A DNA stretch of 64,000 nucleotides from Patescibacteria group bacterium UBA926. Its GTDB lineage: Bacteria; Patescibacteriota; Doudnabacteria; UBA920. Within the stretch, counting starts at the first letter, position 1. Each line of letters opens with the position of its first letter. Below the pieces are notes generated by a model. That model had not been told where the DNA came from. It was given only the letters and a program-made list of their open reading frames with translations, and did no database searches. This document shows positions 1 to 64,000 of the stretch, in pieces. The stretch is from contig DBDS01000006.1 in assembly GCA_002293685.1 (NCBI GenBank), positions 20,187-84,186 on the forward strand, written 5' to 3'. Both the position numbers and the translations under genes were made by a program.

Positions 1-48
1 TCTGTATATTCTAGTTTACAAACTTTGCATTGATATGTGTCCATAGCT

Positions 49-516
49 TTATTCTAAATTCCATTTAAATGATCTTTCGGAAATGCCACCTACGTCCTTA
101 ACCTTTAATTCAATAAACTTTGGCGACGGCTGAATCGCATTAAATGTTAGAGTGCCTTCGCGGTGATGGCCACCTGGGCCCGGTCCTTCCCAAGCCGTCG
201 GCTGAAAAGTATTACCTGAATCATCTACTAACACCACTGCTTTAGTAGGGTCTTGATCTAAATCTCCGGAGTGGGTCGTAAACGATACAGTAAATTTCCA
301 GATTGGTTCGGCCTTGCTTAATGTTACCGGAGTCGCCTTAACTACAACGGGTTGCTGCTCATCTGTCTGTGTTTCCCACTGCTTTTGATTCGTCATTTGC
401 TGTTGCTGTGTCTGTTGTCGATCATCATCTACCTGATCATCTTTGTACACTACAAAGTAGTAGTACATCAGGAATACAAACGCCAAACCTATAATTATTA
501 ATCGCCAATATTTCAT
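49..516 (-). CDS. Hypothetical membrane-anchored secreted protein (N-terminal TM, His-rich GPGPGGHH motif); possible metal-binding partner, last gene of the metal operon
   Basis: N-terminal hydrophobic anchor; Gln/Asp-rich linker; C-terminal beta-rich domain with HSGD and GGHH motifs. 4-nt overlap with the upstream ORF suggests cotranscription in the csoR-led minus-strand operon. Confidence 0.45.
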   Translation of the reverse strand: MKYWRLIIIGLAFVFLMYYYFVVYKDDQVDDDRQQTQQQQMTNQKQWETQTDEQQPVVVKATPVTLSKAEPIWKFTVSFTTHSGDLDQDPTKAVVLVDDSGNTFQPTAWEGPGPGGHHREGTLTFNAIQPSPKFIELKVKDVGGISERSFKWNLE

Positions 517-953
517 ACGTGTGTTACTTTCCTAATTTTGTTAATCATGAAGATGATACCCGCAATATTAAATATTAGTCCTATCCAGAAGAATTGCGTC
601 TGGTATTGAGCGACAAAAGTAACTAGTCCAACAGTTCCAAGAATAGGTAAGATGTTTGTTAGATAGTGAGCGCAGCAAGATATCATAGCAGCGGTTGATG
701 TAGCACCCGTGACACCGAGCACTTTACCAGAACCTTGCCCATTAGCTATTAATTGCTTTAAATGAGTGTATAAGCTAATTTGAATACCGAATCCAATCGC
801 TAGGCTAATAACGAAATACCAATACTGTGCAAATTGATCTTTGGCAAATGGCCAGTCAGAGATAAGCCCTACAACGACAAAGTAGATAACTAGCATTATT
901 ATGCTCGCTAATAGTCCGTATAAGATTGATTTTTTTATACTCAGGTTAGTCAT
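513..953 (-). CDS. Polytopic membrane protein with an SCCAH motif, possibly metal-transport associated
   Basis: About 4 predicted TM helices. Conserved Cys-Cys-x-His motif. Tightly packed within the metal-homeostasis operon. Confidence 0.45.
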   Translation of the reverse strand: MTNLSIKKSILYGLLASIIMLVIYFVVVGLISDWPFAKDQFAQYWYFVISLAIGFGIQISLYTHLKQLIANGQGSGKVLGVTGATSTAAMISCCAHYLTNILPILGTVGLVTFVAQYQTQFFWIGLIFNIAGIIFMINKIRKVTHV

Positions 954-956
954 AAG

Positions 957-1142
957 TTAAATGTAAGCGCTTGGGTCTTCTTCAAATTGCCACTTGCAAT
1001 GGTCAGAGCAGAACTTGTAGGTTATTCCATCATGATCGTACGTAATATTATCAGTAGGTTTCATCCTACATACTGGATCTTTAGATGGTTTACCACTTTT
1101 TTCTTTAGGGTATTTTTTAAAGAATGAATTTAATATACTCAT
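957..1142 (-). CDS. YHS/TRASH-domain metal-binding protein
   Basis: DPVCRMKP...YKFCSDHCKWQFEEDP matches the YHS-domain Cys pattern (CxM...FCSxxC). 61 aa, as is typical for this family. Confidence 0.7.
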   Translation of the reverse strand: MSILNSFFKKYPKEKSGKPSKDPVCRMKPTDNITYDHDGITYKFCSDHCKWQFEEDPSAYI

Positions 1143-1154
1143 AACATGTTTTGT

Positions 1155-1403
1155 TTAATGATTATGGATATTTGATTTTCCATCAGGTTGAACTTTTTCA
1201 GTATCATCTTCCGGTTTATCACGGCCATGACCGAACATCATCAGGATATGAACCAGGACAAAGGCACCGATAAGTGCAAACCATCCCCAGCTTGAGACAA
1301 TATTACCAATTCTTCCTCCAAATAATAGGAGCGCAATCGGCAACAACAAGCAGCCAGCCATCATCATCCACATCATTTTCGAATTATGATTAGAATTATG
1401 CAT
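1155..1403 (-). CDS. DUF2933-like small membrane protein (often linked to copper ATPase loci)
   Basis: Met/His-rich N-terminus, two TM helices, charged C-terminal tail. Family assignment is by pattern recall only. Confidence 0.4.
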   Translation of the reverse strand: MHNSNHNSKMMWMMMAGCLLLPIALLLFGGRIGNIVSSWGWFALIGAFVLVHILMMFGHGRDKPEDDTEKVQPDGKSNIHNH

Positions 1404-1436
1404 GACGTGCCTTTCTTTATTAATAATTAAACTAAA

Positions 1437-1706
1437 TTAGGATCGCTCTATGATACTGGAATTATGCATCCAGACCATATAGGCTCCAAAGATCCATGAA
1501 AGCAGTGCTATCAATATTGCACCCCAAATGTAACTACCCAAACTTCCCCATGTGAACCAAGGCAAAGTCTCAAATAGGGTATGGTGTAGCTTAACTCCTT
1601 GCTCACTTCGGAGCGGTAAGTAACCACCTATTAAACAGAGCACATAAACTATTTCTGCACCGAGTATGCATTTTAGTGTATAGAGTCTTAAAGATAATTT
1701 TCCCAT
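1437..1706 (-). CDS. Small integral membrane protein
   Basis: Hydrophobic 89-aa ORF in an operonic position. Confidence 0.4.
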   Translation of the reverse strand: MGKLSLRLYTLKCILGAEIVYVLCLIGGYLPLRSEQGVKLHHTLFETLPWFTWGSLGSYIWGAILIALLSWIFGAYMVWMHNSSIIERS

Positions 1707-1724
1707 ACATTTAGAATTAGTTGA

Positions 1725-1946
1725 TTAAACAATCTCTCCACGTTTTTCGAGCATCATGTGGTGAATTGTTGCTAGTTGAAGCCATGTAGCTATGAGAATG
1801 AGTATTCCAGCACAGAGCAAGGCATCTATTTTTGTAACTCCCGCTACCAGATTGTCACCACCACCCAGGAGCGCACCAATAAATGTTATGACTCCTGCAA
1901 ACCCTACTATAACGCTTGTCACATGCATTAATTTTGAGAATTTCAT
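1725..1946 (-). CDS. Small integral membrane protein
   Basis: 73 aa with two TM helices, in an operonic position. Confidence 0.4.
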   Translation of the reverse strand: MKFSKLMHVTSVIVGFAGVITFIGALLGGGDNLVAGVTKIDALLCAGILILIATWLQLATIHHMMLEKRGEIV

Positions 1947-1963
1947 ATTTTTAAATTAATTGA

Positions 1964-2194
1964 TTAATTTTTGATCTCTTTTTCTGGAACGAGATTCATT
2001 CCGCATTCAGGGCAACTTCCAGCTTCGTCCTGTTTTATATTTGGATGCATCTCACAGGTGTAAGTAGTAGCAACGGATGATGTGTGATGATGAGCATCAT
2101 CACCTCCGCAACACCCATGAGAGGTTATATCTTTAGTCTCACAACATCCATGCGTGCAAGTACCATTTTGTGTGTGATTTATAGCGTGATTCAT
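1964..2194 (-). CDS. Heavy-metal-binding domain (HMBD) protein with a Cys/His-rich N-terminus
   Basis: The C-terminal YTCEMHPNI...AGSCPECGMNLVP matches the HMBD motif (YTCPMHPEI...PGxCPKCGM) found at N-termini of CusB and Cu-ATPases. The N-terminus is rich in HGCC and HHH. Confidence 0.7.
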   Translation of the reverse strand: MNHAINHTQNGTCTHGCCETKDITSHGCCGGDDAHHHTSSVATTYTCEMHPNIKQDEAGSCPECGMNLVPEKEIKN

Positions 2195-2199
2195 ATATT

Positions 2200-2481
2200 T
2201 TATTTATTTGATAAGGTATAAACTTTAATTAATTCCTTTATGGCCTTTTCGTCTTCACCCTTAGTTTGCATTTGGTGCTTAACATGGGTGCGAAGATGAT
2301 TTTCCAATAAGAACGTATCTAAGCTTTTGAGCGACCTTTGGATGGAGAGAGAGTCTTCTAGTAAGACAGGGCAATACTCTTCATTCTCAATAGCTTTGAT
2401 TAATCCCTCAGCTTGTCCTCTGATTATTTTGGCTCGATGAACTGCTCTTTTCTTAAGATTCTGATCTAGTGTGTGTTTCAT
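2200..2481 (-). CDS. csoR: CsoR/RcnR-family metal-sensing transcriptional repressor
   Basis: About 93 aa all-helical DUF156 pattern: RIxGQxxGLxKxIEN, a conserved Cys in YCPVLL, and a His near the C-terminus (HxxxH). It is the first gene of the metal operon. Confidence 0.75.
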   Translation of the reverse strand: MKHTLDQNLKKRAVHRAKIIRGQAEGLIKAIENEEYCPVLLEDSLSIQRSLKSLDTFLLENHLRTHVKHQMQTKGEDEKAIKELIKVYTLSNK

Positions 2482-2507
2482 AGTTATCCACAGCTTAATT
2501 ATATAGT

Positions 2508-2526
2508 CTATACCCCCATACCCTAT
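2508..2526 (-). promoter_or_regulatory. Candidate CsoR operator/promoter (C-tract ATACCCCCATACCCTAT) immediately upstream of csoR
   Basis: GGGTAT/ATACCC-type G/C tracts resemble known CsoR operators. Located about 30 bp upstream of the csoR start. Confidence 0.3.
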
Positions 2527-2594
2527 TTATACTACTATCTCCAAGAGGTGTCAAGTTAATGAAAAGGGTTATATAAATTAAGTAATTTTTCAAA

Positions 2595-2621
2595 TAAAAA
2601 ACCGGCCAAGACCGGTTTTTA
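2595..2621. terminator. Bidirectional rho-independent terminator (A-run, ACCGG-CCAAGA-CCGGT, T-run)
   Basis: Stem-loop flanked by A and T runs, directly after the stop of the 2625-3281 minus-strand gene. Confidence 0.6.
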
Positions 2622-2624
2622 GTA

Positions 2625-3281
2625 TTAAATTCCTAAATCTATAAATTGTGGGTGTATCACGCCAACTCTGGCTTTTAATCCAGTAGTTCCTGCTGGTACT
2701 TCGTAGATCACTACAAACGTTTTTGGAAGATTGGGCTGCAAGTTAGATAGCAAGAATAGGTCTGCACCTTCTGGTACCCATTCACTAACATCACTTGAGC
2801 TGGTGAACTCGCGATTTTGACTATCAACTAAAGTAGGGGTAGTGATGCTCGCTAAATCTTTACCTCGGTTCTCTATTGAGATTGTGAGTTGGATAAACTT
2901 ACCAGTAGAGGTTTTAGTCTTGGCGATTGTAGGATACCGAGAATCTTTGGCAAGCAAACTAGTTCCTCGATCTTTCACTTCATCAATTTGCCATACTACA
3001 TCTCCTGAGGGTACGACTTGTTTCACTGCGTAGACAGTGTCTTTTGTACTCCCGTTTTCAGAGCCATTGTTGTTACCGTCACCGCCATTGACGGCAATAA
3101 TTCCAATTAAAATAAAAAATCCAATAATTCCACCTAGAGTAGTTAGGACTTTATGACGCATGAACCAGTTACGCTGGTCAGTCTGACAATGGGGACACTT
3201 TTTTGCTTTGGCGTCTATTTCTTTTTGACACCCTTTGCATTTTTTCATAACGAGTTTTTTCTTTCCGCTAGCAGGTAACAT
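2625..3281 (-). CDS. Zinc-ribbon plus TM plus DUF4352-like extracellular domain protein
   Basis: N-terminal CxxC...CxxC zinc ribbon, one TM helix, a Gly/Asn linker and a beta-rich C-terminal domain resembling DUF4352 lipoprotein domains. The true start may be the internal MKKCKGC. Confidence 0.4.
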   Translation of the reverse strand: MLPASGKKKLVMKKCKGCQKEIDAKAKKCPHCQTDQRNWFMRHKVLTTLGGIIGFFILIGIIAVNGGDGNNNGSENGSTKDTVYAVKQVVPSGDVVWQIDEVKDRGTSLLAKDSRYPTIAKTKTSTGKFIQLTISIENRGKDLASITTPTLVDSQNREFTSSSDVSEWVPEGADLFLLSNLQPNLPKTFVVIYEVPAGTTGLKARVGVIHPQFIDLGI

Positions 3282-3333
3282 AAAGCCCCACGCCAGCTGG
3301 TCCTTACGGACCCATATCAGTTTCCCGATATGA

Positions 3334-3376
3334 CTCGTTAAAGTTGCTGAACGCAGGGTTCAATATCTTTAACGAG
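3334..3376. repeat. Perfect 10-bp inverted repeat (CTCGTTAAAG...CTTTAACGAG) with a 23-bp spacer, about 110 bp from the recombinase stop; candidate att/recombination site
   Basis: Seen directly in the sequence. Large serine recombinases act on roughly 40-50 bp imperfectly palindromic att sites. Confidence 0.3.
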
Positions 3377-3487
3377 TTTTGATTCACCATGCCAGCGTGA
3401 CCGCTGGTTTAGGCTACTTAGTTAATTGTTGAGGTAATTATACTATATTTACGTTATTTATCAATCAGCTAGCTAGGCTGAAAAAGC

Positions 3488-4825
3488 TTATGATTCCCTA
3501 CGTTCTGACTTAATTGAGACAACTTTGTCATTGAGTACAATTATGCCTTTTAAACAATTCAAGAATTCCCGTTTTTCTATATCGGATCCTTCTTGGAGTA
3601 TAAACTTGGCATAGTTCCTGATATCAATGTCTTGAACAACGATAGGAGTTTTAGTACCCAAAATTATCTGTTGAAACTTTTTATACCGCTTCACTTCTTG
3701 GCTAATTTTATCTTTTATCGGAATTAATTTAATATCTAATTTTTCGACCAAAGTTTGTAGTTGTTCTATCAGCTCAACTTCATTGATGTAGCCGGATTTA
3801 CAGTTAGCATCTCGGGATTTAGTACAACCATAGTAGACATGCCTATTAACAGAACCGTCTTTCAGTTTCTTAAACTTTTCATCGGCAGATATGCCTGAGC
3901 CGCAAAGACCGCAAGCCATCAGTTTGGTAAAGGCAAACTCTTTTGATTCTTGGCTTCTTAGTACCTGGCTTTTCATTTGAGCTTGTACTTCATCAAATAA
4001 CTCTTTGGTAATAATAGGTGTGTGTTTTCCAGTATACCAATTGCCGCTCTTTTTAGGATATTCAAAAACCCCATAATAGAATGGGGTTTGAAGTATCATA
4101 TAGACATTACTTAGTGTTAGATTTTTTTGACCGTAAGCGGTTTTGAAATTCAGATCAAATTTTAACCAATTGTATATTTTTCTACCGCTCCATTTTTCGT
4201 AAGCTACCTTTTCAAACATCTGCTTTATAATCGGCGCTCTATCAGGATCAACTAAGGTTTCGCATTTCCGATCCATCCGTTTTTCTTTTAAGTAACCAGT
4301 CGGAGCAGGTTCTGGCCATAATCCCATTTCTACTCTGGTTTTCAGTCCACGTTTTACATTGATACTTTTATTATCGTTTTCAAGTTTTGCCTGAGAACAG
4401 AGAATCATCAAGAGAAATTTTTCGTTCGGCGAATTTTTAAAATGCTGTCCGTATGTTCTAATTTCCAATAACTTTTTCTCGTCCATTAGATCCACTACTG
4501 ATCCAAGGTCACCCGCATTTCTACTCAACCGATCAGGTGCCCAGGTTAATATGCCGGTATACCTTCCAGATCTAACATCAGCCAAGATTTCTTTAAAAAC
4601 TGGCCTTTGGCCTGATTCTTTAGCTGAGTGAGATTCTCGCCTGATATCGACTATATCCAGATTCTCCTTATCAGCTATGGCTAGCATTTCCTTAACCTGG
4701 GAATCTATGGATAAGGCTTGCCGTTCGTCTGATTCGGTAGACTTCCGGGCGTATAGGCAATACTTAATCCGAGCAACCGGGGCAAGGGTTTCGGTGCTAA
4801 ATTGAGCTGTTTTATAGGTATCCAT
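3488..4825 (-). CDS. Large serine recombinase (phage integrase type)
   Basis: N-terminal resolvase catalytic domain (YARKSTESDE...SIDSQ, LDRLSR), central recombinase domain, and a C-terminal zinc ribbon (CGLCG...CTKSRDANC). Confidence 0.85.
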   Translation of the reverse strand: MDTYKTAQFSTETLAPVARIKYCLYARKSTESDERQALSIDSQVKEMLAIADKENLDIVDIRRESHSAKESGQRPVFKEILADVRSGRYTGILTWAPDRLSRNAGDLGSVVDLMDEKKLLEIRTYGQHFKNSPNEKFLLMILCSQAKLENDNKSINVKRGLKTRVEMGLWPEPAPTGYLKEKRMDRKCETLVDPDRAPIIKQMFEKVAYEKWSGRKIYNWLKFDLNFKTAYGQKNLTLSNVYMILQTPFYYGVFEYPKKSGNWYTGKHTPIITKELFDEVQAQMKSQVLRSQESKEFAFTKLMACGLCGSGISADEKFKKLKDGSVNRHVYYGCTKSRDANCKSGYINEVELIEQLQTLVEKLDIKLIPIKDKISQEVKRYKKFQQIILGTKTPIVVQDIDIRNYAKFILQEGSDIEKREFLNCLKGIIVLNDKVVSIKSERRES

Positions 4826-4905
4826 ATATAATTAATGCCAGAGATCATTAAGTTTGCTAAGGCCTCTTGTTGATAACTTTTTTAGCTAAAATTTAGCTAT
4901 TTCAG

Positions 4906-6477
4906 CTATTCCACATCAACGTAATCCCGATAGTAAAGCACATCATCATCACTGGGGATACCGCCGACCCACATCATGATTATGGTGCCATCGTCTGCGT
5001 GTTTCTCAAGTGTAGCGTTAATAAGAAGTGAAAAGGCGTCTGCAAGATCATCATGTTTTTCAACTCCAAAGCCTACAAGCTGCTCAATTAGCTTTTCACA
5101 GCCTTGCCGTGGAAACTTAATCAGACCAGACTTGATCGACATCGATGTAAGCGAAAGTCGGGTTCGCTTATCGCCCTTAGGCTTAATGGCTTCTGCTTCA
5201 ACTCCATGAAATTCCAGCATCTGGGGAAGTGCTTCTTGATAAGCTACGCTTTCAACAAATAACGTATCCTGCGAACCTTTCATCACAGTGCTTTTAACAT
5301 TTTTCATCAGATCGACCTGAGCCGGAAAGTTCAGCTTTTGCATTATGGGATTTGGCAGAATGTATATGCGTAACTTGTCACACCTGCTGTATACATGGGC
5401 AAAAACAACTGCTGTGAAATCAGCGGTGTCTTTTGAAGATATGGCAAGGTCAACTCCGGCGTATGTGCCCCGGTACCCTCTATGTTTGTCTCCCGGTAGC
5501 TCGTCATAGTATTGAATCCATTCGGGATATATTACTTGATCATCGCTTGGAATAATTCGAAGCAAATATTCTCGCTGCCACGATATTTCACTGGCAATTT
5601 TTAGTTTTTCTTCTTCAATTTCTTTAACAGTGGGGTACTTTCCCGGCCACAAGCAGTTGTCCTGCTCATCAAGTAATGGATATTGTTTGAACACACCAGA
5701 GGTCCGACTTTGGTTCACTTCTTCCTTAATCCGCATCAGTAGCGAGTCTTCGTGCAGCAGATTACCAACTATTATTAGTCTGCTAGTTCGATCACCGGCA
5801 GGCAAAACTTCGCCACGGAGCCAGTGATAAGTTTTTTCACGTCCTTCCCGGGTCTTAGTGGATTGTACATCTTCAACGTCATCACAAATAATGAGGTCAG
5901 GACGGTATTCATTATGGCGAAGTCCACGAATACTTTGGTCGGTAGAGGCAACTGTGATTCGCGCGCCGTGCTTGCTGAATACCAAAGAGTGCGAGCCCCA
6001 TTCATCACTTTCTTCTTGAAATGGTCCTAAATCGCGTTTGAGTAAGTCATTATCTTCCAGCTCGTTTCGAATGTTCATCATGTGCTGCTTGGCTTGGGCT
6101 TTAGTTTGGCAGAAAATTATGCAAAACTTTTTTTGCTGCTTCCCAAGTATCGACCAAATCGGATAGGCGGTGGTGACCATGGTTGACTTACCAGAGCCAC
6201 GGAATGCCACGATATACAGATTTTCGGTCGGACTTTTTTCGAGGTTGTGAATAATTTCCTTTTGGAAGTCCGCAGTTTCGTACTTCACATAATGGGCGTA
6301 GTAGAAGTGAAAGAAATACAAGAAACTGTCTTTTGTAATGGAAGTTCGCACTAAGCGATCCTTCATCATCCGGTTGACCAACTGGTCGTCAATTATTTTC
6401 ATCGGTTTTCCTTTCGTTAATTTTCTTAATGGACCTGGACTTTGTAATTGCCGCAAGTCGCAGGGCTTGGCGTACAA
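4906..6477 (-). CDS. Phage terminase large subunit (PBSX/XtmB-like)
   Basis: Walker A motif FRGSGKST, then an RNaseH-like nuclease C-terminal domain (AGVDLAIS...DFTAVV). The likely true start is the internal MKIIDD (about 6402), which would give only a short overlap with the upstream HTH gene. Confidence 0.6.
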   Translation of the reverse strand: MYAKPCDLRQLQSPGPLRKLTKGKPMKIIDDQLVNRMMKDRLVRTSITKDSFLYFFHFYYAHYVKYETADFQKEIIHNLEKSPTENLYIVAFRGSGKSTMVTTAYPIWSILGKQQKKFCIIFCQTKAQAKQHMMNIRNELEDNDLLKRDLGPFQEESDEWGSHSLVFSKHGARITVASTDQSIRGLRHNEYRPDLIICDDVEDVQSTKTREGREKTYHWLRGEVLPAGDRTSRLIIVGNLLHEDSLLMRIKEEVNQSRTSGVFKQYPLLDEQDNCLWPGKYPTVKEIEEEKLKIASEISWQREYLLRIIPSDDQVIYPEWIQYYDELPGDKHRGYRGTYAGVDLAISSKDTADFTAVVFAHVYSRCDKLRIYILPNPIMQKLNFPAQVDLMKNVKSTVMKGSQDTLFVESVAYQEALPQMLEFHGVEAEAIKPKGDKRTRLSLTSMSIKSGLIKFPRQGCEKLIEQLVGFGVEKHDDLADAFSLLINATLEKHADDGTIIMMWVGGIPSDDDVLYYRDYVDVE

Positions 6478-6850
6478 TTTTCGCTTGGGACGGCGTAAGA
6501 GCTTCGGATTCTTCTTTTGTAGTTACTTCAATCTTGTCTTTGTAATTGTCGTTTCGATGGCGCAGCCAGAAGCTAATCGCTGACCAGTTTTTTTCCTTGA
6601 TCAGAGTTAATAATTGGCTTTCGCTCATGTCATTAACCAAAGCGACACCTTCGGCTAAAGCCTTGTCCATTTTGCTTGCAAAAGTCTTATCTTCCTTGCG
6701 CCACCTGTACACGCTGTTTCTTGATATGCCTGTTTTTTCACAGGCGACTTGAACAATTGGCACTTTAGCCAATTCCTCAAAAAATTGGTTTTGCAGTTTA
6801 CTTTTCTTCATGGTGTTCGACTTTAGCCTTGATTCCGGTAAAGGACTCAA
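6389..6850 (-). CDS. HTH-domain protein, possible terminase small subunit
   Basis: HTH motif CEKTGISRNSVYRWRK near the N-terminus. Position immediately upstream of terL. Start probably at MKKSKL. Confidence 0.4.
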   Translation of the reverse strand: MSPLPESRLKSNTMKKSKLQNQFFEELAKVPIVQVACEKTGISRNSVYRWRKEDKTFASKMDKALAEGVALVNDMSESQLLTLIKEKNWSAISFWLRHRNDNYKDKIEVTTKEESEALTPSQAKIVRQALRLAAITKSRSIKKINERKTDENN

Positions 6851-8081
6851 AGCGTTTAATGATTAAGTCACAAAATTTCGGCTCGAGTTCACAGCCGTAC
6901 ACCTTTCGACCAAGCTGGTGTCCAGCCAAAAGTGTACTTCCAGAGCCTAGAAAGCTGTCCAAAATAATTTCACCGGGCATAGTGCAACGCTTTATCGCTT
7001 TCTCGTGGAGCGTTACAGGCTTAGACGTGGCATGTTCGTACTCCTTGGAGGGAAGCCGTTTTGCCGTCCAGACATCGATAAATTCGTTCACCTGTGCCAT
7101 TAGTTCGTTTCCGGTACCCATTTCCTTATTCATGACCTCGTTTAAGTCGGTTACAGCTTCGGCAAGGTATGGTTTGCCACGAACACCGTAAACCGCAGGT
7201 TCATAGACCTTATTGAAGGCAACCTTGGGTACTGGATTTTGGTTATTCTTGAGCCACAGGCAAACACGCTTGTTGCTTACGCCAAGCGATCGATAGATAT
7301 CTTGAATTACACCAATATAGATCTGGTCGCAGTAGTAGAACACATGCGTACTTGGGTGTGACACTTCCAAGGCGGCTTTTAAGCTGTCATGGATAAAGTT
7401 TCGATATTCTTCGAATGTGCGTTTATCATTCACATTACCGCCATAGTCCTGTTTGCCACCAATACCGCCGTCATAATCAATTTCTAGGTTATATACGGGA
7501 TCAGAATAAATCATTGACACTCGTTCCGATCCAAGCAGACGGTTAAGCGTTTCTTGCTTGGTGGAATCGCCACAGATAACTTTGTGGTTGCCAAGCGTGA
7601 TAATGTCGCCGAGTTTAGTTTTAGGCGTTTTGATTTTCTTTATCTCTTTGTCTACGTCGAACTGATCCGGTTTAACCTCAACTTCTTCGTCCCAGAATTT
7701 AGCGAGCTGAATTTGGTCAAAGCCGGAATCGAGCAATATATTCAGATCAAAGGATTTTAATGCTTCAAAATCCCAGTTACCGCCCAAGGCATTACTGGAG
7801 ATTAAATATTGCTTGGCTTCATCGTCGGTTAGCTTTCGGTTCGGTACCCGCACATCGATCAGCTCATTGCCACGGCCGAGGAGTTGTAGGGCTTTGATTC
7901 GCTGGTGGCCAGCTAAGATTTTTCCATTCAAATCGATTGCCGGAATTTCCACGATATTAAATTTCTTCAAGCTACGCTTGAGGTCCGACATCTGTTTGTC
8001 GGTGATAATTCGAGGGTTTACCTCTTGGGGGATCAGGTCATTGATCCGTTTTTGCACAGTGTGCCATTGTAGTTTTTGCAT
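6798..8081 (-). CDS. ParB-like nuclease N-terminal domain fused to a beta-class N6-adenine/N4-cytosine DNA methyltransferase
   Basis: ParBc motif (IPAIDLNG...GHQRIKA). MTase motif IV SDPVYN (DPPY-like) precedes motif I (ILDSFLGSGST), which is the beta-class order. Confidence 0.8.
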   Translation of the reverse strand: MQKLQWHTVQKRINDLIPQEVNPRIITDKQMSDLKRSLKKFNIVEIPAIDLNGKILAGHQRIKALQLLGRGNELIDVRVPNRKLTDDEAKQYLISSNALGGNWDFEALKSFDLNILLDSGFDQIQLAKFWDEEVEVKPDQFDVDKEIKKIKTPKTKLGDIITLGNHKVICGDSTKQETLNRLLGSERVSMIYSDPVYNLEIDYDGGIGGKQDYGGNVNDKRTFEEYRNFIHDSLKAALEVSHPSTHVFYYCDQIYIGVIQDIYRSLGVSNKRVCLWLKNNQNPVPKVAFNKVYEPAVYGVRGKPYLAEAVTDLNEVMNKEMGTGNELMAQVNEFIDVWTAKRLPSKEYEHATSKPVTLHEKAIKRCTMPGEIILDSFLGSGSTLLAGHQLGRKVYGCELEPKFCDLIIKRFESFTGIKAKVEHHEEK

Positions 8082-8249
8082 ACATTTATTGCTTAATTGT
8101 TTAAAATGTATGGATAAACAAAAAGCCTATTCCACACACGAAATAGCTGAAGTTAAAAACTTCGCACTATTTCTTGCGCGGAATAGGCATGGCTTTTGAG
8201 GCGATACGCTATTCTACTTTTTACTACGCAGAAATTTTACACTTAAATT

Positions 8250-8666
8250 TTAACTCTCTGGATTGTTTTTTGCAATCCCACGCAGAATTCTTTTGCCGTT
8301 GACGCTTGCTAGAAACTCAATCGTGTCCTTGCCAGCCAGTATCGGGATTTGGTGTGGAAGCTCCAATAGAACCTTGTAGCCGTTCTTTTCTTCTTCCATG
8401 ACCATTTTCACGAATTCTGGATCTTTCTTCATCATGTCTATCAGTACTGTCTTGCTTTCGGGGGAGGAGGTAGTAGGCTCGGCATAGCTGATTGAGCCAA
8501 AAATGCGACCCGGCTTCATGGATTTGAAGGCCTGTCTTACTTTCTTGCCTATGGACAAGGTAGGCTGTTTATGGGAAGTATGCAGTGTTATATCAGTTAT
8601 CCGGATTGTCTTGTATCTCTGGCCTTGCCTAGGCACGAATGGATTTAGTCGTAATTCGTACTCCAT
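8250..8666 (-). CDS. Hypothetical phage protein, first gene of the leftward (cro-side) transcript
   Basis: ORF divergent from the cI-like repressor across an 87-bp switch-like intergenic region. Confidence 0.4.
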   Translation of the reverse strand: MEYELRLNPFVPRQGQRYKTIRITDITLHTSHKQPTLSIGKKVRQAFKSMKPGRIFGSISYAEPTTSSPESKTVLIDMMKKDPEFVKMVMEEEKNGYKVLLELPHQIPILAGKDTIEFLASVNGKRILRGIAKNNPES

Positions 8667-8753
8667 ATCTCGATTGTAGCATGCAGGTGTAAAATGTCAA
8701 ATAATTATACACTAGGGCTTGCAAAGCCCGGTTATTTATGCTAAGTTGGATTT

Positions 8754-9398
8754 ATGAATAGAATACAACAGCAACTTTTAGACCTCATCGCTAATAACGA
8801 GAACTTGGGCAAATTAAGCCTTAGGAAGATAGCAGAGCTGGTCGGAGCCAAAAACAAGCCCCAGACAGCCAAATACCACCTCCAGCAGCTTGAAAAGGAC
8901 GGCTTGATCCAAATGAACCTAGAAGAGGGGGTCATAAAGCTGGTTAAGAAAGGGTTTAATAAGGCTAATATCAGCCCAATATATTCGGTTCCAGTGGTTG
9001 GAGCCGCTAATTGTGGACCAGCAACCATATTTGCCGAGCAGAATATTGAGCAGTACCTAAAGGTGTCCTCCAAGTTGCTCCCAAGAAATAAAAGCGGTCT
9101 TTACTCGATTGTCGCTGACGGTCCTTCGATGAATAAAGCAGAAGTCGAACCGGGCAAGACTATCGAAAGTGGAGACTTTGTTCTGGTTGATAGCGAATAC
9201 ACTAACTACAAAAATGGCGACATTGTGGTTGCGGTCATAGACGGAATGGCGACTATTAAGCGGTACAGGTATGACAAGACGCATAACCGTATTGTTCTCG
9301 AAGCTGATTCCACCGAAAAATATTTGCCAATCTTTATACACCAAGGTGACGATTTTCTCCTGAGTGGAAAAGTCGTCGGCATTATCAAAAATAATTAA
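8754..9398 (+). CDS. Phage cI/LexA-like repressor (wHTH plus S24 peptidase domain)
   Basis: N-terminal HTH (LRKIAELVGAKNKPQTAKYHLQQLEKDGLI). C-terminal S24 autopeptidase with Ser in GPSM and Lys in TIKRY. Confidence 0.8.
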   Translation: MNRIQQQLLDLIANNENLGKLSLRKIAELVGAKNKPQTAKYHLQQLEKDGLIQMNLEEGVIKLVKKGFNKANISPIYSVPVVGAANCGPATIFAEQNIEQYLKVSSKLLPRNKSGLYSIVADGPSMNKAEVEPGKTIESGDFVLVDSEYTNYKNGDIVVAVIDGMATIKRYRYDKTHNRIVLEADSTEKYLPIFIHQGDDFLLSGKVVGIIKNN

Positions 9399-9409
9399 GT
9401 ACTAAACTA

Positions 9410-9781
9410 ATGAAAAGAATATTTATAGCGTTTGCGATTGAAGATGTCCGATCTAGAGATTTTTTAGTTGGACAGGCAAAAAATGACAATTCACCATTTG
9501 AATTTGTGGACATGTCTGTAAAAAAACCTTGGGAAACAGACTGGGAAGCGAAATGTCGAGTAAAAATCAGAGGTTGTGATGGTATGATTGCGCTGATAAG
9601 CAAGTATACCCCGACTGCTACCGGAGAGTTATTCGAAATAACTACGGCAGAGGAAGAAAAAGTTCCTACTATGTTAATGTATTCAAGTAGTGATAGGCCA
9701 TCCTTACCTTACCCACTCAACAAAAGGCTTGTAAACATCTGGAGCTGGCCTAATATTAAGTCATTTCTTAATCGATTATAA
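9410..9781 (+). CDS. TIR-like domain protein (ThsB/DUF1863-like)
   Basis: The N-terminal MKRIFIAFAIEDVRSRDFL matches the ThsB/TIR-like signature (KRVFFSFHYQDV...). A flavodoxin-like alternating pattern and a conserved Glu (GELFEI) follow. The gene starts 11 nt after the repressor stop. Confidence 0.6.
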   Translation: MKRIFIAFAIEDVRSRDFLVGQAKNDNSPFEFVDMSVKKPWETDWEAKCRVKIRGCDGMIALISKYTPTATGELFEITTAEEEKVPTMLMYSSSDRPSLPYPLNKRLVNIWSWPNIKSFLNRL

Positions 9782-9782
9782 A

Positions 9783-10724
9783 ATGAGAAAAGCACTTGTA
9801 ATTGGAATTAATGATTATCCTGCCGCCCCATTGACTGGGTGCATTAACGATGCGTCTGCTTTTGCGAACACAATAGAAAAAAATGGAGACGGCTCTCCAA
9901 ATTTTTCAGTAAGACTGGAAACTGATGTACCTACCAAAGCCCAGCTTAAAACCATGATTAAAGAGTTGTTTGATGGTCCTAATGATATATCGTTGCTATA
10001 CTTCTCTGGACATGGTTTTTTAAACGAACTTGGCGGATATATTGTTACGCCGGATTATCAGGAGAATGACGAAGGGGTTTCAATGGATGAAATTTTGACT
10101 ATTGCAAATCAGTCAAAAGCAAAAGATAAAGTTATTATCCTAGACTGTTGTCACTCTGGCGTTTTTGGCTCACCTGCTTTATCAGGCAATGTTTCCGCTC
10201 AGATTTTTGAAGGCGTTGTAGTTTTAACAGCAAGTCGTCCGACCGAAAGCGCAATCGAAGTAAATGGTCACGGAATTTTTACAAATTTATTAATCGATGC
10301 ATTACAGGGAGGAGCTGCGGATCTACGAGGTCACATAACTCCTGGTAGTGTATACGCATATATTGATCAGGCATTAGGAGCTTGGGACCAGAGGCCTGTA
10401 TTTAAAACGAATGTGACTCGATTTACTTCTTTGCGTACTGTAACTCCGCAAGTTCCTACGGAGGTTCTTAGAAAAATAACTGAATACTTTCCTACTGCAG
10501 AGGAAGAGCATGCATTGGATCCTACATACGAATTTGATAATAAAGAAATAGCTATTCCTGAAAAAGTTGCCATAATGAAGGACTTGCAAAAATTTGTCAG
10601 TATAGGATTGGTAGTACCTGTTGGGGAAGAACATATGTACTATGCTGCGCAAAATTCTAAATCTTGCAAGTTGACTGCACTTGGCTATCACTATTGGCGT
10701 TTAGTTAAGGAAAATAAGCTTTAG
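9783..10724 (+). CDS. Caspase/metacaspase-like (peptidase C14) protease with an unknown C-terminal domain of about 130 aa
   Basis: KALVIGINDY...LTGCINDA start, catalytic His in YFSGHGF and catalytic Cys in ILDCCHSG. The ATG lies 2 nt after the TIR gene stop, indicating translational coupling. Confidence 0.8.
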   Translation: MRKALVIGINDYPAAPLTGCINDASAFANTIEKNGDGSPNFSVRLETDVPTKAQLKTMIKELFDGPNDISLLYFSGHGFLNELGGYIVTPDYQENDEGVSMDEILTIANQSKAKDKVIILDCCHSGVFGSPALSGNVSAQIFEGVVVLTASRPTESAIEVNGHGIFTNLLIDALQGGAADLRGHITPGSVYAYIDQALGAWDQRPVFKTNVTRFTSLRTVTPQVPTEVLRKITEYFPTAEEEHALDPTYEFDNKEIAIPEKVAIMKDLQKFVSIGLVVPVGEEHMYYAAQNSKSCKLTALGYHYWRLVKENKL

Positions 10725-10732
10725 AAAGAAAT

Positions 10733-10758
10733 ATAGTTACACGCCCGTGTAACTATAT
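10733..10758 (+). terminator. Perfect 12-bp palindrome (TATAGTTACACG cc CGTGTAACTATA) just after the caspase gene stop; terminator or protein-binding site
   Basis: Seen directly in the sequence, 9 nt after the stop codon. A T-run follows about 20 nt later. Confidence 0.4.
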
Positions 10759-10930
10759 AACCCTAATCTGTGTCACTTTTGTCATTTTTTGAAGGTGCTC
10801 GAGACCCGTCGATTCTGTTATAATAAAAACACTTAGAAAAGCCTTACAGGGCTTGACCGAACCACGGTTCTAGCTCGAAGAGGCCAGCCACAAGACTTTT
10901 TTATCGTGTGACCTAGATGGGTCAATAAAG

Positions 10931-10954
10931 ATCGCCTGATGGGCGATTTTTTTT
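10931..10954 (+). terminator. Rho-independent terminator (ATCGCC-TGAT-GGCGAT followed by T8)
   Basis: Canonical stem-loop plus U-tract. It ends an ORF-free ~170-nt stretch (10790-10954) that may be a small RNA. Confidence 0.55.
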
Positions 10955-11023
10955 GTTATTTCAATTTTTTCGAATGAGCGCAACTTTTAACTTAATCTCT
11001 GATAAAAATGGTATAATAAAATT

Positions 11024-12433
11024 ATGAGAATTATGAAGTACTTAGCATTATTTTTGCTATCCATATCTTTTAGTATCCCTCAACTAGCCGTTGCTGCTGA
11101 CCCACCAATTCTTCATCTGAAATTCGATGACGGAACTGGAACTGCACCGATTGATAGTAGTGCCAACAATGTCACCACTTCATTCACAGCCACACAACCA
11201 ACTTGGTCGGAAACCGTTGCTCCCGTGGCCTTTAGCAACCCTTATTCACTTGATTTTACAGGTTTAAATGATGGTGTGAACGTTGCTTGGCCAACTGAAT
11301 TAGATTTCGCCAGCACTGATCCGCGTACTTTTTCCTTTTGGTACAGGCCAACAGCTAATGGTGAAGGGCAGTATTCAAGAATTATCAGCTGGAGTAATGA
11401 CCGTTTGGAAATTGCAGGCACAGAAGCCGGACCAACCACACACAAGATTACATACTTTGACGGGAATTGGCACGCTACAGACATTACTTTAACTTTGAAT
11501 ACTTGGTATCACGTTACTTTCACTTATGATGGAACAACCGCTAAGTTTTATATTGGTGATGAGTTGCAAGACGAGCACCCATTAGCTGGCCGTTCATTAA
11601 GTGGAACATTAATGATTGGTAATAGAGTTCAAGATGGTAATGAAGGTATAAATGGACAGATTGATGACGTTCGGATTTATGATTATGCGCTCAACGAAAC
11701 TCAAGTAGCTAATCTTGCTGCTGGTTCAAATGACCCTGATTCTGCACCAGATACAACTCCACCGATTATCTCTTCTTTAACGGCAAACAGCATTACCAGC
11801 TCAGGAGCTACTATTACTTGGACTACTGATGACCCTTCTTCCACAAAAGTTATATACTCTATAGATACTTCCTACGGAAATTCCACCTCGGAAACTAACA
11901 CTGTTACTAGGGTGACTAGTCACTCTACCAACCTTACAGGTTTGTTAGCTTGCACGACTTATAATTATAAGGCCGTCTCGGTTAATGCGGCTAGTGGTTC
12001 AACTACATCTTCTGCTAGTAGTTTTACCACCACTGGCTGTGCTTCAAGAAGTAGCAGTGGTTCAATTGTGGCGAAATTCGTTTGTAAAGATGCCTCTGCG
12101 CTTAACTATTCTAACTTCGGTAGGCATAATCAGGATTTATGTAAGTATCAGACTGTCTCAACTTTGCTCATAACCCCAATAGCCAGTCCTGTAAGCATTG
12201 TTAGGAATTTATTCTATGGTGTAAGCGGGGAAGATGTTAAGAAGCTACAATCAGTACTTATCGGCGAAGGTTTTACTATCCCTGCTGGTGTAACTGGATT
12301 CTTCTATTCGCAGACTCAATCTGCTTTGCGTGAGTTTCAAAAAAAGCACGGTATTACTCCGTCCATCGGTTACTTTGGTCCTATTACTCGAGAAAAAATG
12401 AAGTCTTTGAACATTAATGGTCTTTGGTGGTGA
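11024..12433 (+). CDS. Secreted LamG-like (ConA-like lectin) plus fibronectin-III plus PG_binding_1 domain protein
   Basis: Signal peptide. LamG-like jelly-roll segment (SFWYRP...YHVTFTYDGTTAKFYIGD). Ser/Thr-rich FN3-like segment. C-terminal peptidoglycan-binding repeat (DVKKLQSVLIGEGF...FQKKHGITPSIGYFGPITREKM). Confidence 0.6.
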   Translation: MRIMKYLALFLLSISFSIPQLAVAADPPILHLKFDDGTGTAPIDSSANNVTTSFTATQPTWSETVAPVAFSNPYSLDFTGLNDGVNVAWPTELDFASTDPRTFSFWYRPTANGEGQYSRIISWSNDRLEIAGTEAGPTTHKITYFDGNWHATDITLTLNTWYHVTFTYDGTTAKFYIGDELQDEHPLAGRSLSGTLMIGNRVQDGNEGINGQIDDVRIYDYALNETQVANLAAGSNDPDSAPDTTPPIISSLTANSITSSGATITWTTDDPSSTKVIYSIDTSYGNSTSETNTVTRVTSHSTNLTGLLACTTYNYKAVSVNAASGSTTSSASSFTTTGCASRSSSGSIVAKFVCKDASALNYSNFGRHNQDLCKYQTVSTLLITPIASPVSIVRNLFYGVSGEDVKKLQSVLIGEGFTIPAGVTGFFYSQTQSALREFQKKHGITPSIGYFGPITREKMKSLNINGLWW

Positions 12434-12488
12434 GGTAAGCACTATATTTTGATTTCAGCAGGTTGTTCATCAAAGATTCCTGCTCATT

Positions 12489-12516
12489 CCTAGGTTCGAA
12501 TCCTAGTACCTTACCG
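12489..12516 (+). other. tRNA 3'-end fragment (T-arm CTAGG-TTCGAAT-CCTAG plus acceptor 3' strand); likely attachment-site remnant
   Basis: Perfect T-arm with a TTCGAAT loop followed by a 7-nt acceptor-like strand. No matching D-arm, anticodon arm or 5' acceptor strand upstream, so it is not a complete tRNA. Confidence 0.35.
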
Positions 12517-12593
12517 TATTAGGGTGCACTAATACCGTCATAACTGAGAAATATAAAATCGCCGAGCAGGCGGTTTTTTGTTATCATAAACAT

Positions 12594-12947
12594 ATGGACA
12601 AACATCGAATCTACAAAGTGTCTTTCGCGAGTGTGTACCCGTATTATATTGCGAAGGCTGAAAAGAAGGGACGCACCAAAGCAGAAGTCGACGAAATAAT
12701 TCGCTGGCTCACTGGGTATACTCAAAAAGCATTCGAAACTCAACTTAAAAAAGAAACTGATTTTGAAACCTTTTTCAAAAAAGCTCCCAAGAAAAATCCG
12801 AAACGCAAACTTATCAAAGGAGTAATTTGTGGTGTGCGAGTTGAAGAAATCCAAGAACCAATTATGAAAGAGATTCGATACCTTGATAAATTAGTCGATG
12901 AACTTGTAAAAGGTAAAACAATGGAAAAGATTTTTCGAGAAAGATAA
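12594..12947 (+). CDS. DUF2200-family protein
   Basis: The [18 protein letters not shown]...[22 protein letters not shown] pattern is recalled as the DUF2200 signature. Confidence 0.45.
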
Positions 12948-12962
12948 AATTTATTTACTAAA

Positions 12963-13538
12963 ATGAAAAACAAACTCGATTTATATAATATCAATTCAAT
13001 CAGACCTTTCGTTAGAAATATACTTAAGTACAAAAAGTCTGGAAGTGTTTTGGATTTGGGAAGTGCCGCAGGTCGTCATTCTTTGTTTTTAGCAAAGAAA
13101 GGATTTACTGTTACCGCAGTTGAAATTAGTAGTGAGTTTACGGCCGCGCTAAAAGAAATAGTTCGATTGCAAAAACTTAAAGTCAAGGTAGTTATCGGTG
13201 ACGTAACTAAATTCACACCAAAAAAGAAATACGATGTAATAATCTCCACAATGGTCTTACATTTCCTACCTTATCAAATTCAGTCTAAGCAAATTGAATT
13301 AATGCAATCTAATACAAAACGCAATGGACTAAATGTAATTTCTTCATATTCAGATAAAAATAAAGATGGCATCAGACCTTATCCGCTGATGAAAGATAAG
13401 ATTAAGGATGCTTATGAAGGTGCAGGGTGGAAAATTTTACATCATCATGTGGGACGCGGCACTCATGTTATTGACCCCCGTACTGGAAAAAAGGGCTCAG
13501 GTTTTTGGAAAGAGGAATTGATCGCCCAGAAAGTTTAA
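12963..13538 (+). CDS. TehB-like class I SAM-dependent methyltransferase
   Basis: Motif I VLDLGSAAGRHSLFLAKKG. Overall similarity to tellurite-resistance methyltransferase TehB (ISTMVLHFL). Confidence 0.6.
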   Translation: MKNKLDLYNINSIRPFVRNILKYKKSGSVLDLGSAAGRHSLFLAKKGFTVTAVEISSEFTAALKEIVRLQKLKVKVVIGDVTKFTPKKKYDVIISTMVLHFLPYQIQSKQIELMQSNTKRNGLNVISSYSDKNKDGIRPYPLMKDKIKDAYEGAGWKILHHHVGRGTHVIDPRTGKKGSGFWKEELIAQKV

Positions 13539-13560
13539 TTTTTGTATAATTTAAATTATT

Positions 13561-13851
13561 ATGATGCTATTAAGCAACTACTTACGTATACTTCTCATAG
13601 TTGGAGCCATCTTACTTATCCCGTTATTTGGTAATCTGTTTATAGACGGCTGGAACTGGTCACCGATGGGTTTTGTTTTTGCGGGAGCATTATTATACAT
13701 CACAGGTTTAGTAATTGATTTTGCTAGAAGAAAAATCGCTAATCCCACTAACAGAATTATTGCTATAATATTGATAGTCTTGGCTTTTTTGGCGTTTTGG
13801 TCGGAGCTTGCTGTTGATGCTGTGTCCCAAACTCTTAAGATAATCTTTTAA
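13561..13851 (+). CDS. Small membrane protein
   Basis: Three hydrophobic helices. Confidence 0.4.
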   Translation: MMLLSNYLRILLIVGAILLIPLFGNLFIDGWNWSPMGFVFAGALLYITGLVIDFARRKIANPTNRIIAIILIVLAFLAFWSELAVDAVSQTLKIIF

Positions 13852-13871
13852 AAATAATTAACAAAAAACAT

Positions 13872-14312
13872 ATGGCACAAGTTAGTACGTATTTAAATTT
13901 CAATCGCAATTGCGAAGAAGCCTTTAATTTTTATAAATCAATCTTTGGGGGAGAGTTCGATGAACCAGGTTTTATGCGGTATGAAGGAGTTCCGGTTGAG
14001 GACGGTCAACCAGTACTTCCAGAAGATGAGAAAAACTTAGTAATGAACGTTGGTTTAAAAATTTTAGGCGATCATTTGATTATGGGGTCAGATGTTAGTG
14101 AGGCTATGGGTATGACCTATGTTCCCGGTAATCACATGTACATTACACTCCAGCCAGATTCTCGCGCTGAGTCAGACCGTTTGTTCGCGGCACTATCCGA
14201 AGGCGGTAAAGTTGAAATGCCAATGCAAGACATGTTTTGGGGAGATTATTATGGCTCCCTCACAGATAAATTTGGTATCGGTTGGATGATAAATTGTTCA
14301 AGCAAAGAATAA
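13872..14312 (+). CDS. VOC/glyoxalase-fold protein (PhnB-like)
   Basis: The N-terminal YLNFNRNCEEAFNFYKSIFGG is typical of PhnB/3-demethylubiquinone-methyltransferase-like VOC proteins. Confidence 0.6.
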   Translation: MAQVSTYLNFNRNCEEAFNFYKSIFGGEFDEPGFMRYEGVPVEDGQPVLPEDEKNLVMNVGLKILGDHLIMGSDVSEAMGMTYVPGNHMYITLQPDSRAESDRLFAALSEGGKVEMPMQDMFWGDYYGSLTDKFGIGWMINCSSKE

Positions 14313-14363
14313 ATTATAACCGTCTGTGGCTTTTCATAGGCGGTATATTGTTATGCTTAAATT

Positions 14364-15089
14364 ATGAAAAATAAACTATACAATGAGCTCGCAAAATACT
14401 ACGACCTTATATATTCAAACAAACCATATTCAGAAGATGTAAAATACCAAAACAGTCTAATTAAAAAATACAAGAAATCAAAAGGCAAAGATTTTTTGGA
14501 GGTAGCGTGCGGGACAGGACGCTATCTAGAGATTTATGAAAAAAAGTATGATTGTGTAGGAATCGATCTGAATGAAGGCATGCTCAGTGTTGCAAAAAAG
14601 AGAGTAAAGAAGGCCAAACTTTTGCAAGGGAACATGATTGATTTTAAATTGAATAAGCAGTTTGATGTCATAGTTTGCTTATTTAGTTCTATCGGTTATA
14701 TTCACAAGATTAGTGATTTGAACAAGACAGTTCAGAACTTTGCAGACCATCTTAAGCCAGGCGGTGTAATAATAATTTCTCCCTGGTTATCGAAGAAAGC
14801 TTATAAAGCCGGAACTGTTTATTTAGGAACATACAGAGATGAAAAAATCAGTCTCGCCAGAATGACAACTACTAAGCTAATCAAGAAGAATATTTCAGTT
14901 TTAAATTATAAGTGGATGATTGGTGAAAAAAATAAAGAGATTAGAATTATTGAAAATGACCGTCACGAATTAGCTATGCATGATAAGCAGGACTATCTAA
15001 AAGCATTTCAGAAGGCAGGACTAACAGGTAAATTCATACTCAATAATCCCGAGGGTCGAGGATTGTACGTGGCAACTAAAAAAAGCTAG
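14364..15089 (+). CDS. Class I SAM-dependent methyltransferase
   Basis: Motif I FLEVACGTGRY. Post-I acidic residue (GIDLNEGM). Motif II/III (VIVCLF). Confidence 0.65.
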   Translation: MKNKLYNELAKYYDLIYSNKPYSEDVKYQNSLIKKYKKSKGKDFLEVACGTGRYLEIYEKKYDCVGIDLNEGMLSVAKKRVKKAKLLQGNMIDFKLNKQFDVIVCLFSSIGYIHKISDLNKTVQNFADHLKPGGVIIISPWLSKKAYKAGTVYLGTYRDEKISLARMTTTKLIKKNISVLNYKWMIGEKNKEIRIIENDRHELAMHDKQDYLKAFQKAGLTGKFILNNPEGRGLYVATKKS

Positions 15090-15159
15090 AACAGCTTCCC
15101 GTGATTATGGGGAGGTTTTTATATGATATAATTACAGATATCATTATTTTAACCATTTT

Positions 15160-15771
15160 ATGAAAAATCTTCATGAAGCTTTAGAGCGTTATCGTGCAGT
15201 GGCAATCTTTGTTGCTTTAGTTGCTTTGGTCTCAGTGTTATTTATCTCAATTTGTTATTCGGCAAGAACTGTTTTCCGTCAGCAAGCTAATGACCCTCAA
15301 ATTGAAGTCACAGAACAAGTAGCGGGAATTGTCCGCCAGGGCGTACCAATCGATGCAATCGTTAGTAGCGCAGAACAAATTGACTTGAACTCTAGCAAGG
15401 CATTGTTCGTGATGATTTTCGACAACGAGCGATCTTTGGCTGGATCTTCTGCACAACTTAATGGAGAAGCTCCTTCAGTTCCTTCTGAAGTGTTCGATAA
15501 AACAAACGAGATGGGTGAGTATCGATTTGATTTCGAACCATCTGAAAGCTTAAAGTTCGCTGGAGTAATGAAGAAAATTGATGATAGCGCTTACGTATTA
15601 GCGGGTCGTTCACTTTCTGAGATGGAAACTAGGGCAGCTGCTCTCGAACAACCATTATGGATTGGTTGGATAATTTCAGTGTTACTATCTTTATTACTTA
15701 CTGCATTACTTAGACCAAGCACAAACATCGCAATTGTAGAAGAAACAAATGTGACTGTAATCGAAGATTAA
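15160..15771 (+). CDS. Hypothetical membrane-anchored protein
   Basis: N-terminal TM helix and a second C-terminal TM helix. No recognisable domain. Confidence 0.4.
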   Translation: MKNLHEALERYRAVAIFVALVALVSVLFISICYSARTVFRQQANDPQIEVTEQVAGIVRQGVPIDAIVSSAEQIDLNSSKALFVMIFDNERSLAGSSAQLNGEAPSVPSEVFDKTNEMGEYRFDFEPSESLKFAGVMKKIDDSAYVLAGRSLSEMETRAAALEQPLWIGWIISVLLSLLLTALLRPSTNIAIVEETNVTVIED

Positions 15772-15789
15772 AGTTAACTTTCATTTCGC

Positions 15790-16251
15790 ATGACAAAACG
15801 GCGACTTCGAATCATTGAGTTCTTAATCATCGGAATTGGTCTCGGTGTGTTTGAAGATTTACTAGCTATTGTTTTAGCTACAGACGCAACAATCAATTTT
15901 CAAATATTATTGGGTGTTGTTGCCGTAGCTGTACCGTTTGCGTTTATAAGTGAAGTGATTGTGGATCACCCAAAATTTTGGGAGAAGATAATCCCGGGTC
16001 TAGCTAGACGAAACGAAGACGCTGTTTCAAAAAAGCGATTGCGAATCCTTGAATTTCTTGTTGTAGGTATTGGTATGGGAATCACGGAAGATTTACTAGC
16101 TGTTCATTTAGCAACAGGCACAAGTCTTAGTGCCGACGTTCTAATTATAGTAGTCGCAGTTGCAATTCCGTTTGCGTTCATTAGCGAGATGGTTGTTGAT
16201 CATCCACGTTTTTGGCAAAATATCTTTCCGAAGCTTAAAAAAATTGCATAA
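15790..16251 (+). CDS. Membrane protein made of two tandem ~70-aa repeats
   Basis: KRRLRIIEFLIIGIGLGVFEDLLAIVLAT...FAFISEVIVDHPKFW is repeated as KKRLRILEFLVVGIGMGITEDLLAVHLAT...FAFISEMVVDHPRFW. Confidence 0.5.
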   Translation: MTKRRLRIIEFLIIGIGLGVFEDLLAIVLATDATINFQILLGVVAVAVPFAFISEVIVDHPKFWEKIIPGLARRNEDAVSKKRLRILEFLVVGIGMGITEDLLAVHLATGTSLSADVLIIVVAVAIPFAFISEMVVDHPRFWQNIFPKLKKIA

Positions 16252-16355
16252 TCCTTTTCTGTCATCCCCGGACCTCTAAATATTTATTTATGTCATCCCC
16301 GGCGCCGTAGGCAACCGGGGATCTTTCATAAAACAAAAGATCCCGGATAGCCCTT

Positions 16356-16503
16356 CGGGCTTCCGGGATGACATTTGTGTGTGTCGGGCTTCCGGGATGA
16401 CATTTGTGTGTGTCGGGCTTCCGGGATGACATTTGTGTGTGTCGGGCTTCATCCCTTCGTTCGTCGTTGGTTGACTTCGGAGGGCTTCCGGGATGACATT
16501 TGT
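16356..16503. repeat. Tandem 29-bp direct repeat (CGGGCTTCCGGGATGACATTTGTGTGTGT), 3 full copies plus 1 degenerate copy; not CRISPR
   Basis: Units at 16356-16384, 16385-16413 and 16414-16442 are contiguous with no spacers. A partial copy lies at 16482-16503. Inverted partial copies (TGTCATCCCCGG) sit at 16257 and 16293. Confidence 0.8.
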
Positions 16504-16536
16504 ATTATTTGCGGAATTGCAAATCGGTGTTTTAGT

Positions 16537-17049
16537 TTATTCTTCTGAATGAGCTGCGCGAGTTTTTTCGATATATTCTAGTGCTTTATCTGCGCCTTCG
16601 AATTCTCCAACTGTGACTTCCTTATTTTGTAAGAGCTTGTAGGTCTCAAAGAAATTCTTGATTTCTTTAGGGGAGTGTTCTGGTAGTTCACTCATTGATT
16701 TCACATGCTCGAATCGTGGGTCTTCAGTTGGGACAGCAAGTACTTTGTTGTCGATTTCACCACCGTCATTCATGTTCATGAAACCGATTGCGCGAGCTTC
16801 AACAACTGAACCCGGGTGAATCGGATTGGTAGAGAATAACAACACATCTGTGTGGTCGCCATCGTCCGCGCGAGTTTCTGGAATAAATCCATAGTTAGCA
16901 GGGAAGCGTTGTGCTGAATAGAGTACGCGGTCTAGTTTGATAACATCAAGCTCTTCATCGTATTCGTACTTATCTTGACTACCTTGTGAAATTTCGATAA
17001 TCACATTAAATTTTTCTGGTTTACCAAACGGTACATTTTTTAAACCCAT
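16537..17049 (-). CDS. ppa: Inorganic pyrophosphatase (family I)
   Basis: Conserved Asp/Glu cluster (EISQGSQDKYEYDEE; DGDHTDVL) of soluble PPase. Confidence 0.9.
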   Translation of the reverse strand: MGLKNVPFGKPEKFNVIIEISQGSQDKYEYDEELDVIKLDRVLYSAQRFPANYGFIPETRADDGDHTDVLLFSTNPIHPGSVVEARAIGFMNMNDGGEIDNKVLAVPTEDPRFEHVKSMSELPEHSPKEIKNFFETYKLLQNKEVTVGEFEGADKALEYIEKTRAAHSEE

Positions 17050-17180
17050 ATTACTCCTAAGTCCAAATTGGACATCACTGATTATGCGCTAATTATACTG
17101 AGGAAATGAGTGATAAGCAAGAGCAGTGTTCTCCACCAAGATAAGGGATGGCTTGTGCTTAAGTTTGCTATAATTCAGTT

Positions 17181-17507
17181 ATGACCTTTAAACAACAGGT
17201 AATTGAAGTGGTCAGAAAAATTCCACGCGGGAAGGTAGTTAGTTATGGACAAGTCGCAGCAGCAATTGGCAGTCCCCGAGGCGCACGTCAGGTTGGTTGG
17301 GCACTTCACACGCTTGATGGTGATCATAGTGTGCCGTGGTGGCGAGTTATAAATAATGAAGGACGCATTAGTATAAAGGGGAATATGATGTCCACGCCTT
17401 TACTTCAGAAAAAGTTTTTAGAGAGTGAAGGAATTAAAGTTTCAAAAAATTTAGAAATCGATATAGAAAAATATAGACACCACTTTGCGTCGCTACTGCC
17501 GATGTAA
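17181..17507 (+). CDS. Alkyltransferase-like (ATL) protein: MGMT DNA-binding domain lacking the catalytic Cys (PWWRV)
   Basis: HTH of the Ogt C-terminal domain (IPRGKVVSYGQVAAAIGSPRGARQVGWAL). The active-site PCHRV is replaced by PWWRV, as in ATL proteins (PWHRV). Confidence 0.7.
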   Translation: MTFKQQVIEVVRKIPRGKVVSYGQVAAAIGSPRGARQVGWALHTLDGDHSVPWWRVINNEGRISIKGNMMSTPLLQKKFLESEGIKVSKNLEIDIEKYRHHFASLLPM

Positions 17508-17525
17508 CGTAACGACAACTTTAGC

Positions 17526-18116
17526 ATGAACATTTTTGTTAAAATTTTAAAGTATTTTTTATTTGCCGTATTGGTGGTTTTAATTTTGAACGTTGGCTTC
17601 ATTTATACCATCGCAAAGAGCCGACCGGAAATTGAACGCGCTGATGCAATTATTGTGTTAGGCGCCGCAATTAATACACCAGCGTTAACAAACCGAACAG
17701 CTGAGGGGTTACGCTTGTATCAAGATCGAAAAGCCGAGGTAATGGTTCTTTCTGGTGGAAAAATTTCTGAAAGCGATATTTCCGAAGCAGAATATATGGA
17801 AAAAGTAATCAATCGATTTAGTGATGAACCTGTTGAATATTTATTAGAAGAAAATTCGGGAACAACTTATGAGAATATAAAAAACTCCCAAGCTAAGCTA
17901 AGAGAAGCGGGGAGAGCTGATAATGGCTCGGTTATAATTGTGAGTGATGAGTTTCATTTAGCTCGCGGAGTTTTATTAGCCAAGCGCGCCGGTTTTGAAA
18001 CAGTTTACTGGAGTGCCCCAGCACCAAATTACTATTCACAAGAACAATTACGTTTTTACTACTTTCGCGAATTCATGGCCATGATAAACTACATCCCTAA
18101 ATTCATTTTTGGGTAA
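17526..18116 (+). CDS. DUF218 (YdcF/SanA/ElyC family) protein
   Basis: N-terminal TM helix, then IVLGAAINTPALTNRTAEGLRLYQDRKA...VLSGG, the DUF218 signature. Confidence 0.65.
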   Translation: MNIFVKILKYFLFAVLVVLILNVGFIYTIAKSRPEIERADAIIVLGAAINTPALTNRTAEGLRLYQDRKAEVMVLSGGKISESDISEAEYMEKVINRFSDEPVEYLLEENSGTTYENIKNSQAKLREAGRADNGSVIIVSDEFHLARGVLLAKRAGFETVYWSAPAPNYYSQEQLRFYYFREFMAMINYIPKFIFG

Positions 18117-18308
18117 ACTTGCATTTTAAGACGGTTTTTGATAGAATAAAATCAACTAAATAACCCAAGACAGTTGGTGGCGAAAGCCCTAAATTTGGCT
18201 AATATAAGCCAAAGCCCACCGAGGAACGAAATGAGCGCTAATTATAGCCTTATATTTTTGACTCGGTACATACCATTAGGTAAGACCGAGTTTTGTGTTT
18301 ACTCACCC

Positions 18309-18381
18309 TGTCATTCTGAGCCCAGCTTGCTGGGTGAAGAATCTTGTTTGAGATCCTTCGGCCGTTGGCCTTAGGATGACA
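18309..18381. repeat. About 73-nt hairpin repeat element (copy A) with TGTCATTCTGA...AGGATGACA termini
   Basis: The termini form an inverted repeat. The internal GAATCTTGT-T-AGATCCTTC segment is conserved with copy B at 19200-19272. Confidence 0.6.
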
Positions 18382-18439
18382 ATCACTGGTTTTTAGTTTC
18401 ACCCTGTTAAATGCCGCGAAGCGGCTCTTGCCTTAAGCA

Positions 18440-18670
18440 AGATTTAAGAGGGTAAAAGGTCGAAATTTCATAGCACCGAACCATCTGGCTTTGTCAGTGG
18501 TGAGGTGGCGAAGGAAAGGGGAGGCAGATTCGCGTAGCGAATCGTTGGAAGGGTGCGGGTTAAGTCCAAACTTGGTTTGGACTGCTAACCGCGGAAAACC
18601 CCTTCCGAGAAGGTTAATCCTTTGGGATTCACTCCCAAAGGTGCTAACCGGGTTTTCCCCTCCAAAGGTA
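18440..18670 (+). promoter_or_regulatory. Highly structured leader upstream of rplJ; candidate ribosomal protein L10 autoregulatory leader
   Basis: Three perfect hairpins (GATTCGC-gta-GCGAATC; GTCCAAAC-ttg-GTTTGGAC; CCTTTGGG-attcact-CCCAAAGG). Long-range complementarity CGGAAAACCC/GGGTTTTCCC. Directly abuts the rplJ start. Overlapping ORFs look spurious. Confidence 0.3.
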
Positions 18671-18674
18671 TTTT

Positions 18675-19190
18675 ATGGCAAAAACAAGGCAACAAAAGGA
18701 ACAAGATTTGCAGGAATTAGTAGATCGTCTAAAGGACGCGAAGAGTGTTGTATTAGCCGACTACCGCGGTACAACAGTGAAAGAAATTGACTCTTTCCGC
18801 CGCGCACTTGGCAACGAAGCTGTAACAAGCAAAGTTTACAAGATTTCTTTGATCAAGAAAGCTTTCGAAGCAAATGGCATCGATGCATCAAGTCTTGATT
18901 ATAAAACTCCAGTAATTCTTTCTGTTTCTCAAGACGATGAAGTCGCTCCGGCGCGCATCGCAAAGAATATTTCAAAAGATGTAAAGACAATCAGCATCTT
19001 AAGTGGTGTACTCGATGGTCAATTTGCATCTCGCGAACAAGTGTTGGCGTTAGCTGACTTGCCAAGCAAAGATGAACTTCGTGCCAAAGTTGTTGGTACG
19101 ATTAACGCTCCAGTTTCTGGATTCGTAAATGTTCTTGCTGGTAATCTCCGTGGCTTGATTAATGTCCTTCAAGCTGCATCTCAGAAGTAG
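18675..19190 (+). CDS. rplJ: 50S ribosomal protein L10
   Basis: DLQELVDRLKDAKSVVLADYRGTTVKEIDSFRRAL is L10-like. Followed by rplL. Confidence 0.9.
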   Translation: MAKTRQQKEQDLQELVDRLKDAKSVVLADYRGTTVKEIDSFRRALGNEAVTSKVYKISLIKKAFEANGIDASSLDYKTPVILSVSQDDEVAPARIAKNISKDVKTISILSGVLDGQFASREQVLALADLPSKDELRAKVVGTINAPVSGFVNVLAGNLRGLINVLQAASQK

Positions 19191-19199
19191 AAAACCTTC

Positions 19200-19272
19200 T
19201 GTCATTCTGACCCTAAGCTTTCCGAAGGGGAGGAATCTTGTATTCAGATCCTTCACTGCGTTCAGGATGACA
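19200..19272. repeat. About 73-nt hairpin repeat element (copy B) in the rplJ-rplL spacer
   Basis: Same termini (TGTCATTCTGA...AGGATGACA), same length and same conserved core as copy A. Confidence 0.6.
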
Positions 19273-19301
19273 GGAAATAGCATAATTAATTATTTATAAA
19301 T

Positions 19302-19706
19302 ATGTCAGAAGAAAATAAGACAGTTGAAGTTCCTGCAAAGTTTGCTGACTTAGTAGGTTCTATCGAAAAGCTTTCCGTTTTGGAACTTTCCGAATTAGTT
19401 AAAGTATTAGAAGAAAAGTTTGGTGTATCCGCTGCCGCTCCTATGATGATGGCTGGTGGACCAGCTGCTGGCGGTGCTGCCGCAGCAGAAGAAAAAGATG
19501 AATTCAGTGTAGAATTGACATCTGCTGGTGAAAGCAAAATCAACGTGATCAAAGTTGTTCGCGAAGTTACCGGTCTTGGCTTGAAAGAAGCTAAGGATAT
19601 GGTAGATGGCGCTCCACAAGTTGTTAAAGAAAACGCTCCAAAGGCAGAAGCTGAAGAGCTAAAGAAGAAGCTTGAAGAAGCTGGTGGTACAGTAACTCTT
19701 AAATAA
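19302..19706 (+). CDS. rplL: 50S ribosomal protein L7/L12
   Basis: N-terminal dimerisation domain, Ala/Gly/Glu hinge, and a C-terminal domain ([32 protein letters not shown]). Confidence 0.9.
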
Positions 19707-19710
19707 TGTC

Positions 19711-19762
19711 ATTCCGGACTTGATCCGGAATCTAAAAAAGACCTCCGTTGGGGGTCTTTTTT
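19711..19762 (+). terminator. Truncated TGTCATTC-family hairpin (ATTCCGGA-cttg-TCCGGAAT) followed by a rho-independent terminator (GACCTCC-gttg-GGGGGTC plus T6)
   Basis: Both seen directly. Terminates the rplJL transcript. Confidence 0.6.
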
Positions 19763-19780
19763 GTTGGCAATATGGTAGTC

Positions 19781-20011
19781 CTATTGGTTTGCACGGTCTG
19801 CAATTTCTTTGAAAAACTTCTTCCATCTATCAACTTGATTTTGAGCTTCAATAGTTCTAGGGCCTATGAAAGGTCTCCCATCCCATCCTTCTGATTTACC
19901 AGCCCATGCTCCTGGAGCAATTTTTGTCCATCCAGCCTCGATTAATCTTTCTTCTTGTTGCTGTGCTTTCTCCTGTCGCTTCTTTTCTCGGTAAGCTCTT
20001 CCCATATTCAA
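19781..20011 (-). CDS. Hypothetical small basic protein
   Basis: 76-aa ORF with a 19-nt gap from the upstream gene on the minus strand. Confidence 0.4.
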   Translation of the reverse strand: MNMGRAYREKKRQEKAQQQEERLIEAGWTKIAPGAWAGKSEGWDGRPFIGPRTIEAQNQVDRWKKFFKEIADRANQ

Positions 20012-20029
20012 TTTTCCTCCAACCTATAT

Positions 20030-22060
20030 TTAAAAACTAACTCTTAGCAACTCACTTCCATTTAGAATATGAATGTTGCGGGCGGATTCGTTGACTGCAA
20101 AGTCTCTCATGTCAGTGAATTGATCGCTGGTTAAAGTCTGAACCATGCCACCATCTTTGTTTAGGATCACAATCCTTCGTTTTGATGGATCGAGCACGTA
20201 AATGTTTTGGTAGTTTATTTCGGTGTAGAGTTTGCCTGCATCAGAGAAGTCGGTGATTGCTGAATTAAATGGTTGTTTGCTACCTGCGTTAAACTTATGA
20301 ATAGTGCCGCCGGATAAAACGTAGATGTTTCCATCAATGGCTAAGTCGACTGCATCACGAACTACATCATCAGTAACAGAAGTGGTTTGGCCGCCGAAAG
20401 TTCGTCCGGTTGTGGTGTAGCTTTTTATTTGCCCAACAGATCTATCGATTATATAGACTCGGTTGTTGGTTGGATAAGTTTTAATTCCTCCGAAATCAGC
20501 AGTGCTTGGGATTCCGGTGGTAAACCTTCCAGTTACGATGTCGCCATTAATATCCCAGATGAATAGCTCACTGCCGTTGTAAATCGCGGCGAGGTTATTA
20601 TTGAGGGCGATACTATCAAGGATAGATTCACTAGAGCGAAGCGCGTTGTCGGCAATCACTGTGCTGGTTTTGTTGTAGCTAACAATTGTGCGGTTGGTTT
20701 CGGTTGCAAGAAAGTTTGGTAAATCAATTAAATGTTGGGCGTTGCCAAGACTTCCTAGGTTAGTGACGTTAGCTTGTTCAACTTTACTTAGCTTTTTGCT
20801 TAAATCATCAGCCATTGTGCGTAATTCCTGTGCAAGGTTACGTTGGGCATCATCTGGGAATTCCGCAGGGAGGTCAGCGATTAACTCTTGGGCTTCTGAA
20901 AGTAAACCAGCTGCCTGGGCTTCATCACCATAAAGAATCGCCGCATTACTATCATTTAGTTTGCTTTCAATTTGTTCAAGTTGGGCGCTAGCGCTTTGAA
21001 CCATCTCAGTTTGATTTTTGTTCACTCTTACAATCACTAGATTAGCCACGAGTGCCAACAATAAAATTACTGCGGAGATTAAGAAGAATTTTTTCTGTCG
21101 ACTAAAATTTGAAATCTGACTTGGTTGAAACTTTGCTGCTGTTTTCTTTAGATGGCCTTGAACTATGCTAACCGATTCACCGCTCCTATCAGCAACTCCG
21201 CGCCAGAAACTCGGCTTTAAATATTTATTTTTTAAATCACCAGCAAAATTTTTCGCAATTAACATTCCAGTACTGGCACCAGTCATAACTTTAGATTTAA
21301 TTTTTGGCGGGATCCAACTTTTTCCTGATTCTTGTTCATCATCTTCTTGTGGTCCGGCCAAGTACTGACCCAAATCTACTTCTTCATCTGTTATTGAACC
21401 CGCCTCCACCTGAAGTGCGAAGATAGTACCACAAGCGACTTCTGGCCCCATCTCAGATTGGAGATATTCAATCATACTTTGTGCAGCTAGAGGGAGTTCG
21501 TTTTGGTCTAACAAAGATTTAATGCGATCTATGGAGATATGGTTCAACAACTGCGAAGTTGAAAGAATGAACATATCATTAAGCTTGAGTTTGCCTTCCG
21601 AAAATTGTTCAAAAGTTTTAAGAGGTTGATTATTGCTTGATGCTTCGGTGACAGAAACAAACTTACCTTCACGATAAAGTAGGGCAGATATCTTTCCAAC
21701 AGTCGCAACACTCAAAATATTGTTATTTTTTACAGCTACAACTGCATTGAGTTTGCCTAGCCAGTGAGTTTTTCCTAGAGTGACAAGTTTGGCAAGTTCT
21801 TCATTGATGGTTGCTAGTGCGTTCTCAAAAATACTTGCGCGGTAAGTTTTTCGGTAGCTACGCTTGAGTGATGCAGTAATAGCTTCGGCGATGCGTTGAC
21901 ATTCTTCTTTTGCCGCAGGGTTAAATAACGGCATTTCGCAGATTACATAGAGTTCAGTGCCAGATATATCGATGGTCTCGGCAAGAGTGAATACAAAACT
22001 ACTCGCTTGGCGATTATCGCCGAGTTGGATTTTGACTACTTGGGTTTCTAATTCGGTCAT
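20030..22060 (-). CDS. Membrane protein with a cytoplasmic PP2C-like (degenerate) domain, a TM helix and an extracellular beta-propeller-like domain
   Basis: A PP2C-like segment (AVVAVKNNNILSVATVGKISALLYREGKF) aligns to ...VANVGDSRAYL... but lacks the Asp of GDSR, and DGL is replaced by SQL. Central TM helix (FFLISAVILLLALVANLVIV). C-terminal repetitive beta-rich region. Confidence 0.4.
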   Translation of the reverse strand: MTELETQVVKIQLGDNRQASSFVFTLAETIDISGTELYVICEMPLFNPAAKEECQRIAEAITASLKRSYRKTYRASIFENALATINEELAKLVTLGKTHWLGKLNAVVAVKNNNILSVATVGKISALLYREGKFVSVTEASSNNQPLKTFEQFSEGKLKLNDMFILSTSQLLNHISIDRIKSLLDQNELPLAAQSMIEYLQSEMGPEVACGTIFALQVEAGSITDEEVDLGQYLAGPQEDDEQESGKSWIPPKIKSKVMTGASTGMLIAKNFAGDLKNKYLKPSFWRGVADRSGESVSIVQGHLKKTAAKFQPSQISNFSRQKKFFLISAVILLLALVANLVIVRVNKNQTEMVQSASAQLEQIESKLNDSNAAILYGDEAQAAGLLSEAQELIADLPAEFPDDAQRNLAQELRTMADDLSKKLSKVEQANVTNLGSLGNAQHLIDLPNFLATETNRTIVSYNKTSTVIADNALRSSESILDSIALNNNLAAIYNGSELFIWDINGDIVTGRFTTGIPSTADFGGIKTYPTNNRVYIIDRSVGQIKSYTTTGRTFGGQTTSVTDDVVRDAVDLAIDGNIYVLSGGTIHKFNAGSKQPFNSAITDFSDAGKLYTEINYQNIYVLDPSKRRIVILNKDGGMVQTLTSDQFTDMRDFAVNESARNIHILNGSELLRVSF

Positions 22061-22217
22061 GAAATTGGCAGAAAATGAGAGATTAAAGACATTCCCAGTG
22101 TTTTTGCTAGCTGAATCTGAGATTGAATATTGATACTACTATTATACCATTTTCTCACAGAATTGCAGGGCTTTTAAATAAGTACTAAATTTTGGGTATG
22201 TTATAATAATTTTACTT

Positions 22218-22940
22218 ATGGTTACATTACTTTCTGATATTCTTGATTCGAAACAGCCAGCAGATTTGTTAGCTTTTTTATTGGTTGCTCCTGAGCGAGC
22301 TTTCTCGGTTCGCGAACTGGCTGTTCGGCTAAACACTACCTCTGCGAGTGTAAATAACTCTATTAAAACCTTAGAGCAAACAAATTTTGTGAATTCTTTT
22401 AACAAAGGAAGCACTAAATTTTACTTATTAAATTTGCGACACGCCCAGGTAAAGGGTTTACGTGAGCAATCTTTGGCAGAACTCGGTGCGTGGCCTGATG
22501 AGTTGTTTGCGAGTCTAAAAAAACTTGGTCAGTTGTCAGGGATTTTCTTATCGGGATTGTTTGTTGGTCGAACTGAATTACCCGTGGATATGTTGTTAGT
22601 AGGGAAGGTGAGTTTAGGTAAATTAGAAGGTTTTCTTGATACAACAAAGAAATTAACTGGAAATGAGATAAATTATAGTATTATGACGCGCGAAGAGTTT
22701 GAACTGCGCCGTGATACTTTCGATAGATTTATTAAAGATATTTTTGACTACCCACACATAGTTGTTTACGATAAGCCGAAGCCTACGCGCGTAAGATCAG
22801 AGAAGAAGACTGTTGTTAAAACAAAGCCTAAGTTAAAAGTGAAAGCTAAAGCTGTGGTGAAGAAAAAAAATACTAAGAAAATCGCAAAAAAAGTTGTAAA
22901 AACTAAAAAAGCAAAAACTGCTTTAAAAAAGAGAAAATAA
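22218..22940 (+). CDS. wHTH DNA-binding protein with a degenerate nucleotidyltransferase-like core and a Lys-rich histone-H1-like tail
   Basis: N-terminal wHTH (FSVRELAVRLNTTSASVNNSIKTLEQTNFV). IFLSGLFVGRTELPVDMLLVG resembles a minimal NTase motif. C-terminal ~60 aa are KK/AKK repeats. Confidence 0.45.
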   Translation: MVTLLSDILDSKQPADLLAFLLVAPERAFSVRELAVRLNTTSASVNNSIKTLEQTNFVNSFNKGSTKFYLLNLRHAQVKGLREQSLAELGAWPDELFASLKKLGQLSGIFLSGLFVGRTELPVDMLLVGKVSLGKLEGFLDTTKKLTGNEINYSIMTREEFELRRDTFDRFIKDIFDYPHIVVYDKPKPTRVRSEKKTVVKTKPKLKVKAKAVVKKKNTKKIAKKVVKTKKAKTALKKRK

Positions 22941-22943
22941 TAT

Positions 22944-23174
22944 ATGGACATCTTCTATCAATTATATGAACAATTTTTGAGTTATTTTCCAAGCTTCTTA
23001 CATCCAGTAATTTCGATTGGTTTAGCTGTTTTGTTCGTCTACTCTGTGTTTCAAGCCTTGAAGCAAAACATTATTTTCATAATTATATTAGTGGTTTTAT
23101 TACCTGCTTCAATTCCAATTTTAAAAAGTGTTCTGGATATAATTGTTAACATTGTTAAGTTTTTATTACCTTAG
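22944..23174 (+). CDS. Small membrane protein
   Basis: 76 aa with two TM helices, 4 nt after the upstream gene. Confidence 0.35.
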   Translation: MDIFYQLYEQFLSYFPSFLHPVISIGLAVLFVYSVFQALKQNIIFIIILVVLLPASIPILKSVLDIIVNIVKFLLP

Positions 23175-23245
23175 AGGAGTTGGGGATAACTAGACTAACA
23201 GCCGATATTTCGGCTGTTTTTGTATGTTTGACATAGGGTGAACGA

Positions 23246-23266
23246 TTGTATACTATACATATACAA
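23246..23266 (+). promoter_or_regulatory. Candidate LexA operator (inverted repeat TTGTATA-N7-TATACAA) overlapping a TATACT -10 box
   Basis: Perfect 7-bp arms of CTGT/ACAG-like type, 15 bp upstream of the lexA start. Confidence 0.4.
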
Positions 23267-23280
23267 GAGAACAAATTTAA

Positions 23281-23901
23281 TTGAAACATATGAGCATCAC
23301 AGATAGACAAAAAGAATTACTGGAATTTATAGTCAGACAAATTAGGGAGCACAGTCTTCCACCCTCGCTTTCCGAAATGGCAGATCACCTTGGGGTTAAA
23401 TCAAAGAACGCGGTTTCAAAATTATTGGCCAGTTTAGAAGATGGTGGTTACATAGAGACTTCTGGAAAGGCTCGGGGCGTGAAAGTTTTAAACAGCTTAA
23501 CCGATAGTTTGCAAAAAGGTTTAATCAGAGTTCCGGTGCTGGGTTCGATTCAAGCAGGTTCTCCTCACTTAGCAGAAGAGTTTGTAGAAGAATGGGTGAA
23601 TTTGCCGCAAACCTTAATCAAGGGCCGGCGCGATGTCTTTCTTCTGAGAGTAAGAGGGGATAGTATGATAAACGCAGGAATCCATGAAGGAGACTTAGTA
23701 ATAGTAAGACCAACTAGAGAAGCCAAGAATAATGATATCGTTGTCGCACTGCTTCACGATGAAGCTACGGTGAAGAGGTTTGTACAGATTAAAAACAGAG
23801 CATACTTAAAAGCAGAGAATCCAGATTATCAGAACATCTATCCAAAAGAAGAGTGGATGATACAGGGAAAAGTAGTAGGCGTAATTCGAAACTTGGAATA
23901 A
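23281..23901 (+). CDS. lexA: LexA repressor
   Basis: N-terminal LexA DNA-binding domain. Cleavage-site region VLGSIQAGSP. S24 catalytic Ser (RVRGDSMI) and Lys (ATVKRF). Confidence 0.85.
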   Translation: MKHMSITDRQKELLEFIVRQIREHSLPPSLSEMADHLGVKSKNAVSKLLASLEDGGYIETSGKARGVKVLNSLTDSLQKGLIRVPVLGSIQAGSPHLAEEFVEEWVNLPQTLIKGRRDVFLLRVRGDSMINAGIHEGDLVIVRPTREAKNNDIVVALLHDEATVKRFVQIKNRAYLKAENPDYQNIYPKEEWMIQGKVVGVIRNLE

Positions 23902-24299
23902 GGCTCGTTGCGCTCGTAAATTTGACTATCTCCTTTGTCGTCAGTTCCGGTGCTCGCTCTGCGTACGTTTCAGTACGCGGCGCTCCGCTCCTCACTGACT
24001 TCGCGGATCTGATTCAAATTTACTTCGCTTAGATTTAATTAATTATCAATCAACTTATATTTAACAACCGTAATTTATACGATTATGTCTGATTTAGAAT
24101 TAACAAAAAAAGAAATCATAGCCAAGTTGCAGAAACTTTGTGCGCACTGTGCTTCCAAAAGAAAGCATGTGTGCAATGTTCAAAGGATCTCTCTTCAGGT
24201 GAAAGCATTTCGAGGAATTCCGCTTATTGTCAACAATGAGTTCCGTGGTGTAATATATAGCCAATAACTCCCTAGTTAGCCGAAGGAGGGCTATAGGTC

Positions 24300-24428
24300 A
24301 TGTATGAACATCCCGAAAAGCGAATGGGTAGTATTGCTACGCAGAGCATTAGTAGTTTCAGCTTACTGAACTTACTTTTCTCAGTATTGTTGGTCTTTGC
24401 CTTAATTTTCCTTCGGAAAATTAGGTGA
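24300..24428 (+). CDS. Possible 42-aa small membrane peptide (below the ORF-track cutoff)
   Basis: Strong SD (AGGAGGG) 9 nt upstream of the ATG, a hydrophobic C-terminal helix, and a rho-independent terminator 35 nt downstream. Confidence 0.3.
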   Translation: MYEHPEKRMGSIATQSISSFSLLNLLFSVLLVFALIFLRKIR

Positions 24429-24464
24429 CAGATTACTCAAATTGGGTTAAAATCTCGTTATATT

Positions 24465-24490
24465 AAGTGTCTGTAATAAGACACTTTTTT
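24465..24490 (+). terminator. Rho-independent terminator (AAGTGTCT-GTAATA-AGACACTT plus T-run)
   Basis: Perfect 8-bp stem followed by TTTTTT. Confidence 0.6.
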
Positions 24491-24542
24491 CTTTTTCCCC
24501 TTAAGTATGAGCAATATTCACATCGAATAGACAGAACTGCTA

Positions 24543-24571
24543 TTGACAAAAAGGGCAAAATGAAGTATACT
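24543..24571 (+). promoter_or_regulatory. Sigma70-type promoter (TTGACA, 17-nt spacer, TATACT) for the large surface-protein gene
   Basis: Near-consensus -35 and -10 hexamers with a 17-nt spacer, about 100 bp upstream of the 24675 start. Confidence 0.55.
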
Positions 24572-24674
24572 AATCAGATTTATTACTAACCGCCAGGTTG
24601 GAGTAAATCAAGTAATTCATTAACTGATTGCTGAAAAGGATTTAGCCTGTTGCTAAAAACAATTTTCACCAATC

Positions 24675-26711
24675 ATGAGAGCAATTAAAATGCGTAACAT
24701 TTTAACTAATCGTCGTTTTGGTCTTTTGGGAACAATTTTGGCGGTAGTTGCTGTGAGCTTGGTACTAGCCTTGATCCCTCAAGTTACTGCAGTGAATACA
24801 TCTGCAGATAATTGTACTAACCCACCAACAACCCCAACATTGAACTATTGGCCAATCACTTACGATGATGTGAATACACCAGAATGTCATGACTTCAGAG
24901 CCATCGACGCTGCTGTGTATAATCCAAACGGTTCTCCTGTCTTTTCACAAAGTGAAGCAGATTGGCAGAACGGTTTACAGTTGAATGTAGGCCAAGAAGG
25001 TGTAGCGTTAATTTACGTTCACAATGGTGCTGCAAACAACTTACCATCAAGTCAAACTTTGGCTAAGAATGTGAAGGTAACCACCGCGACTGATACTCGC
25101 GCTGGTAGCACTCACAAATTGTCTGTACGTTTAGCTGGTGACAACACTAATGTTGTTAACGAAAGCTTTACTGTACACACCCCTGCAAACGCTAAATTGG
25201 AAGTAGTTCCAAACAGCGGATTCATGTACGACTACGAAGGTAACTTAGTTTTGGATTCTCAAAACTTGAACCTTGGAAACTCTACATATACATTGGGTGA
25301 CCTTGATGCGTGTTTTGAATACAGCATCTTCCTTACTTACCGATTCAAGGTAGTTGCTGAACAGCCACAACCACAGAACACAAACTTATCTATCACAAAG
25401 AAAGTTCGTAGTCTAGATAAGAACACTGCATTCGCAGATTCTGTGACTGTTGATCAAAACGAACGTGTTCAGTACCAAGTTGTTGTTCGTAACACTGGAA
25501 ACAATGTTGCAAAGACTACAACTATGACCGATAATGGCACTTCTGGTGTTCAAATCGATGCTGGTTCTACAACTGTCGGTATTGCCAATGATGCATTACT
25601 TACTAACGATTTATGGCAGGGAGCGATTCCTGGAACCGTAAATCTTGGCGACCTAGCAGTTGGCGAGCAACGTGTAATTACTTACACAGGTAAAGTTACT
25701 GCTGCAAGCGGAACTTTAGTAAACACTGCAACTGCAATTGCAAGCAATGCTTCCCGGGTTTCTGACACAGCATCTGTAATTGTTCGCACTGTTACTCCTG
25801 GTCATGGAAAACTTGCTATTACTAAGCAAGTGAAGAACCAATCTACTGGCACTAACTTCTCTTCTGAAGTTAACGCTCGTACCGGTGAACGTGTTGTCTT
25901 TAAGATGACTGTTACCAACACTGGAAACGCAACCTTGCACAACGTTCGCCTTACAGATCCTATTCCATCTGGTTTGCAATTTGATGATTCAGTTGCAACT
26001 GAAGGAACTCCTAGTTATAACGCAAACACTTTATCTGTAAACTTTGGTAACTTACCAGCTGGTGCAACTCGCACTGTTGAGTTTGCTGCTAAAGTATTAG
26101 CAACTGGTAACACTCGTATCTGTAACGTTGCAACCGCAACTGCTGATGGGGTTAGCTCCGTTCAAGCGCAGGCTTGTGTTAATGTAATTACAACTCCAAA
26201 GCCTGGCACTCCAAACATTGTTCTTTCTAAGAAAGCATACAATGATACTAAGAAAGTAGATGCAACAACTGTAAACGCTAGTCGTGGTGACACAATTACC
26301 TTTACATTGACAACTACTAACACTGGTACTGCAGACGCTGTTAACTACGTAATCACTGATGATTTATCTCAAGTATTACCACTAGCAGATATCGTTTCTG
26401 CAACAGGTGGTCAAATTAATGGAAATGTTCTTACATATCCTGCAATGACTATCAAACCGGGCGAAACTGTTACTAAACAGTTTACCGTTCGCGTTAAGAC
26501 TTCATTAGCTCCAACTTTGTCTTTCCAAATTAAGAATACTTATGGTAACACTGTTGTTATCAATATTCCTGGAAACATCGTTTATGAAGCTCCTAAGACC
26601 GGTGTAGCCGGTGTTGCTGGCGCTTCTGCTGTAGCTTTCGCTGGTCTTTTGACCGCTGGTGCAGTAGCTGTACGTCGTGGTCGTGATATCCTTAAGTTCA
26701 TTTTCGTTTAA
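24675..26711 (+). CDS. Large secreted cell-surface protein with DUF11/CARDB-like repeats and a C-terminal APKTG sortase-like sorting signal
   Basis: Signal peptide. Thr/Val-rich beta repeats (...VTVTNTGNA...). C-terminal APKTG, a hydrophobic stretch, then RRGRD, the tripartite LPXTG-type architecture. Confidence 0.6.
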   Translation: MRAIKMRNILTNRRFGLLGTILAVVAVSLVLALIPQVTAVNTSADNCTNPPTTPTLNYWPITYDDVNTPECHDFRAIDAAVYNPNGSPVFSQSEADWQNGLQLNVGQEGVALIYVHNGAANNLPSSQTLAKNVKVTTATDTRAGSTHKLSVRLAGDNTNVVNESFTVHTPANAKLEVVPNSGFMYDYEGNLVLDSQNLNLGNSTYTLGDLDACFEYSIFLTYRFKVVAEQPQPQNTNLSITKKVRSLDKNTAFADSVTVDQNERVQYQVVVRNTGNNVAKTTTMTDNGTSGVQIDAGSTTVGIANDALLTNDLWQGAIPGTVNLGDLAVGEQRVITYTGKVTAASGTLVNTATAIASNASRVSDTASVIVRTVTPGHGKLAITKQVKNQSTGTNFSSEVNARTGERVVFKMTVTNTGNATLHNVRLTDPIPSGLQFDDSVATEGTPSYNANTLSVNFGNLPAGATRTVEFAAKVLATGNTRICNVATATADGVSSVQAQACVNVITTPKPGTPNIVLSKKAYNDTKKVDATTVNASRGDTITFTLTTTNTGTADAVNYVITDDLSQVLPLADIVSATGGQINGNVLTYPAMTIKPGETVTKQFTVRVKTSLAPTLSFQIKNTYGNTVVINIPGNIVYEAPKTGVAGVAGASAVAFAGLLTAGAVAVRRGRDILKFIFV

Positions 26712-26731
26712 TCGAAACTGAACAAGTTATC

Positions 26732-26766
26732 AAAAAAACACCCCTCAAGAGAGGGGTGTTTTTTGT
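26732..26766. terminator. Bidirectional rho-independent terminator (ACACCCCTC-aaga-GAGGGGTGT with flanking A and T runs)
   Basis: Lies between convergent genes. Confidence 0.65.
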
Positions 26767-26767
26767 A

Positions 26768-28204
26768 TTAGTAGTTATCTGTTGGTTTCTTTTCCCAGAA
26801 AAGAATGAGTAAGCTTTTCACTAGTACTTGCATATCAAGAAGTAGGCTCCAGTTTTCGATGTAGTAAGTATCGAGACGAACTTCTTCATCAAAGGGAAGT
26901 GTCGGCCATGAAAACTGGGCAATCTGAGTGAAGCCAAATATGCCTGGTTTGATAGTTAGAATTCTCCCATTGCTCGAACGGTATTGCTCGACTTCATCAG
27001 GAAGATGGGGTCTTGGTCCAACCATACTCATATCACCGATGAATACATTCCAGAACTGAGGGATTTCATCAAGTTTAGTTCGGCGCAGGAATCGACCAAT
27101 TTTTGTAACTCTAGGATCCTCTTTTATTTTAGTTAGAGGTCCGCGTTTGTTTTCCTCTGAAGCTTTCATTAATTCTAGATACAGAGCCCGCGCTTCATCC
27201 TTACCATATTTATCACCAACACTGAGATGGGTGTACATACTTCTAAGCTTGAAAAATTTAAATTTTTTTCTTTGCGCACCACACCGTTCGGCGCTGTAAA
27301 TCACAGGGCCTTTACTGTCTAGTTTTATCGCAATCGCCAAAATTAGAAACAGTGGAGAGGTGATAATCAAACAAATAAAACTGATGATTATATCGGAAAT
27401 TCTTTTGATTAGCTTACCCCAACCGTCGAGTGGGGTATTCTTCAATCCGATAATTGGAATACCTTGCAAGTTGTTTAATTCAATAATGTTTCGTTGTACT
27501 TCAAATAAATTTGGGACAAAAGAGAATTGCAAACCATTTTGTCTTGCAAAAGCAACAAGGGTTAGATTATCTTCCGCAGAAGTATTGTGATTAGTTTGAA
27601 CTATTTCATCGAAAGGTTGTTTCTGGTACGCAGTTTCAAGTTCAGCTAATAGATTTGGATTATTATGTAGCTCTGCCACAACTTCGTAACCAAATTTGTG
27701 GTTGCGCAAAATTGATTGAATAAACTCTGCTTCTGTTCCGGAACCATTAATTAATGCCAGTCTGTGCAAGCCATAACCTTTAGCAAAGAGTGCTTGCTGA
27801 ATTGATTTTAAAATTAATCGACCGAATAAAACCAGCGCAATACTGATCAACCACACGGCTAAAATAATAAAACGAGAAGGAAAAATCGACTGATCGAAGA
27901 AGAACAAAACAACAGTGATGAAAGCAGCGAGAGTTAAACCTATAGTAACTCGATTAAACTCGAACAAGAATTTACGAGTTCCGCGCAATGAGTACAATCC
28001 AAGCAAAGCAAAAATTAGTAATACAATCGGTATTACTTTTATAAGAATTAGGATAAATTCTGGAAGGGCTAATTCGAATAGAATTGGACCAACCAAGTTG
28101 TCTGATTCGTAGCGGATTTGGTAGGCGATAATTCCCGCGCCAAGTAAGGCGAGTGCGTCTACGGGAATGGAAATCAGGTTAAATAGTAATTCAGTTTTTT
28201 TCAT
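26768..28204 (-). CDS. Undecaprenyl-phosphate sugar phosphotransferase (WbaP/exopolysaccharide priming glycosyltransferase)
   Basis: Multi-TM N-terminus and a bacterial sugar transferase C-terminal domain (KRISDIIISFICL...DEIPQFWNVFIGDMSMVGPRP). Confidence 0.85.
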   Translation of the reverse strand: MKKTELLFNLISIPVDALALLGAGIIAYQIRYESDNLVGPILFELALPEFILILIKVIPIVLLIFALLGLYSLRGTRKFLFEFNRVTIGLTLAAFITVVLFFFDQSIFPSRFIILAVWLISIALVLFGRLILKSIQQALFAKGYGLHRLALINGSGTEAEFIQSILRNHKFGYEVVAELHNNPNLLAELETAYQKQPFDEIVQTNHNTSAEDNLTLVAFARQNGLQFSFVPNLFEVQRNIIELNNLQGIPIIGLKNTPLDGWGKLIKRISDIIISFICLIITSPLFLILAIAIKLDSKGPVIYSAERCGAQRKKFKFFKLRSMYTHLSVGDKYGKDEARALYLELMKASEENKRGPLTKIKEDPRVTKIGRFLRRTKLDEIPQFWNVFIGDMSMVGPRPHLPDEVEQYRSSNGRILTIKPGIFGFTQIAQFSWPTLPFDEEVRLDTYYIENWSLLLDMQVLVKSLLILFWEKKPTDNY

Positions 28205-28315
28205 AATATCAGGGTAATTATATCATTTTGTTGGGCACCACGCCATAATCGTCAGAGCCCTAAACTTATGGTATAATTGCACAGATTAAAGGGATTTTTA
28301 ATATATTTTTGAAGT

Positions 28316-29347
28316 ATGAATAAGACAGCAGTGTTATTTGGTGGCGGCGGATTTATCGGTTCGTATCTCGCAGTTGAGTTATTAAAAAACAATTTAGTTG
28401 ATGAAGTCTTGTTGGCAGATATGAGTTTTCAGGAATATCAATGGCCTAGAGAATTGCATAAGTTACGCTCCGAAGGTCGAGTTGCGACAGTCACATTTGA
28501 TGTTCGAAGAAAAGAAGATTTCACTTACCTCACAGTTAAACCAGAAATTATTGTAAATCTGGCCGCGGTTCATCGCGAGCCTGGACATGCTGAACATGAA
28601 TATTACGATACAAACATTCCTGGTGCAGAAAATATTTGCGAGTGGGCGGAACAAGTAAGTTGTTCTAACATTATCTTTACTAGCAGTATCGCTGTGTATG
28701 GAGCGAATGATTCCGCCAATCCCGAACCTAAGACAGAGCAGACACCAACTAAACCAAATTCTCCTTATGGAATTTCAAAGTTGAAGGCTGAAGAAATTCA
28801 CAAAGCTTGGCAAGAAAAAAATTCGGAGCGAAAACTTTTAATAGTTCGTCCGGGTGTAATTTTTGGCGCAGGTGAAAACGGAAATGTAACACGTATGCTA
28901 AAAGCTTTGAAGCGTGGTTACTTTGTATTTGCTGGCAACAAAGACACAGCTAAAGCCGGCGGATATGTGAAGGAGTTATGTCGCTCAATGGTGTGGATGT
29001 GGCAACGGCAATTACAAAATAATTCAGCGCAAGAATTATATAATTTCACAGTTGAACCAACTCCGACAGTAGGACAATATGTAACAGCTATAAATAAAGT
29101 TTTGGGGAAACCCTCAAGAACAATTAATTTACCATATGGACTGTTAATGTTTGGTGCTCAGGTTATTCAGAGGCTTTCTAGTATTGTCGGGCGAACAGCT
29201 GGAATCAATCCAGCGCGAATTCGTAAACTTCGTCGGTCGAATTATATCGTGGCTGAGGTACTACAGAAAGCAGGTTACAAGTATCATTATGACTTAGATT
29301 CAGCTATGCGTGATTGGCAAAACGAACGACCGCAAGACTGGAATTAG
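28316..29347 (+). CDS. NAD-dependent epimerase/dehydratase (extended SDR)
   Basis: Rossmann GGGGFIGS motif and a YxxxK region (PYGISK). Confidence 0.8.
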   Translation: MNKTAVLFGGGGFIGSYLAVELLKNNLVDEVLLADMSFQEYQWPRELHKLRSEGRVATVTFDVRRKEDFTYLTVKPEIIVNLAAVHREPGHAEHEYYDTNIPGAENICEWAEQVSCSNIIFTSSIAVYGANDSANPEPKTEQTPTKPNSPYGISKLKAEEIHKAWQEKNSERKLLIVRPGVIFGAGENGNVTRMLKALKRGYFVFAGNKDTAKAGGYVKELCRSMVWMWQRQLQNNSAQELYNFTVEPTPTVGQYVTAINKVLGKPSRTINLPYGLLMFGAQVIQRLSSIVGRTAGINPARIRKLRRSNYIVAEVLQKAGYKYHYDLDSAMRDWQNERPQDWN

Positions 29348-29356
29348 TATCAATTT

Positions 29357-29425
29357 AATCCACCTTCTCGGTGGATTTCTTTGTGGATTTCTTGTGATTA
29401 GTCTGTGGATTGCCTGTGGATTTTT
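29357..29425 (+). promoter_or_regulatory. Hairpin (AATCCACC-ttctc-GGTGGATT) followed by four or five direct TGTGGATT boxes ahead of a TATACT -10 box; candidate regulator-binding array
   Basis: Boxes at 29371, 29383, 29404 and 29415, with a degenerate copy at 29394. Seen directly in the sequence. Confidence 0.35.
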
Positions 29426-29478
29426 TTCTCAAAATAGTATATACTTTTGCCACAAGAAAAATTTGGAGGATAACACTA

Positions 29479-30186
29479 GTGAACATCAATTCTACGGACA
29501 AGGTAGTTAAGAAGAAGGTTAGCCATAATCCTGGAGTAGCTGAAGCCGGTATAATCTTGGAGTTTATCGAAGGTTCTTTGTTTCTTATCAACAAGAAAAA
29601 GCGCTTCGATATTTACCCGCCGTCACCGGCTTGGTTAAAGAGATCTCATAATCTTGCAAAAAGAATCGAGGAATTTAGTAAATTTTCAGAATCAATTCCG
29701 GCAGAACGTTTCGAGGGACCTTGGATTAAGCATGTGGGTGGGATGAGCGCAGCTCATCATAATTCCAATGGCGATATTCACCTCTATCAAATTGATGACG
29801 GTCTGCTGTCGAAGTCTTTACCTCCAGTTGGTACGGACGAAAACCAACTTACTTACAAGGATCGTTCACGATTCTTTTGTAATCGAGTTTTTGGCTTAGA
29901 TATTAGGGGACAACGTTTAAAGAGCAGGATTCATTTTCACGCTTTCAGCTTAGAAGATGTCATCACAGAGTCCTTGAAAGTTGAGGGGCAAAGTGTGATG
30001 CTAGCAATTCGCAATTTAATCGCAGCAGACCACGGTCCTGATGGAAACTACATTAAGCGCTCGACTTTAAAATTTTTTAGTCACCGTTCTCGTTGTCCGG
30101 ATGGTGTGCCAATGAGTCAGCATCTCAATCTGGTGATGAATAAGCCAAGCTGGTTTCAACAACAAGTGTCTTTATGGCAACGTTGA
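29479..30186 (+). CDS. Hypothetical protein (GTG start with GGAGGA SD; the ORF-track upstream Met lies inside the promoter)
   Basis: GGAGGA sits 8 nt upstream of an in-frame GTG at 29479. The upstream part of the long ORF overlaps the repeat and promoter region. Confidence 0.45.
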   Translation: MNINSTDKVVKKKVSHNPGVAEAGIILEFIEGSLFLINKKKRFDIYPPSPAWLKRSHNLAKRIEEFSKFSESIPAERFEGPWIKHVGGMSAAHHNSNGDIHLYQIDDGLLSKSLPPVGTDENQLTYKDRSRFFCNRVFGLDIRGQRLKSRIHFHAFSLEDVITESLKVEGQSVMLAIRNLIAADHGPDGNYIKRSTLKFFSHRSRCPDGVPMSQHLNLVMNKPSWFQQQVSLWQR

Positions 30187-30261
30187 GCCGTTTGCAACTA
30201 ATTTTTAGCTGTCTTCTAAGGCAGCTTTTTTGTTGCCAAAAACCTCAATTTTTGATAATAT

Positions 30262-31173
30262 ATGCTAGTTAATATGACAAATTTCGAAATAATTTTATTT
30301 TATAAATATGTACTTATAGAGAACCCAGCTGAGTTGATGCTTCATCAAAAAGAGCTTCAACAGCGCCTTGGTTTGAAAGGTAGAACTATCATTGCCACTG
30401 AGGGGATAAATGCCACCTTAGAGGGTACTACAGAGGCAATTGATGAGTATTTAAAGGATTACCTAGCTGACCCTCGTTTTTCTGATACCCATATAAAACG
30501 TGGTTCAGGAACTGGTCAGGCTTTCCCACGAACTTCAGTGAAAGTACGCTCAGAAATCGTGGCACTTGGTTTGGATAAATCTTGCGACATCGACCCGAAT
30601 CAAGTTACGGGAAAACGCTTGGCTCCAGAAGATTTGCACCAGTGGATTGGTGAAGGTCGTGAGTTATATATCGTTGACATGCGTAACGCGTACGAACATT
30701 TAGTTGGTTACTTTGAAGGTTCAATTTTACCGCCGATGACCAACTTTCGTGATTTACCAAAGTTCGTTGATTCAATTAGTCACCTTAAGGACAAAACAGT
30801 CGTTACAGTTTGTACTGGCGGGGTGCGTTGTGAGAAAGCTTCAGGCTATTTGGTATCACAAGGATTCTCTGATGTATATCAGCTTGATGGTGGAATTGTT
30901 TCTTACATGGAAAAATTCCCCAACGAAGATTTTCTAGGCAAGTTATATGTGTTCGACAATAGGATCGCAATAGGATTTTTCACCGATGATCCTAAGCATA
31001 GAGTCGTTGGGAAATGTGTATTCTGTAAAGAATCAAGCGAGCGCTACACAAATTGTTTAGTGAATGATTGTAACCGTAAGTTTATTGCTTGCGAAGACTG
31101 TCAGCAAAAGTTAGGCGAGAACTTTATTTGTCCGGCAGAACTTGGTTGTAAAGAAAAAACTCGCGTAAGTTAG
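30262..31173 (+). CDS. trhO: Rhodanese-domain tRNA uridine(34) hydroxylase TrhO (YceA/UPF0176)
   Basis: N-terminal UPF0176 pattern (ILFYKYVLIENPAE...GRTIIATEGINATLEG). Rhodanese active-site Cys (VCTGGVRCEKASGYL). C-terminal Cys cluster. Confidence 0.75.
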   Translation: MLVNMTNFEIILFYKYVLIENPAELMLHQKELQQRLGLKGRTIIATEGINATLEGTTEAIDEYLKDYLADPRFSDTHIKRGSGTGQAFPRTSVKVRSEIVALGLDKSCDIDPNQVTGKRLAPEDLHQWIGEGRELYIVDMRNAYEHLVGYFEGSILPPMTNFRDLPKFVDSISHLKDKTVVTVCTGGVRCEKASGYLVSQGFSDVYQLDGGIVSYMEKFPNEDFLGKLYVFDNRIAIGFFTDDPKHRVVGKCVFCKESSERYTNCLVNDCNRKFIACEDCQQKLGENFICPAELGCKEKTRVS

Positions 31174-31197
31174 AAATTAAAATATTCAAATTAATTT

Positions 31198-32157
31198 ATG
31201 TCCGAAAATAATGCCATTGTTATTGAGGGCCTCACGAAGTCTTATAAAGACGTAGAGGTTCTCAAAGGTATTGATTTAAAAGTGGAGCGCGGTACCATGT
31301 TGGCTTTACTTGGCCCAAACGGAGCTGGTAAAACCACAATTGTTCGTATCCTGAGCACGCTCTTAAAATATGATTCAGGAAAAGTAACTGTTCATGGTTA
31401 CGATGTGAAAGACCAGGCTCATGAAGTGCGTCAGAATATTGGTCTAACTAGTCAGTATGCAGCGTTAGATGAGTTTCTAACTGGTATGGATAATTTAGTA
31501 ATGATGGGTCGATTGTTTCATCTTAGTAAGGAAGACGCCAATAAACGTGCTCATGAATTACTAGAACAGTTTGATTTAGTCGATGCGGCTAACCGCCCAG
31601 TGAAAACTTATTCTGGGGGTATGCGTCGTCGTTTAGATTTGGCAGTGAGCTTAATTCCAACACCTCCTGTAATTTTCTTGGACGAACCAACAACTGGTCT
31701 CGATCCACGAAGTCGTTTGGCAATGTGGAATGTGATTAAGAAGCTTGTTGAAGCAGACGTTACAATTTTGCTTACCACTCAATATTTAGAAGAAGCTGAT
31801 CAGTTGGCCGATAAAATTGCAGTCATTGATAACGGAAAAGTTATTGCCGAAGGAACCTCTGATGAATTAAAGAGTAAAGTTGGTAACGAACGTTTAGAGC
31901 TGGTAATTAAGGACTCCGAGAACTTTGCTCGAGCAGTTTCTGTTTTGGCGAATTATAAGTTTATTAAGAACGACGAAGAACGAACTATCAACATTACTAT
32001 TGATAGCGGGGTTCAAGAGATTGCAAAGATTTTGTCTCTCATTGAACAAAATAGCGTTCAGATTGAATCATTGTCTCTTCATAAGCCAACACTAGATGAT
32101 GTGTTTTTGCAGTTAACAGGCCATGAAGCCGAAGACAAGAAAGTAGAGGATAAATAA
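31198..32157 (+). CDS. ABC transporter ATP-binding protein (DrrA-like)
   Basis: Walker A GPNGAGKTT, signature YSGGMRRRL, Walker B IFLDEPTTGLD. Confidence 0.85.
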   Translation: MSENNAIVIEGLTKSYKDVEVLKGIDLKVERGTMLALLGPNGAGKTTIVRILSTLLKYDSGKVTVHGYDVKDQAHEVRQNIGLTSQYAALDEFLTGMDNLVMMGRLFHLSKEDANKRAHELLEQFDLVDAANRPVKTYSGGMRRRLDLAVSLIPTPPVIFLDEPTTGLDPRSRLAMWNVIKKLVEADVTILLTTQYLEEADQLADKIAVIDNGKVIAEGTSDELKSKVGNERLELVIKDSENFARAVSVLANYKFIKNDEERTINITIDSGVQEIAKILSLIEQNSVQIESLSLHKPTLDDVFLQLTGHEAEDKKVEDK

Positions 32158-32158
32158 C

Positions 32159-32977
32159 ATGGAAGAAACAAAAATGGTTGGGTTGTATCAACCCCAACAA
32201 CACTCAAAACTTTATTGGATTTTTAGTGACTCACTAACATTCATCAAGCGTAGCTTAAAACTGATCTTCCGAAACCCGGATCAATTAATCGGATTGATCG
32301 TTCAACCGATCATGTTCATGCTTTTGTTTCGCTATGTATTTGGTGGAGCAATTGACACTGGCGGTCCAAGTTACGTTAACTTTTTGGTAGCTGGAATTTT
32401 GGTTCAGATGGCAGCGTTTGGTGCTCTGACAACATCTTACTCAGTGACCTACGACATGCAAAAGGGAATAATCGACAGATTAAAGTCTTTCCCAATTGCT
32501 AGTTGGACAGTACTAACAGGACACGTTGTTTCCGATTTATTCCGTAACTTTATTTCTTCGCTGATTTTGTTGGCGGTCGCATTCCTTGTGGGTTTTCAGC
32601 CAACAGCTTCACTTTCTGATTGGGTATTAGTTGCTTTAATTGTGATGTTGTTTACATTCGCAATCTCATGGTTATCAGCTGTACTTGGCTTATTAGCTAA
32701 ATCAATCGAAGCGGTGCAGTGGATGGGATTCTTGCTTGTCTTCCCGTTAACGTTTGCTAGTGCAGCTTTTGCGCCAACAGAAAGCATGGCAACTGGTCTT
32801 CGCATCTTTGCACAGAATCAGCCAGTCACTCATGTGATCGAAGCGATTCGCGCGTTGATGATCGGAACACCAATTGGTAATCACGGTATCATGGCAGTGA
32901 TATGGTGTGTGGCAATTATTCTAGTTGCGATTCCACTCTGTGCGTATTTGTTCAACAGACAAGTCTCAAAATCATAG
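32159..32977 (+). CDS. ABC-2 type transporter permease
   Basis: Six TM helices, 1-nt gap after the ATPase gene. Confidence 0.8.
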   Translation: MEETKMVGLYQPQQHSKLYWIFSDSLTFIKRSLKLIFRNPDQLIGLIVQPIMFMLLFRYVFGGAIDTGGPSYVNFLVAGILVQMAAFGALTTSYSVTYDMQKGIIDRLKSFPIASWTVLTGHVVSDLFRNFISSLILLAVAFLVGFQPTASLSDWVLVALIVMLFTFAISWLSAVLGLLAKSIEAVQWMGFLLVFPLTFASAAFAPTESMATGLRIFAQNQPVTHVIEAIRALMIGTPIGNHGIMAVIWCVAIILVAIPLCAYLFNRQVSKS

Positions 32978-33090
32978 ATTAAATGAGCCCTGCGGAACGC
33001 GGGGCTTTTGAATTTCCCTGTACAAATCCTTAAAAAAGTGTTAGTATTGATGAAATAACAACCCGCACTAGCGGGTGTATTTTTTCGCTT

Positions 33091-34569
33091 ATGGCAGATA
33101 CAACAATACTTCGATTCTCTGAAGTTACATTTGAATACGGTGTTAACAAGCGCGTTTTGGACGAAGCGAGTTTTTCGGTTCGTTCTGGAAGTCGCATTAC
33201 TTTGATGGGACAAAACGGTGCAGGAAAAAGCTCTTTGTTTAAACTAATCACTGGTGAGTTAAAACCAACTGAAGGTTCAATCCACATCACCCCGAAAGAT
33301 GCAACTATTGCTATCGCAAGACAGGTAATGCCTCAGGAGATGTTCGAATTATCAGTACATGATTATTTCGCAACCGCTTTCACAGAAAAAACTTACAACT
33401 TAGATAAGTTAATTGTTGATGTGTTGGAAGTTGTTCATTTGGAATTACCAAAGGAACAATTTACTGAAAAAAAGATTAAGTTCTTTTCAGGTGGACAACA
33501 AGCGCGATTGTTACTTGCTCATGCACTAATTCAGAATCCAGATTTACTTTTGCTCGACGAACCTACTAATAATTTAGACAAACAAGGCATCGAACACTTA
33601 ACAGGTTTCTTGATGATGTATGAAAAAACTTGTTTAGTAATTTCTCATGATGCGGATTTTCTTAACGCATTTTCTGATGGGGTTTTGTATTTAGATGTAT
33701 ACACTCACCAAGTCGAACAATACTCCGGAAACTACTACGACGTAGTTGAGGAAATTAAGAACCGAATTGAACGCGAGAATCAACAGAACGCTCGTATGCA
33801 GATGCAAATTAAAGAGAAGCGCAGTCAAGCGGAAGTATTCGCCCATAAAGGTGGAAAGCTCCGTGCGGTTGCAAAGCGTATGCGTGACGCTGCAGAGGAA
33901 GCGGAAGAAAACATTGTAAGTGTTCGCCAAGAAGATAAGACTATTCGTGAATTCAAAATCCCTGTTCAAAAGTTCGATCCATTTTTCGATGGTAAGATTT
34001 TAAGCTTTAACTCAATTTCTGCTTATCAAAATGGGGAATTGGTCATCAAAAAATTTGAGGAAGTTATTAGAAAAAATACCCATGTTTTAATTTCCGGTCC
34101 AAACGGTATTGGTAAAAGTACTTTACTTGAAAGATTAGTGGCAGGCTCAGGTGAAGGTTTTCAAGTCGCTCCAGAAATGACTGTTGGGTATTACAAGCAA
34201 GATTTTACTAACTTTGATTTTAAGCAAACTGGCTTTGATGCTCTTAAAGAGGTCATGAACGAATTTGATGAACACGTCTTGCGTTCAACTGCCGCTGGGT
34301 TTTTACTTGATGGAAAATTACTTGGTAATCCAATTGAATCTTTATCTGAAGGTCAAAAAGGACTACTCGCTTTCTGTCGATTGATGCTCCAAAAACCAGG
34401 ACTATTAATTTTAGATGAACCTACTAACCATATTAATTTCCGTCATTTGCCTGTCATCGCTAAAGCATTGGATGAGTACGAAGGTGCTATGATTATGGTT
34501 TCTCACGTTCCGGATTTTGTTTCTCAGATTCGCATCGACAAAGTAATTGAATTAGATAACTTAAAATAA
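33091..34569 (+). CDS. ABC-F family ATPase (tandem ABC domains)
   Basis: Two Walker A motifs (GQNGAGKSS; GPNGIGKST), two signature motifs (FSGGQQARL; LSEGQKGLL), and an inter-domain linker. Confidence 0.85.
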   Translation: MADTTILRFSEVTFEYGVNKRVLDEASFSVRSGSRITLMGQNGAGKSSLFKLITGELKPTEGSIHITPKDATIAIARQVMPQEMFELSVHDYFATAFTEKTYNLDKLIVDVLEVVHLELPKEQFTEKKIKFFSGGQQARLLLAHALIQNPDLLLLDEPTNNLDKQGIEHLTGFLMMYEKTCLVISHDADFLNAFSDGVLYLDVYTHQVEQYSGNYYDVVEEIKNRIERENQQNARMQMQIKEKRSQAEVFAHKGGKLRAVAKRMRDAAEEAEENIVSVRQEDKTIREFKIPVQKFDPFFDGKILSFNSISAYQNGELVIKKFEEVIRKNTHVLISGPNGIGKSTLLERLVAGSGEGFQVAPEMTVGYYKQDFTNFDFKQTGFDALKEVMNEFDEHVLRSTAAGFLLDGKLLGNPIESLSEGQKGLLAFCRLMLQKPGLLILDEPTNHINFRHLPVIAKALDEYEGAMIMVSHVPDFVSQIRIDKVIELDNLK

Positions 34570-34573
34570 TACC

Positions 34574-34816
34574 GTGTACTATTTTTATATCCTACAATGC
34601 AAAGACAATTCGTTGTACTGTGGGTATACCACAGACTTAAAACAGAGAGAGCAGGAGCATAATCTTGGACTAGGCTCAAAATATGTTCGCTCTAAAGGCG
34701 GAGGAAAAATAGTCTACAGTGAAAAATTTAAATCTCGCTCCGAAGCTTTAAAACGCGAAGCCTTAATTAAGACTTGGACAAGACAGAAAAAATTACAACT
34801 TCTGGTAACGAAATAA
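34574..34816 (+). CDS. GIY-YIG nuclease-domain protein (UPF0213/YhbQ-like)
   Basis: MYYFYILQCKDNSLYCGYTTDLKQREQEHN matches the GIY-YIG motif. Confidence 0.7.
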   Translation: MYYFYILQCKDNSLYCGYTTDLKQREQEHNLGLGSKYVRSKGGGKIVYSEKFKSRSEALKREALIKTWTRQKKLQLLVTK

Positions 34817-34846
34817 AAAAGAAGTAGCTAGCTACTTCTTTTTGTC
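34817..34846. terminator. Bidirectional palindromic terminator (AAAAAGAAGTAGC/TAGCTACTTCTTTTT)
   Basis: Perfect palindrome flanked by A and T runs. Confidence 0.6.
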
Positions 34847-34992
34847 TTTTTTAGGTTTCTTTTTTTCTTTCTTCTGAGCGTTATTACCTTTAGCCATATT
34901 TTGTAAAGTTAATTCTACATATAGTTTATCAAGTTTTTACAATTTATTCAATCTCAACCAGCTTCGTGGTATAATGCATATAAGAGCTCCTT

Positions 34993-35727
34993 ATGTTGAA
35001 AGCAAAAGCAAAAAGAAAACTTAAAAAAGGAACCCGTTTTGTTACCAAACTGGTTGAGTCTACAGGAATTCCTAAAGGTTATTCCACAACCGTGGCTTGG
35101 TTTGCCGAACGGATGGCAATCGCAAGCTTTGCCTTAATCGTGGTATCTTTTGCGGCGGGCGCATTTTTCGTCATGAAATTGGCAGAACCAATCGGCGATA
35201 GTCGTCCATACAATGCCGCGGCTGAGCAGGCGTTATTAGCAGAAGAGGGGATAAGGGTATTCTCACAGCAAGTTATTGATGTCGCATCACCTGTATTTGC
35301 CAAATTTGTAAAAGACAATCGTGAGGAAGTAGATATGGAAGCAGTTCAGCTTGCTGAGCGGAAAGTAAAATTACAAGCATATCTGGCGAGCAAAAAATCT
35401 CCTTTCGCAGACGATCCAGCTGCAATCGAAGCTTTTGCTACTTCACCAAATATGAAAATGATGGTCGCTATTTCTTTCGTGGAAAGCACTTTCGGAAAAA
35501 ATTGTTATTATTATAACTGTAGTGGTATCGGAGGAACGCCACCGAACCTTCGTAAGTACAACAGCTATGCAGAATGGATTAAAGACTTCGATGATTTGTT
35601 AGAACGACGATACAAAGATATTCCACCAGAAGGTTTTCTGGGTTTGTATGTTCAACCAGGAAGTCCTAACTGGATTTACGGTGTGAAGCAAGTACTGAGG
35701 GAATTTGAAGAACAAGGAATTGTATAA
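34993..35727 (+). CDS. Membrane-anchored glucosaminidase-like (GH73/FlgJ-like) peptidoglycan hydrolase candidate
   Basis: TM helix. A region resembling the catalytic-Glu motif (AISFVESTFGKN, compare AQAALESGWG) and a downstream YxxY-like motif. Confidence 0.4.
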   Translation: MLKAKAKRKLKKGTRFVTKLVESTGIPKGYSTTVAWFAERMAIASFALIVVSFAAGAFFVMKLAEPIGDSRPYNAAAEQALLAEEGIRVFSQQVIDVASPVFAKFVKDNREEVDMEAVQLAERKVKLQAYLASKKSPFADDPAAIEAFATSPNMKMMVAISFVESTFGKNCYYYNCSGIGGTPPNLRKYNSYAEWIKDFDDLLERRYKDIPPEGFLGLYVQPGSPNWIYGVKQVLREFEEQGIV

Positions 35728-35764
35728 AAAAATGAGCCGCCCGAGAAATCGGACGGCTTTAAAT

Positions 35765-36613
35765 TCAGAGCTTGATGTTTTTCGCAAGTCCTAAGCTTTT
35801 TAGAACAGAGATTAACATCCAGCTGAAATCAATTTGGTACCAGTGAAGTCCGTGTCGGGCTCTAACTGGTTTGTCGTGATGGTTATTGTGCCATCCTTCA
35901 CCAAAGGTTAACAGAGCGACCCACCAATTATTTTTAGAGTCATCGTCGGTTTCAAACATTCGGCTACCGAATTTGTGGCAAACAGAATTGACCAACCAAG
36001 TAAAATGCAGACCCACAGCGACGGGAATGAAAATTCCCCAAAGAATCGCTTCTATTCCGTCAAAGGCGAATAAAACTAGAGCAAGAATAGTGCTTGGTAA
36101 CCACCAGAATTTATGAAAAAATCGATGCACCGGATCGGACATCAAATCCTTCGCATACTTTTCCAGAAACGGAGTTTCCGAAAGACGACCTTCAGTATAT
36201 ATCATCCACCCGATATGAGAGTGCATAAAGCCGTTCCTGGGCGAGTGTGGGTCATTGAAGGTGTCAGTTTCCTGATGATGCCTTCTGTGAACTGCAATCC
36301 ACTTGATGTGACTGCTTTGCAAAGTTAGAAGTCCGCAAACCGTGAGTGTGTATTCCACCCATTTCGGAGTATCAAATCCGCGATGGGTTAACAGTCTATG
36401 GTAGCCGACAGCTAGTCCAAGTCCGTGGCTAATTGGCCAAATGAGCAAGGCTAACATTGGATACGCTACTAATGTAAAGATAGTTTCGTAGTAGATGTAT
36501 GAATAAATTGGTGCTAATATAGCACCAATGTGGAATATTGTTATTCCAATCACAGTATCTAGCCGAAATTTATCATAAGGTTTTACCCCAATCTGATAAG
36601 TCTCTGTGACCAT
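35765..36613 (-). CDS. Acyl-lipid/acyl-CoA delta-9 fatty acid desaturase
   Basis: Three His boxes (HRLLTH; HRRHH; HNNHH) and four TM helices. Confidence 0.85.
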   Translation of the reverse strand: MVTETYQIGVKPYDKFRLDTVIGITIFHIGAILAPIYSYIYYETIFTLVAYPMLALLIWPISHGLGLAVGYHRLLTHRGFDTPKWVEYTLTVCGLLTLQSSHIKWIAVHRRHHQETDTFNDPHSPRNGFMHSHIGWMIYTEGRLSETPFLEKYAKDLMSDPVHRFFHKFWWLPSTILALVLFAFDGIEAILWGIFIPVAVGLHFTWLVNSVCHKFGSRMFETDDDSKNNWWVALLTFGEGWHNNHHDKPVRARHGLHWYQIDFSWMLISVLKSLGLAKNIKL

Positions 36614-36725
36614 AAATTTCCCCCTGTATTTTTGTTTTTATTATCTCATAGAATTGGGGGTTTGTCATCAGAAAATTCGATAAAAAACCCCTTATTCTAA
36701 AGGGTTTTTGAAGTAAAAATCGTCT

Positions 36726-37256
36726 TTAAGGTTGGAAAATTTCTTCGGGCAAGAGTCGAACTTCTGTAACGTCGGAGAACTGTTCAGCGGTTTTAGTGAT
36801 TTGTGATGCTAGTAAAGTTACCCTACAAGAGCCACCTGATGTAAATCCAGGAACAGTACTGAATTCTAATAGAAGAATTCCATTCGAGAGTTCAGATTTA
36901 AGCAATTTAAAATCGGGATTTGGGAATTCGGTACTAAAGCCATTGTTTGATTCGGATTCAAAAATTTCTCCTGAGATGAGTAGATTGATTGTGTCTTCAA
37001 TTGGATTTTGGGAAGCGGTGATAACTCTTGTGACTGGAAGAACAGAATCTTCATTACATTGCGGCTCACCGTTCTCTGATAGTTGTCTGTCGGCAGGCTC
37101 GTTGTAATAATAAAGTTTCACGGTTTGAGTTTGCGGAACATCCCTTTCTTGTTCAATAACTGCTTGCTCCGGTTGATTGCTATAAACCACTACACCAATA
37201 ACTCCTAACATCAAAACGATTGCCAGTAGAATATATGCACCCTGTTTATTGGCCAT
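36726..37256 (-). CDS. Hypothetical membrane-anchored secreted protein
   Basis: N-terminal TM or signal sequence. No confident domain. Confidence 0.4.
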   Translation of the reverse strand: MANKQGAYILLAIVLMLGVIGVVVYSNQPEQAVIEQERDVPQTQTVKLYYYNEPADRQLSENGEPQCNEDSVLPVTRVITASQNPIEDTINLLISGEIFESESNNGFSTEFPNPDFKLLKSELSNGILLLEFSTVPGFTSGGSCRVTLLASQITKTAEQFSDVTEVRLLPEEIFQP

Positions 37257-37387
37257 ATAATGAAGTTAACTTATTTAGTTACAGAATACCATATCAAGGG
37301 CTTGTGACAAACTGACTGATTGGTTTTTGCGGATTTCATGTTGTAGCAAGTCAAGATTCAGAATAGGAATTATGGTACAATTTAAGC

Positions 37388-38407
37388 ATGATTAATGTAG
37401 ATTTTAAAGGAATTTTGTTAGAAAAAACCGATTTGCCGTTCGAAAATGTAGGGGTATTGAACCCAACTTGCATACAGAAAGATGGTCTCACTCATATGTT
37501 TTATCGAGCGGTGACTGGTAATAATCTTTCAAGTATTGGTTACTGTCAGATTGATAAAGATAAAGTCTTGAGTCGTGCGACAGAGTCAGTTCTTGTTCCA
37601 GAATTTGATTACGAGAAGCATGGTGTTGAGGACCCTAGAATAGTTGAGCTTGAAGGAACTTACTATTTATTTTATACAGCTTATGATGGAGTCAATGCTT
37701 TAACTGCTTTAGCCACGAGTATCGATTTAAAACATTTCGAAAAGCAAGGACTGATTACTCCTTCAATTAAATACAGTGAGGCTAGAGAAATTTTTGCTTC
37801 ACCAAATTTATCTCCTCGTTACGAGTGGTATGCCAAGCATTACGAAGAATCAATTTCCCCGATCGTTATGTTGTGGGGTAAGGATTTAGTTTTATTCCCG
37901 GAGAAAATCAATAACCAGTATTTTTTACTAACCCGAGTCATGCCAGGGATTCAGTATATGTTGTTGGACAATTTAGACCAGTTAAAAGATGAAAATTTTT
38001 GGAGAACACACTTAAAAGATTTAGATAAAAGAGTTGTGATGGATCCAAAGTTTTGGTACGAAACACGTAAGATTGGTGCAAGTTGTGTGCCAATTAAAAC
38101 TGATAAGGGATGGATACAGATCTATCATGGTGTAGAAGATAGTCCCGCCGGAAATATCTATAGAGCATCAGTTGCATTATTGGATTTGAACAACCCTCAG
38201 AAAGTCATCGGTCGTCTTGCTGAACCACTAATTTCCCCAGAACAAGAATGGGAAAAAGTAGGAATAGCCAGTAATGTGATTTTCCCTTCAGGGGCTGCAA
38301 TTCACGGTGACGAGTTATATATCTATTACGGAGCCGCAGACAGCAGGATAGCAGTAGCTTCAGTGAAAACCGATGAACTACTAAATGAATTGTTAAAGAG
38401 CGCTTAG
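37388..38407 (+). CDS. GH130-family glycoside hydrolase/phosphorylase-like (DUF377) beta-propeller protein
   Basis: VLNPTCIQKDG...VEDPRIVELEGTYYLFYTAYDG is the typical GH130 N-terminal pattern. Confidence 0.55.
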   Translation: MINVDFKGILLEKTDLPFENVGVLNPTCIQKDGLTHMFYRAVTGNNLSSIGYCQIDKDKVLSRATESVLVPEFDYEKHGVEDPRIVELEGTYYLFYTAYDGVNALTALATSIDLKHFEKQGLITPSIKYSEAREIFASPNLSPRYEWYAKHYEESISPIVMLWGKDLVLFPEKINNQYFLLTRVMPGIQYMLLDNLDQLKDENFWRTHLKDLDKRVVMDPKFWYETRKIGASCVPIKTDKGWIQIYHGVEDSPAGNIYRASVALLDLNNPQKVIGRLAEPLISPEQEWEKVGIASNVIFPSGAAIHGDELYIYYGAADSRIAVASVKTDELLNELLKSA

Positions 38408-38429
38408 ACTGGCGCGGAAACTCAAGAAT

Positions 38430-40616
38430 ATGGCTGAATCGAAAACACCTTTGATCGCTTGTCTGAGTACATACCCTCCACGCGAGTGTGGAATTGCCAC
38501 ATTTTCTCAAGACTTAGTGACTGCATACAACAATCTATTCTCACCCCATAATGCAATGGGGGTTGTTGCTATGCACAATGACACCGTCGACTCAAAATAC
38601 CCAGTAGAGGTTTTATTCACTATCGACCAACAGGATCAGCAGAGTTATATCAAAGCTGCCGATCGTCTGAATTCCGACGAACAGATTTTGCTTGTGAACA
38701 TTCAGCACGAGTTTGGCATTTTTGGAGGAGATTGGGGAGAGTACCTCGAGATTTTCCTGCAGAGAATTAACAAGCCCGTCATTACTACTCTCCACACAGT
38801 TTTGCCTAACCCAGACCAGAAGGTTATTGGCCGAATGAATGTGTTGGTAAAGTATTCTGCAGAACTGGTGGTTATGACAGAGCGTTCTAAACAAATTTTG
38901 TTATCGGATTACAAAGTCCGCGCTTCAAAGATTACGATAATTCCTCATGGGATCCATCCTCAGTTATATCACTCTTCAGATGAAGCTAAGAAGGAACTTA
39001 ATTTACCTAATGTGCCAATGTTAACCACATTTGGATTGTTGAGTGAAGGAAAAGGTATTGAGTATATACTCCAAGCGTTGCCGGAGGTAGTAAAAAAATA
39101 TCCTGAGGTACAATATTTTTTAATCGGCAAAACTCATCCAGGTGTAGTTAAACAAGAAGGAGAGAGATATCGCGATTCACTATGGCAGTTGGTACAACAA
39201 TTGGGACTGCAAAAAAATGTAAAGTTCATCGATCGCTATTTCGATGTGCCGGAGCTTTTGCAGTATTTGCAAGCAACCGATATTTATATTTCGGGGTCTC
39301 TAAATCCTAATCAAGCCGTAAGCGGTACATTAACATACGCGATGGGCGTGGGTCGGCCAGTTGTGGCAACGGAGTTTTCTCAGGCTAAGGAAGTCGTTAC
39401 AAATGAGACTGGAATTCTGGTTCCTTTTCGGGACCCGCCAGCTTATGCCAACGCCTTGATTGGATTGCTGGATAACGCGGAACTTCGCAAGCACTTAGGG
39501 AAAAACGCTTACTTTCAAACCCGGCATATGACCTGGCCAAACGTGGCTTTAGCTTACTCTAAAAGTTTTGCAGCCAAAGCTCCTGAGGTCGGTTCACAGC
39601 ACAAAAGCATCCCGCCAATTAAACTTGATCATGTTACCGCTTTAACCGATGATTTTGGGATTTTTCAGTTTGCCCAGCTTCATGTCCGCAATCCACAATC
39701 TGGTTATACTTTAGACGACAATGCCCGGGCTTTAATGGTTGTTACAAAGTACTACCAGAAATCCCAAGATCAGGAAGCTTTACGATTACTTCAAATTTAT
39801 CTGAACTTTATCGAAGCGGCGGCAATTGGTAATGGTGAGTTTCGTAATTACTTTACTGTTCAAAGAAAATTCGACGAAGCTGCCAACCTTAGAGATAGCT
39901 TAGAAGATTCCAACGCGCGATGTCTGCAAGCTTTAATGTGGGTGTGGGGAGCAGATTTAGTGCCAAAGGAACTTCGTGAGCAAGCCAGGAAGTTGTATCG
40001 CCCTGGATTAGTAAATGAATTTCGCTCGCCGCGTGCAGCTGCTTTCTTTATCAAGGGAATGTATTCTTTGCGCAAGCAAGCTGGGATACCAGAAAAAATC
40101 AGACGACATTGCGATTTCTTGGTTGGTGGATATGAAGCTAACCGGAGTGAAGGTTGGGAGTGGTTTGAACCACAGCTTACATATTCGAATGCACTTATTC
40201 CCGAAGCATTATTGCTTGGATATTTAGCCACCAAGCAAGATAGATTTTTGGAAGTGGGTAAAAAGACTTTAGATTTTTTAATCGAACAAACTTTTGTCGA
40301 AGGTCGGTATGTGGGCATCGGACAAGATGGTTGGTTTGCCAAAGGCGGCAAGAAAGCTACGTTCGATCAACAACCAGAAGATCCTGCGGCTATGGTCCAT
40401 GCTTTAAAAACTATGTACCGAATTAGTAAAGACGCAAAGTATAAAAAATTAATGTATGTTGCGTTTAATTGGTTTATTGGGGATAACGTGCTTGGTCAGT
40501 TTGTTTACGATAGCGTAACCGGTGGTTCTTATGACGGAATTAGTGAAAACCAGACTAATTTAAATCAAGGTGCCGAGTCCACTTTGTCGTATTTGTCGGC
40601 GCGGTTGTTGATGTAA
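38430..40616 (+). CDS. GT4-family glycosyltransferase fused to a C-terminal helical (six-hairpin-like) domain of about 350 aa
   Basis: N-terminal GT-B fold with an EX7E-like region (GRPVVATEFSQAKEVV...ETGILV). The C-terminal domain is unassigned. Confidence 0.65.
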   Translation: MAESKTPLIACLSTYPPRECGIATFSQDLVTAYNNLFSPHNAMGVVAMHNDTVDSKYPVEVLFTIDQQDQQSYIKAADRLNSDEQILLVNIQHEFGIFGGDWGEYLEIFLQRINKPVITTLHTVLPNPDQKVIGRMNVLVKYSAELVVMTERSKQILLSDYKVRASKITIIPHGIHPQLYHSSDEAKKELNLPNVPMLTTFGLLSEGKGIEYILQALPEVVKKYPEVQYFLIGKTHPGVVKQEGERYRDSLWQLVQQLGLQKNVKFIDRYFDVPELLQYLQATDIYISGSLNPNQAVSGTLTYAMGVGRPVVATEFSQAKEVVTNETGILVPFRDPPAYANALIGLLDNAELRKHLGKNAYFQTRHMTWPNVALAYSKSFAAKAPEVGSQHKSIPPIKLDHVTALTDDFGIFQFAQLHVRNPQSGYTLDDNARALMVVTKYYQKSQDQEALRLLQIYLNFIEAAAIGNGEFRNYFTVQRKFDEAANLRDSLEDSNARCLQALMWVWGADLVPKELREQARKLYRPGLVNEFRSPRAAAFFIKGMYSLRKQAGIPEKIRRHCDFLVGGYEANRSEGWEWFEPQLTYSNALIPEALLLGYLATKQDRFLEVGKKTLDFLIEQTFVEGRYVGIGQDGWFAKGGKKATFDQQPEDPAAMVHALKTMYRISKDAKYKKLMYVAFNWFIGDNVLGQFVYDSVTGGSYDGISENQTNLNQGAESTLSYLSARLLM

Positions 40617-40648
40617 AATTTGTAGAATTATAGGGGAGTTGAGACACG

Positions 40649-40736
40649 CTTCAACCCGTTCGATTCCTCTATAATCATTACCAAAGTAAAAACACCACTA
40701 ACGTGGTGTCCTTACTTTGGTAGCGCTACGGGGAAT
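40649..40736. repeat. 88-bp direct repeat copy 1, holding a truncated tRNA-Glu 3' end plus 69 bp of tRNA-downstream flank (including its terminator hairpin)
   Basis: Identical to 40849-40936 except one C/T difference (40701 versus 40901). Offset is exactly 200 bp. Confidence 0.85.
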
Positions 40737-40848
40737 TACGCGTCGGCTTTCTTCTGAAAGCCTCCTTGCCCGGGGTTGCATAGAACTGCCCCCGGCAGTT
40801 CTATGATCGCTCGGTTTCAGTTTTCTCTGCAGAGAAAACCTTACCTCA

Positions 40849-40936
40849 CTTCAACCCGTTCGATTCCTCTATAATCATTACCAAAGTAAAAACACCACTA
40901 ATGTGGTGTCCTTACTTTGGTAGCGCTACGGGGAAT
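40849..40936. repeat. 88-bp direct repeat copy 2, overlapping the 3' 19 nt of the intact tRNA-Glu
   Basis: See copy 1. The two copies are separated by a 112-bp hairpin-rich unique segment. Confidence 0.85.
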
Positions 40937-40992
40937 CGAACCCCGATTACGTGGATGAGAACCACGCGTCCTAACCATTAGACGATAGCGCC
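40918..40992 (-). tRNA. tRNA-Glu (anticodon CUC), CCA encoded
   Basis: Reverse complement GGCGCTATCGTCTAATGGTTAGGACGCGTGGTTCTCATCCACGTAATCGGGGTTCGATTCCCCGTAGCGCTACCA folds as a cloverleaf: D-stem GTCT/AGGAC, anticodon stem CGTGG/CCACG, loop TTCTCAT, T-arm CGGGG-TTCGATT-CCCCG. A CACCAC-atta-GTGGTG plus T5 terminator follows. Confidence 0.8.
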
Positions 40993-41051
40993 TTAATACA
41001 GGGTATTTTATCATCCCCAGCAACCTTTGAAAAGAGTGGTATAATAATAGT

Positions 41052-41174
41052 ATGAAATACTTTCTTATTGCAGTCTTAGCACTGACTATGGTTGCAGGTG
41101 CGTGTGATAACACTAAGATAGAAGGCAAGGTTCCAACTTCTCCTGTTGAATCTTACGAACCACTACCACGCTAA
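41052..41174 (+). CDS. Possible 40-aa lipoprotein (below the ORF-track cutoff)
   Basis: MKYFLIAVLALTMVAGAC has a lipobox-like signal. A TATAAT-like box lies upstream. Confidence 0.3.
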   Translation: MKYFLIAVLALTMVAGACDNTKIEGKVPTSPVESYEPLPR

Positions 41175-41288
41175 ATTTCTTTTTGTTTAATTAAAACCAA
41201 AAAAATATTTTTGGTTTTAATTGTGTCTACACTCCTTGACAAGTGTAGTAAAAACTGTCAATTTTGGAGTACCCCTAAAAAACGATCC

Positions 41289-41426
41289 GGAGGATATAGT
41301 CAAGTTTGGCCCATTGGTTGGGAAGCGTCGCCTTGCAGTATAAGGTGTTCGTAGTGCACAACAGACCGTGCTCACAGGTTCGACTCCTGTACAAACTCAT
41401 TAGACCCTTTCCTCCGGGTCTTTTTT
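41289..41426 (+). ncRNA. Candidate small RNA with a tRNA-like T-arm (ACAGG-TTCGACT-CCTGT), preceded by a TTGACA -35 box and followed by a strong terminator (AGACCC-tttcctcc-GGGTCT plus T6)
   Basis: T-loop consensus TTCGACT with a perfect 5-bp stem. No canonical cloverleaf could be folded and no acceptor pairing or CCA found, so the identity is unresolved. Confidence 0.25.
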
Positions 41427-41429
41427 ATT

Positions 41430-42014
41430 TTAGATATCTGCTTGCTGTGATTCCGAAGAATTTTCTGTGACACTGTTATCTTGTATTGCCGGAGCTTCTG
41501 GTAATTTGATTGAGGAGGTGAGTTCTTCAAAGCTAGGCAAGTCATTGATTGAGGTAACCCCAAGTTGTTGGAGAAATTCTGTTGTCACTTGGTACATAGA
41601 GCTGCGGGCATCAGAAGGGTTTGAAACTTTTTCAATTAAACCGCGCATCAGCAACGCACGAATAGAGTACTGAGAGTTGACGCCACGAATGGATTCAATT
41701 TCCACTTTGGTGATTGGTTGTCTATACGCAATGATGGCCAAAACTTCGGCAGTGGCTTCGGTGAGTTGTTCGCGCAAATCACTGTTCAGAAAATCGGTAA
41801 CTGTGTCTGAATTATTGCTATTGGTAGCTAACTGGTATTGCGAGCCGCTATGCAGGAGTACAACTCCCGAGTCTTTACAAAATTGACTTAATTCCTCGAG
41901 AGCAGTTACGACTTCAGCTTCGGTTGCGTTCGCAAACTTCACCAACTGCTTAACAGTTAGGGGTTTACTGGTGACGAATAAGAGGCTGTGAAGTTTAGAG
42001 GTTAGTTGGTTCAT
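41430..42014 (-). CDS. scpB: Segregation and condensation protein B
   Basis: Tandem wHTH ScpB pattern (LLFVTSKPLTVKQL...; VLAIIAYRQPITKVEIESIRGV). Confidence 0.85.
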   Translation of the reverse strand: MNQLTSKLHSLLFVTSKPLTVKQLVKFANATEAEVVTALEELSQFCKDSGVVLLHSGSQYQLATNSNNSDTVTDFLNSDLREQLTEATAEVLAIIAYRQPITKVEIESIRGVNSQYSIRALLMRGLIEKVSNPSDARSSMYQVTTEFLQQLGVTSINDLPSFEELTSSIKLPEAPAIQDNSVTENSSESQQADI

Positions 42015-42744
42015 GGTTTGTTTCTTCTTTGGTTATTGCCGGGTTGTAGCGGGTAATTTTGACATCAGTAAACAAGATATCTTGCTCGACGCTAAAAATT
42101 CTTTGCTTAATTAATTCTAACAGAGCAAGAAAAGTTACAATAACTTCATCTTTGTTTTTAGCCTCTGATAACAATTCGCTCAAACTTGTTTCAATTTTGT
42201 TGGCTAGCCTGCCTTGTAAATCCGAAATTTTAGCTTGAATCGATACTGCTTCTTTAATTCGTGCTTTTGGTAAACTGTCTAATTCTCTGAGCTGTTGAAG
42301 GACCTGAAGAATGGAAGTGTGCAGAGTTTCGGTGGTAACGTTTGGATCGGGAAAGAAATTGATTCGTTCATTGAAAATCGCGGAACGCGTAAAACTTTGC
42401 TGTCGTCTCGCATCTAACTGTTTTAAATAGCGAGCCACCTCTTTAAATTGTTTGTAGAGAATTAACTTTTCGGTTAAATCTTCCTCTGGTTCTAATTCAT
42501 CATCGGTAGCGACTTCGAGACTTGGCAATATAGCTTTGGATTTAATGACCAGTAATTTTGCTGCAATGTTGAGATAGTCGGCAAGAGCCGTTGCTTCGAT
42601 TTGCTCCAACTCTTTAACGTATTGCAAAAACTGCTCGGTCACTTCTGCGAGCGCGATATCTGTGATGTTTAATTTCTGATCTTCAATTAGTGAGAGCAGT
42701 AAATCTAACGGACCTTCGAATTGTTGTAATTTTATTTTGGCCAA
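41995..42744 (-). CDS. scpA: Segregation and condensation protein A
   Basis: The N-terminal FEGPLDLLLSLIEDQKLNITDIALAEVTEQF is ScpA-typical. Overlaps scpB by 20 nt. Confidence 0.85.
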   Translation of the reverse strand: MAKIKLQQFEGPLDLLLSLIEDQKLNITDIALAEVTEQFLQYVKELEQIEATALADYLNIAAKLLVIKSKAILPSLEVATDDELEPEEDLTEKLILYKQFKEVARYLKQLDARRQQSFTRSAIFNERINFFPDPNVTTETLHTSILQVLQQLRELDSLPKARIKEAVSIQAKISDLQGRLANKIETSLSELLSEAKNKDEVIVTFLALLELIKQRIFSVEQDILFTDVKITRYNPAITKEETNHEPTNL

Positions 42745-42748
42745 TTTT

Positions 42749-44056
42749 CTAAGGAGTAAGTCTCTTTACACCGCGATATAAGAAAGAAACATCGCGAATG
42801 CTTTCCAGGTTGAATAATTTCATTATCATACGTTCTGGTCCTGCACCGAATCCACCATGTGGAGGACATCCATATTTAAAGAAGTCTAAGTAGAACTGCA
42901 ATGATTCAAGTTCCATTCCACGCTCTTTGGCTTGCTTAACAAGCACATCATATCGATGTTCCCGTTGGGCACCAGTAGTAATTTCTACACCATTCCAGAG
43001 TAAATCGAATCCTCTAGTCAATTCCGAATCTTCTTCAAGTCGCATATGGTAGAATGCGCGGGTCTGATGAGGATATTCTGTAATAAATACAAACTCATGA
43101 TTGAATTTTTCTTTTACGTATTCTGAGATATTTCGTTCTTCTTCAGGACTTAAGTCTCCGTCTTTTTCGGAAGTGATTCCGCGTTCTGTTAAAATTTTCT
43201 TTGCTTCAGATAATGTAATTTGTGGGAAAGGTAGGGTTGGAACGATAACCTCACGGTTGTGAGTGGTTTTGATTTCTTCACCATACTTTTCTTTCACACG
43301 TTCGATTGCTTTCGCCAACATTGCTTCTTCTTCAGCAATGATGTCTTGGTGTGATTTGATGTAAGACTTTTCAAGATCGAAACCTTGAAACTCTGTAGCG
43401 TGGCGCGTTGTGAAGGATGGTTCTGCACGAAAAACTGGACCGAACTCAAAAACTTTTTCGAAGCCAGCTGACATCGCCATTTGTTTGTAAAATTGAGGAG
43501 ACTGAGCAAGATATGCCTTACGATCGAAGTATTGTACTTCGAAAAGCTCTGCACCAGACTCGCTAGGACTGCTCATTAGTTTTGGTGAGTGAATTTGAAT
43601 GTAATCATTTGAGACACAGTAATCTGCTAATGCTCGCTCAAATTCTGTCCAAACTTTGTAAACAAGCTGTTTTTCAGGTCGACGTAAGTCTAAGAATCGC
43701 CAGTCGAGTCTGACTTGTTGGTCTGGTTCTTCACCGCCTTTATTAAAGACAGGGATTGGTAGCTCTGGTTGAGCAGGGGATAGAATTTCAATTTTCTCTG
43801 CAGCTACTTCGAATCCTGTAGCTGCTTTTGGTTCTTCTTTTACTTCACCAGTAACTTCAATGACACTTTCTAGTGAAAGGTGTTTCAGTGATTCTAATAG
43901 AGTTGGTTCGAAAACTACCACTTGCACAGAACCTGAAATGTCTCGTAAAACTATAAATTTAATTTTACCTTGATCGCGAATCGCGTGGGCGAAACCTTTT
44001 AAAACTACTTGCTTACCAGTGTGCTGGTGTAGGTCGGAAATGTGTATTCTGCTCAT
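42749..44056 (-). CDS. Class IIb aspartyl/asparaginyl-tRNA synthetase (archaeal/eukaryal-type AspRS or AsnRS)
   Basis: N-terminal OB anticodon-binding domain. Class II motifs (FRAE; GFDLE...; GGFGAGPERM). The 435-aa length fits AspRS/AsnRS, but Asp versus Asn specificity cannot be told by eye. Confidence 0.8.
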   Translation of the reverse strand: MSRIHISDLHQHTGKQVVLKGFAHAIRDQGKIKFIVLRDISGSVQVVVFEPTLLESLKHLSLESVIEVTGEVKEEPKAATGFEVAAEKIEILSPAQPELPIPVFNKGGEEPDQQVRLDWRFLDLRRPEKQLVYKVWTEFERALADYCVSNDYIQIHSPKLMSSPSESGAELFEVQYFDRKAYLAQSPQFYKQMAMSAGFEKVFEFGPVFRAEPSFTTRHATEFQGFDLEKSYIKSHQDIIAEEEAMLAKAIERVKEKYGEEIKTTHNREVIVPTLPFPQITLSEAKKILTERGITSEKDGDLSPEEERNISEYVKEKFNHEFVFITEYPHQTRAFYHMRLEEDSELTRGFDLLWNGVEITTGAQREHRYDVLVKQAKERGMELESLQFYLDFFKYGCPPHGGFGAGPERMIMKLFNLESIRDVSFLYRGVKRLTP

Positions 44057-44908
44057 ATATTATTTTAAGATTATATTGCATTATATCAGTTTTTCTTGGA
44101 TTTAAGCAAAGAATTTAGGCAAAGAAAAAAGAGCAGCGATTTGAGTCTACTGCCCTTGGGTGAGGACTTACGAGTCCCCCTTGGAGGAATGATAAGTATG
44201 ATTGCTAAGGGGCGATTGCTCGCCCCGCCGATCGATCTAAAAATACATGTTATTTGCCGCCGGGGCGGCTACGTCGGTGAAGGGTTCATGTCGAAATTCT
44301 CCCTTGTGCGACGTGATTGTCGCACTTTATACTGAATTTTGGCGCCGCAGCCGTTTAGGCTCCGGAGGTGCCGGTGGTCGAGATCGTCGTTGATACACTG
44401 TTTCTAACTGCCTGTGACATACCAGGCGGAGAATTGATTCTCATCTTCATGATTAATGTCCTCCTATAGACTAGACTTATTTTGTAGATGGGTGAGTCTG
44501 TCATGACCCACCCTTCTATGTTCGGACGACAAAAGTCGCCCAGTTCGCCCCTAATCTTTTCTGAAAAGGGTATTTACGAATCGCGAATCGAGGAGCACTG
44601 CTTGTTGCGCACCGCGAACTCCGCGCCGCCAAGACAGTTCGGTCTATGGCGTATTATCGTTAGGATTGGGTTTGTCGCCCATCTTTGGATCAGACAGGGT
44701 ATATATATTAGGCGACAACGCCCACGTCATCCGTAACGAAATCGTGAGAATATATTACCACTAATTCCTCATTTCGTCAAATCACTTGGGCTACATTTTG
44801 CAAAAAACCGCATATTTATGGGTGTTTTATATTATAAAGATTTGGGTCTGATATAATTAATTTATATAAATCGTTTGGATAAATCATAAAATTGAAATTA
44901 AAATAAAA

Positions 44909-45487
44909 ATGCTTAAAAAAATAGTTTTAGATTTGGAGACGCAAAAATCTTTCGAAGAAGTAGGTGGTAGAGGAAAGAATCATTTATTGAAGGTCTCGGT
45001 TTGCGGAATCTATGATTATTCCCGCGATGTTTATGAGATCTATGAAGAGCATGAGCTGCCAAGAATGGCCCCAATTCTTCAGATGGCCGATCAAATTATT
45101 GGTTTTAATATCAAGCAATTCGATTTCGCAGTTCTTCAGCCTTACTTGAACTTCGATTTGGCAGGTTTACCAGCTTATGATTTGCTAGAAGAAATTGAAA
45201 AAGTGATAGGGCATAAAATTCGTTTAGAAGCAGTTGCTCAAGCAACTTTAGGTAGTGGGAAATCAGGGAATGGTCTAGAGGCATTGTTGTACTACAAGAA
45301 CGGCAAAATGGATCAACTTAAAAAATATTGTTTGGATGACGTAAAAGTGACTAAGCAAGTATATGATTATGTGTTGAATAATCAGAAACTTTTATATCGA
45401 GATTATTTCTCTATCAAAGAGATAAAACTTAAGTGTGAAGAACCTGTAAGCCGGATCGGTGTGCAACGCCAGGAAGTTTTGTTTTAA
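44909..45487 (+). CDS. DEDDy-family 3'-5' exonuclease domain protein
   Basis: Exo I (VLDLETQ), Exo II (IGFNIKQFDFAVL) and Exo III (YCLDDVKVTKQVY) motifs. Confidence 0.55.
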   Translation: MLKKIVLDLETQKSFEEVGGRGKNHLLKVSVCGIYDYSRDVYEIYEEHELPRMAPILQMADQIIGFNIKQFDFAVLQPYLNFDLAGLPAYDLLEEIEKVIGHKIRLEAVAQATLGSGKSGNGLEALLYYKNGKMDQLKKYCLDDVKVTKQVYDYVLNNQKLLYRDYFSIKEIKLKCEEPVSRIGVQRQEVLF

Positions 45488-45510
45488 TCATAAAACGAAA
45501 CGGTAATTTT

Positions 45511-46404
45511 ATGAGAAAAGTAATATATCTAATTCTGGTAGTTCTTTTCATAGGTCTTTGGCTATTAATGATGAATGTTTTTTCTGGAGATGTTGTTTTT
45601 ACTAATAGCTTTTTCGTTGGTGAATTTTCAATTCATTACTATGGTTTAATTCTTGGAATAGCGGTCCTCAGTGCTTACTTATTAGCGAAGCGGCGTGCCA
45701 ATAAGTTTGGAATTTCTGCATCTCAAGTAGACGACATATCCGTGTGGTTAATCGTAAGTGGTTTTGTTGGGTCCCGATTATATCACGTAGCAAGTAGCTG
45801 GGACTACTATATAATTAACCCTGTCGAAATATTTTTTGTCTGGAATGGCGGATTGAGTATTTTTGGTGCAATCATTGGTGGATTGATTGGGCTGTATTTC
45901 TACAAAAAATTTAAGAGTTCTAATTTAAATTATTTTGCGATGCTGGATTGGCTTGCGCCGAGTGTTATCTTAGGGCAAATCATTGGTCGTTTTGGTAACT
46001 TAGTGAACTACGAAGCATATGGCATACCGACCGATCTTCCGTGGAAGATGTTCGTGCCAGTGGCCAACAGATTATCTCCCTACGAAGCTTTTGAATTCTT
46101 TCACCCACTATTTTTATACGAGGCGTTAGCTGGTTTACTCATTCTTCTAATTTTGCTAAACTTCTCACGTCTTAATAAATCCTTAAAACTACCTAAATTT
46201 TGTGGTCAGATATTCTGGATATGGATAGGTTTGTACGGATTGGTAAGGATTTTCACTGAGTATTTAAGAGTAGATAGTCCATATTTGGGCTCAATTAAGC
46301 AGAATATGCTTGTAGCTGGGTTAATGGTTGTGACAACAATAATCGTAACAATGATAAGTATTAGAAATCAGAAAAAAACTGAACATGAATCCATTTCGAC
46401 ATAA
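45511..46404 (+). CDS. lgt: Prolipoprotein diacylglyceryl transferase
   Basis: Lgt signature GRFGNLVNYEAYG, conserved HYYGL, and the GGLSIFGAIIGG region. Confidence 0.85.
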   Translation: MRKVIYLILVVLFIGLWLLMMNVFSGDVVFTNSFFVGEFSIHYYGLILGIAVLSAYLLAKRRANKFGISASQVDDISVWLIVSGFVGSRLYHVASSWDYYIINPVEIFFVWNGGLSIFGAIIGGLIGLYFYKKFKSSNLNYFAMLDWLAPSVILGQIIGRFGNLVNYEAYGIPTDLPWKMFVPVANRLSPYEAFEFFHPLFLYEALAGLLILLILLNFSRLNKSLKLPKFCGQIFWIWIGLYGLVRIFTEYLRVDSPYLGSIKQNMLVAGLMVVTTIIVTMISIRNQKKTEHESIST

Positions 46405-47131
46405 AATTATTAGCGCGATTTTTGCATTAGCATTCGTGATTATGATGCAAGTAATGACTAGCGGTGAACCTGTGTTTCGGTATTTAGTGCCGACGTTCTT
46501 TGGTTTCCTGGTGGCAATGACTATTTATAACTGGCGCTACTTGCTTTCTATTGGAGGAATCTCTTTTTGGATACTAGCTAGAGTCCCAGTCTTTGTTCTA
46601 ATTTGGTTTGGTTTAATTTTCATTGTTCCTTTTGGTTTTGTTCGTTCACTATTTTTATTTGCAAGCTTACCGATTATTTTTGTTTTCGAAACTCTTGTTG
46701 CAAATAAAGGACAGCAACTTGGTTGGAATTTATTTTTATTATCTCTTGCGAGCCTGCTGATAGGATTATTTGGTTTTCATTACTACTTCCCATTATCCGG
46801 ACTTCTCTATCTGGGTTTAGTTTTTCTTGGTGTTACTGTTTTAGTTCGGATTTCTGTTGATGCTGTCCCTCATTCTGAAAGTGTGAAATGGTTTGCCTCT
46901 CTAGTTATCGGATTATTCGCCGCAGAGTTATTTTGGATACTTCAGTTTTTACCGTTACATTTCTCAGTCTTAGCAATTTTGTGTTTCAACATACTGTATT
47001 TATTGTGGGCAATATACTATCATTACTTATACCAGAGCCTGACACGAAGACAGATTCAATTTAATCTATTATTAGTAATGGTCTTTTCGTTTATAATATT
47101 AATTTCTTCACCTTGGACAATTCAAGGATAA
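46385..47131 (+). CDS. Polytopic membrane protein, hypothetical
   Basis: Six to seven TM helices. Overlaps the lgt end by 20 nt. Confidence 0.4.
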   Translation: MNPFRHKIISAIFALAFVIMMQVMTSGEPVFRYLVPTFFGFLVAMTIYNWRYLLSIGGISFWILARVPVFVLIWFGLIFIVPFGFVRSLFLFASLPIIFVFETLVANKGQQLGWNLFLLSLASLLIGLFGFHYYFPLSGLLYLGLVFLGVTVLVRISVDAVPHSESVKWFASLVIGLFAAELFWILQFLPLHFSVLAILCFNILYLLWAIYYHYLYQSLTRRQIQFNLLLVMVFSFIILISSPWTIQG

Positions 47132-47135
47132 CTTT

Positions 47136-48194
47136 ATGAGTAAAAAACTTATTGCGCTAATCATCTTAATTATTTTTGTGCTTGTGGTTGCTGTAGATTT
47201 AGTAATTGGTAACTATATTTCAGCTCGACTATCGACAACCAACTGGGCGAGAGAGTGGGGATTATTTAATCCACAGGCTCCGATTGTAGTTACAAATAGA
47301 GAAACAGTTCGGATTAATTCTAACAATGATGTTGTAGATACTGCTGAGAATGCCAAAAGCAAAACAGCGACTTTGGTTTACATTGATGGAGCCGAGATGG
47401 TTGCTACTGGTAGTGCAGTAAACTGGACTAGTGATGGTTACTTTGTCACTTCGGACAGTGCATTAAGCGTTGGCGGTAAAGTTTACGCTGTAATTACTTC
47501 TGGTGGCGATTTGTTTCCGGTGGAAGCAGCTTATCCTGATCCAGCTTCCAATATAGTTGTTCTTCAGACAGCGGCGCGCGGCTTAACAGTTTTTTCATTA
47601 GCTGAAGAGAGTGATTTGCGCGTAGGAAATCAAGTTGTTATGGTCCAAAATTCAGTAGGTAATAATCAAACTAGATTTTATACTGGTTTTGTAAAGAGAT
47701 TGTCGAATGATATTTCTGGAATAACTTTTGAAAGCGATATTATTTCTCGTTCAATGGAACTAACGTTACTTGAACCTGTTCCAGCTGGTAGTGCTGTACT
47801 TAACCTCTCTGGAAGAATGATTGGAATTTGGGACGGGGAAGCGGTAGTCCCTGCAGAGAGTGTTCGAGAGTTAGTAAACAATTTATTAGCGAACGGACGT
47901 GAATATGCCCGTCCTGCGTTTGGCTTCTCTTATCAGATGTTAAATGAAGTTGAATCAAAAGCTTTGCAAACAGAGCGCGGTGCTCGAGTTCTAGCTGTGG
48001 TTGCAAACAATGCGGCGTCGCGCGGTGGGCTTAGAGCAGGGGATGTAATCACTGAAGTTGATGGGCAAAGAATCAATGACAATTTTAATTTAGATAATTG
48101 GCTTAGACAAGTGAAGCCTGCTCAATCTGTAAATTTTTCAGTGTTTCGCGCTGGTTCCACTGTTAGTTTGATTATCGTTGCTGAAGAGCTGTAG
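47136..48194 (+). CDS. HtrA/DegP-like trypsin-fold protease with a C-terminal PDZ domain; catalytic His apparently replaced
   Basis: PDZ domain (GARVLAVVANNAASRGGLRAGDVITEVDGQRI). The protease domain keeps Asp (DPASNIVVLQ) and a Ser-Gly (LNLSGRMIGI), but the His position reads TSDSAL rather than TNAHVV. Confidence 0.65.
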   Translation: MSKKLIALIILIIFVLVVAVDLVIGNYISARLSTTNWAREWGLFNPQAPIVVTNRETVRINSNNDVVDTAENAKSKTATLVYIDGAEMVATGSAVNWTSDGYFVTSDSALSVGGKVYAVITSGGDLFPVEAAYPDPASNIVVLQTAARGLTVFSLAEESDLRVGNQVVMVQNSVGNNQTRFYTGFVKRLSNDISGITFESDIISRSMELTLLEPVPAGSAVLNLSGRMIGIWDGEAVVPAESVRELVNNLLANGREYARPAFGFSYQMLNEVESKALQTERGARVLAVVANNAASRGGLRAGDVITEVDGQRINDNFNLDNWLRQVKPAQSVNFSVFRAGSTVSLIIVAEEL

Positions 48195-48210
48195 TTCAAT
48201 AAATGAAAAA

Positions 48211-48330
48211 AGAATCCTCTGAAGCCCGTCAGTAGAGATAAGAATCCCCCGGAAGCCCCGCAATAGAGACAAGAACCCCCGGAAGCCCCGCAATAGAGAC
48301 AAGAACCCCCGGAAGCCCGCAGGGCTATCC
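48211..48330. repeat. Tandem 30-31-bp direct repeat (AGAA(T/C)CCCCCGGAAGCCCCGCAATAGAGACA), about 3.5 copies; not CRISPR
   Basis: Contiguous units at 48211, 48241, 48272 and 48302 without spacers. Shares the CCCGGAAGCCC core, in reverse orientation, with the array at 16356-16503. Confidence 0.8.
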
Positions 48331-48376
48331 GGGGTCTGGATCCCGGGTCTTCCGCCCGGGATTTCTATTTAGGAAT

Positions 48377-48976
48377 TTAAAATTCTCTTCGGCCTTCTAA
48401 CGCTCTTTGCAGAGTCACTTCGTCGGCGTATTCTAGGTCACCACCCATTGGTAAGCCTCGTGCTATCCGGCTAATTTTGACTGGTGTTTCGCGGAGTAGT
48501 TTGGCAATGTGCATAGAAGTAGTTTCGCCTTCAAGGTTTGGATTGGTCGCAATAATAATTTCAGTGGCGCCAAGTTTGTTAATGCGGTCTATGAGTGAAT
48601 TGATGTTTAATTGGTCGGCAGTGATTCCTTCCATTGGATTCAGTACTCCACCAAGCACGTGAAATAAACCATTGTATGAACCGGTCTTGTCGAGGGCTAT
48701 TGCGTCCAATGGCTCTTCGACAACACAAATTAATTGTCTGTTACGAGTTGTGTCACTGCAAACTGAACACGGATTTGATTCGGCCATGTTGTGGCAATCA
48801 GAACAGAAAGTAATATCAGTGCGCACATCTTTCACGCTATCCGATAGCGATAGGATTTCGACATTATCTTTTTTGAGTAAATAAAAAGCTAGGCGTTGCG
48901 CCGATTTCGGCCCAATGCCAGGTAGCTTAGAAAATTCATTGATTAATCTTTGAAGAGAAGCAGGGAGTTTAAGCAT
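48377..48976 (-). CDS. recR: Recombination protein RecR
   Basis: HhH motif, C4 zinc finger (CSDCHNMAESNPCSVCSD), and a Toprim domain. Confidence 0.9.
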   Translation of the reverse strand: MLKLPASLQRLINEFSKLPGIGPKSAQRLAFYLLKKDNVEILSLSDSVKDVRTDITFCSDCHNMAESNPCSVCSDTTRNRQLICVVEEPLDAIALDKTGSYNGLFHVLGGVLNPMEGITADQLNINSLIDRINKLGATEIIIATNPNLEGETTSMHIAKLLRETPVKISRIARGLPMGGDLEYADEVTLQRALEGRREF

Positions 48977-49223
48977 TTAATTTGTCCGAAAGTTCTTTGG
49001 CTTTATAATGGAGTTCGGAAATCTCGTTTAAGCGGCGCTGAAGGTCGAGGTTGTCTGGCTCGTGTTCCAGGTCTGCTTTTAGTTTTCGGATTTGACTTTC
49101 ACTGCGGAGGTTAATGGTTAAGAGGTTTATTTTTATAGTATTTTGCTTGTTTAGGTCTGTTGCCTTTTGCAGATAAAGCATTTTTGCCTGCAAGGGATTC
49201 ATTGCAAAAATATCTGCTCCCAA
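48969..49223 (-). CDS. Hypothetical coiled-coil protein upstream of recR (the YbaB position, but not YbaB-like by sequence)
   Basis: 84 aa, overlapping the recR start by 8 nt. Confidence 0.4.
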   Translation of the reverse strand: MGADIFAMNPLQAKMLYLQKATDLNKQNTIKINLLTINLRSESQIRKLKADLEHEPDNLDLQRRLNEISELHYKAKELSDKLNA

Positions 49224-49318
49224 TAGTGCCGTTAATTCTTCACGTAATAGTATAATTTTATCTGAATCTTCAAAAAATTTATTATCTTCCGGATTTATAA
49301 ATCTATATTCACTTATGA

Positions 49319-50707
49319 TTAGTTCTCATTCTCATCAAACCCTTGAAGGGTCTGCATTACTGTTTCAGGGCTGGTGTCGAAGCTCTTGTCGAGGTTACGG
49401 AAGCTGGCGCGGGTCGCATCGAAGAATAGATCGATTTGCCCGGTTGGACCGTTACGATGTTTTTTAATGTGAATCTCAGCGACGTTTGGTCTACTAGAAT
49501 CTGCCCCTTTGTACATATCTTCACGATAAATAAACATAACTACGTCGGCATCTTGCTCGATGGAGCCAGATTCACGAAGATCGGCTAGTTGAGGAACTTT
49601 GTCGGGACGGTTTTCAACCCCACGAGACAACTGTGAAAGCGCTAATACAGGAACGTTAAGTTCACGGGCGAGGATTTTTAACGAACGAGAAATTTCGGAA
49701 ACTTCTTGCACACGGTTTTCTTGGCTACGGCCGGCCATAAGCTGTAAGTAGTCGACGATGATTAAACCCAATTTGTTTTCCATTTGAAGACGGCGCGCCT
49801 TTGTGCGGATTTCCATAATATTGCCGCCGGCAGTGTCATCAATAAAAATTGGTGCTTCACTTAATAAACCCATGGCGTCGCCAAGTTTACTGAAGTCTTC
49901 ATCGGTAAGTTGACCGGTACGGATTTTCCACAAATCAACGTCAGATTCGGAAGCAAGTAATCTATCTACTAATTGGTCTTTTCCCATTTCGAGAGAAAAG
50001 ATTCCGACAGGAGTTTTGGTGTGGACTGCAACGTAGCGCAAAATGTCTAGCGCTAAAGATGTTTTACCCATAGATGGGCGAGCGGCCAAAATTACAAGGT
50101 CAGATTTTTGTAGACCACCAAGTTTTTTATCTAAATCTACGAAACCAGTTGGGATACCACGCAAAGCACCAGCGTTACGATGAAGCTCGTCGATACGATC
50201 AAAACTTTCGTGAAGTACTGCACTGATTGGAATAAAGTTTTGTTGTAAGTGCTGCTGAGAAATATTAAAGAGTTTTTGTTCAGCGTTGTCGAGAATATCT
50301 TCAATTTCACCTTCTTCAGCAAAAGCTAAATTTGTGATTTCTGAGGCTGAAGAAATCAAACGACGCAGAGTCCCTTTTTTGCGAACGATGCCTGCGTAGT
50401 ATGTTGCGTGGGCTGCAGAGGGAACAGAATTTACTAAACTCGCTAAATAACTTGCACCGCCAACACGCTCGGTGTTTTTTTGTTCATCCAAAAGGTTGGA
50501 TACAGTTAGGACATCAATCGAAGTGTTGCGTTCAAATAATTGAGTAACAGCTTCGTAAATTAAACGATGGCGTAAATCATAAAAATCGTCGCTGATTACT
50601 TGATCGGCAACTTTAATGATGGCATCTTTATCCAACATTAAACACCCGAGTAGGGCAGTTTCAGCTTCTAAATTTTGAGGCGGGAGCCGGTCTATTTGAT
50701 TCGCCAT
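49319..50707 (-). CDS. dnaB: Replicative DNA helicase DnaB
   Basis: N-terminal DnaB domain. Walker A ARPSMGKTSLAL, followed by H2 to H4 motifs. Confidence 0.9.
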   Translation of the reverse strand: MANQIDRLPPQNLEAETALLGCLMLDKDAIIKVADQVISDDFYDLRHRLIYEAVTQLFERNTSIDVLTVSNLLDEQKNTERVGGASYLASLVNSVPSAAHATYYAGIVRKKGTLRRLISSASEITNLAFAEEGEIEDILDNAEQKLFNISQQHLQQNFIPISAVLHESFDRIDELHRNAGALRGIPTGFVDLDKKLGGLQKSDLVILAARPSMGKTSLALDILRYVAVHTKTPVGIFSLEMGKDQLVDRLLASESDVDLWKIRTGQLTDEDFSKLGDAMGLLSEAPIFIDDTAGGNIMEIRTKARRLQMENKLGLIIVDYLQLMAGRSQENRVQEVSEISRSLKILARELNVPVLALSQLSRGVENRPDKVPQLADLRESGSIEQDADVVMFIYREDMYKGADSSRPNVAEIHIKKHRNGPTGQIDLFFDATRASFRNLDKSFDTSPETVMQTLQGFDENEN

Positions 50708-50802
50708 TTTGGTGTTTAGTTATCTCGGTCTCTGCATTGTAGCAGATATCCGAAAGCGGCTCTAATTGACAAAAGGCGAGGTTTTATGACCTAATTTGTG
50801 GC

Positions 50803-52134
50803 TTACTTATGGATAACTTTTTGACCATCAGCAGTATCCAATACTTCGTAGCCGAGTTTGGCAATTTCGTCGCGGAGTCGATCGGACTCAGTGAAATTTT
50901 TATTTTCTCGGGCGGATTTTCGTGCGTTAAGTAATTCTTGAATTTCTTCGGAGATTTCTACTACAGTTTGCGGTTCTAACCCTAGACCTAGCACTGATTC
51001 ATAACCAGATAAATTTTGTTTGTTTTGATGAGCCACCGCAAGTGCTTCTGCTGTATTAAGATTATCGTTTAGTGCTTTCAAAAAATCCTTGTCTGGTTTT
51101 GCACCTGATTCAGTGTAGGCTTGTTGTAGTTTCTTACGGCCAGCTTTCGATGCTTCAAGTGCTTCCCAAGTAAAATTGGTTTGTTGTTGATAGCTGCTTT
51201 GTAAGTAGAAGTAACGCAAATCTAATCCAGAGAAACCTTTGGAAACTAAATCATCCAAGCGATAGTCGTTCTTTAAACTCTTGGACATTTTCTTTCCATC
51301 AACTTGTAAGTGTTCAAAATGAACCCAAGTTTTCGCGAAAGGATTATACATCGGCTGGCTTTGCGCGATTTCATTAGTGTGATGAGGGAAAATTAAATCT
51401 ACGCCACCTGTGTGGATATCGGTAGTACTATTATTAAAAGCAATTTGGTTAATAGCAGAACATTCAATGTGCCAACCTGGGCGGCCTTTGCCAAGAAGTA
51501 AGTGATCCCAATAAATTTGACCATCAGCTTCGTCCCAAGCTTTCCAAAGAGCGAAGTCGCTTAGATCATCTTTGTCGTATTCATCGTTTTTGATTCGAGC
51601 ACCAACTTTTTTACCTTCAATAAACTTTTCACCCACTAGGCTGCCGTAATCACCAAACTTTTCTTGATACTTTTCAATACTAAAATAAGTACTGCCATCG
51701 TCGGCCTTGTAAGCAAAACCTTTTTCGATTAAATCAACAACGAATTCTTGAATTTGTGGGATGACATCTGTGACATTGATGAATCTAATCTGTTCAGTAT
51801 CGATTCCAACTTCTCGCAAGTCAGAAAAAAACTTCTCGGCATAACGTTGTGTGTAAGTTTTCAATTGAGAAACACCTGCGTCATTACCAAACTCAGAGAC
51901 CGTTCCTTTGATTGTCTTATCATCTATGTCTGTGAGGTTGATTACCCAATCAACTTCTGAACCGTTCGCTTTCAGTGTTCGAACTAAAATATCAGCCATG
52001 ATGAAACTGCGAAGATTGCCAATGTGGGCAAACTCATAGACAGTTGGTCCACAAGAATAGACTTTTACTTTCTTGTCTTTGGTAAGATGTAGACTTTCTT
52101 CCTTTTTTGTGAGAGTGTTGTAAATCTTTAACAT
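50803..52134 (-). CDS. cysS: Cysteine--tRNA ligase
   Basis: Class I HIGH (HIGNLRSF) and KMSKS (KMSKSL) motifs. Cys-coordinating residues (CGPTVY). Confidence 0.9.
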   Translation of the reverse strand: MLKIYNTLTKKEESLHLTKDKKVKVYSCGPTVYEFAHIGNLRSFIMADILVRTLKANGSEVDWVINLTDIDDKTIKGTVSEFGNDAGVSQLKTYTQRYAEKFFSDLREVGIDTEQIRFINVTDVIPQIQEFVVDLIEKGFAYKADDGSTYFSIEKYQEKFGDYGSLVGEKFIEGKKVGARIKNDEYDKDDLSDFALWKAWDEADGQIYWDHLLLGKGRPGWHIECSAINQIAFNNSTTDIHTGGVDLIFPHHTNEIAQSQPMYNPFAKTWVHFEHLQVDGKKMSKSLKNDYRLDDLVSKGFSGLDLRYFYLQSSYQQQTNFTWEALEASKAGRKKLQQAYTESGAKPDKDFLKALNDNLNTAEALAVAHQNKQNLSGYESVLGLGLEPQTVVEISEEIQELLNARKSARENKNFTESDRLRDEIAKLGYEVLDTADGQKVIHK

Positions 52135-52161
52135 ACGGAAATTGTAACAAAAAAAGTCGCA

Positions 52162-53892
52162 TTAAGCGACTTTAAGTGATTTATGGATAGTTTCGAGATG
52201 CTTTTTTCTAAGTTTTCGCAAGCTTATGCTATCGCTGTGTAAGCGCACGATGTCGGAAAGATGTGCGCTTCCTACAAAGTGAGGAAGTAAAACGTAATCA
52301 GCACCAGCATTATATAAATCAATTGCTTCGGTTTCGTCGCTAGCAGCAACAATAATTCGAGGCTTTCTTTTTAGAAGCTGAACAGCTTCGACTATTGCCA
52401 TTGTGTCATGGAAGTCGGGTATAGTAGAAATTAAAAGCTTGGCTTCATGAATGACTGCTACCTCCTGAATATATGGATCTGCTATATCGCCACAGACTGC
52501 GGACAAACCTAAGTTGCGGTAATGACTGATTATATCCGGATTAAAATCGATAATAATGAATTGAGATTCTTTTTGTTTTTGTAGTTTAGAAACCAAGTGA
52601 CCGCCAAGTCGGTTAGCTCCCACTAAAACGATATGTTTGCGGAACACGGTATCGCCAAGATGCTCTTGATCCTTCCCCCCTTTTTTACTTTTGGTTTCTA
52701 GCCATGTAAATGCGACTTTGCTTAACCATGAATAGAGTTTGTTTGAGTAAATTACGCCGTACGAAGAAATCGCAATCGTTGAAATTCCTACCATAGTAAT
52801 AATCGTAACTTCAGTTTCGGTGACATGACCTGCGGCAAGACCAAGTGCCATTAAAATTAAACTGAACTCTGAAATCTGCGCAACAGTCACACCTGTTAAA
52901 AATGAGGTGCGAATTTTGTAACCCATGAAACTCAAAATGATTGAGACAATCAATGGGTTGCCGATTAAAACAAATAACGCAAAAATTATTGCTGGCCAAA
53001 TCGCAACCGCGATATTATCGAATGATAATTGCGAGCCCAGCACAATGAAGAAGATAACAATGAAGAAATCACGGAGCGGTTTTATGCGACCACTAATTTG
53101 GTAATGTGCCCCAGTGTTTGCTAAAGCGAGTCCGGCAACGAAACCGCCAATCGCTGCGTTAAAACCAATCCAAGGAGATGTGAAAAAAGCTGCAAGACCA
53201 AGTGCCCAACCGAGAGCAAATAACAGTAGTAACTCGTCAGATTTAACAAGTGAGTTAATGAGTTTGGGAAATACGGTTCTGCTTAAAGCAATTACAACGA
53301 TTGCAATCATGAACGCTTTACCAAGCGTGATGATAATTTTTTCAAACACTCCATTTCCGACGAATGTGCCAAAACTTCCGTCGTTAGTAAGTCCGGCTAA
53401 GATTATTAAAATTAATATAGCCGCAATATCCTGAACTAAAAAAATACCCACAGCTAGTTTTCCATACAAGCTCTGCATGTCTTTTTTCTCTGACAAAAGT
53501 TTTACAACAATAATCGTTGAAGAAAAAGTTAGCGCAATGGCAACATACAAGGCTGGAAGTGGTGCCATTCCCAAAACTGTCGCTAGGAAAAATCCGATGC
53601 TTCCAGTGAATAAAATTTGCCCAACACCCGCAATTACCGCGGCCCTACCAATTCGTTTCAGTTGAGAAATATCTAACTCCAAACCAACCATGAACAACAA
53701 AAGGGAAATACCTATTTCTGCCAAGCCGTGTAATATTTCACCATGATGAAGTCGATACAAAGCAAGAGGACCTATCAAAAGTCCGGTTAAGATGTAAGCA
53801 ATAATACTAGGCTGCTTTAAAAAGTGCAGGATGTATGCAATAACTCCAGCAGCGGCAAGCACTAATGTTAATTCAAAAAATATATTTTCCAC
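52162..53892 (-). CDS. CPA2-family K+/H+ antiporter (Kef-type) with a C-terminal RCK/TrkA-N domain
   Basis: About 12 TM helices. The C-terminal Rossmann motif VLVGANRLGGHL is RCK-like. Confidence 0.8.
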   Translation of the reverse strand: MENIFFELTLVLAAAGVIAYILHFLKQPSIIAYILTGLLIGPLALYRLHHGEILHGLAEIGISLLLFMVGLELDISQLKRIGRAAVIAGVGQILFTGSIGFFLATVLGMAPLPALYVAIALTFSSTIIVVKLLSEKKDMQSLYGKLAVGIFLVQDIAAILILIILAGLTNDGSFGTFVGNGVFEKIIITLGKAFMIAIVVIALSRTVFPKLINSLVKSDELLLLFALGWALGLAAFFTSPWIGFNAAIGGFVAGLALANTGAHYQISGRIKPLRDFFIVIFFIVLGSQLSFDNIAVAIWPAIIFALFVLIGNPLIVSIILSFMGYKIRTSFLTGVTVAQISEFSLILMALGLAAGHVTETEVTIITMVGISTIAISSYGVIYSNKLYSWLSKVAFTWLETKSKKGGKDQEHLGDTVFRKHIVLVGANRLGGHLVSKLQKQKESQFIIIDFNPDIISHYRNLGLSAVCGDIADPYIQEVAVIHEAKLLISTIPDFHDTMAIVEAVQLLKRKPRIIVAASDETEAIDLYNAGADYVLLPHFVGSAHLSDIVRLHSDSISLRKLRKKHLETIHKSLKVA

Positions 53893-53983
53893 GAACTTTT
53901 GTTTTTCTTTCTAATCGAAATTTTTACAGCTTCATTATAACACAAAAGTTGCTTTTATCGGTTAAAAAAGCTATAATTTCTTC

Positions 53984-54565
53984 ATGGAAATGCCCAAGTA
54001 CGATGCAATATTTATGGTCGGTCCGCAAGGATCTGGAAAAGGAACTCAAGGGAAAGTCTTGGCAGAAAAGCTGGGTTATTTTTATTGGGAAATGGGTGAG
54101 ATCCTTAGGGAAGAAGCAAAGAAGAGCACTCCTTTTGGAAAAAAGGTGAAAGCTCTTATCGACGCAGGACATCTTTTAGAAGACGACGAACTGTATAGAA
54201 TACTCAACACTGAACTTCCTGAAGTTATAAAGCACAAACGTATTTTGTTCGACGGCGTACCTCGTCGCGTTGGGCAGGGTGTTTATTTAATTCACTATTT
54301 AAATCAAAACGGTTATACAAAGTTCGGAACAATTGTTATTGATGTTCCTAAAAAAGAATCTATTGCTAGATTATTAGAACGAGCCCATCATGAATTCCGC
54401 ACCGATGATACTCCAGAAAAAATTGCTTATCGCTTAGATTTATACGAATCAGAAACTAAACCCGTAATTAAATTTTTACAAGGCATTGGTGATTTACACA
54501 CCATTGATGGAGTCGGGAGCATCGAAGAGATTAGTAAAAGAATTAATCAGGCACTGGGGATCTAA
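53984..54565 (+). CDS. adk: Adenylate kinase
   Basis: P-loop GPQGSGKGTQ, NMP-binding region, LID-less short form, and DGVPRR. Confidence 0.85.
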   Translation: MEMPKYDAIFMVGPQGSGKGTQGKVLAEKLGYFYWEMGEILREEAKKSTPFGKKVKALIDAGHLLEDDELYRILNTELPEVIKHKRILFDGVPRRVGQGVYLIHYLNQNGYTKFGTIVIDVPKKESIARLLERAHHEFRTDDTPEKIAYRLDLYESETKPVIKFLQGIGDLHTIDGVGSIEEISKRINQALGI

Positions 54566-55180
54566 ATGGCGAGAGAGCAGAAACCTTTCAATTTAATTTT
54601 GCTTGGCGATGTGGGAGCAGGGAAAGCAACTCAATCCGCACACTTTGCAAAAAAATATAACATGTTTGATTTCGACATGGGGAGGGAACTAACTTTATTA
54701 CGTAAGAAAAATTCTAAAGTTGATTCTGCTCAAAAAAGAACAGCGGATAAAGGAATCTTGACTCCAACTAAAATCGTTCGGGACATTCTTCAATCAAAAA
54801 TCGCTAGGACACCGAAGACAAAAGGAATCTTATTCGATGGCCATCCCAAAATGATCGGCGAAGCTAAGCTTGTAAGAAAATTATTGACCGAACAAAAGAG
54901 AGCAAACCCGTTAGTAGTTTATTTGCTAATCCCTCGTGAGGAATCAGTTAAGCGAGTACTATCCCGCAAAGGCTATAATGATACTCAAATCAAGAAGCGT
55001 AGCGACGACACAATTGCCGGTTTAAAGAATCGAGCCAAGTATTATCGTGATCAGATAAAAAAAGTTACCAAGTATTTTGGTGACCACTATGAATTTGTTT
55101 GTATCGACGGGATAGGAACTCCTGCCCAAGTTCGCACAAGAATACAAGAAGCAATCACACAGTTTCTAGAGAATAAATAA
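54566..55180 (+). CDS. Second adenylate-kinase-family nucleoside monophosphate kinase (paralog)
   Basis: P-loop GDVGAGKATQ and DGHPKMIGEA. The start is adjacent to the adk stop codon. Confidence 0.65.
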   Translation: MAREQKPFNLILLGDVGAGKATQSAHFAKKYNMFDFDMGRELTLLRKKNSKVDSAQKRTADKGILTPTKIVRDILQSKIARTPKTKGILFDGHPKMIGEAKLVRKLLTEQKRANPLVVYLLIPREESVKRVLSRKGYNDTQIKKRSDDTIAGLKNRAKYYRDQIKKVTKYFGDHYEFVCIDGIGTPAQVRTRIQEAITQFLENK

Positions 55181-55182
55181 TT

Positions 55183-55953
55183 ATGGCAGATTACACAAAA
55201 AAACCTGAAGAGATAGAATTAATCGGCGAAGGCGGAAGAATCCTTGGCGGTATTTTGAAGCGCACGGCTATGCTCGCAAAGCCAGGTGTTTCTACTGCGG
55301 AGTTGAATGATTTTGCAGAACGCGAAATTCGCATCGCTGGTGGACGTCCAAGCTTCATGGGTTATGGCGATAAAAAGAACCCGTTTCCTGCTGGGTTATG
55401 TACCTCAATAAATGATGCGGTCGTTCATGGTGTTCCTTCAAGTGAAGATATTCTTCAAGAGGGAGATATAGTTGGACTCGATATTGGAATGGAGTACAAA
55501 GGTTTTTACACTGATACGGCCATTACAGTGCCTGTGGGGAAGGTCTCAGCCCGAGCCGAAGAAATAATGAAGGTCACTAAGCATGCTCTAACAGAAGCAA
55601 TAAATTTAGCAAAACCAGGTAACAAAATAGGGGACTTAGGTTTTGCCATGCAAAGCATTGCCGAGAAAGCCGGTTTTAGCGTAGTTCGTGATTTGGTTGG
55701 ACACGGTGTTGGATATGCGGTTCATGAAGAACCTTCCGTTCCTTGTTACGGCAAGCCAGGAACAGGAATTAGTCTGGTAGAAGGAATGGTCTTGGCGATT
55801 GAGCCGATGGTGTGTGAAAAAAAGCCACGAGTAATTTTCGATACCGATGGTTGGACAATTCGTACCTCCGATGGTGGTTTAGCTGCTCACTTTGAGCATA
55901 CTATTGCAATCACTAAAAATGGTGCTAGAATTTTAACAGAGAGAAATAATTAA
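55183..55953 (+). CDS. map: Methionine aminopeptidase type I
   Basis: Pita-bread metal ligands (D...D...H...E...E) in their conserved context (GHGVGYAVHEEP). Confidence 0.9.
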   Translation: MADYTKKPEEIELIGEGGRILGGILKRTAMLAKPGVSTAELNDFAEREIRIAGGRPSFMGYGDKKNPFPAGLCTSINDAVVHGVPSSEDILQEGDIVGLDIGMEYKGFYTDTAITVPVGKVSARAEEIMKVTKHALTEAINLAKPGNKIGDLGFAMQSIAEKAGFSVVRDLVGHGVGYAVHEEPSVPCYGKPGTGISLVEGMVLAIEPMVCEKKPRVIFDTDGWTIRTSDGGLAAHFEHTIAITKNGARILTERNN

Positions 55954-55967
55954 TAATAATCGATACT

Positions 55968-56423
55968 ATGGAATACTCGATTTTGGATACTGCTACAAAT
56001 CAGCCAGTATTTGACCCAGTGTTTATGCTGTTCGGTGTAATATTGGGAATCGCATTATATTTATACAGTGCGTATTGTTTGTACCACATCGCTAAAAAGA
56101 CCAACACCGAAAATGAGTGGTTGGCTTGGATCCCGCTAGCTAACATTTATCTCATGGTAAAAATTGCTCGTTTACCGGTTTGGTGGCTTTTGGTTTTCTT
56201 AACAGCGTTTATACCAGTTCTTAATCTTTTAGCAATCGTACTTCTTGGTTACATTTGGTGGAAAATAGCTGAAGAGCGTCGTCGTCCAGGTTGGTGGGGA
56301 ATTTTGATGCTCATTGGTCCTATTAACTTAGTCATAATTTGGTTCTTGGCATTCCGTGAAGCCGAAAATCAGATCGCTCCAATTTCTACACCGCCTAACA
56401 CACCACCGTCAACAATTATGTAA
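55968..56423 (+). CDS. Small membrane protein with a Pro/Thr-rich tail
   Basis: Four TM helices. Confidence 0.4.
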   Translation: MEYSILDTATNQPVFDPVFMLFGVILGIALYLYSAYCLYHIAKKTNTENEWLAWIPLANIYLMVKIARLPVWWLLVFLTAFIPVLNLLAIVLLGYIWWKIAEERRRPGWWGILMLIGPINLVIIWFLAFREAENQIAPISTPPNTPPSTIM

Positions 56424-56436
56424 AGAAAAACAGAAG

Positions 56437-58233
56437 CTAAAGGCTTCTGTTTTTAATTTTGTCTGAAAGAGTTTGTGCGAATTCGGCGATTGGAATTACT
56501 CCAAGGTCTTGATCGCCGCGGCCGCGAACCGCAACTTTGTTGTCAGCCGCTTCTTTGTCACCGACTACAAGTAAGTAAGGAACTTTTTGTGAAGCTGCTT
56601 CTCGAATTCGCTTACCGACGGATTCGGAACGAATATCGATTTCTATGCGAAGCTTTGGAATGACTGCTTTTAATTCTGCAACCACTTGTTCGGCATAAGC
56701 TGCGTGTTTGTCTGAAATCGGTAACACAACCGCTTGTATTGGTGATAACCAAACAGGGAAGTTACCGGCAAAGTGTTCAATCAGGAAACCAATAAATCGT
56801 TCGTGAGTTCCAAGCGGGGCACGGTGAATGACGGCTGGGGTTTTGCGTTGTCCGTCTTGGTCGATGTATTCGAGTTCAAATCGTTTACCCATGAACAAAT
56901 CGAGTTGGTTGGTAGAGGCAGTGAAAGAACGGCCAATTGAAGAGTAGATTTGAAAATCCATTTTTGGTCCGTAAAACGCCGCGCCTTCATTTACAACTTT
57001 GTAAGGCACACCGGAAAGCTCCATAGCTTCGATGGTCATCTTTTCGGCATCAACCCAATCCTGTTCATCGCCATGGTACTTATCCATATTATTTGGATCG
57101 CGCAATGCTAATTCCATTTCGTATTCGGTGATTCCTAAAGTTTTGTAGTAGTATTCGTGAAGTTTAATTACTTTCACAAATTCTTCAACAGCATTTTCTT
57201 TTTGCACATAAATATGAGCATCATTCATTTGCATACCTCGAACCCGCATCAATCCAAACAAACTTCCAGAATCTTCATATCGATGGCACCAGCCATATTC
57301 AGCTAATCGTACTGGTAATTCCCGGTAACTCTTAGGACGAGCTGCAAAAGTTTTGTGATGAAACGGACAATTCATTGGCTTGATGTAATAGTTATCATCT
57401 TCAATTTGTAAAGGCGAGTACATACTGTCTTTGTAAAGTGGTAAGTGCCCGGAAGTGTAAAACAAATCTTGCTTAGTGATGATCGGAGTGGTTACTCTTT
57501 GATAACCCCATTCAGTTTCTGTGTCTTTCGCCCAGTTTTCCAGCTCTTCTTTAATGATATTTCCTTTAGGTAGCCAGATTGGTAAGCCTTTACCGATTGA
57601 TTCGTCGAAGTGGAATAAATCTAATTCTTCACCTAGTTTTCGGTGATCACGCTTTTTTGCTTCTTCCAGCATTGCTAAATGTTTTTCTAAATCGGCTTTG
57701 GTTTCAAAAGCTAAGCCATAGATGCGGGTCATCATTGGATTTTTTTCATCACCGCGCCAGTAAGCCCCAGCGATTTTTTCCAACATAAAAGCATCTACAT
57801 TTAGCTCTGTGGTATTTTCAACATGGCCACCCCGGCAAAGATCAATGAAGTCGCCAGTTTGATATAGGGAAACTTTTCCGTCTGAACTTTCAACTTCTTC
57901 CGATTGCTCGTGTAATTTAGTGCTACCGAATTTTTCGATATCATTAATTAGTTCAACTTTAAATGGTTGATGGCGTTGTTCAAAAAAACTTTTAGCTTCC
58001 GCAAAATTCATCTCTTGTCGCTCAAAACCTAGATTAGCTTTCGCTAATTCCTTCATACGAGCTTCGAGTACAGGTAAGTCTTCAGGAGAAAGTGAGGTAG
58101 GTAACACAAAATCATAGTAAAAACCGTTTTCGATTGCCGGCCCAACACCTAGCTTGGCATCGGGAAATTTTTCTAACACAGCTGCCGCAAGAAGATGGGC
58201 GAGTGAGTGCTGTTTGTTTGCGAGGTCGGTCAT
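56437..58233 (-). CDS. thrS: Threonine--tRNA ligase
   Basis: Class II motifs (FRLE...; HRAPLGTHERFIGFLIEHFAG) and a C-terminal anticodon-binding domain. The N-terminal TGS domain appears reduced. Confidence 0.9.
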   Translation of the reverse strand: MTDLANKQHSLAHLLAAAVLEKFPDAKLGVGPAIENGFYYDFVLPTSLSPEDLPVLEARMKELAKANLGFERQEMNFAEAKSFFEQRHQPFKVELINDIEKFGSTKLHEQSEEVESSDGKVSLYQTGDFIDLCRGGHVENTTELNVDAFMLEKIAGAYWRGDEKNPMMTRIYGLAFETKADLEKHLAMLEEAKKRDHRKLGEELDLFHFDESIGKGLPIWLPKGNIIKEELENWAKDTETEWGYQRVTTPIITKQDLFYTSGHLPLYKDSMYSPLQIEDDNYYIKPMNCPFHHKTFAARPKSYRELPVRLAEYGWCHRYEDSGSLFGLMRVRGMQMNDAHIYVQKENAVEEFVKVIKLHEYYYKTLGITEYEMELALRDPNNMDKYHGDEQDWVDAEKMTIEAMELSGVPYKVVNEGAAFYGPKMDFQIYSSIGRSFTASTNQLDLFMGKRFELEYIDQDGQRKTPAVIHRAPLGTHERFIGFLIEHFAGNFPVWLSPIQAVVLPISDKHAAYAEQVVAELKAVIPKLRIEIDIRSESVGKRIREAASQKVPYLLVVGDKEAADNKVAVRGRGDQDLGVIPIAEFAQTLSDKIKNRSL

Positions 58234-58266
58234 ATTGAGTTATAACTTAATTGTAAGGAGGAATTT

Positions 58267-58482
58267 ATGAAACGAGTAGTAGTTTATTTTGGTTATGGGT
58301 TTGTGTTTCTCTTAGTTATCTTGTGGCAAGTTAATTCGTTGTTTGTGCTAACAGATATATTCGGCAAGGAATTTAACTTCAAAGCCGTATTGGGTGCAAT
58401 CCTTGTTGTGGATATCGTATGCCTCGTAACTCATCTGTGGGAGTCTAGAGCTGAGAATAAAAATAACCCCAGAAAACATTGA
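58267..58482 (+). CDS. Small membrane protein (uncertain)
   Basis: 71-aa hydrophobic ORF. Confidence 0.3.
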   Translation: MKRVVVYFGYGFVFLLVILWQVNSLFVLTDIFGKEFNFKAVLGAILVVDIVCLVTHLWESRAENKNNPRKH

Positions 58483-59005
58483 TATACATCATTGCTTTCT
58501 GGGGTCTAATTTATTTAGACGATTCCGTCCCAGTTCATCGCGATTGGCGACCTTTTGAAATATAAAATTGATTTAAGCTCAGTGGTTGGTAGCCACTTCA
58601 TCACTTACAATTATTATACATAAATTTGAGATAAAAAAAAGCCCCCGAACATCGATCCGGGGGCGTGTTGGGGATCGTAGAATTTGAGGATTCTACTCGG
58701 TTACCTGACGTTTTGCGTCAGATCTTGATTAACCCTCCTAAGGGTTGTATAAGTGTGGACAAAAACTTTGTAAAAGGCCAGCCGGATCATAGCATGGAGG
58801 GGCTCCCCGACTGGCTAGTGATAAAACTTCGGTTACGAAGTATTTATTGTCGTCTTCAGCCTGAGCTGTAGACTTGGTTATCATACGGTGTATGATTACA
58901 TCCATATAATTTCTTTCATGGCTTGGCTTGGTTCAGTCCAAGTTTTTGTCACGAAAGGTTATGGTTCATCACGAACATCTTACCATAATGAACTATGTGG
59001 GTCAA

Positions 59006-62000
59006 CTAAAAATCCATTCGATCATATATCATGCTTACTTCAGGGAGAGCTCGTAGTTGCTGGATTAGCTCCCGAGAAATTCGGACGCTGGACTTGGTTT
59101 TAATCACATTACTGTCAGCACCTGAGCCAACTTGAAGAAATACCGGCGCATTACCAGGATTTGATTCTAATAATTTTTTTATATGATGCAGAGTTTCCTG
59201 ATTTTTGATATCAGGTAGATGAATGGTGAGTTCTTTTTGTTTTTCTAGTTCATTCACAGCCATCAAATACAATTCATCGTTAGGTAAATCCTTTATTTCA
59301 TTAACTAGAACTTTTGGTTCACCATCTTTATATGAAATTTTCCCGGTTACGCGAAGGACACCATCACCATCAAGATAGCCCACAGCCTGTGGCATAACTT
59401 TTGGAAAGATTAGTAATTCAACTGAACCGCTTTTGTCTTCGAATGTAGCGAACGCCATTGGGTCATTCTTTTTTGTAACAGTCCGTTTTGCTTTCGTTAT
59501 GATTCCAGCAATCTCAATCGTTCGATTATCCATAGATTCATTGATCGTGAAAATCCTTGTAAAATCTTTAGTCACTTCATTGTATCTATCCAGAGGATGA
59601 CCAGACACAAACAAACCAAGATGTTCTTTTTCAAATTTCAAAACATCATCCGGTGGAATTGGTGAAGCGGGCTGAAGCTGTAATTTGCCAATCTGAAAAC
59701 TTTTACCAAACAACGAAGTTTGGCCAGAATTATCGTTTTTGAAGTGCTCTCGCAGGAAATCCAGCACGCGATCGGTGCTGGCAAGAAGCACGGCTCTGTC
59801 ACCAAATTTATCTAGGGCACCAGCTTTTACCAAAGCTTCCCAGGATTTCTTGTTAAAATTTTTGCTGTAACTCTTGGTAAGAAAGTCTTCTAAAGATTCA
59901 AAAGTGATACCAGCTTTATGGCAATCGATAATCTTGCGGATTACATCAGAGCCTAAATTTTTAATTGCTCGGAGTCCAAAGCGGATGGTGTTTTCGTCGA
60001 TTACGGTAAACCCACCATAACTTTCGGTTACGTCTGGAGGAAGCACTTGAATGCCTAAATTCCGACATTCTTCGAACGCTGCAAAAATTTTGTCTTCGTC
60101 TCCACTTTCGGCACTCATTAGTGCCGCCATAAACTCTACGGTGTAATTCGCTTTCATGTAAGCGGTTTGGTAAGAGACTTGGCTGTATGAAGCTGCGTGG
60201 GCTTTGTTAAATCCGTAAGCGGCGAACGGTTCGATAAGTGTGAATAGTTCTGCGGCTTTCGTACTGCTCATTCCATTTTGAATACAACCATCGATAAACT
60301 TAACTTTTTGTTTAGCCATTTCGGCAGGGATTTTTTTACCCATGGCTTTACGAAGTTTATCGGCTTCCTCCCAAGTGTAGCCGGCAATCTCGATAGCTGT
60401 AAGTAAGACGTCGTCTTGATAAACGAGTAGACCAAGTGAGCGAGCTAGATAATCTTTCATTCGCTCATCAAAAAATTTAACCAAAGAAGGATTTCGTTTG
60501 CGGGCAATGTATTCGGGAATAATTCCCATTGGTCCTGGGCGATACAGCGCAATCATGGCAGAAATATCAAAAATGCTTGATGGTCTGAGTTCTTTCAGGT
60601 GGCGAGTAATTCCCGAACTGCCCAATTGGAACACACCAAAAGTATGACCTTCGGAAAGTAGCTGATAGGTCTTAGAGTCATCGAGAGGAAGTTTATTAGG
60701 ATTAATCTCGATGTTGTGACGGATTTTAACAAGTTTAATAGCCGCCTCTAAAATACTTAAGTTACGGATACCTAGCAAATCCATTTTGACAACACCAATT
60801 GCGTTACCGTCGGCTCCTACATCTAGCGCGTACATATCGTACTGAGTGATAAGACGATTACCGTCGGGTTCAACTTGAAGGGGTGTGTAATCGGTGAGCG
60901 GTGTTGGAGTGATGGCAAGCGCCGCAGCGTGAATTGATGCGTGACGAACACAGCCTTCCAGCTTTTTGGCGATGTCTATAATTCTTTTTGTCTCGGCGTC
61001 AGTCTTGTAAATTTCTGCTAATTCAGGGTTTTGATCGATGGCTTTATCTAATGTCATCGTAAACCCTTGTTTACCAAGAGGAATCATTTTGGCGATACGA
61101 TCGCACTTCCCGTAAGGAACGGCTAAGGCACGGCCGACGTCGCGCACAACCGCGCGGGCTTTCATTGTTCCGAACGTGATAATTTGGGCAACTTTATCGT
61201 GCCCGTATCTATCTGCTATCCAGCCGATTACTTCGTCTCGCCGGTCGTCGGCAATGTCTAAATCGACATCGGGCGGGGTTGGTCTGGATAGCGTTAAGAA
61301 TCGCTCAAAAGGAAGTTGGTATTCGAGCGGGTCGATAGCACTGATGTTTAGTAGATAGCCAACTATCGAACCTGCTGCGCTACCTCGAGTGTTGGTTAAA
61401 GCTCCTAGTTGATGAGCGCCTGCAACAATATCGGCGACCATCAAAAAGTAAACGGCGAAACCTTTTTGGTTGATTATATTTAGTTCGTAATCGATACGTT
61501 CTTGGATTTCTTTTGTCACACCTCCCTTGTTTGCATAGACTTCCTTTGCGCGTTGATTGGTTTGGTTAGTGAGTTCTTGTTCCGGCGTAATTCCTTCGGG
61601 TAGGGGAATATGAGCAAAGTACCTTTGGTTAATGGGTATTTCGATATCGACTTGATTAGCGATAATTTGTGTACTCTTGATCGCTTCTGGGACGTCGGCA
61701 AACTTTGCAATCATTTCTTCTGGCGTCGAAAGTGATAGATCATGGCCTCTCATATCTAACCGGTTTGGTTCATCGACACTGCGACCTGTACCGACACAAA
61801 CTAGCACGTCTTGGGCTTCGGCATCTTCTTTATGTAAATAATGACAGTCTTGGGTTGCAACCTGACGTACGCCCATTTTGTTACCTAAAGCAATCAGTAA
61901 TTCATTAGGCTGTAATTCTTCATCGTGTAAGCTATTTCGCTGGAGTTCTAAAAAGAAGTTTTCTGTTCCAAAAATTTTAAGATGCTCTGCTAGAGCAGCT

Positions 62001-62461
62001 TCGCCCGCTTGCTCAGAATTTTTTAGACTCCGCGGGACTTGGCCGCGAGGACATCCCGACAAAGCAATTAATCCATCATGGTATTCATTCAACACTTCCA
62101 AATCTAAACGAGGTTTGTAATAAAAACCTTCGGTGTTGGCAATCGTGGTTAATTTCATCAGGTTTTGGTAACCTTGATAATTTTTTGCCAGTAGAGTGAG
62201 GTGATGGTAGTCAGCGTCAATTTTACCTTCTTTCATTTTCATACCTCGCGGAGCGATATAAGCTTCGAGACCTATTATCGGTTTGACCTCATGCTTACGG
62301 CAAGTGTTGTAGAATTCGATTGCTCCGTACATCACGCCGTGATCGGTGAGGGCGAGCGAGCTCATTCCTAAATCTTTTGTGGTCTGCACTAAATCTGAGA
62401 CTTTGGATAAGCCGTCGAGTAGGGAAAAGTGAGAATGGCAGTGAAGGTGAGTAAAAGACAT
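59006..62461 (-). CDS. dnaE: DNA polymerase III alpha subunit
   Basis: N-terminal PHP domain (HLHCHSHFSLLDG), polymerase core, and OB fold. Confidence 0.9.
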   Translation of the reverse strand: MSFTHLHCHSHFSLLDGLSKVSDLVQTTKDLGMSSLALTDHGVMYGAIEFYNTCRKHEVKPIIGLEAYIAPRGMKMKEGKIDADYHHLTLLAKNYQGYQNLMKLTTIANTEGFYYKPRLDLEVLNEYHDGLIALSGCPRGQVPRSLKNSEQAGEAALAEHLKIFGTENFFLELQRNSLHDEELQPNELLIALGNKMGVRQVATQDCHYLHKEDAEAQDVLVCVGTGRSVDEPNRLDMRGHDLSLSTPEEMIAKFADVPEAIKSTQIIANQVDIEIPINQRYFAHIPLPEGITPEQELTNQTNQRAKEVYANKGGVTKEIQERIDYELNIINQKGFAVYFLMVADIVAGAHQLGALTNTRGSAAGSIVGYLLNISAIDPLEYQLPFERFLTLSRPTPPDVDLDIADDRRDEVIGWIADRYGHDKVAQIITFGTMKARAVVRDVGRALAVPYGKCDRIAKMIPLGKQGFTMTLDKAIDQNPELAEIYKTDAETKRIIDIAKKLEGCVRHASIHAAALAITPTPLTDYTPLQVEPDGNRLITQYDMYALDVGADGNAIGVVKMDLLGIRNLSILEAAIKLVKIRHNIEINPNKLPLDDSKTYQLLSEGHTFGVFQLGSSGITRHLKELRPSSIFDISAMIALYRPGPMGIIPEYIARKRNPSLVKFFDERMKDYLARSLGLLVYQDDVLLTAIEIAGYTWEEADKLRKAMGKKIPAEMAKQKVKFIDGCIQNGMSSTKAAELFTLIEPFAAYGFNKAHAASYSQVSYQTAYMKANYTVEFMAALMSAESGDEDKIFAAFEECRNLGIQVLPPDVTESYGGFTVIDENTIRFGLRAIKNLGSDVIRKIIDCHKAGITFESLEDFLTKSYSKNFNKKSWEALVKAGALDKFGDRAVLLASTDRVLDFLREHFKNDNSGQTSLFGKSFQIGKLQLQPASPIPPDDVLKFEKEHLGLFVSGHPLDRYNEVTKDFTRIFTINESMDNRTIEIAGIITKAKRTVTKKNDPMAFATFEDKSGSVELLIFPKVMPQAVGYLDGDGVLRVTGKISYKDGEPKVLVNEIKDLPNDELYLMAVNELEKQKELTIHLPDIKNQETLHHIKKLLESNPGNAPVFLQVGSGADSNVIKTKSSVRISRELIQQLRALPEVSMIYDRMDF

Positions 62462-62524
62462 TAAATCAACAAACAGGGTTATTTTTGCTATACTAAAATT
62501 ATCATAACATAATCAATTGGTCTC

Positions 62525-63370
62525 ATGTCATTGAAGGATAATTTGCAGGTTGAAGCTCAAAGTGTCGTCGTTGGAGCGAATGAAGGAGTTTGGAAACTTA
62601 AGACTTGGTTCGAGGGATTATTGCGTTGGCAAAGAATTTTGCTGATTATTTTAATAGTACTTATGATTCCTGGATATTTTGCTGTGCGATATGGTTTAGA
62701 GTTAGTTTTAGTACGCCAGTATGCCAGACAAGCACTCGTTGCTCATTCAGCATTCACTGACCCAAATCCGTTAGTTGTTTCCAGAGTAAATATAATTCGA
62801 AATTCAAATGATACCGTTTCTGGTTATCTGACTGTTCGAAATCCAAACTTGGATTTAGGTTTAGATAATGCAAGATACACTATTAATTTTTTAGATAGCG
62901 CTAGTCAAATTGTTTTCACTTCAACAGGTTCTCTGTATTTGCTCCCAGATCAGCAACGTTGGATAGTTGTACCTCGTGTGGAATCTACTAATCAAATTAC
63001 ATCAGCAGAAATTAAGTTCGGTGAACTTAATTGGCAAAAACGTTTAGAGATTCCTCAAGTAGAACTTCGCATGAATGAACCATTTACTTATCAGCAAGAA
63101 AGCCCCTTGGCTACAGTTACTGAAGGAGCGGTGGTCAATAATAGCCCGTATAGTCTTCGACAGGTTTCGTTGGTAGTGGTTTTGTATGGGGCTAATAATC
63201 AGGTGTTAGCTGTCACGTCTAGAGAAGAATATTCATTACAACCTTTTGAACGTCGCGCGTACATTATTCAATGGCCAAATGTGAATCGTTCTGCTATAAC
63301 TCGTATTGGTCTTGAAGCTTATACAAATACTTTAGATCCGACAAATTTAACAGTAGCAACTAATCCGTAA
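62525..63370 (+). CDS. Hypothetical membrane-anchored protein
   Basis: One TM helix and a beta-rich extracytoplasmic domain. Confidence 0.45.
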   Translation: MSLKDNLQVEAQSVVVGANEGVWKLKTWFEGLLRWQRILLIILIVLMIPGYFAVRYGLELVLVRQYARQALVAHSAFTDPNPLVVSRVNIIRNSNDTVSGYLTVRNPNLDLGLDNARYTINFLDSASQIVFTSTGSLYLLPDQQRWIVVPRVESTNQITSAEIKFGELNWQKRLEIPQVELRMNEPFTYQQESPLATVTEGAVVNNSPYSLRQVSLVVVLYGANNQVLAVTSREEYSLQPFERRAYIIQWPNVNRSAITRIGLEAYTNTLDPTNLTVATNP

Positions 63371-63379
63371 TTAACATTG

Positions 63380-64000
63380 ATGCTAGCGTTTCTCAACCGA
63401 CTAAAATTTTACGACCTGCCGCTGCTCATTGTCAGCGGCTTATTACTTACTTCTGGGTTGGCCATTCAATATGCGATTTCGTTATCTGAAGCTGATTTAA
63501 GTGTATTCTATAGACAATCAGTTTACGCGGTTGGTGCGATTGTTGTTTTTATTTTGGTTGCGAATTATAACTATCAGAGATTTTCAAAAATAAATCGTTT
63601 ACTGTATCCGATTCTGCTAGTTGCTTTGTTATATCTTCAAATTTTTGGTGATCCGATCCGGGGTAGTGCTAGTTGGATTGACTTTGGGTTTTTTCAGCTT
63701 CAACCGGCTGAGTTAGCCAAAATTATTATTGGTGTTGGATTAGCACGCTGGTTATATGTGAACCGTGGTCAGATAAATTCTTGGCGCAATTTGGCATTAA
63801 CATTTATTTACGCTGGGTTACCAGCAGGACTTGTTTTCTTTGAACCAGATTTAGGTTCGGCTACTATCTTGATGTCAATTTGGTTTGGCTTGATACTAAT
63901 TAGTCCAATTCGCAGAGTTTATATAATTATTTTATTAGCTATTGCTATAGCTGTTGCTGGGATTGGTTGGCAGTTTGTATTACGCGATTATCAGAAACAA
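63380..64000 (+). CDS. SEDS-family peptidoglycan glycosyltransferase (RodA/FtsW), 5' partial (runs off the window)
   Basis: Multi-TM protein with conserved SEDS segments (PAELAKIIIGVGLARWL; FEPDLGSA). Confidence 0.75.
   Translation, partial: MLAFLNRLKFYDLPLLIVSGLLLTSGLAIQYAISLSEADLSVFYRQSVYAVGAIVVFILVANYNYQRFSKINRLLYPILLVALLYLQIFGDPIRGSASWIDFGFFQLQPAELAKIIIGVGLARWLYVNRGQINSWRNLALTFIYAGLPAGLVFFEPDLGSATILMSIWFGLILISPIRRVYIIILLAIAIAVAGIGWQFVLRDYQKQ

Follow-up and report, generated by a model that had tools for sequence, protein, structure and literature searches.

A TIR and caspase-like gene pair, very probably type IV Thoeris, carried behind a LexA-like repressor in a compact phage-derived element of a Patescibacteria genome

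Background

In type IV Thoeris, infection leads a TIR-domain protein to make N7-cADPR, which in turn activates a caspase-like protease that is promiscuous and Arg-specific (Rousset et al. 2024, bioRxiv 10.1101/2024.10.24.620036). Two such systems have been validated, PsTIR with PsCaspase from Pseudomonas sp. 1-7 and EcTIR with EcCaspase from E. coli 328, and both protect against T6. Phage T4 encodes a sponge, TadIV-1. Parcubacteria and Nomurabacteria genomes are included in the list of type IV systems in Table S1 of the same study (Rousset et al. 2024). Type I and type II Thoeris share with the locus described here a ThsB-type TIR as sensor and signal generator; their effector is a SIR2-SLOG or Macro-domain ThsA, whereas the effector here is a caspase-like protease. 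Little is known about mobile elements in ultra-small bacteria or about how phages interact with these hosts, and the setting of such a locus in one of them is examined below.

The TIR-caspase pair

The window (the whole stretch of 64,000 nucleotides from Patescibacteria group bacterium UBA926 that was analysed) contains three consecutive open reading frames whose coordinates, sizes and strand agree with the repressor, TIR-like and caspase-like genes of the original prediction:

8754..9398, + strand, 214 aa: predicted LexA-like autocleaving repressor, winged HTH plus Peptidase_S24, with C87-G88 cleavage position and S125/K169 dyad (profiles, LexA structure alignment)
9410..9781, + strand, 123 aa: ThsB-type TIR-domain protein of type IV Thoeris, with predicted catalytic Glu E76 (AF2 model, Foldseek, PsTIR homology)
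9783..10724, + strand, 313 aa: caspase-like effector, with C14 domain at about residues 1-185 (H77, C123) and conserved C-terminal domain at about residues 186-313, the presumed signal sensor (profiles, Foldseek, homology)

The repressor and TIR genes are separated by 11 nt, as had been stated. The tight coupling of the TIR and caspase genes also holds, but the spacing between them is 1 nt (stop codon at 9779-9781, ATG at 9783) and not 2 nt. It is very likely that the pair is a type IV Thoeris system, with its mechanism assigned by homology, and that it is cargo of a compact phage-derived integrative element behind a LexA-like repressor. The assignment draws on folds, catalytic residues, homology to validated proteins, retained adjacency and the structure of the element.

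Sequence profiles are of little help with the TIR protein. The Pfam match to ThsB_TIR is sub-threshold (E=0.22), and searches of the PADLOC (2023) and NCBIfam profiles and of PDB sequences returned no match. Since sequence-only family calls fail for this protein, structure and direct comparison are needed. The AF2 (AlphaFold) model has a pLDDT of 85, and its best Foldseek matches are the B. cereus TIR 8fz9, the SPARTA TIR, EcThsB2, MyD88 and SARM1 (E 2e-6 to 1e-3). Aligned directly with the validated PsTIR, the window protein shows 37% identity from end to end (residues 2-123 against 5-123, E=4e-30). Residue E76, which is invariant among 66 TIR homologs, aligns with the catalytic E79 of PsTIR, whose replacement (E79Q) abolishes defence (Rousset et al. 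2024). Judged by the model and these alignments, the 123-aa protein is a genuine TIR, and the ThsB-like domain that had been suspected is thus supported by fold search and homology, with the profile alone being weak.

The assignment of the effector is more direct. Peptidase_C14 matches residues 1-181 (E=4.6e-20) and the PADLOC 'caspase' profile matches at 5.8e-23, while a CHAT match that overlaps the C14 match is sub-threshold (E=4.8e-4). Foldseek matches are to MALT1, caspases and metacaspases; sequence and fold searches of the PDB gave only such generic matches and no solved type IV effector. The predicted His/Cys dyad is intact, with H77 within FSGHG and C123 within DCCHSG, both invariant in 51 homologs. 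In alignments with the homologs from E. coli and Pseudomonas, C123 falls on their Cys; the catalytic Cys of PsCaspase is C129 (Rousset et al. 2024). For longer comparisons, the E. coli partner protein and a P. aeruginosa plasmid homolog stood in for full-length PsCaspase (IMG gene 2600496627). The window effector is 43% identical to the E. coli caspase (E=2e-91, residues 1-313 against 1-321, C-terminal domain included), which adjoins a TIR 100% identical to EcTIR, and 47% identical to the P. aeruginosa plasmid homolog (1-327) through residue 310 (E=6e-102). The C-terminal stretch of about 130 aa, previously left without an assignment, proves to be a conserved domain common to the proteobacterial effectors: many residues between 183 and 307 are invariant, and the motifs QRPVFKTN, LDP.YE and C.LT.LG are found in both the E. 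coli and the P. aeruginosa plasmid proteins. Its model is of moderate confidence (pLDDT about 50-79).

A conserved neighbourhood had been proposed as a check on the pair, and the TIR gene indeed lies next to that of a caspase homolog in 70 of the 80 species-level genomes compared, which span many phyla. Among these homologous loci (labelled L), L016 (Algoriphagus faecimaris DSM 23095) and L030 (Photobacterium ganghwense) belong to strains given as carriers of type IV Thoeris in Table S1 of Rousset et al. (2024), and the partner TIR of L016 is 76% identical to PsTIR. As had been noted from the sequence, the locus lacks a type I/II ThsA (SIR2, SLOG or Macro) beside the TIR; the neighbours are the S24 repressor, the caspase-like protein and a LamG/PG-binding protein. 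No gasdermin, CD-NTase, SAVED-CHAT or Cas genes occur within several kb on either side of the pair.

The locus and described type IV systems therefore have in common a two-gene operon with a short TIR followed by a caspase-like protease whose C-terminal domain is of unknown fold, retained catalytic Glu, His and Cys, full-length homology of both proteins, and horizontal spread across phyla that include Parcubacteria. They differ in the low identity of the TIR to PsTIR, in the LexA-like S24 repressor that lies ahead of the pair, and in carriage by a small element with serine integrase and terminase genes. Because both proteins are full-length homologs of validated components, and strains with close homologs are listed in the 2024 paper, the system is not undescribed, as the original prediction had proposed, and it opens no new class of immunity. 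As a divergent copy from the Patescibacteria lineage, with a TIR below the standard Pfam threshold, it may nonetheless help to improve detection profiles.

The carrier element

What is less ordinary is the carrier, in which the TIR-caspase pair lies directly behind a LexA-like autocleaving repressor. In most loci where an S24 gene is linked to the pair, this gene sits within an integrative element of about 7.4 kb that encodes a serine integrase, TerL, TerS, a ParB-methylase, the repressor and defence cargo. In the window, the genes to the left of the repressor are:

8250..8666, - strand: orf138, first gene of the leftward operon (conserved in L002, L008, L141 and L144)
6798..8081, - strand: ParB-like domain fused to an N6/N4 DNA methyltransferase (N6_N4_Mtase 1.6e-31; phrog_498 3.9e-82; ParB-like phrog_620 3e-22)
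6389..6850, - strand: terminase small subunit-like HTH protein (phrog_4044 5.5e-11; weak HTH and Sf6_terminase matches in Pfam)
4906..6477, - strand: terminase large subunit-like protein (phrog_38 9e-80; weak Terminase_6N and Terminase_6C matches)
3488..4825, - strand: large serine recombinase (integrase), leftmost gene of the element (Resolvase 6.7e-20; Recombinase 8e-15; Zn_ribbon_recom; phrog_95 integrase 1e-59)

Protein-family profiles gave no match to orf138. The element is flanked by copper-resistance genes on the left and host genes on the right, and its other copies are inserted at different chromosomal sites. Neither the window element nor any other copy contains structural (capsid or tail) or lysis genes; thus, the reading as a complete temperate prophage was rejected, although integrase, TerL, TerS and repressor are present. 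The cargo varies, with the same slot and a second slot also carrying restriction-modification systems, a reverse transcriptase or Cap15. The GC composition of the island is not distinguishable from that of its flanks, and a search for an empty site by way of the downstream LamG gene recovered only the same arrangement.

Defence-carrying phage satellites (PICI, P4-like, PICMI) are similar: they too are small and integrative, and combine integrase and repressor genes with one or more packaging genes and with defence cargo that varies at fixed hotspots. The present elements differ in having both TerS and TerL, a ParB-methylase, a large serine recombinase and Patescibacteria-type hosts. It is possible, though on balance doubtful, that the type IV pair is interchangeable cargo within a family of compact (about 7-16 kb), capsid-less Patescibacteria integrative elements that had not been described before, defined by the serine integrase, TerL, TerS, ParB-methylase, SOS-type S24 repressor, two defence hotspots and a conserved terminal block of about 60 bp; these would be phage satellites or packaging-competent defence islands that co-express their cargo on the repressor transcript. 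A recurrent small terminase-encoding element of this kind appears to shuttle defence systems among ultra-small bacteria, including type IV Thoeris, TIR-ThsB-8xMP, restriction-modification and reverse transcriptase.

The repressor and its promoters

The repressor matches Peptidase_S24 (6.5e-18), scores 86 bits against the lexA model TIGR00498, below its cutoff of 110.95, and can be aligned over its whole length with structures of E. coli LexA, with the winged HTH plus S24 architecture, C87-G88, S125 and K169 all present. Its linkage to TIR-caspase is found in 13 independent loci, all in the Patescibacteria-type clade. A host LexA was considered and rejected, as the flanks of the S24 gene differ from locus to locus, yet it stays with the pair; since the gene moves with the element, the protein is LexA-like and not the host LexA.

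The intergenic region between the repressor and orf138 contains three candidate regulatory features:

8719..8747, + strand: inferred rightward promoter, TTGCAA-17 nt-TAAGTT, which ends 6 nt before the S24 ATG and would give a leaderless mRNA (geometry in relatives)
8673..8700, - strand: predicted strong leftward sigma-70-like promoter, TTGACA-16 nt-TG-TACAAT, for orf138, the methyltransferase, TerS, TerL and the integrase (11 of 12 consensus positions, extended -10)
8687..8702, no strand assigned: candidate operator, conserved 16-mer GTGTAAAATGTCAAAT over the -35 box of the leftward promoter (identity in relatives)

A consensus promoter scan did not call the rightward promoter at 8719..8747, and promoter-like matches around the locus are no commoner than in shuffled sequence. 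The rightward geometry recurs in L004 (TTGCAA-17-TATACT-6-ATG) and L008 (TTGCGC-17-TATATT-8-ATG). The 16-mer GTGTAAAATGTCAAAT is identical in L004, L008 and L144 and near-identical in L091 and L093, where the surrounding intergenic DNA has diverged.

The S24 repressor and the TIR-caspase pair directly behind it are probably cotranscribed, in which case quiescence of the element would be the state in which the defence genes are on, as in lambda cI-rexAB. The lambda cI transcript from PRM is leaderless. Both loci have an autocleavable S24-family repressor followed on the same strand by an abortive-infection module, a probable leaderless repressor transcript, and a strong divergent promoter (here predicted) for other genes. 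They differ in that the defence proteins are unrelated, cotranscription at the present locus is predicted, and the present carrier is without structural genes. The original prediction saw the pair as occupying a moron slot and sharing a transcript with the lysogeny repressor; linkage, probable cotranscription and phage-derived flanking genes agree with this, but the carrier is a compact element lacking capsid genes and not a demonstrable complete prophage.

Proposed mechanism and alternative explanations

By homology with the studied systems, the short TIR would sense phage infection, and its E76 would convert NAD+ to a cyclic ADP-ribose signal (N7-cADPR in the studied system). Binding of this signal to the caspase-like protein, at its conserved C-terminal domain, would switch on the His77/Cys123 protease, which would cut many cellular proteins and abort the infection. 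Lying directly behind the LexA-like self-cleaving repressor of the element, the pair would probably be expressed with it on one transcript from the leaderless promoter. The logic put forward in the original prediction, of a TIR nucleotide signal sensed by a caspase-like effector through its C-terminal domain and leading to abortive infection, is the type IV Thoeris scheme of Rousset et al. (2024), and is here extended to the window pair by homology.

Several other explanations of the pair were weighed against this scheme. The TIR and caspase frames differ and lie 1 nt apart, which had raised the possibility of a single TIR-caspase fusion gene broken by a frameshift, as a pseudogene or through sequencing error. 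This was rejected and can for practical purposes be dismissed, as the closest caspase homologs (120 of 120) measure 312-329 aa and the TIR homologs about 123 aa, the validated Pseudomonas pair is likewise two genes with an overlapping stop and start (TGATG), and the two-gene adjacency recurs in 70 of the 80 genomes. A pair of the same ancestry might also work differently, through another ADPR-derived signal or direct TIR-caspase contact. With only 37% identity between the TIR and PsTIR, the exact signal molecule could differ; moreover, the TIR partners of this caspase family fall into at least two widely differing types, PsTIR-like and EcTIR-like, which sometimes occur together at a single locus, and the signal used is known to vary among the types of Thoeris. 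The strong conservation of the effector C-terminal domain (43-47% identity to proteobacterial effectors, with QRPVFKTN shared), however, argues for a conserved ligand, and this together with the protection against T6 by both the Ps and Ec systems makes a different mechanism improbable. That the pair serves mainly for addiction, stabilisation or inter-element competition on behalf of the mobile element, and not for host defence against phage, is more improbable still. It always occupies a mobile-element cargo slot beside the repressor of the element, and induction of the E. coli 328 operon is slightly toxic (Rousset et al. 2024), yet phage defence by the homologous systems depends on their catalytic residues (Rousset et al. 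2024), and the presence of classical defence genes (restriction-modification, reverse transcriptase, Cap15) in the same and second slots fits a role as defence cargo.

If the pair is taken as type IV Thoeris, the role of the S24 protein can be read in two ways. Rather than being primarily the immunity repressor of the element, it could be dedicated to controlling the Thoeris pair in response to DNA damage, within a three-gene cassette comparable to CapH/CapP or BrxR/CapW with other defence systems; its RecA*-stimulated self-cleavage would raise TIR-caspase expression during infection. Two loci encode S24-TIR-caspase without integrase or terminase, L091 among mraZ, ftsI, murE and cmk, and L003 beside a photolyase, though both may be decayed elements. 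The linkage of S24 to the pair persists while its flanks vary, and its cleavage-site and Ser/Lys residues are intact. This reading is nonetheless rather unlikely, given that in 10 of the 13 loci the S24 gene lies where the integrase/terminase operon has its divergent promoter, the classic position of an element repressor, that the same S24 slot is followed by other cargo in L142 (TIR, ThsB and 8xMP, no caspase) and yet another in L141, and that S24 is missing from 73 of the 80 genomes with TIR-caspase and from both validated systems.

The right end of the element

Beyond the effector gene, a conserved block of about 60 bp closes the element, and two features lie in it:

10731..10758, no strand assigned: palindrome, best-formed copy of the conserved inverted repeat AGT(T/G)ACA-N6-TGTAA(C/T)T, at the distal end of the cargo slot (sequence conservation)
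10769..10790, no strand assigned: conserved terminal motif TGTGTCACTTTTGTCA(C/T)TTTTT (a single occurrence per element, seen in 10 or more independent copies)

The perfect 12-bp palindrome reported after the operon is present at 10731-10758 and can be drawn with arms of 12 bp around a loop of 4 nt, or with arms of 13 bp around one of 2 nt. The view that it is an RNA hairpin or terminator under selection for structure was rejected: covariation does not exceed that of shuffled controls, 99 out of 500 of which score as high as observed or higher, and on the + strand it is not followed by a run of T. An Rfam scan of 8000-11200 gave no meaningful match, and a conventional terminator-like site lies at 10927-10951. 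Searches for att direct repeats gave nothing convincing, and no second copy of the terminal motif was found near the integrase. The motif TGTGTCACTTTTGTCA(C/T)TTTTT is always distal to the cargo, and similarity between elements stops just past it, a pattern suggesting that it is probably at or beside the right end (att) of the element. In L004, the motif abuts the 3' end of a serine-integrase gene.

The TIR and caspase-like genes

The three genes of the original prediction were all found, on the plus strand:

8754-9398, plus strand: S24 repressor, 214 aa (Pfam Peptidase_S24 and winged HTH, 6.5e-18)
9410-9781, plus strand: TIR protein, 123 aa (marginal profile match; supported by fold and homology)
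9783-10724, plus strand: caspase-like effector, 313 aa (Pfam Peptidase_C14, residues 1-181, 4.6e-20)

The gap between the S24 and TIR genes is 11 nt, as predicted, whereas the TIR stop codon and the caspase ATG, predicted to be 2 nt apart, are separated by a single nucleotide. Because these gaps are so short, the three genes are likely cotranscribed. The 123-aa ORF had no match among PADLOC or NCBIfam profiles, and its Pfam matches were marginal (ThsB_TIR, E=0.22; Nuc_deoxyrib_tr, E=0.098); the TIR assignment therefore needed independent support. An AlphaFold model built from an alignment of 66 homologs (mean pLDDT 85, pTM 0.80) upheld the assignment: its top PDB match was a Bacillus cereus TIR (8fz9; E=2e-6, TM 0.75), and the remaining best matches were TIR domains throughout (SPARTA TIR-APAZ, EcThsB2, MyD88, and SARM1). 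The alignment has 21 invariant columns, E11 and E76 among them, and PF08937 (ThsB_TIR) is precomputed on many homologs of about 60% identity.

The caspase (C14) assignment of the 313-aa protein is upheld by the Peptidase_C14 match, the PADLOC 'caspase' model (5.8e-23), the fold matches of its structural model (pLDDT 70) to MALT1 paracaspase, caspases 1, 7, and 11, and metacaspases, and the invariance of H77 and C123 among 51 homologs. Many residues between about 183 and 307 are also invariant in these homologs, which bears out the predicted C-terminal domain of about 130 aa and argues for a genuine conserved domain rather than a spacer.

Membership in type IV Thoeris

In type IV Thoeris, infection leads the TIR protein to make N7-cADPR, which activates a promiscuous, arginine-specific protease; the outcome is abortive infection, and defense is lost in PsTIR E79Q and PsCaspase C129A (Rousset et al., bioRxiv 10.1101/2024.10.24.620036). 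A 2026 paper describes a phage sponge, TadIV-1, directed against type IV Thoeris and activation that requires a capsid vertex protein. With the translation of the cloned sequence in Table S2 of Rousset et al. as query, PsTIR (Pseudomonas sp. 1-7) aligned over its full length with the TIR protein of the window (37% identity, E=4e-30), placing E76 opposite the catalytic E79. The first nine codons of PsCaspase, to which that comparison is limited, read MRKALVVGI, identical to the family consensus. The 399-nt gene of EcTIR (E. coli 328) is present at 100% identity in 14 complete E. coli genomes, and in E. coli 165 such a gene adjoins a 'caspase family protein' that aligns with residues 1-313 of the effector, C-terminal domain included (43% identity, E=2e-91). 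A caspase on a Pseudomonas aeruginosa plasmid aligns with the effector at 47% identity (E=6e-102), and its adjoining TIR is 70% identical to PsTIR.

By all criteria open to sequence and structure, the pair thus belongs to type IV Thoeris, and the claim of an undescribed system fails on these homologies. The mechanistic intuition behind that claim was right but had been published before; the work of Rousset and colleagues is reportedly also out in Science (2025). As in the window, the validated systems place a PsTIR- or EcTIR-type TIR gene beside a caspase gene; unlike the window pair, which lies behind S24, both are without an S24 gene.

Conservation of the pair as neighbors is confirmed by a scan of species-representative genomes, in which full-length homologs of the effector (51-84% identity) turned up at 80 loci; the phyla represented include Patescibacteria, Bacteroidota, Bacillota, Pseudomonadota, and Acidobacteriota, and there are archaea as well. 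A TIR gene adjoins the effector in 70 of the 80 (PsTIR-type in 57, EcTIR-type in 23, both in 10). Two of these loci, from Algoriphagus faecimaris DSM 23095 (L016; partner TIR 76% identical to PsTIR) and Photobacterium ganghwense (L030), belong to strains entered as type IV Thoeris in Table S1, which also includes Parcubacteria and Nomurabacteria genomes (Rousset et al., bioRxiv 10.1101/2024.10.24.620036). The original prediction had also allowed for a TIR-caspase fusion split by a frameshift; this is rejected, since the lengths of the 120 closest effector homologs all fall within 312-329 aa and the validated system consists of two genes. At three loci (L001:6946-7350, L091:10946-11353, and L096:9945-10352), a second, EcTIR/ThsB-type TIR follows the Ps-type TIR and caspase, in agreement with the 'additional TIR' column of Table S1 (bioRxiv 10.1101/2024.10.24.620036); the window copy is without it.

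A LexA-like repressor linked to the pair

The remaining interest lies in a lineage-specific coupling of a LexA-like repressor to type IV Thoeris and in a compact carrier with exchangeable defense cargo and a conserved terminal block. The repressor aligns over its whole length with structures of E. coli LexA; C87-G88 falls where LexA has its Ala-Gly cleavage site (in UmuD, the cleaved bond is Cys-Gly), and S125 (GPSM) and K169 (TIKRY) are found at the catalytic positions. Its TIGR00498 score, 86, does not reach the equivalog cutoff (110.95).

In a profile search of all 80 genome loci, an S24 gene was found beside the pair in only seven and not in the other 73. With close-clade contexts added, 13 independent loci carry S24 with the pair (the window, L001, L002/L089, L003, L004, L006, L008, L017, L091, L093, L094, L095, and L096); their effectors are at least 66% identical to that of the window, and most are labeled Patescibacteria. 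A fixed host lexA is ruled out, since the S24 gene stays with the pair while its own flanks vary. No paper was found that links LexA-type regulators to type IV Thoeris or that examines Thoeris in Patescibacteria; the three papers containing both terms name Patescibacteria only once each.

The region upstream of the repressor gene has the following features:

8667-8753: divergent intergenic region, 87 nt
leftward: predicted strong promoter, TTGACA-16-TG-TACAAT, 11/12 positions
in 8667-8753: conserved 16-mer GTGTAAAATGTCAAAT, overlapping the leftward -35 box
rightward: inferred promoter, TTGCAA-17-TAAGTT, -10 box ending 6 nt before the S24 ATG

Promoter-like matches in this region are not commoner than in shuffles. 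The 16-mer GTGTAAAATGTCAAAT is identical in three other element copies (L004, L008, and L144) amid diverged DNA and is a candidate operator. The rightward layout is common to L004 and L008. Because its -10 box ends so close to the start codon, the repressor mRNA would be leaderless, like that of lambda cI from PRM.

The carrier element and its cargo

Upstream of S24, the minus strand encodes orf138, a ParB-like/N6_N4 methyltransferase, proteins resembling TerS and TerL (the latter matching phrog_38, 9e-80), and a large serine recombinase. The stretch from the integrase to the Thoeris genes is found again at nine other loci, where the left and right flanks are unrelated, which brackets a mobile unit of about 7.4 kb (about 3.4-10.8 kb of the window):

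3488-10790: compact integrative element with serine integrase, TerL, TerS, ParB-methylase, small ORF, S24 repressor, and defense cargo

Further copies were identified at L001, L004, L006, L008, L089, L093-L096, and L141-L146, and related copies are present on IMG/VR contigs. The predicted prophage setting stands insofar as repressor, integrase, and terminase genes lie beside the pair, but capsid, portal, tail, and lysis genes are absent from every copy; the unit is therefore better described as a compact, terminase-encoding, defense-carrying integrative element. A satellite and a stripped-down prophage are both possible readings, and the element may be a satellite-like, packaging-competent defense island of Patescibacteria-type bacteria.

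Longer copies hold additional defense cargo between TerL and integrase, a second cargo hotspot, and the slot behind S24 also varies:

L142, 9579-17144: second hotspot; reverse transcriptase and type III-like restriction-modification system
L146, 5931-13755 and 15207-15824: second hotspot; type I restriction-modification system, and Cap15 CBASS effector just past the integrase
L142, 3582-5560, minus strand: slot behind S24; PsTIR-type TIR, ThsB_TIR protein, and 8xMP octameric membrane protein, no caspase

At L096:9945-10853, ThsB_TIR and 8xMP follow the TIR-caspase pair. ThsB and 8xMP may form a TIR-based system of their own, in which the effector is a membrane protein.

The terminal block

The palindrome predicted behind the operon was confirmed as part of a larger block:

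10731-10758: palindrome, the best-formed copy of a conserved inverted repeat, AGT(T/G)ACA-N6-TGTAA(C/T)T
10731-10790: terminal block, about 60 bp; inverted repeat AGTKACA-N6-TGTAAYT, then TGTGTCACTTTTGTCACTTTTT
10927-10951: conventional terminator-like hairpin with T-run

About 14 nt 3' of the palindrome is a nearly invariant TGTGTCACTTTTGTCA(C/T)TTTTT. In the aligned sites (window, L001, L003, L004, L089, L093-L096, L141, and L142), the 7-mer TGTMACT occurs three times directly and once inverted within the block. Each element has a single copy of the block, located distally in the cargo slot, at its end, regardless of cargo; this holds for at least 10 independent copies, and similarity between copies ends just past the block; in unrelated loci the relaxed palindrome pattern has a background of about 0.014 per kb. 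At L004 a serine-integrase gene has its 3' end directly against the block, as expected if the block adjoins attP in the circular form. A structure-selected terminator is disfavored, since stem covariation was no better than in shuffled controls (99/500) and one position in the core fails to pair in 6 of the 11 sequences. The palindrome looks instead like a protein-recognition site, for integrase, terminase, or repressor, at the element terminus.

Flanks and phage carriage

The element is flanked by the following features:

1-3281 and past the left edge (L083:7236-17447, in the source contig): copper/metal-resistance cluster adjoining the integrase
2200-2481: CsoR-like repressor within this cluster
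11024-12433: secreted 469-aa protein (Laminin_G_3, fn3-like, PG_binding_1), immediately right of the element

The copper-resistance genes, directly past the integrase, also encode HMBD and YHS proteins, DsbD, a thioredoxin-fold protein, a P-type ATPase, and a multicopper oxidase, and this flank of the source contig contains no structural phage genes. The LamG/PG-binding protein 3' of the caspase is followed by housekeeping-type genes; it has no homolog beside other element copies and is thus assigned to the host flank.

Type IV Thoeris is commonly carried by phages, and strong effector homologs occur on 35 IMG/VR contigs. In the E. coli 165 chromosome (L081, 3886579-3887956), the experimentally validated E. 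coli-type system lies in a lambdoid prophage between lambda-family holin/lysis genes and antiterminator Q, a classic moron position.

Follow-up and report, generated by a model that had tools for sequence, protein, structure and literature searches.

Hairpin repeats of a class probably recognized by GIY-YIG nucleases

The NTS/SRM repeats, and the family of GIY-YIG nucleases typified by SsnA that recognizes them, were described by Chenal et al. in 2025 (PMC11893778). In Neisseria, the NTS repeat has the sequence CGTCATTCCCGCGMAVGCGGGAATCYRG. A GTC lying 5' of its palindrome is needed for cleavage by SsnA, while a C on the 3' side is needed for binding and is the most critical base (PMC11893778). 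SsnA is the one enzyme characterized as binding repeats of this class; its target is single-stranded DNA, not RNA. The nick that it makes in the single strand lies upstream of the repeat by a few nucleotides, and it is inactive on double-stranded DNA, on RNA, and on the reverse strand (PMC11893778). The same authors took as an Ssn homolog any protein matching SsnA with E < 1e-10 and 75% coverage; 19% of the genomes rich in SRM have no such homolog (PMC11893778).

Here, we consider a 64-kb stretch of DNA from a bacterium of the Doudnabacteria, within the candidate phyla radiation (CPR). The whole of this stretch is called the window below; it represents approximately 7% of a genome of ∼850 kb. 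It contains two paired elements (A and B), a third pair (C), and a single arm. These are very probably hairpin repeats of the NTS/SRM class, of which A and B most likely sit as passengers in the rplJL operon. The finding extends the system described in 2025. It is not a new kind of system.

Two paired elements in the rplJL operon

Pair A (18309-18381) starts 3 nt past the end of the match to the L10 (rplJ) leader. Pair B (19200-19272) occupies the rplJ-rplL spacer, past the stop codon of rplJ and ahead of the ribosome-binding site of rplL. Each is built from two inverted hairpin arms joined by a linker of 8-9 nt. In A, the plus-strand arm (18309-18343) reads TGTCATTCTGA-GCCCAGCTTGCTGGGT-GAAGAATC; the linker TTGTTTGA then leads to the minus-strand arm (18352-18381), TGTCATCCTAA-GGCCAACGGCC-GAAGGATC. 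In B, the plus-strand arm (19200-19237) is TGTCATTCTGA-CCCT..AGGG-GAGGAATC, the linker is TTGTATTCA, and the minus-strand arm (19247-19272) has the canonical form, TGTCATCCTGA-ACGCAGT-GAAGGATC. The flanking sequences are ..ACTCACCC and ATCACTGG.. for A, and ..AACCTTC and GGAAATAG.. for B.

The original prediction, made from the sequence without database searches, was of copies having the same length and a shared core. This holds. Both are 73 nt, and 59 of 78 aligned columns (76%) are identical, where chance predicts no such pair. Four blocks are common to the two: TGTCATTCTGA (11/11), GAATCTTGT (9/9), AGATCCTTC (9/9), and AGGATGACA (9/9). The pattern search that had been proposed, run within the window as GTCATYC-N30-60-GRATGAC, returns only A and B (18310-18380 and 19201-19271); shuffled sequences are expected to give 0.00. 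The prediction had also drawn a single hairpin closed by terminal inverted repeats. The inverted termini are indeed present, but each “repeat” is a complete arm that folds on itself. As single-stranded DNA, the lowest-energy fold of A is two separate arm hairpins. As RNA, A folds into a single long hairpin (-35.6 kcal/mol, z = -5.0), and the RNA fold of B has an energy of -28.8 kcal/mol (z = -3.0).

Conservation between A and B is perfect in the outer blocks and in the linker, while the inner parts, including the hairpins, have diverged. Judged from the sequences, this pattern of conservation outside and divergence inside suggests constraint, or recent conversion. The conserved CTGA/GAAG box is substituted in one arm of A and in one arm of B, so the copies may be decaying relics. 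In A, longer hairpins replace the inner mini-hairpin.

The arm and its inner mini-hairpin

The arm has the form GTC, followed by the hairpin AT(T/C)CT-GA-(small hairpin)-GA-AG(A/G)AT, followed by C, where the inner hairpin is usually N1N2-GNA-N2'N1'. The window has seven complete arms, two in each of pairs A, B, and C plus the single one; all of them start with (T)GTC-AT, and every arm ends in ..G(A/G)AT-C.

The published SRM string, HGTCWYN(0-2)YYVSBRHN(0-5)WNVSBRGN(0-2)RNCYNB, has no match in the window (0.18 expected). Near the gonococcal ssnA ortholog, the same code recovers 8 SRM sites. Inspection by hand shows that the single arm fails the string at one position, and that a CTGA-type arm cannot match it. 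A relaxed arm detector was therefore built, and was judged against resampling controls. It finds 9 arms in the window versus 0.11 expected. In 893 kb, comprising the window and related loci that are mostly from CPR bacteria, it finds 49 versus 3.2 expected. The arms fail the published string while having several features of NTS/SRM repeats: a 5' GTC, a 3' C, a hairpin with compensatory changes, multiple copies, and intergenic positions. A full-text search of the literature with CTGA-type arm sequences gave only chance matches to primers. The original prediction drew no link to NTS/SRM repeats or to the GIY-YIG Ssn nucleases.

Stem pairing was assessed over 46 distinct arms. Here, 99.1% of cells are paired, and three stem pairs have compensatory changes in which both sides are altered; none of 500 shuffles scores as high. 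Inner hairpins with at least two closing pairs make up 78% of cases, versus 8% after shuffling. Among the seven-nucleotide inner loops, 106 of 134 are GNA triloops of the form N1N2-GNA-N2'N1', and the commonest inner loop is GCGAAGC (28/134). A C-G pair closes the GNA triloops in the arms, just as it does in d(GCGAAGC), a DNA mini-hairpin motif. C-G-closed GNA triloops are typical of DNA mini-hairpins; those of the d(GCGAAGC) type were reportedly the work of Hirao and co-workers in the 1990s.

Other members of the family in the window

A truncated relative had been predicted to follow rplL, and it does. This is the single plus-strand arm at 19707-19732, TGTCATTCCGGA-CTTGA-TCCGGAATC (in full, TGTCATTCCGGACTTGATCCGGAATC), which follows the stop codon of rplL and precedes its terminator. 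Pair C (16291-16373) is a stem variant having two arms and a 15-nt linker. Its plus-strand arm (16291-16323) is TGTCATCCCCGG..CCGGGGATC, and its minus-strand arm (16339-16373) is TGTCATCCCGGAAGCCCGAAGGGCTATCCGGGATC. The DNA fold of C likewise contains two arm hairpins (-27.3 kcal/mol, z = -5.9).

An isolated 5' half-arm, TGTCATCCCCGGAC, lies on the plus strand at 16260-16273. On the minus strand, a tandem array of half-arms with the unit CACACACAAATGTCATCCCGGAAGCCCGA spans 16355-16498 when an extra half-arm at 16480-16498 is included. The array proper is 96 nt (16355-16450), with a period of 29 nt in 3.3 copies, and each half-arm has ∼10 nt of 5' flank. The number of 29-nt units is three in the window and in loci L001, L002, and L005, and two in L003; it differs among strains whose RplJ is identical. 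The original prediction placed the terminus of the element in a “16.4 kb tandem array.” In the window, GGATGACA occurs nine times (1.4 expected), and six of these occurrences lie within 16260-16498. The 16.4 kb, however, is a position, not a length.

Sequence comparison finds degenerate relatives at 48210-48370. These are a half-arm array (30 nt in 3.6 copies) and then two palindromes, ACCCCGG..CCGGGGT-C and ATCCCGGG..CCCGGGAT-C, both without the 5' GTC. One repeat match in this region is 93% complementary to 16338-16367. The 64 kb hold seven complete arms and the half-arms; none of these copies is inside a long open frame.

Empty and filled sites

The Rfam model RF00557 recognizes the L10 leader at 18146-18306 on the plus strand, scoring 51.4 bits where the gathering score is 44. 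Its sequence is kept in relatives L086, L087, and L088. The RF00557 match stops at 18306, and copy A begins at 18309, just past the terminator-like stem and U-tract of the leader. The leaders of the same three relatives run on without copy A. Lying outside the match and missing from three relatives, A can be rejected as part of the conserved leader structure. The leader region is 558 nt here, versus 211 nt in the relative with 85% RplJ identity. BLAST of two other insertions in the leader (18396-18452 and 18462-18663) against all loci collected gave no further copies.

The rplJ-rplL spacer presents the same picture. Its length is 111 nt here; in the five closest relatives for which the region is available, it is 18-43 nt, and no element is found in the spacers of relatives having 85%, 82%, 77%, 76%, and 72% RplJ identity. 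Removing the 73 nt of B leaves 38 nt, and these align with the 39-nt spacer of L006. In all, empty sites are seen in L086, L088, L006, L009, and L018. Orthologous spacers were the comparison that had been proposed for distinguishing an inserted element from an ancestral leader, and the short spacers of close relatives speak for insertion. The wider proposal of one dispersed inverted-repeat family is supported as well, the copies being insertions at sites that are empty in relatives.

Some sites are filled elsewhere. In L008, the rplJ-rplL spacer carries a pair at the same position as here, and arms lie near rplJ in several Doudnabacteria lineages (L010-L013). After rplL, L087 has an arm at the position of the single arm, with a different stem (ATTCCCGTG-AAA-ACGGGAAT), and neither L086 nor L088 has an arm at that position.

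The elements account for the unusual length of the rplJ leader and of the rplJ-rplL spacer. The open frames 18174..18374(+) and 18250..18402(-) overlie the leader and copy A; these small frames should not be annotated and are best treated as spurious, just as had been advised. The copies in the operon are most likely tolerated passengers. Copies A and B are co-transcribed, and would form stable RNA hairpins according to the folding models; nothing indicates selection for an RNA role.

Distribution across genomes

Species-representative genomes were scanned for the pattern TGTCATTCTGA-N35-65-AGGATGACA. Pairs of this form occur in at least 120 loci across many phyla, with ∼34 chance matches estimated for the whole collection. 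Conservation extends to positions that the pattern leaves free. Among the matches listed, the bases just 5' of AGGATGACA are T in 132 of 133 and C in 129 of 133, and 104 of 135 pairs have an internal GRATC..GATYC. Near-identical arms of the CTGA/GNA-mini-hairpin type, usually in inverted pairs, are found from Bacteroidota and Clostridia to CPR bacteria. Long open frames enclose 22% of the pairs, versus 79% of random segments.

Identical pairs recur within single contigs elsewhere, and the pair and its linker are therefore copied as a unit. No target-site duplication of at least 7 nt is present in any of 135 flank pairs, A and B included. Shorter flank matches are few (two at 5 nt, versus a control mean of 0.17). 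No conserved insertion target is seen, the only bias being that G is depleted 4-6 nt upstream. That orthologous sites are empty in some close relatives and filled in others, with no target-site duplication, is direct evidence that this repeat class turns over, and offers a concrete case for asking how these repeats are copied.

Ssn-type genes beside the arms

A small GIY-YIG gene is present in four of the 120 listed loci, which were picked solely by the pair pattern; in three it is within 50 nt of the pair. These four proteins, together with that of L068, have 41-47% full-length identity to the gonococcal SsnA ortholog. Eight sites that match the SRM string flank the gene for that ortholog; seven of them are exact NTS sites as well, and these seven include three inverted pairs. 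CTGA or related arms flank the Ssn homologs on both sides, within ∼150 nt, in L168, L177, L181, and L068. In L200, such an arm lies on one side, at 16 nt. The initial GIY-YIG queries were approximate probes, whose matches were checked through Pfam, the PDB, and the gonococcal locus. Ssn identity was judged by homology to the gonococcal SsnA ortholog with its flanking canonical NTS; NCBIfam offers no informative family for the small GIY-YIG proteins.

The window has one GIY-YIG gene (34574-34816, plus strand, GTG start), encoding an 80-aa protein (Pfam PF01541, E = 2.3e-20). It is of the UPF0213 type, matching the PDB entries 1ywl and 1zg2, both named UPF0213, with E values of 5e-18 and 1e-16. 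The protein is 35% identical to the gonococcal SsnA ortholog (E ∼1e-9, in a database of 10 sequences), and there are no arms within 600 nt of the gene. As a UPF0213-type gene without flanking arms, it is not supported as the partner of the arms, and is at best a candidate. Another small GIY-YIG type in the CPR loci was rejected as the partner; its genes adjoin tRNA genes, not arms. An Ssn-type gene is absent from the 64-kb window, and none is seen in ∼190 kb of DNA from the Doudnabacteria class.

These observations suggest a mechanism. The arms would be REP-like DNA elements that fold once DNA becomes single-stranded, and would then be recognized by small GIY-YIG Ssn nucleases. SsnA acts on the forward strand only, and the GTCAT ends of an inverted pair face outward; each strand would therefore carry one forward, cleavable arm. 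We infer that an Ssn-type enzyme acts on the copies in the source organism. By analogy, such an enzyme might spread the pairs much as RAYT transposases are thought to spread REPINs.

Alternative explanations

Several established kinds of element might, of course, account for some of these features. A classical MITE, the non-autonomous derivative of an insertion sequence with a DDE transposase, moves by cut-and-paste through terminal inverted repeats. The size of ∼73 nt, the imperfect inverted termini TGTCATTCT and AGGATGACA, the several copies, and the differences in presence and absence would all be expected of one, and the original prediction called the elements MITE-like. However, the flank pairs lack target-site duplications of 7 nt or more, and have few shorter matches (two at 5 nt). 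Each “repeat” is a whole arm able to fold by itself, and such arms also stand alone (19707-19732) or as half-arm arrays. No scanned protein of the window reaches a Pfam transposase threshold, the nearest being a sub-threshold match to HTH_Tnp_1_2 on 6389..6850, and the gene adjoining this arm type elsewhere encodes a GIY-YIG nuclease. A classical MITE is not supported by these data; it is extremely improbable and already close to refuted. The REP or REPIN served by a RAYT (an IS200/IS605-type Y1 transposase) is alike in overall form, being a short intergenic hairpin with a conserved 5' flank that occurs in inverted pairs and clusters without target-site duplication. Here, however, the flank is GTC-AT rather than GTAG, the 30 window open frames scanned (29 distinct) have no Pfam match to Y1_Tnp, and the flanked gene is an Ssn-like GIY-YIG in five independent loci. 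Service by a RAYT is accordingly highly improbable.

A structured RNA would be under selection at the RNA level, as a hairpin that serves the processing, stability, or regulation of the rplJ-rplL transcript. Copy A does lie in a transcribed leader and B in the rplJ-rplL spacer, both with stable RNA folds, and the L008 pair and the arms of L010-L013 occupy the same neighborhood. However, the closest relatives do not have the element in this operon, and it recurs across many phyla in intergenic regions that are unrelated. Searches of Rfam at gathering thresholds (the whole window, and 17 loci with canonical pairs) and at E <= 10 (18100-19800) leave the elements uncovered. Being near-palindromic, the element lacks strand specificity; its C-G-closed GNA triloops are of the kind typical of DNA mini-hairpins; and SsnA does not bind RNA (PMC11893778). 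The RNA function that the original prediction had allowed finds no positive support, and we consider it very improbable. A fourth explanation accepts the arms as true members of the SRM class, and holds that the reduced genome has no cognate nuclease left, the copies being neutral insertions that slowly decay. This would explain the absence of an Ssn-type gene from the window, the box substitution in one arm each of A and B, and their diverged inner hairpins at 76% overall identity, and it has precedent in the 19% of SRM-rich genomes without an Ssn homolog (PMC11893778). Against it, the outer blocks and linker are perfectly kept, suggesting constraint or recent conversion, the 29-nt array still varies among strains with identical RplJ, and the window is, after all, only ∼7% of the genome. 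That the copies are orphans is possible, although we think it unlikely.

What the repeats may do

The elements are very probably a variant of the known repeat class recognized by the GIY-YIG single-strand nucleases called Ssn. A bolder hypothesis makes the CTGA-type inverted pair (consensus TGTCATTCTGAGCGAAGCGAAGAATC - linker - GATCCTTCGCTTCGCTCAGGATGACA) a non-autonomous mobile element resembling a REPIN, present in many bacterial phyla and copied through single-stranded DNA by Ssn nucleases. This is offered tentatively, as something that could be so but is rather doubtful. If true, REP/RAYT would have a counterpart based on GIY-YIG nucleases, one that the SRM definition as published has missed. 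Such pairs would also still be reshaping even the very small CPR genomes, down to the leaders and spacers in their ribosomal-protein operons. The class of hairpin repeats associated with Ssn appears to be broader than the published search string, and every new type of arm implies a new specificity for single-stranded DNA among Ssn enzymes.

Comparison with known systems

The NTS/SRM repeats share with the arms an oriented hairpin, in which GTC is directly 5' and C directly 3' of an AT(T/C)C..G(A/G)AT palindrome. Both are multi-copy and intergenic, and often form inverted pairs. The stem in Neisseria is ATTCCCGCG-MAV-GCGGGAAT, whereas the stem here is ATTCT-GA..GA-AGAAT, enclosing an inner GNA mini-hairpin of variable length. 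The host differs also, as Doudnabacteria belong to the CPR; the words “CPR,” “Candidate,” and “Patescibacteria” are absent from the main text of PMC11893778.

The REP/BIME/REPIN-RAYT systems have the same conserved 5' flank, the same inverted pair as the copied unit, the same clusters or arrays, and the same lack of target-site duplication. There, too, the repeats are associated with a single domesticated nuclease gene that they flank. The enzyme in those systems, however, is an HUH/Y1 transposase and the flank is GTAG; here, they are a GIY-YIG nuclease and GTC. MITEs such as the Correia elements resemble the pairs in small size, inverted termini, intergenic insertion, and co-transcription with neighboring genes. 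They differ in that the elements here have no target-site duplications and no DDE-transposase parent, and in that their arms are autonomous hairpins and also occur singly.

In Neisseria, dRS3 is a 20-bp palindrome, ATTCCC-N8-GGGAAT, that brackets short blocks in intergenic mosaic elements; the single arm here may be compared with it as ATTCCGGA-N5-TCCGGAAT. dRS3 is defined without oriented flanks, and its mosaics contrast with the compact pairs of 73-83 nt found here in a distant phylum. Last, the d(GCGAAGC) mini-hairpins are the same as the commonest inner loop of the family, GCGAAGC, but are here embedded within a longer conserved stem having tandem GA/GA steps.

Host and operon setting

The window comes from a metagenome-assembled genome of Candidatus Doudnabacteria, in the candidate phyla radiation (CPR). 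GCA_002430785.1 and contigs from sludge and bioreactors encode an identical RplJ, and the sources of two homologues, 98% and 81% identical, call them Doudnabacteria. Here, the gene order is ppa (minus strand), a DNA_binding_1 gene, a DUF218 gene, rplJ (18675-19190), rplL (19302-19706) and two unannotated minus-strand genes, with an Rfam L10 leader at 18146-18306.

Elsewhere in the window, the LOOT RNA motif (Rfam RF03000) is matched at full length on the minus strand at 3299-3415, scoring 79.4 bits where the gathering threshold is 46.4. An 88-nt direct repeat (40649-40736 and 40849-40936; 99% identical, spacing 200 nt) duplicates the 3' 19 nt of tRNA-Glu(CTC) and 69 nt downstream, the latter containing a 44-nt palindrome; the arrangement resembles the scar of an attachment site or an integration.

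Copies in the window

The original prediction saw a family of 73-nt inverted-repeat hairpins in copies A (18309-18381) and B (19200-19272). Their resemblance is borne out. Equal in length, they have TGTCATTCTGA, GAATCTTGT, AGATCCTTC and AGGATGACA in common with zero mismatches and are identical in 59 of 78 aligned columns; the pattern GTCATYC-N30-60-GRATGAC hits solely 18310-18380 and 19201-19271 (shuffles, 0.00). The truncated relative proposed 3' of rplL is also there, as TGTCATTCCGGACTTGATCCGGAATC at 19707-19732. The family is indeed one of inverted repeats, but A and B are not single hairpins: when all TGTCAT(T/C)C were listed on both strands, every 73-nt element proved to be two inverted arms. 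Those of A lie at 18309-18343 (+) and 18352-18381 (-), with an 8-nt linker between them. Each arm consists of GTC, a palindrome AT(T/C)C..G(A/G)AT, and C.

Folded as single-stranded DNA, A and a third pair, C (16291-16373, with a CCCCGG stem), give two separate arm hairpins; folded as RNA, A gives a single long hairpin. A relaxed arm detector finds 9 arms in the window against 0.11 expected, and 49 against 3.2 in 893 kb of sequence from the window and from related loci, most of them CPR. One arm each in A and B has a substitution in the CTGA/GAAG box, so these copies may be relics.

Among A, B, the pairs of the compared loci L012, L027, L037, L080 and L008, and the pattern-selected pairs, most combine an ATTCT..AGAAT arm with an ATCCT..AGGAT arm. 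By eye, this holds for roughly 6 of 8 pairs in loci not selected by pattern, which alone is not significant. Pairing between such arms would give one T-G and one A-C mismatch, and would thus favour two arm hairpins over one palindrome.

The predicted tandem array is real, "16.4 kb" being its position rather than its size; it covers 96 nt (16355-16450), with 3.3 copies of a 29-nt period following pair C. Around it, at 16260-16498, fall six of the nine occurrences of GGATGACA (1.4 expected). Its unit is a half-arm of pair C with some 10 nt of flanking sequence. Three units are present in the window and in the assemblies L001, L002 and L005, and two in L003, with RplJ identical throughout. A 30-nt array of 3.6 copies followed by two GC-rich palindromes (48210-48370; palindromes 48305-48362) has an HtrA-like protease gene on one side and recR on the other. 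These palindromes are similar to pair C's arms except that GTC is missing on their 5' side. Both arrays are built alike, as repeats of a hairpin's 5' half with some 10 nt attached, and end with a full hairpin. Just upstream of pair C, an unannotated 153-aa ORF (15790-16251) contains a tandem duplication of its own (15794-16230), in which segments of 96 and 81 nt each have a second copy, about 70% identical, 234 nt further downstream.

Empty and filled sites in relatives

The elements are real and inserted. The rplJ-rplL spacer comparison proposed with the original prediction gives 111 nt in the window versus 18-43 nt in five relatives: 18 nt in L086 (RplJ identity 85%), 36 nt in L088 (82%), 40 nt in L009 (77%), 39 nt in L006 (76%) and 43 nt in L018 (72%). 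Without the 73-nt copy B, the window spacer would be 38 nt long, and these 38 nt align with the L006 spacer. In L008 (69%), a different pair, with arm TGTCATTCTGAGCGAAGCGAAGTATC, occupies the same point, 9 nt past the stop codon, and in L087 (81%) the spacer holds a different 120-nt hairpin element (10517-10636) with GGGGAGG/CCCCTCC stems.

The DUF218-rplJ interval is 558 nt in the window versus 211 nt in L086. The excess comprises copy A, a 55-nt branched hairpin (18396-18452) and a GC-rich multi-hairpin block of about 200 nt (18462-18663; lowest-energy RNA fold -90 kcal/mol), which includes a dRS3-like palindrome, ATTCGC-GTA-GCGAAT-C, at 18527-18543. The 55-nt hairpin and the block, two further insertions in the rplJ leader, are both missing from L086, L087 and L088, and neither has further copies among all loci compared. 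The single arm 3' of rplL recurs in L087, its stem different yet equally complementary, and is missing from L086 and L088. Arms lie immediately 5' of rplJ in L010-L013; this operon's intergenic regions have been colonised repeatedly.

Pairs across bacteria

Species-representative genomes were scanned for TGTCATTCTGA-N35-65-AGGATGACA, giving at least 120 loci, with about 34 chance matches estimated for the whole collection. The matches listed span Bacteroidota, Clostridia, Proteobacteria, Acidobacteriota, Nitrospirota, Chloroflexota, Omnitrophota, Deinococcota, several CPR groups and others. Among them, the pair consensus is TGTCATTCTGAGCGAAGCGAAGAATC - linker - GATCCTTCGCTTCGCTCAGGATGACA; an internal GRATC..GATYC appears in 104 of 135 pairs, and the two bases preceding AGGATGACA are T (132 of 133) and C (129 of 133). 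The matches are homologous rather than due to chance. Two or three near-identical pairs, linker included, recur on several single contigs, so the pair is copied as a unit. Pairs lie within long open frames in 22% of cases, versus 79% for random segments.

The arms parse as TGTCAT(T/C)CTGA-X-GAAG(A/G)ATC, where X has a length of 7 nt in 134 of the 221 arms. Of these 134, 106 have a GNA triloop, and GCGAAGC is the commonest X (28). Across 46 distinct arms, 99.1% of cells are paired, the observed score was reached by none of 500 shuffles, and compensatory change is seen at three base pairs (UA/CG 23:21, GC/AU 27:14, CG/UA 35:5).

Ssn nucleases and their repeats

A full-text search for the arm sequence brought up Chenal et al. 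(2025). In Neisseria, the NTS repeat reads CGTCATTCCCGCGMAVGCGGGAATCYRG, within which the older dRS3 palindrome lies; SsnA, a 94-aa GIY-YIG nuclease, binds it as single-stranded DNA and nicks a few nucleotides upstream (PMC11893778). Cutting depends most on GTC, the three bases 5' of the palindrome, and binding on the C directly 3'; the loop tolerates replacement or extension, and neither double-stranded DNA nor RNA nor the reverse strand serves as a substrate (PMC11893778). Ssn-related motifs (SRMs) typically flank ssn genes (PMC11893778).

The published degenerate SRM string has zero matches in the window. Around the gonococcal ssnA orthologue (L209; NZ_CP119142.1 1880219-1883473), the same code returns eight SRM sites, of which seven match NTS exactly; these seven include three inverted pairs of about 108 nt each. 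The PLSDB table leaves that orthologue unannotated. Two "plasmid" records of PLSDB are N. gonorrhoeae chromosomes of 2.17 Mb.

A small GIY-YIG gene occurs in 4 of the 120 loci listed, in three cases within 50 nt of a pair. The GIY-YIG proteins of these four loci and of L068, a CPR metagenome locus, share 41-47% full-length identity with the gonococcal SsnA orthologue. CTGA-type or related arms stand on both sides of the gene in L168, L177, L181 and L068, and on one side in L200. Such flanking suggests that, for a subset of Ssn homologues, the arm type of the window is a cognate repeat, one outside the published motif definition. The sole GIY-YIG gene in the window (34574-34816) matches PDB entries named UPF0213; its product is 35% identical to the gonococcal orthologue (E ~1e-9, 10-sequence database), short of the paper's family criterion, and no arms lie near it.

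A second small GIY-YIG type, not Ssn-like, adjoins a tRNA-Glu or tRNA-Gln gene in other CPR loci (L069 7859-8260; L077 1450-1960; L034 17139-17460; L085 6494-6874). In L069 and L077, the opposite end of the gene is bordered by a duplicated fragment of the tRNA, which suggests a tRNA-targeted GIY-YIG mobile cassette.

Comparison with known systems

The original prediction offered two readings, a miniature inverted-repeat element and a structured RNA. A DDE-type MITE is close to excluded, because convincing target-site duplications are missing (none of at least 7 nt flanks the pairs), the arms are autonomous, and the gene associated with them is a GIY-YIG nuclease; no conserved insertion target was found at the pairs. 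A dedicated RNA element lacks support, since close relatives do without it, strand specificity is nil, no Rfam family matches, and the GNA mini-hairpins of the arms are of the DNA type. In the rplJ-rplL operon, the elements are most likely passengers.

A REP system served by a RAYT has its logic in common with the window elements, but flank and enzyme both differ, and Y1 transposase families have no match among the 30 window ORFs scanned (29 distinct). The elements are best classed among the Ssn-related hairpin repeats, as a CTGA/GNA-mini-hairpin variant arranged in REPIN-like inverted pairs. They are a variant of a kind already described in 2025, and their arms have exactly the flanks of NTS, GTC on the 5' side and C on the 3' side.
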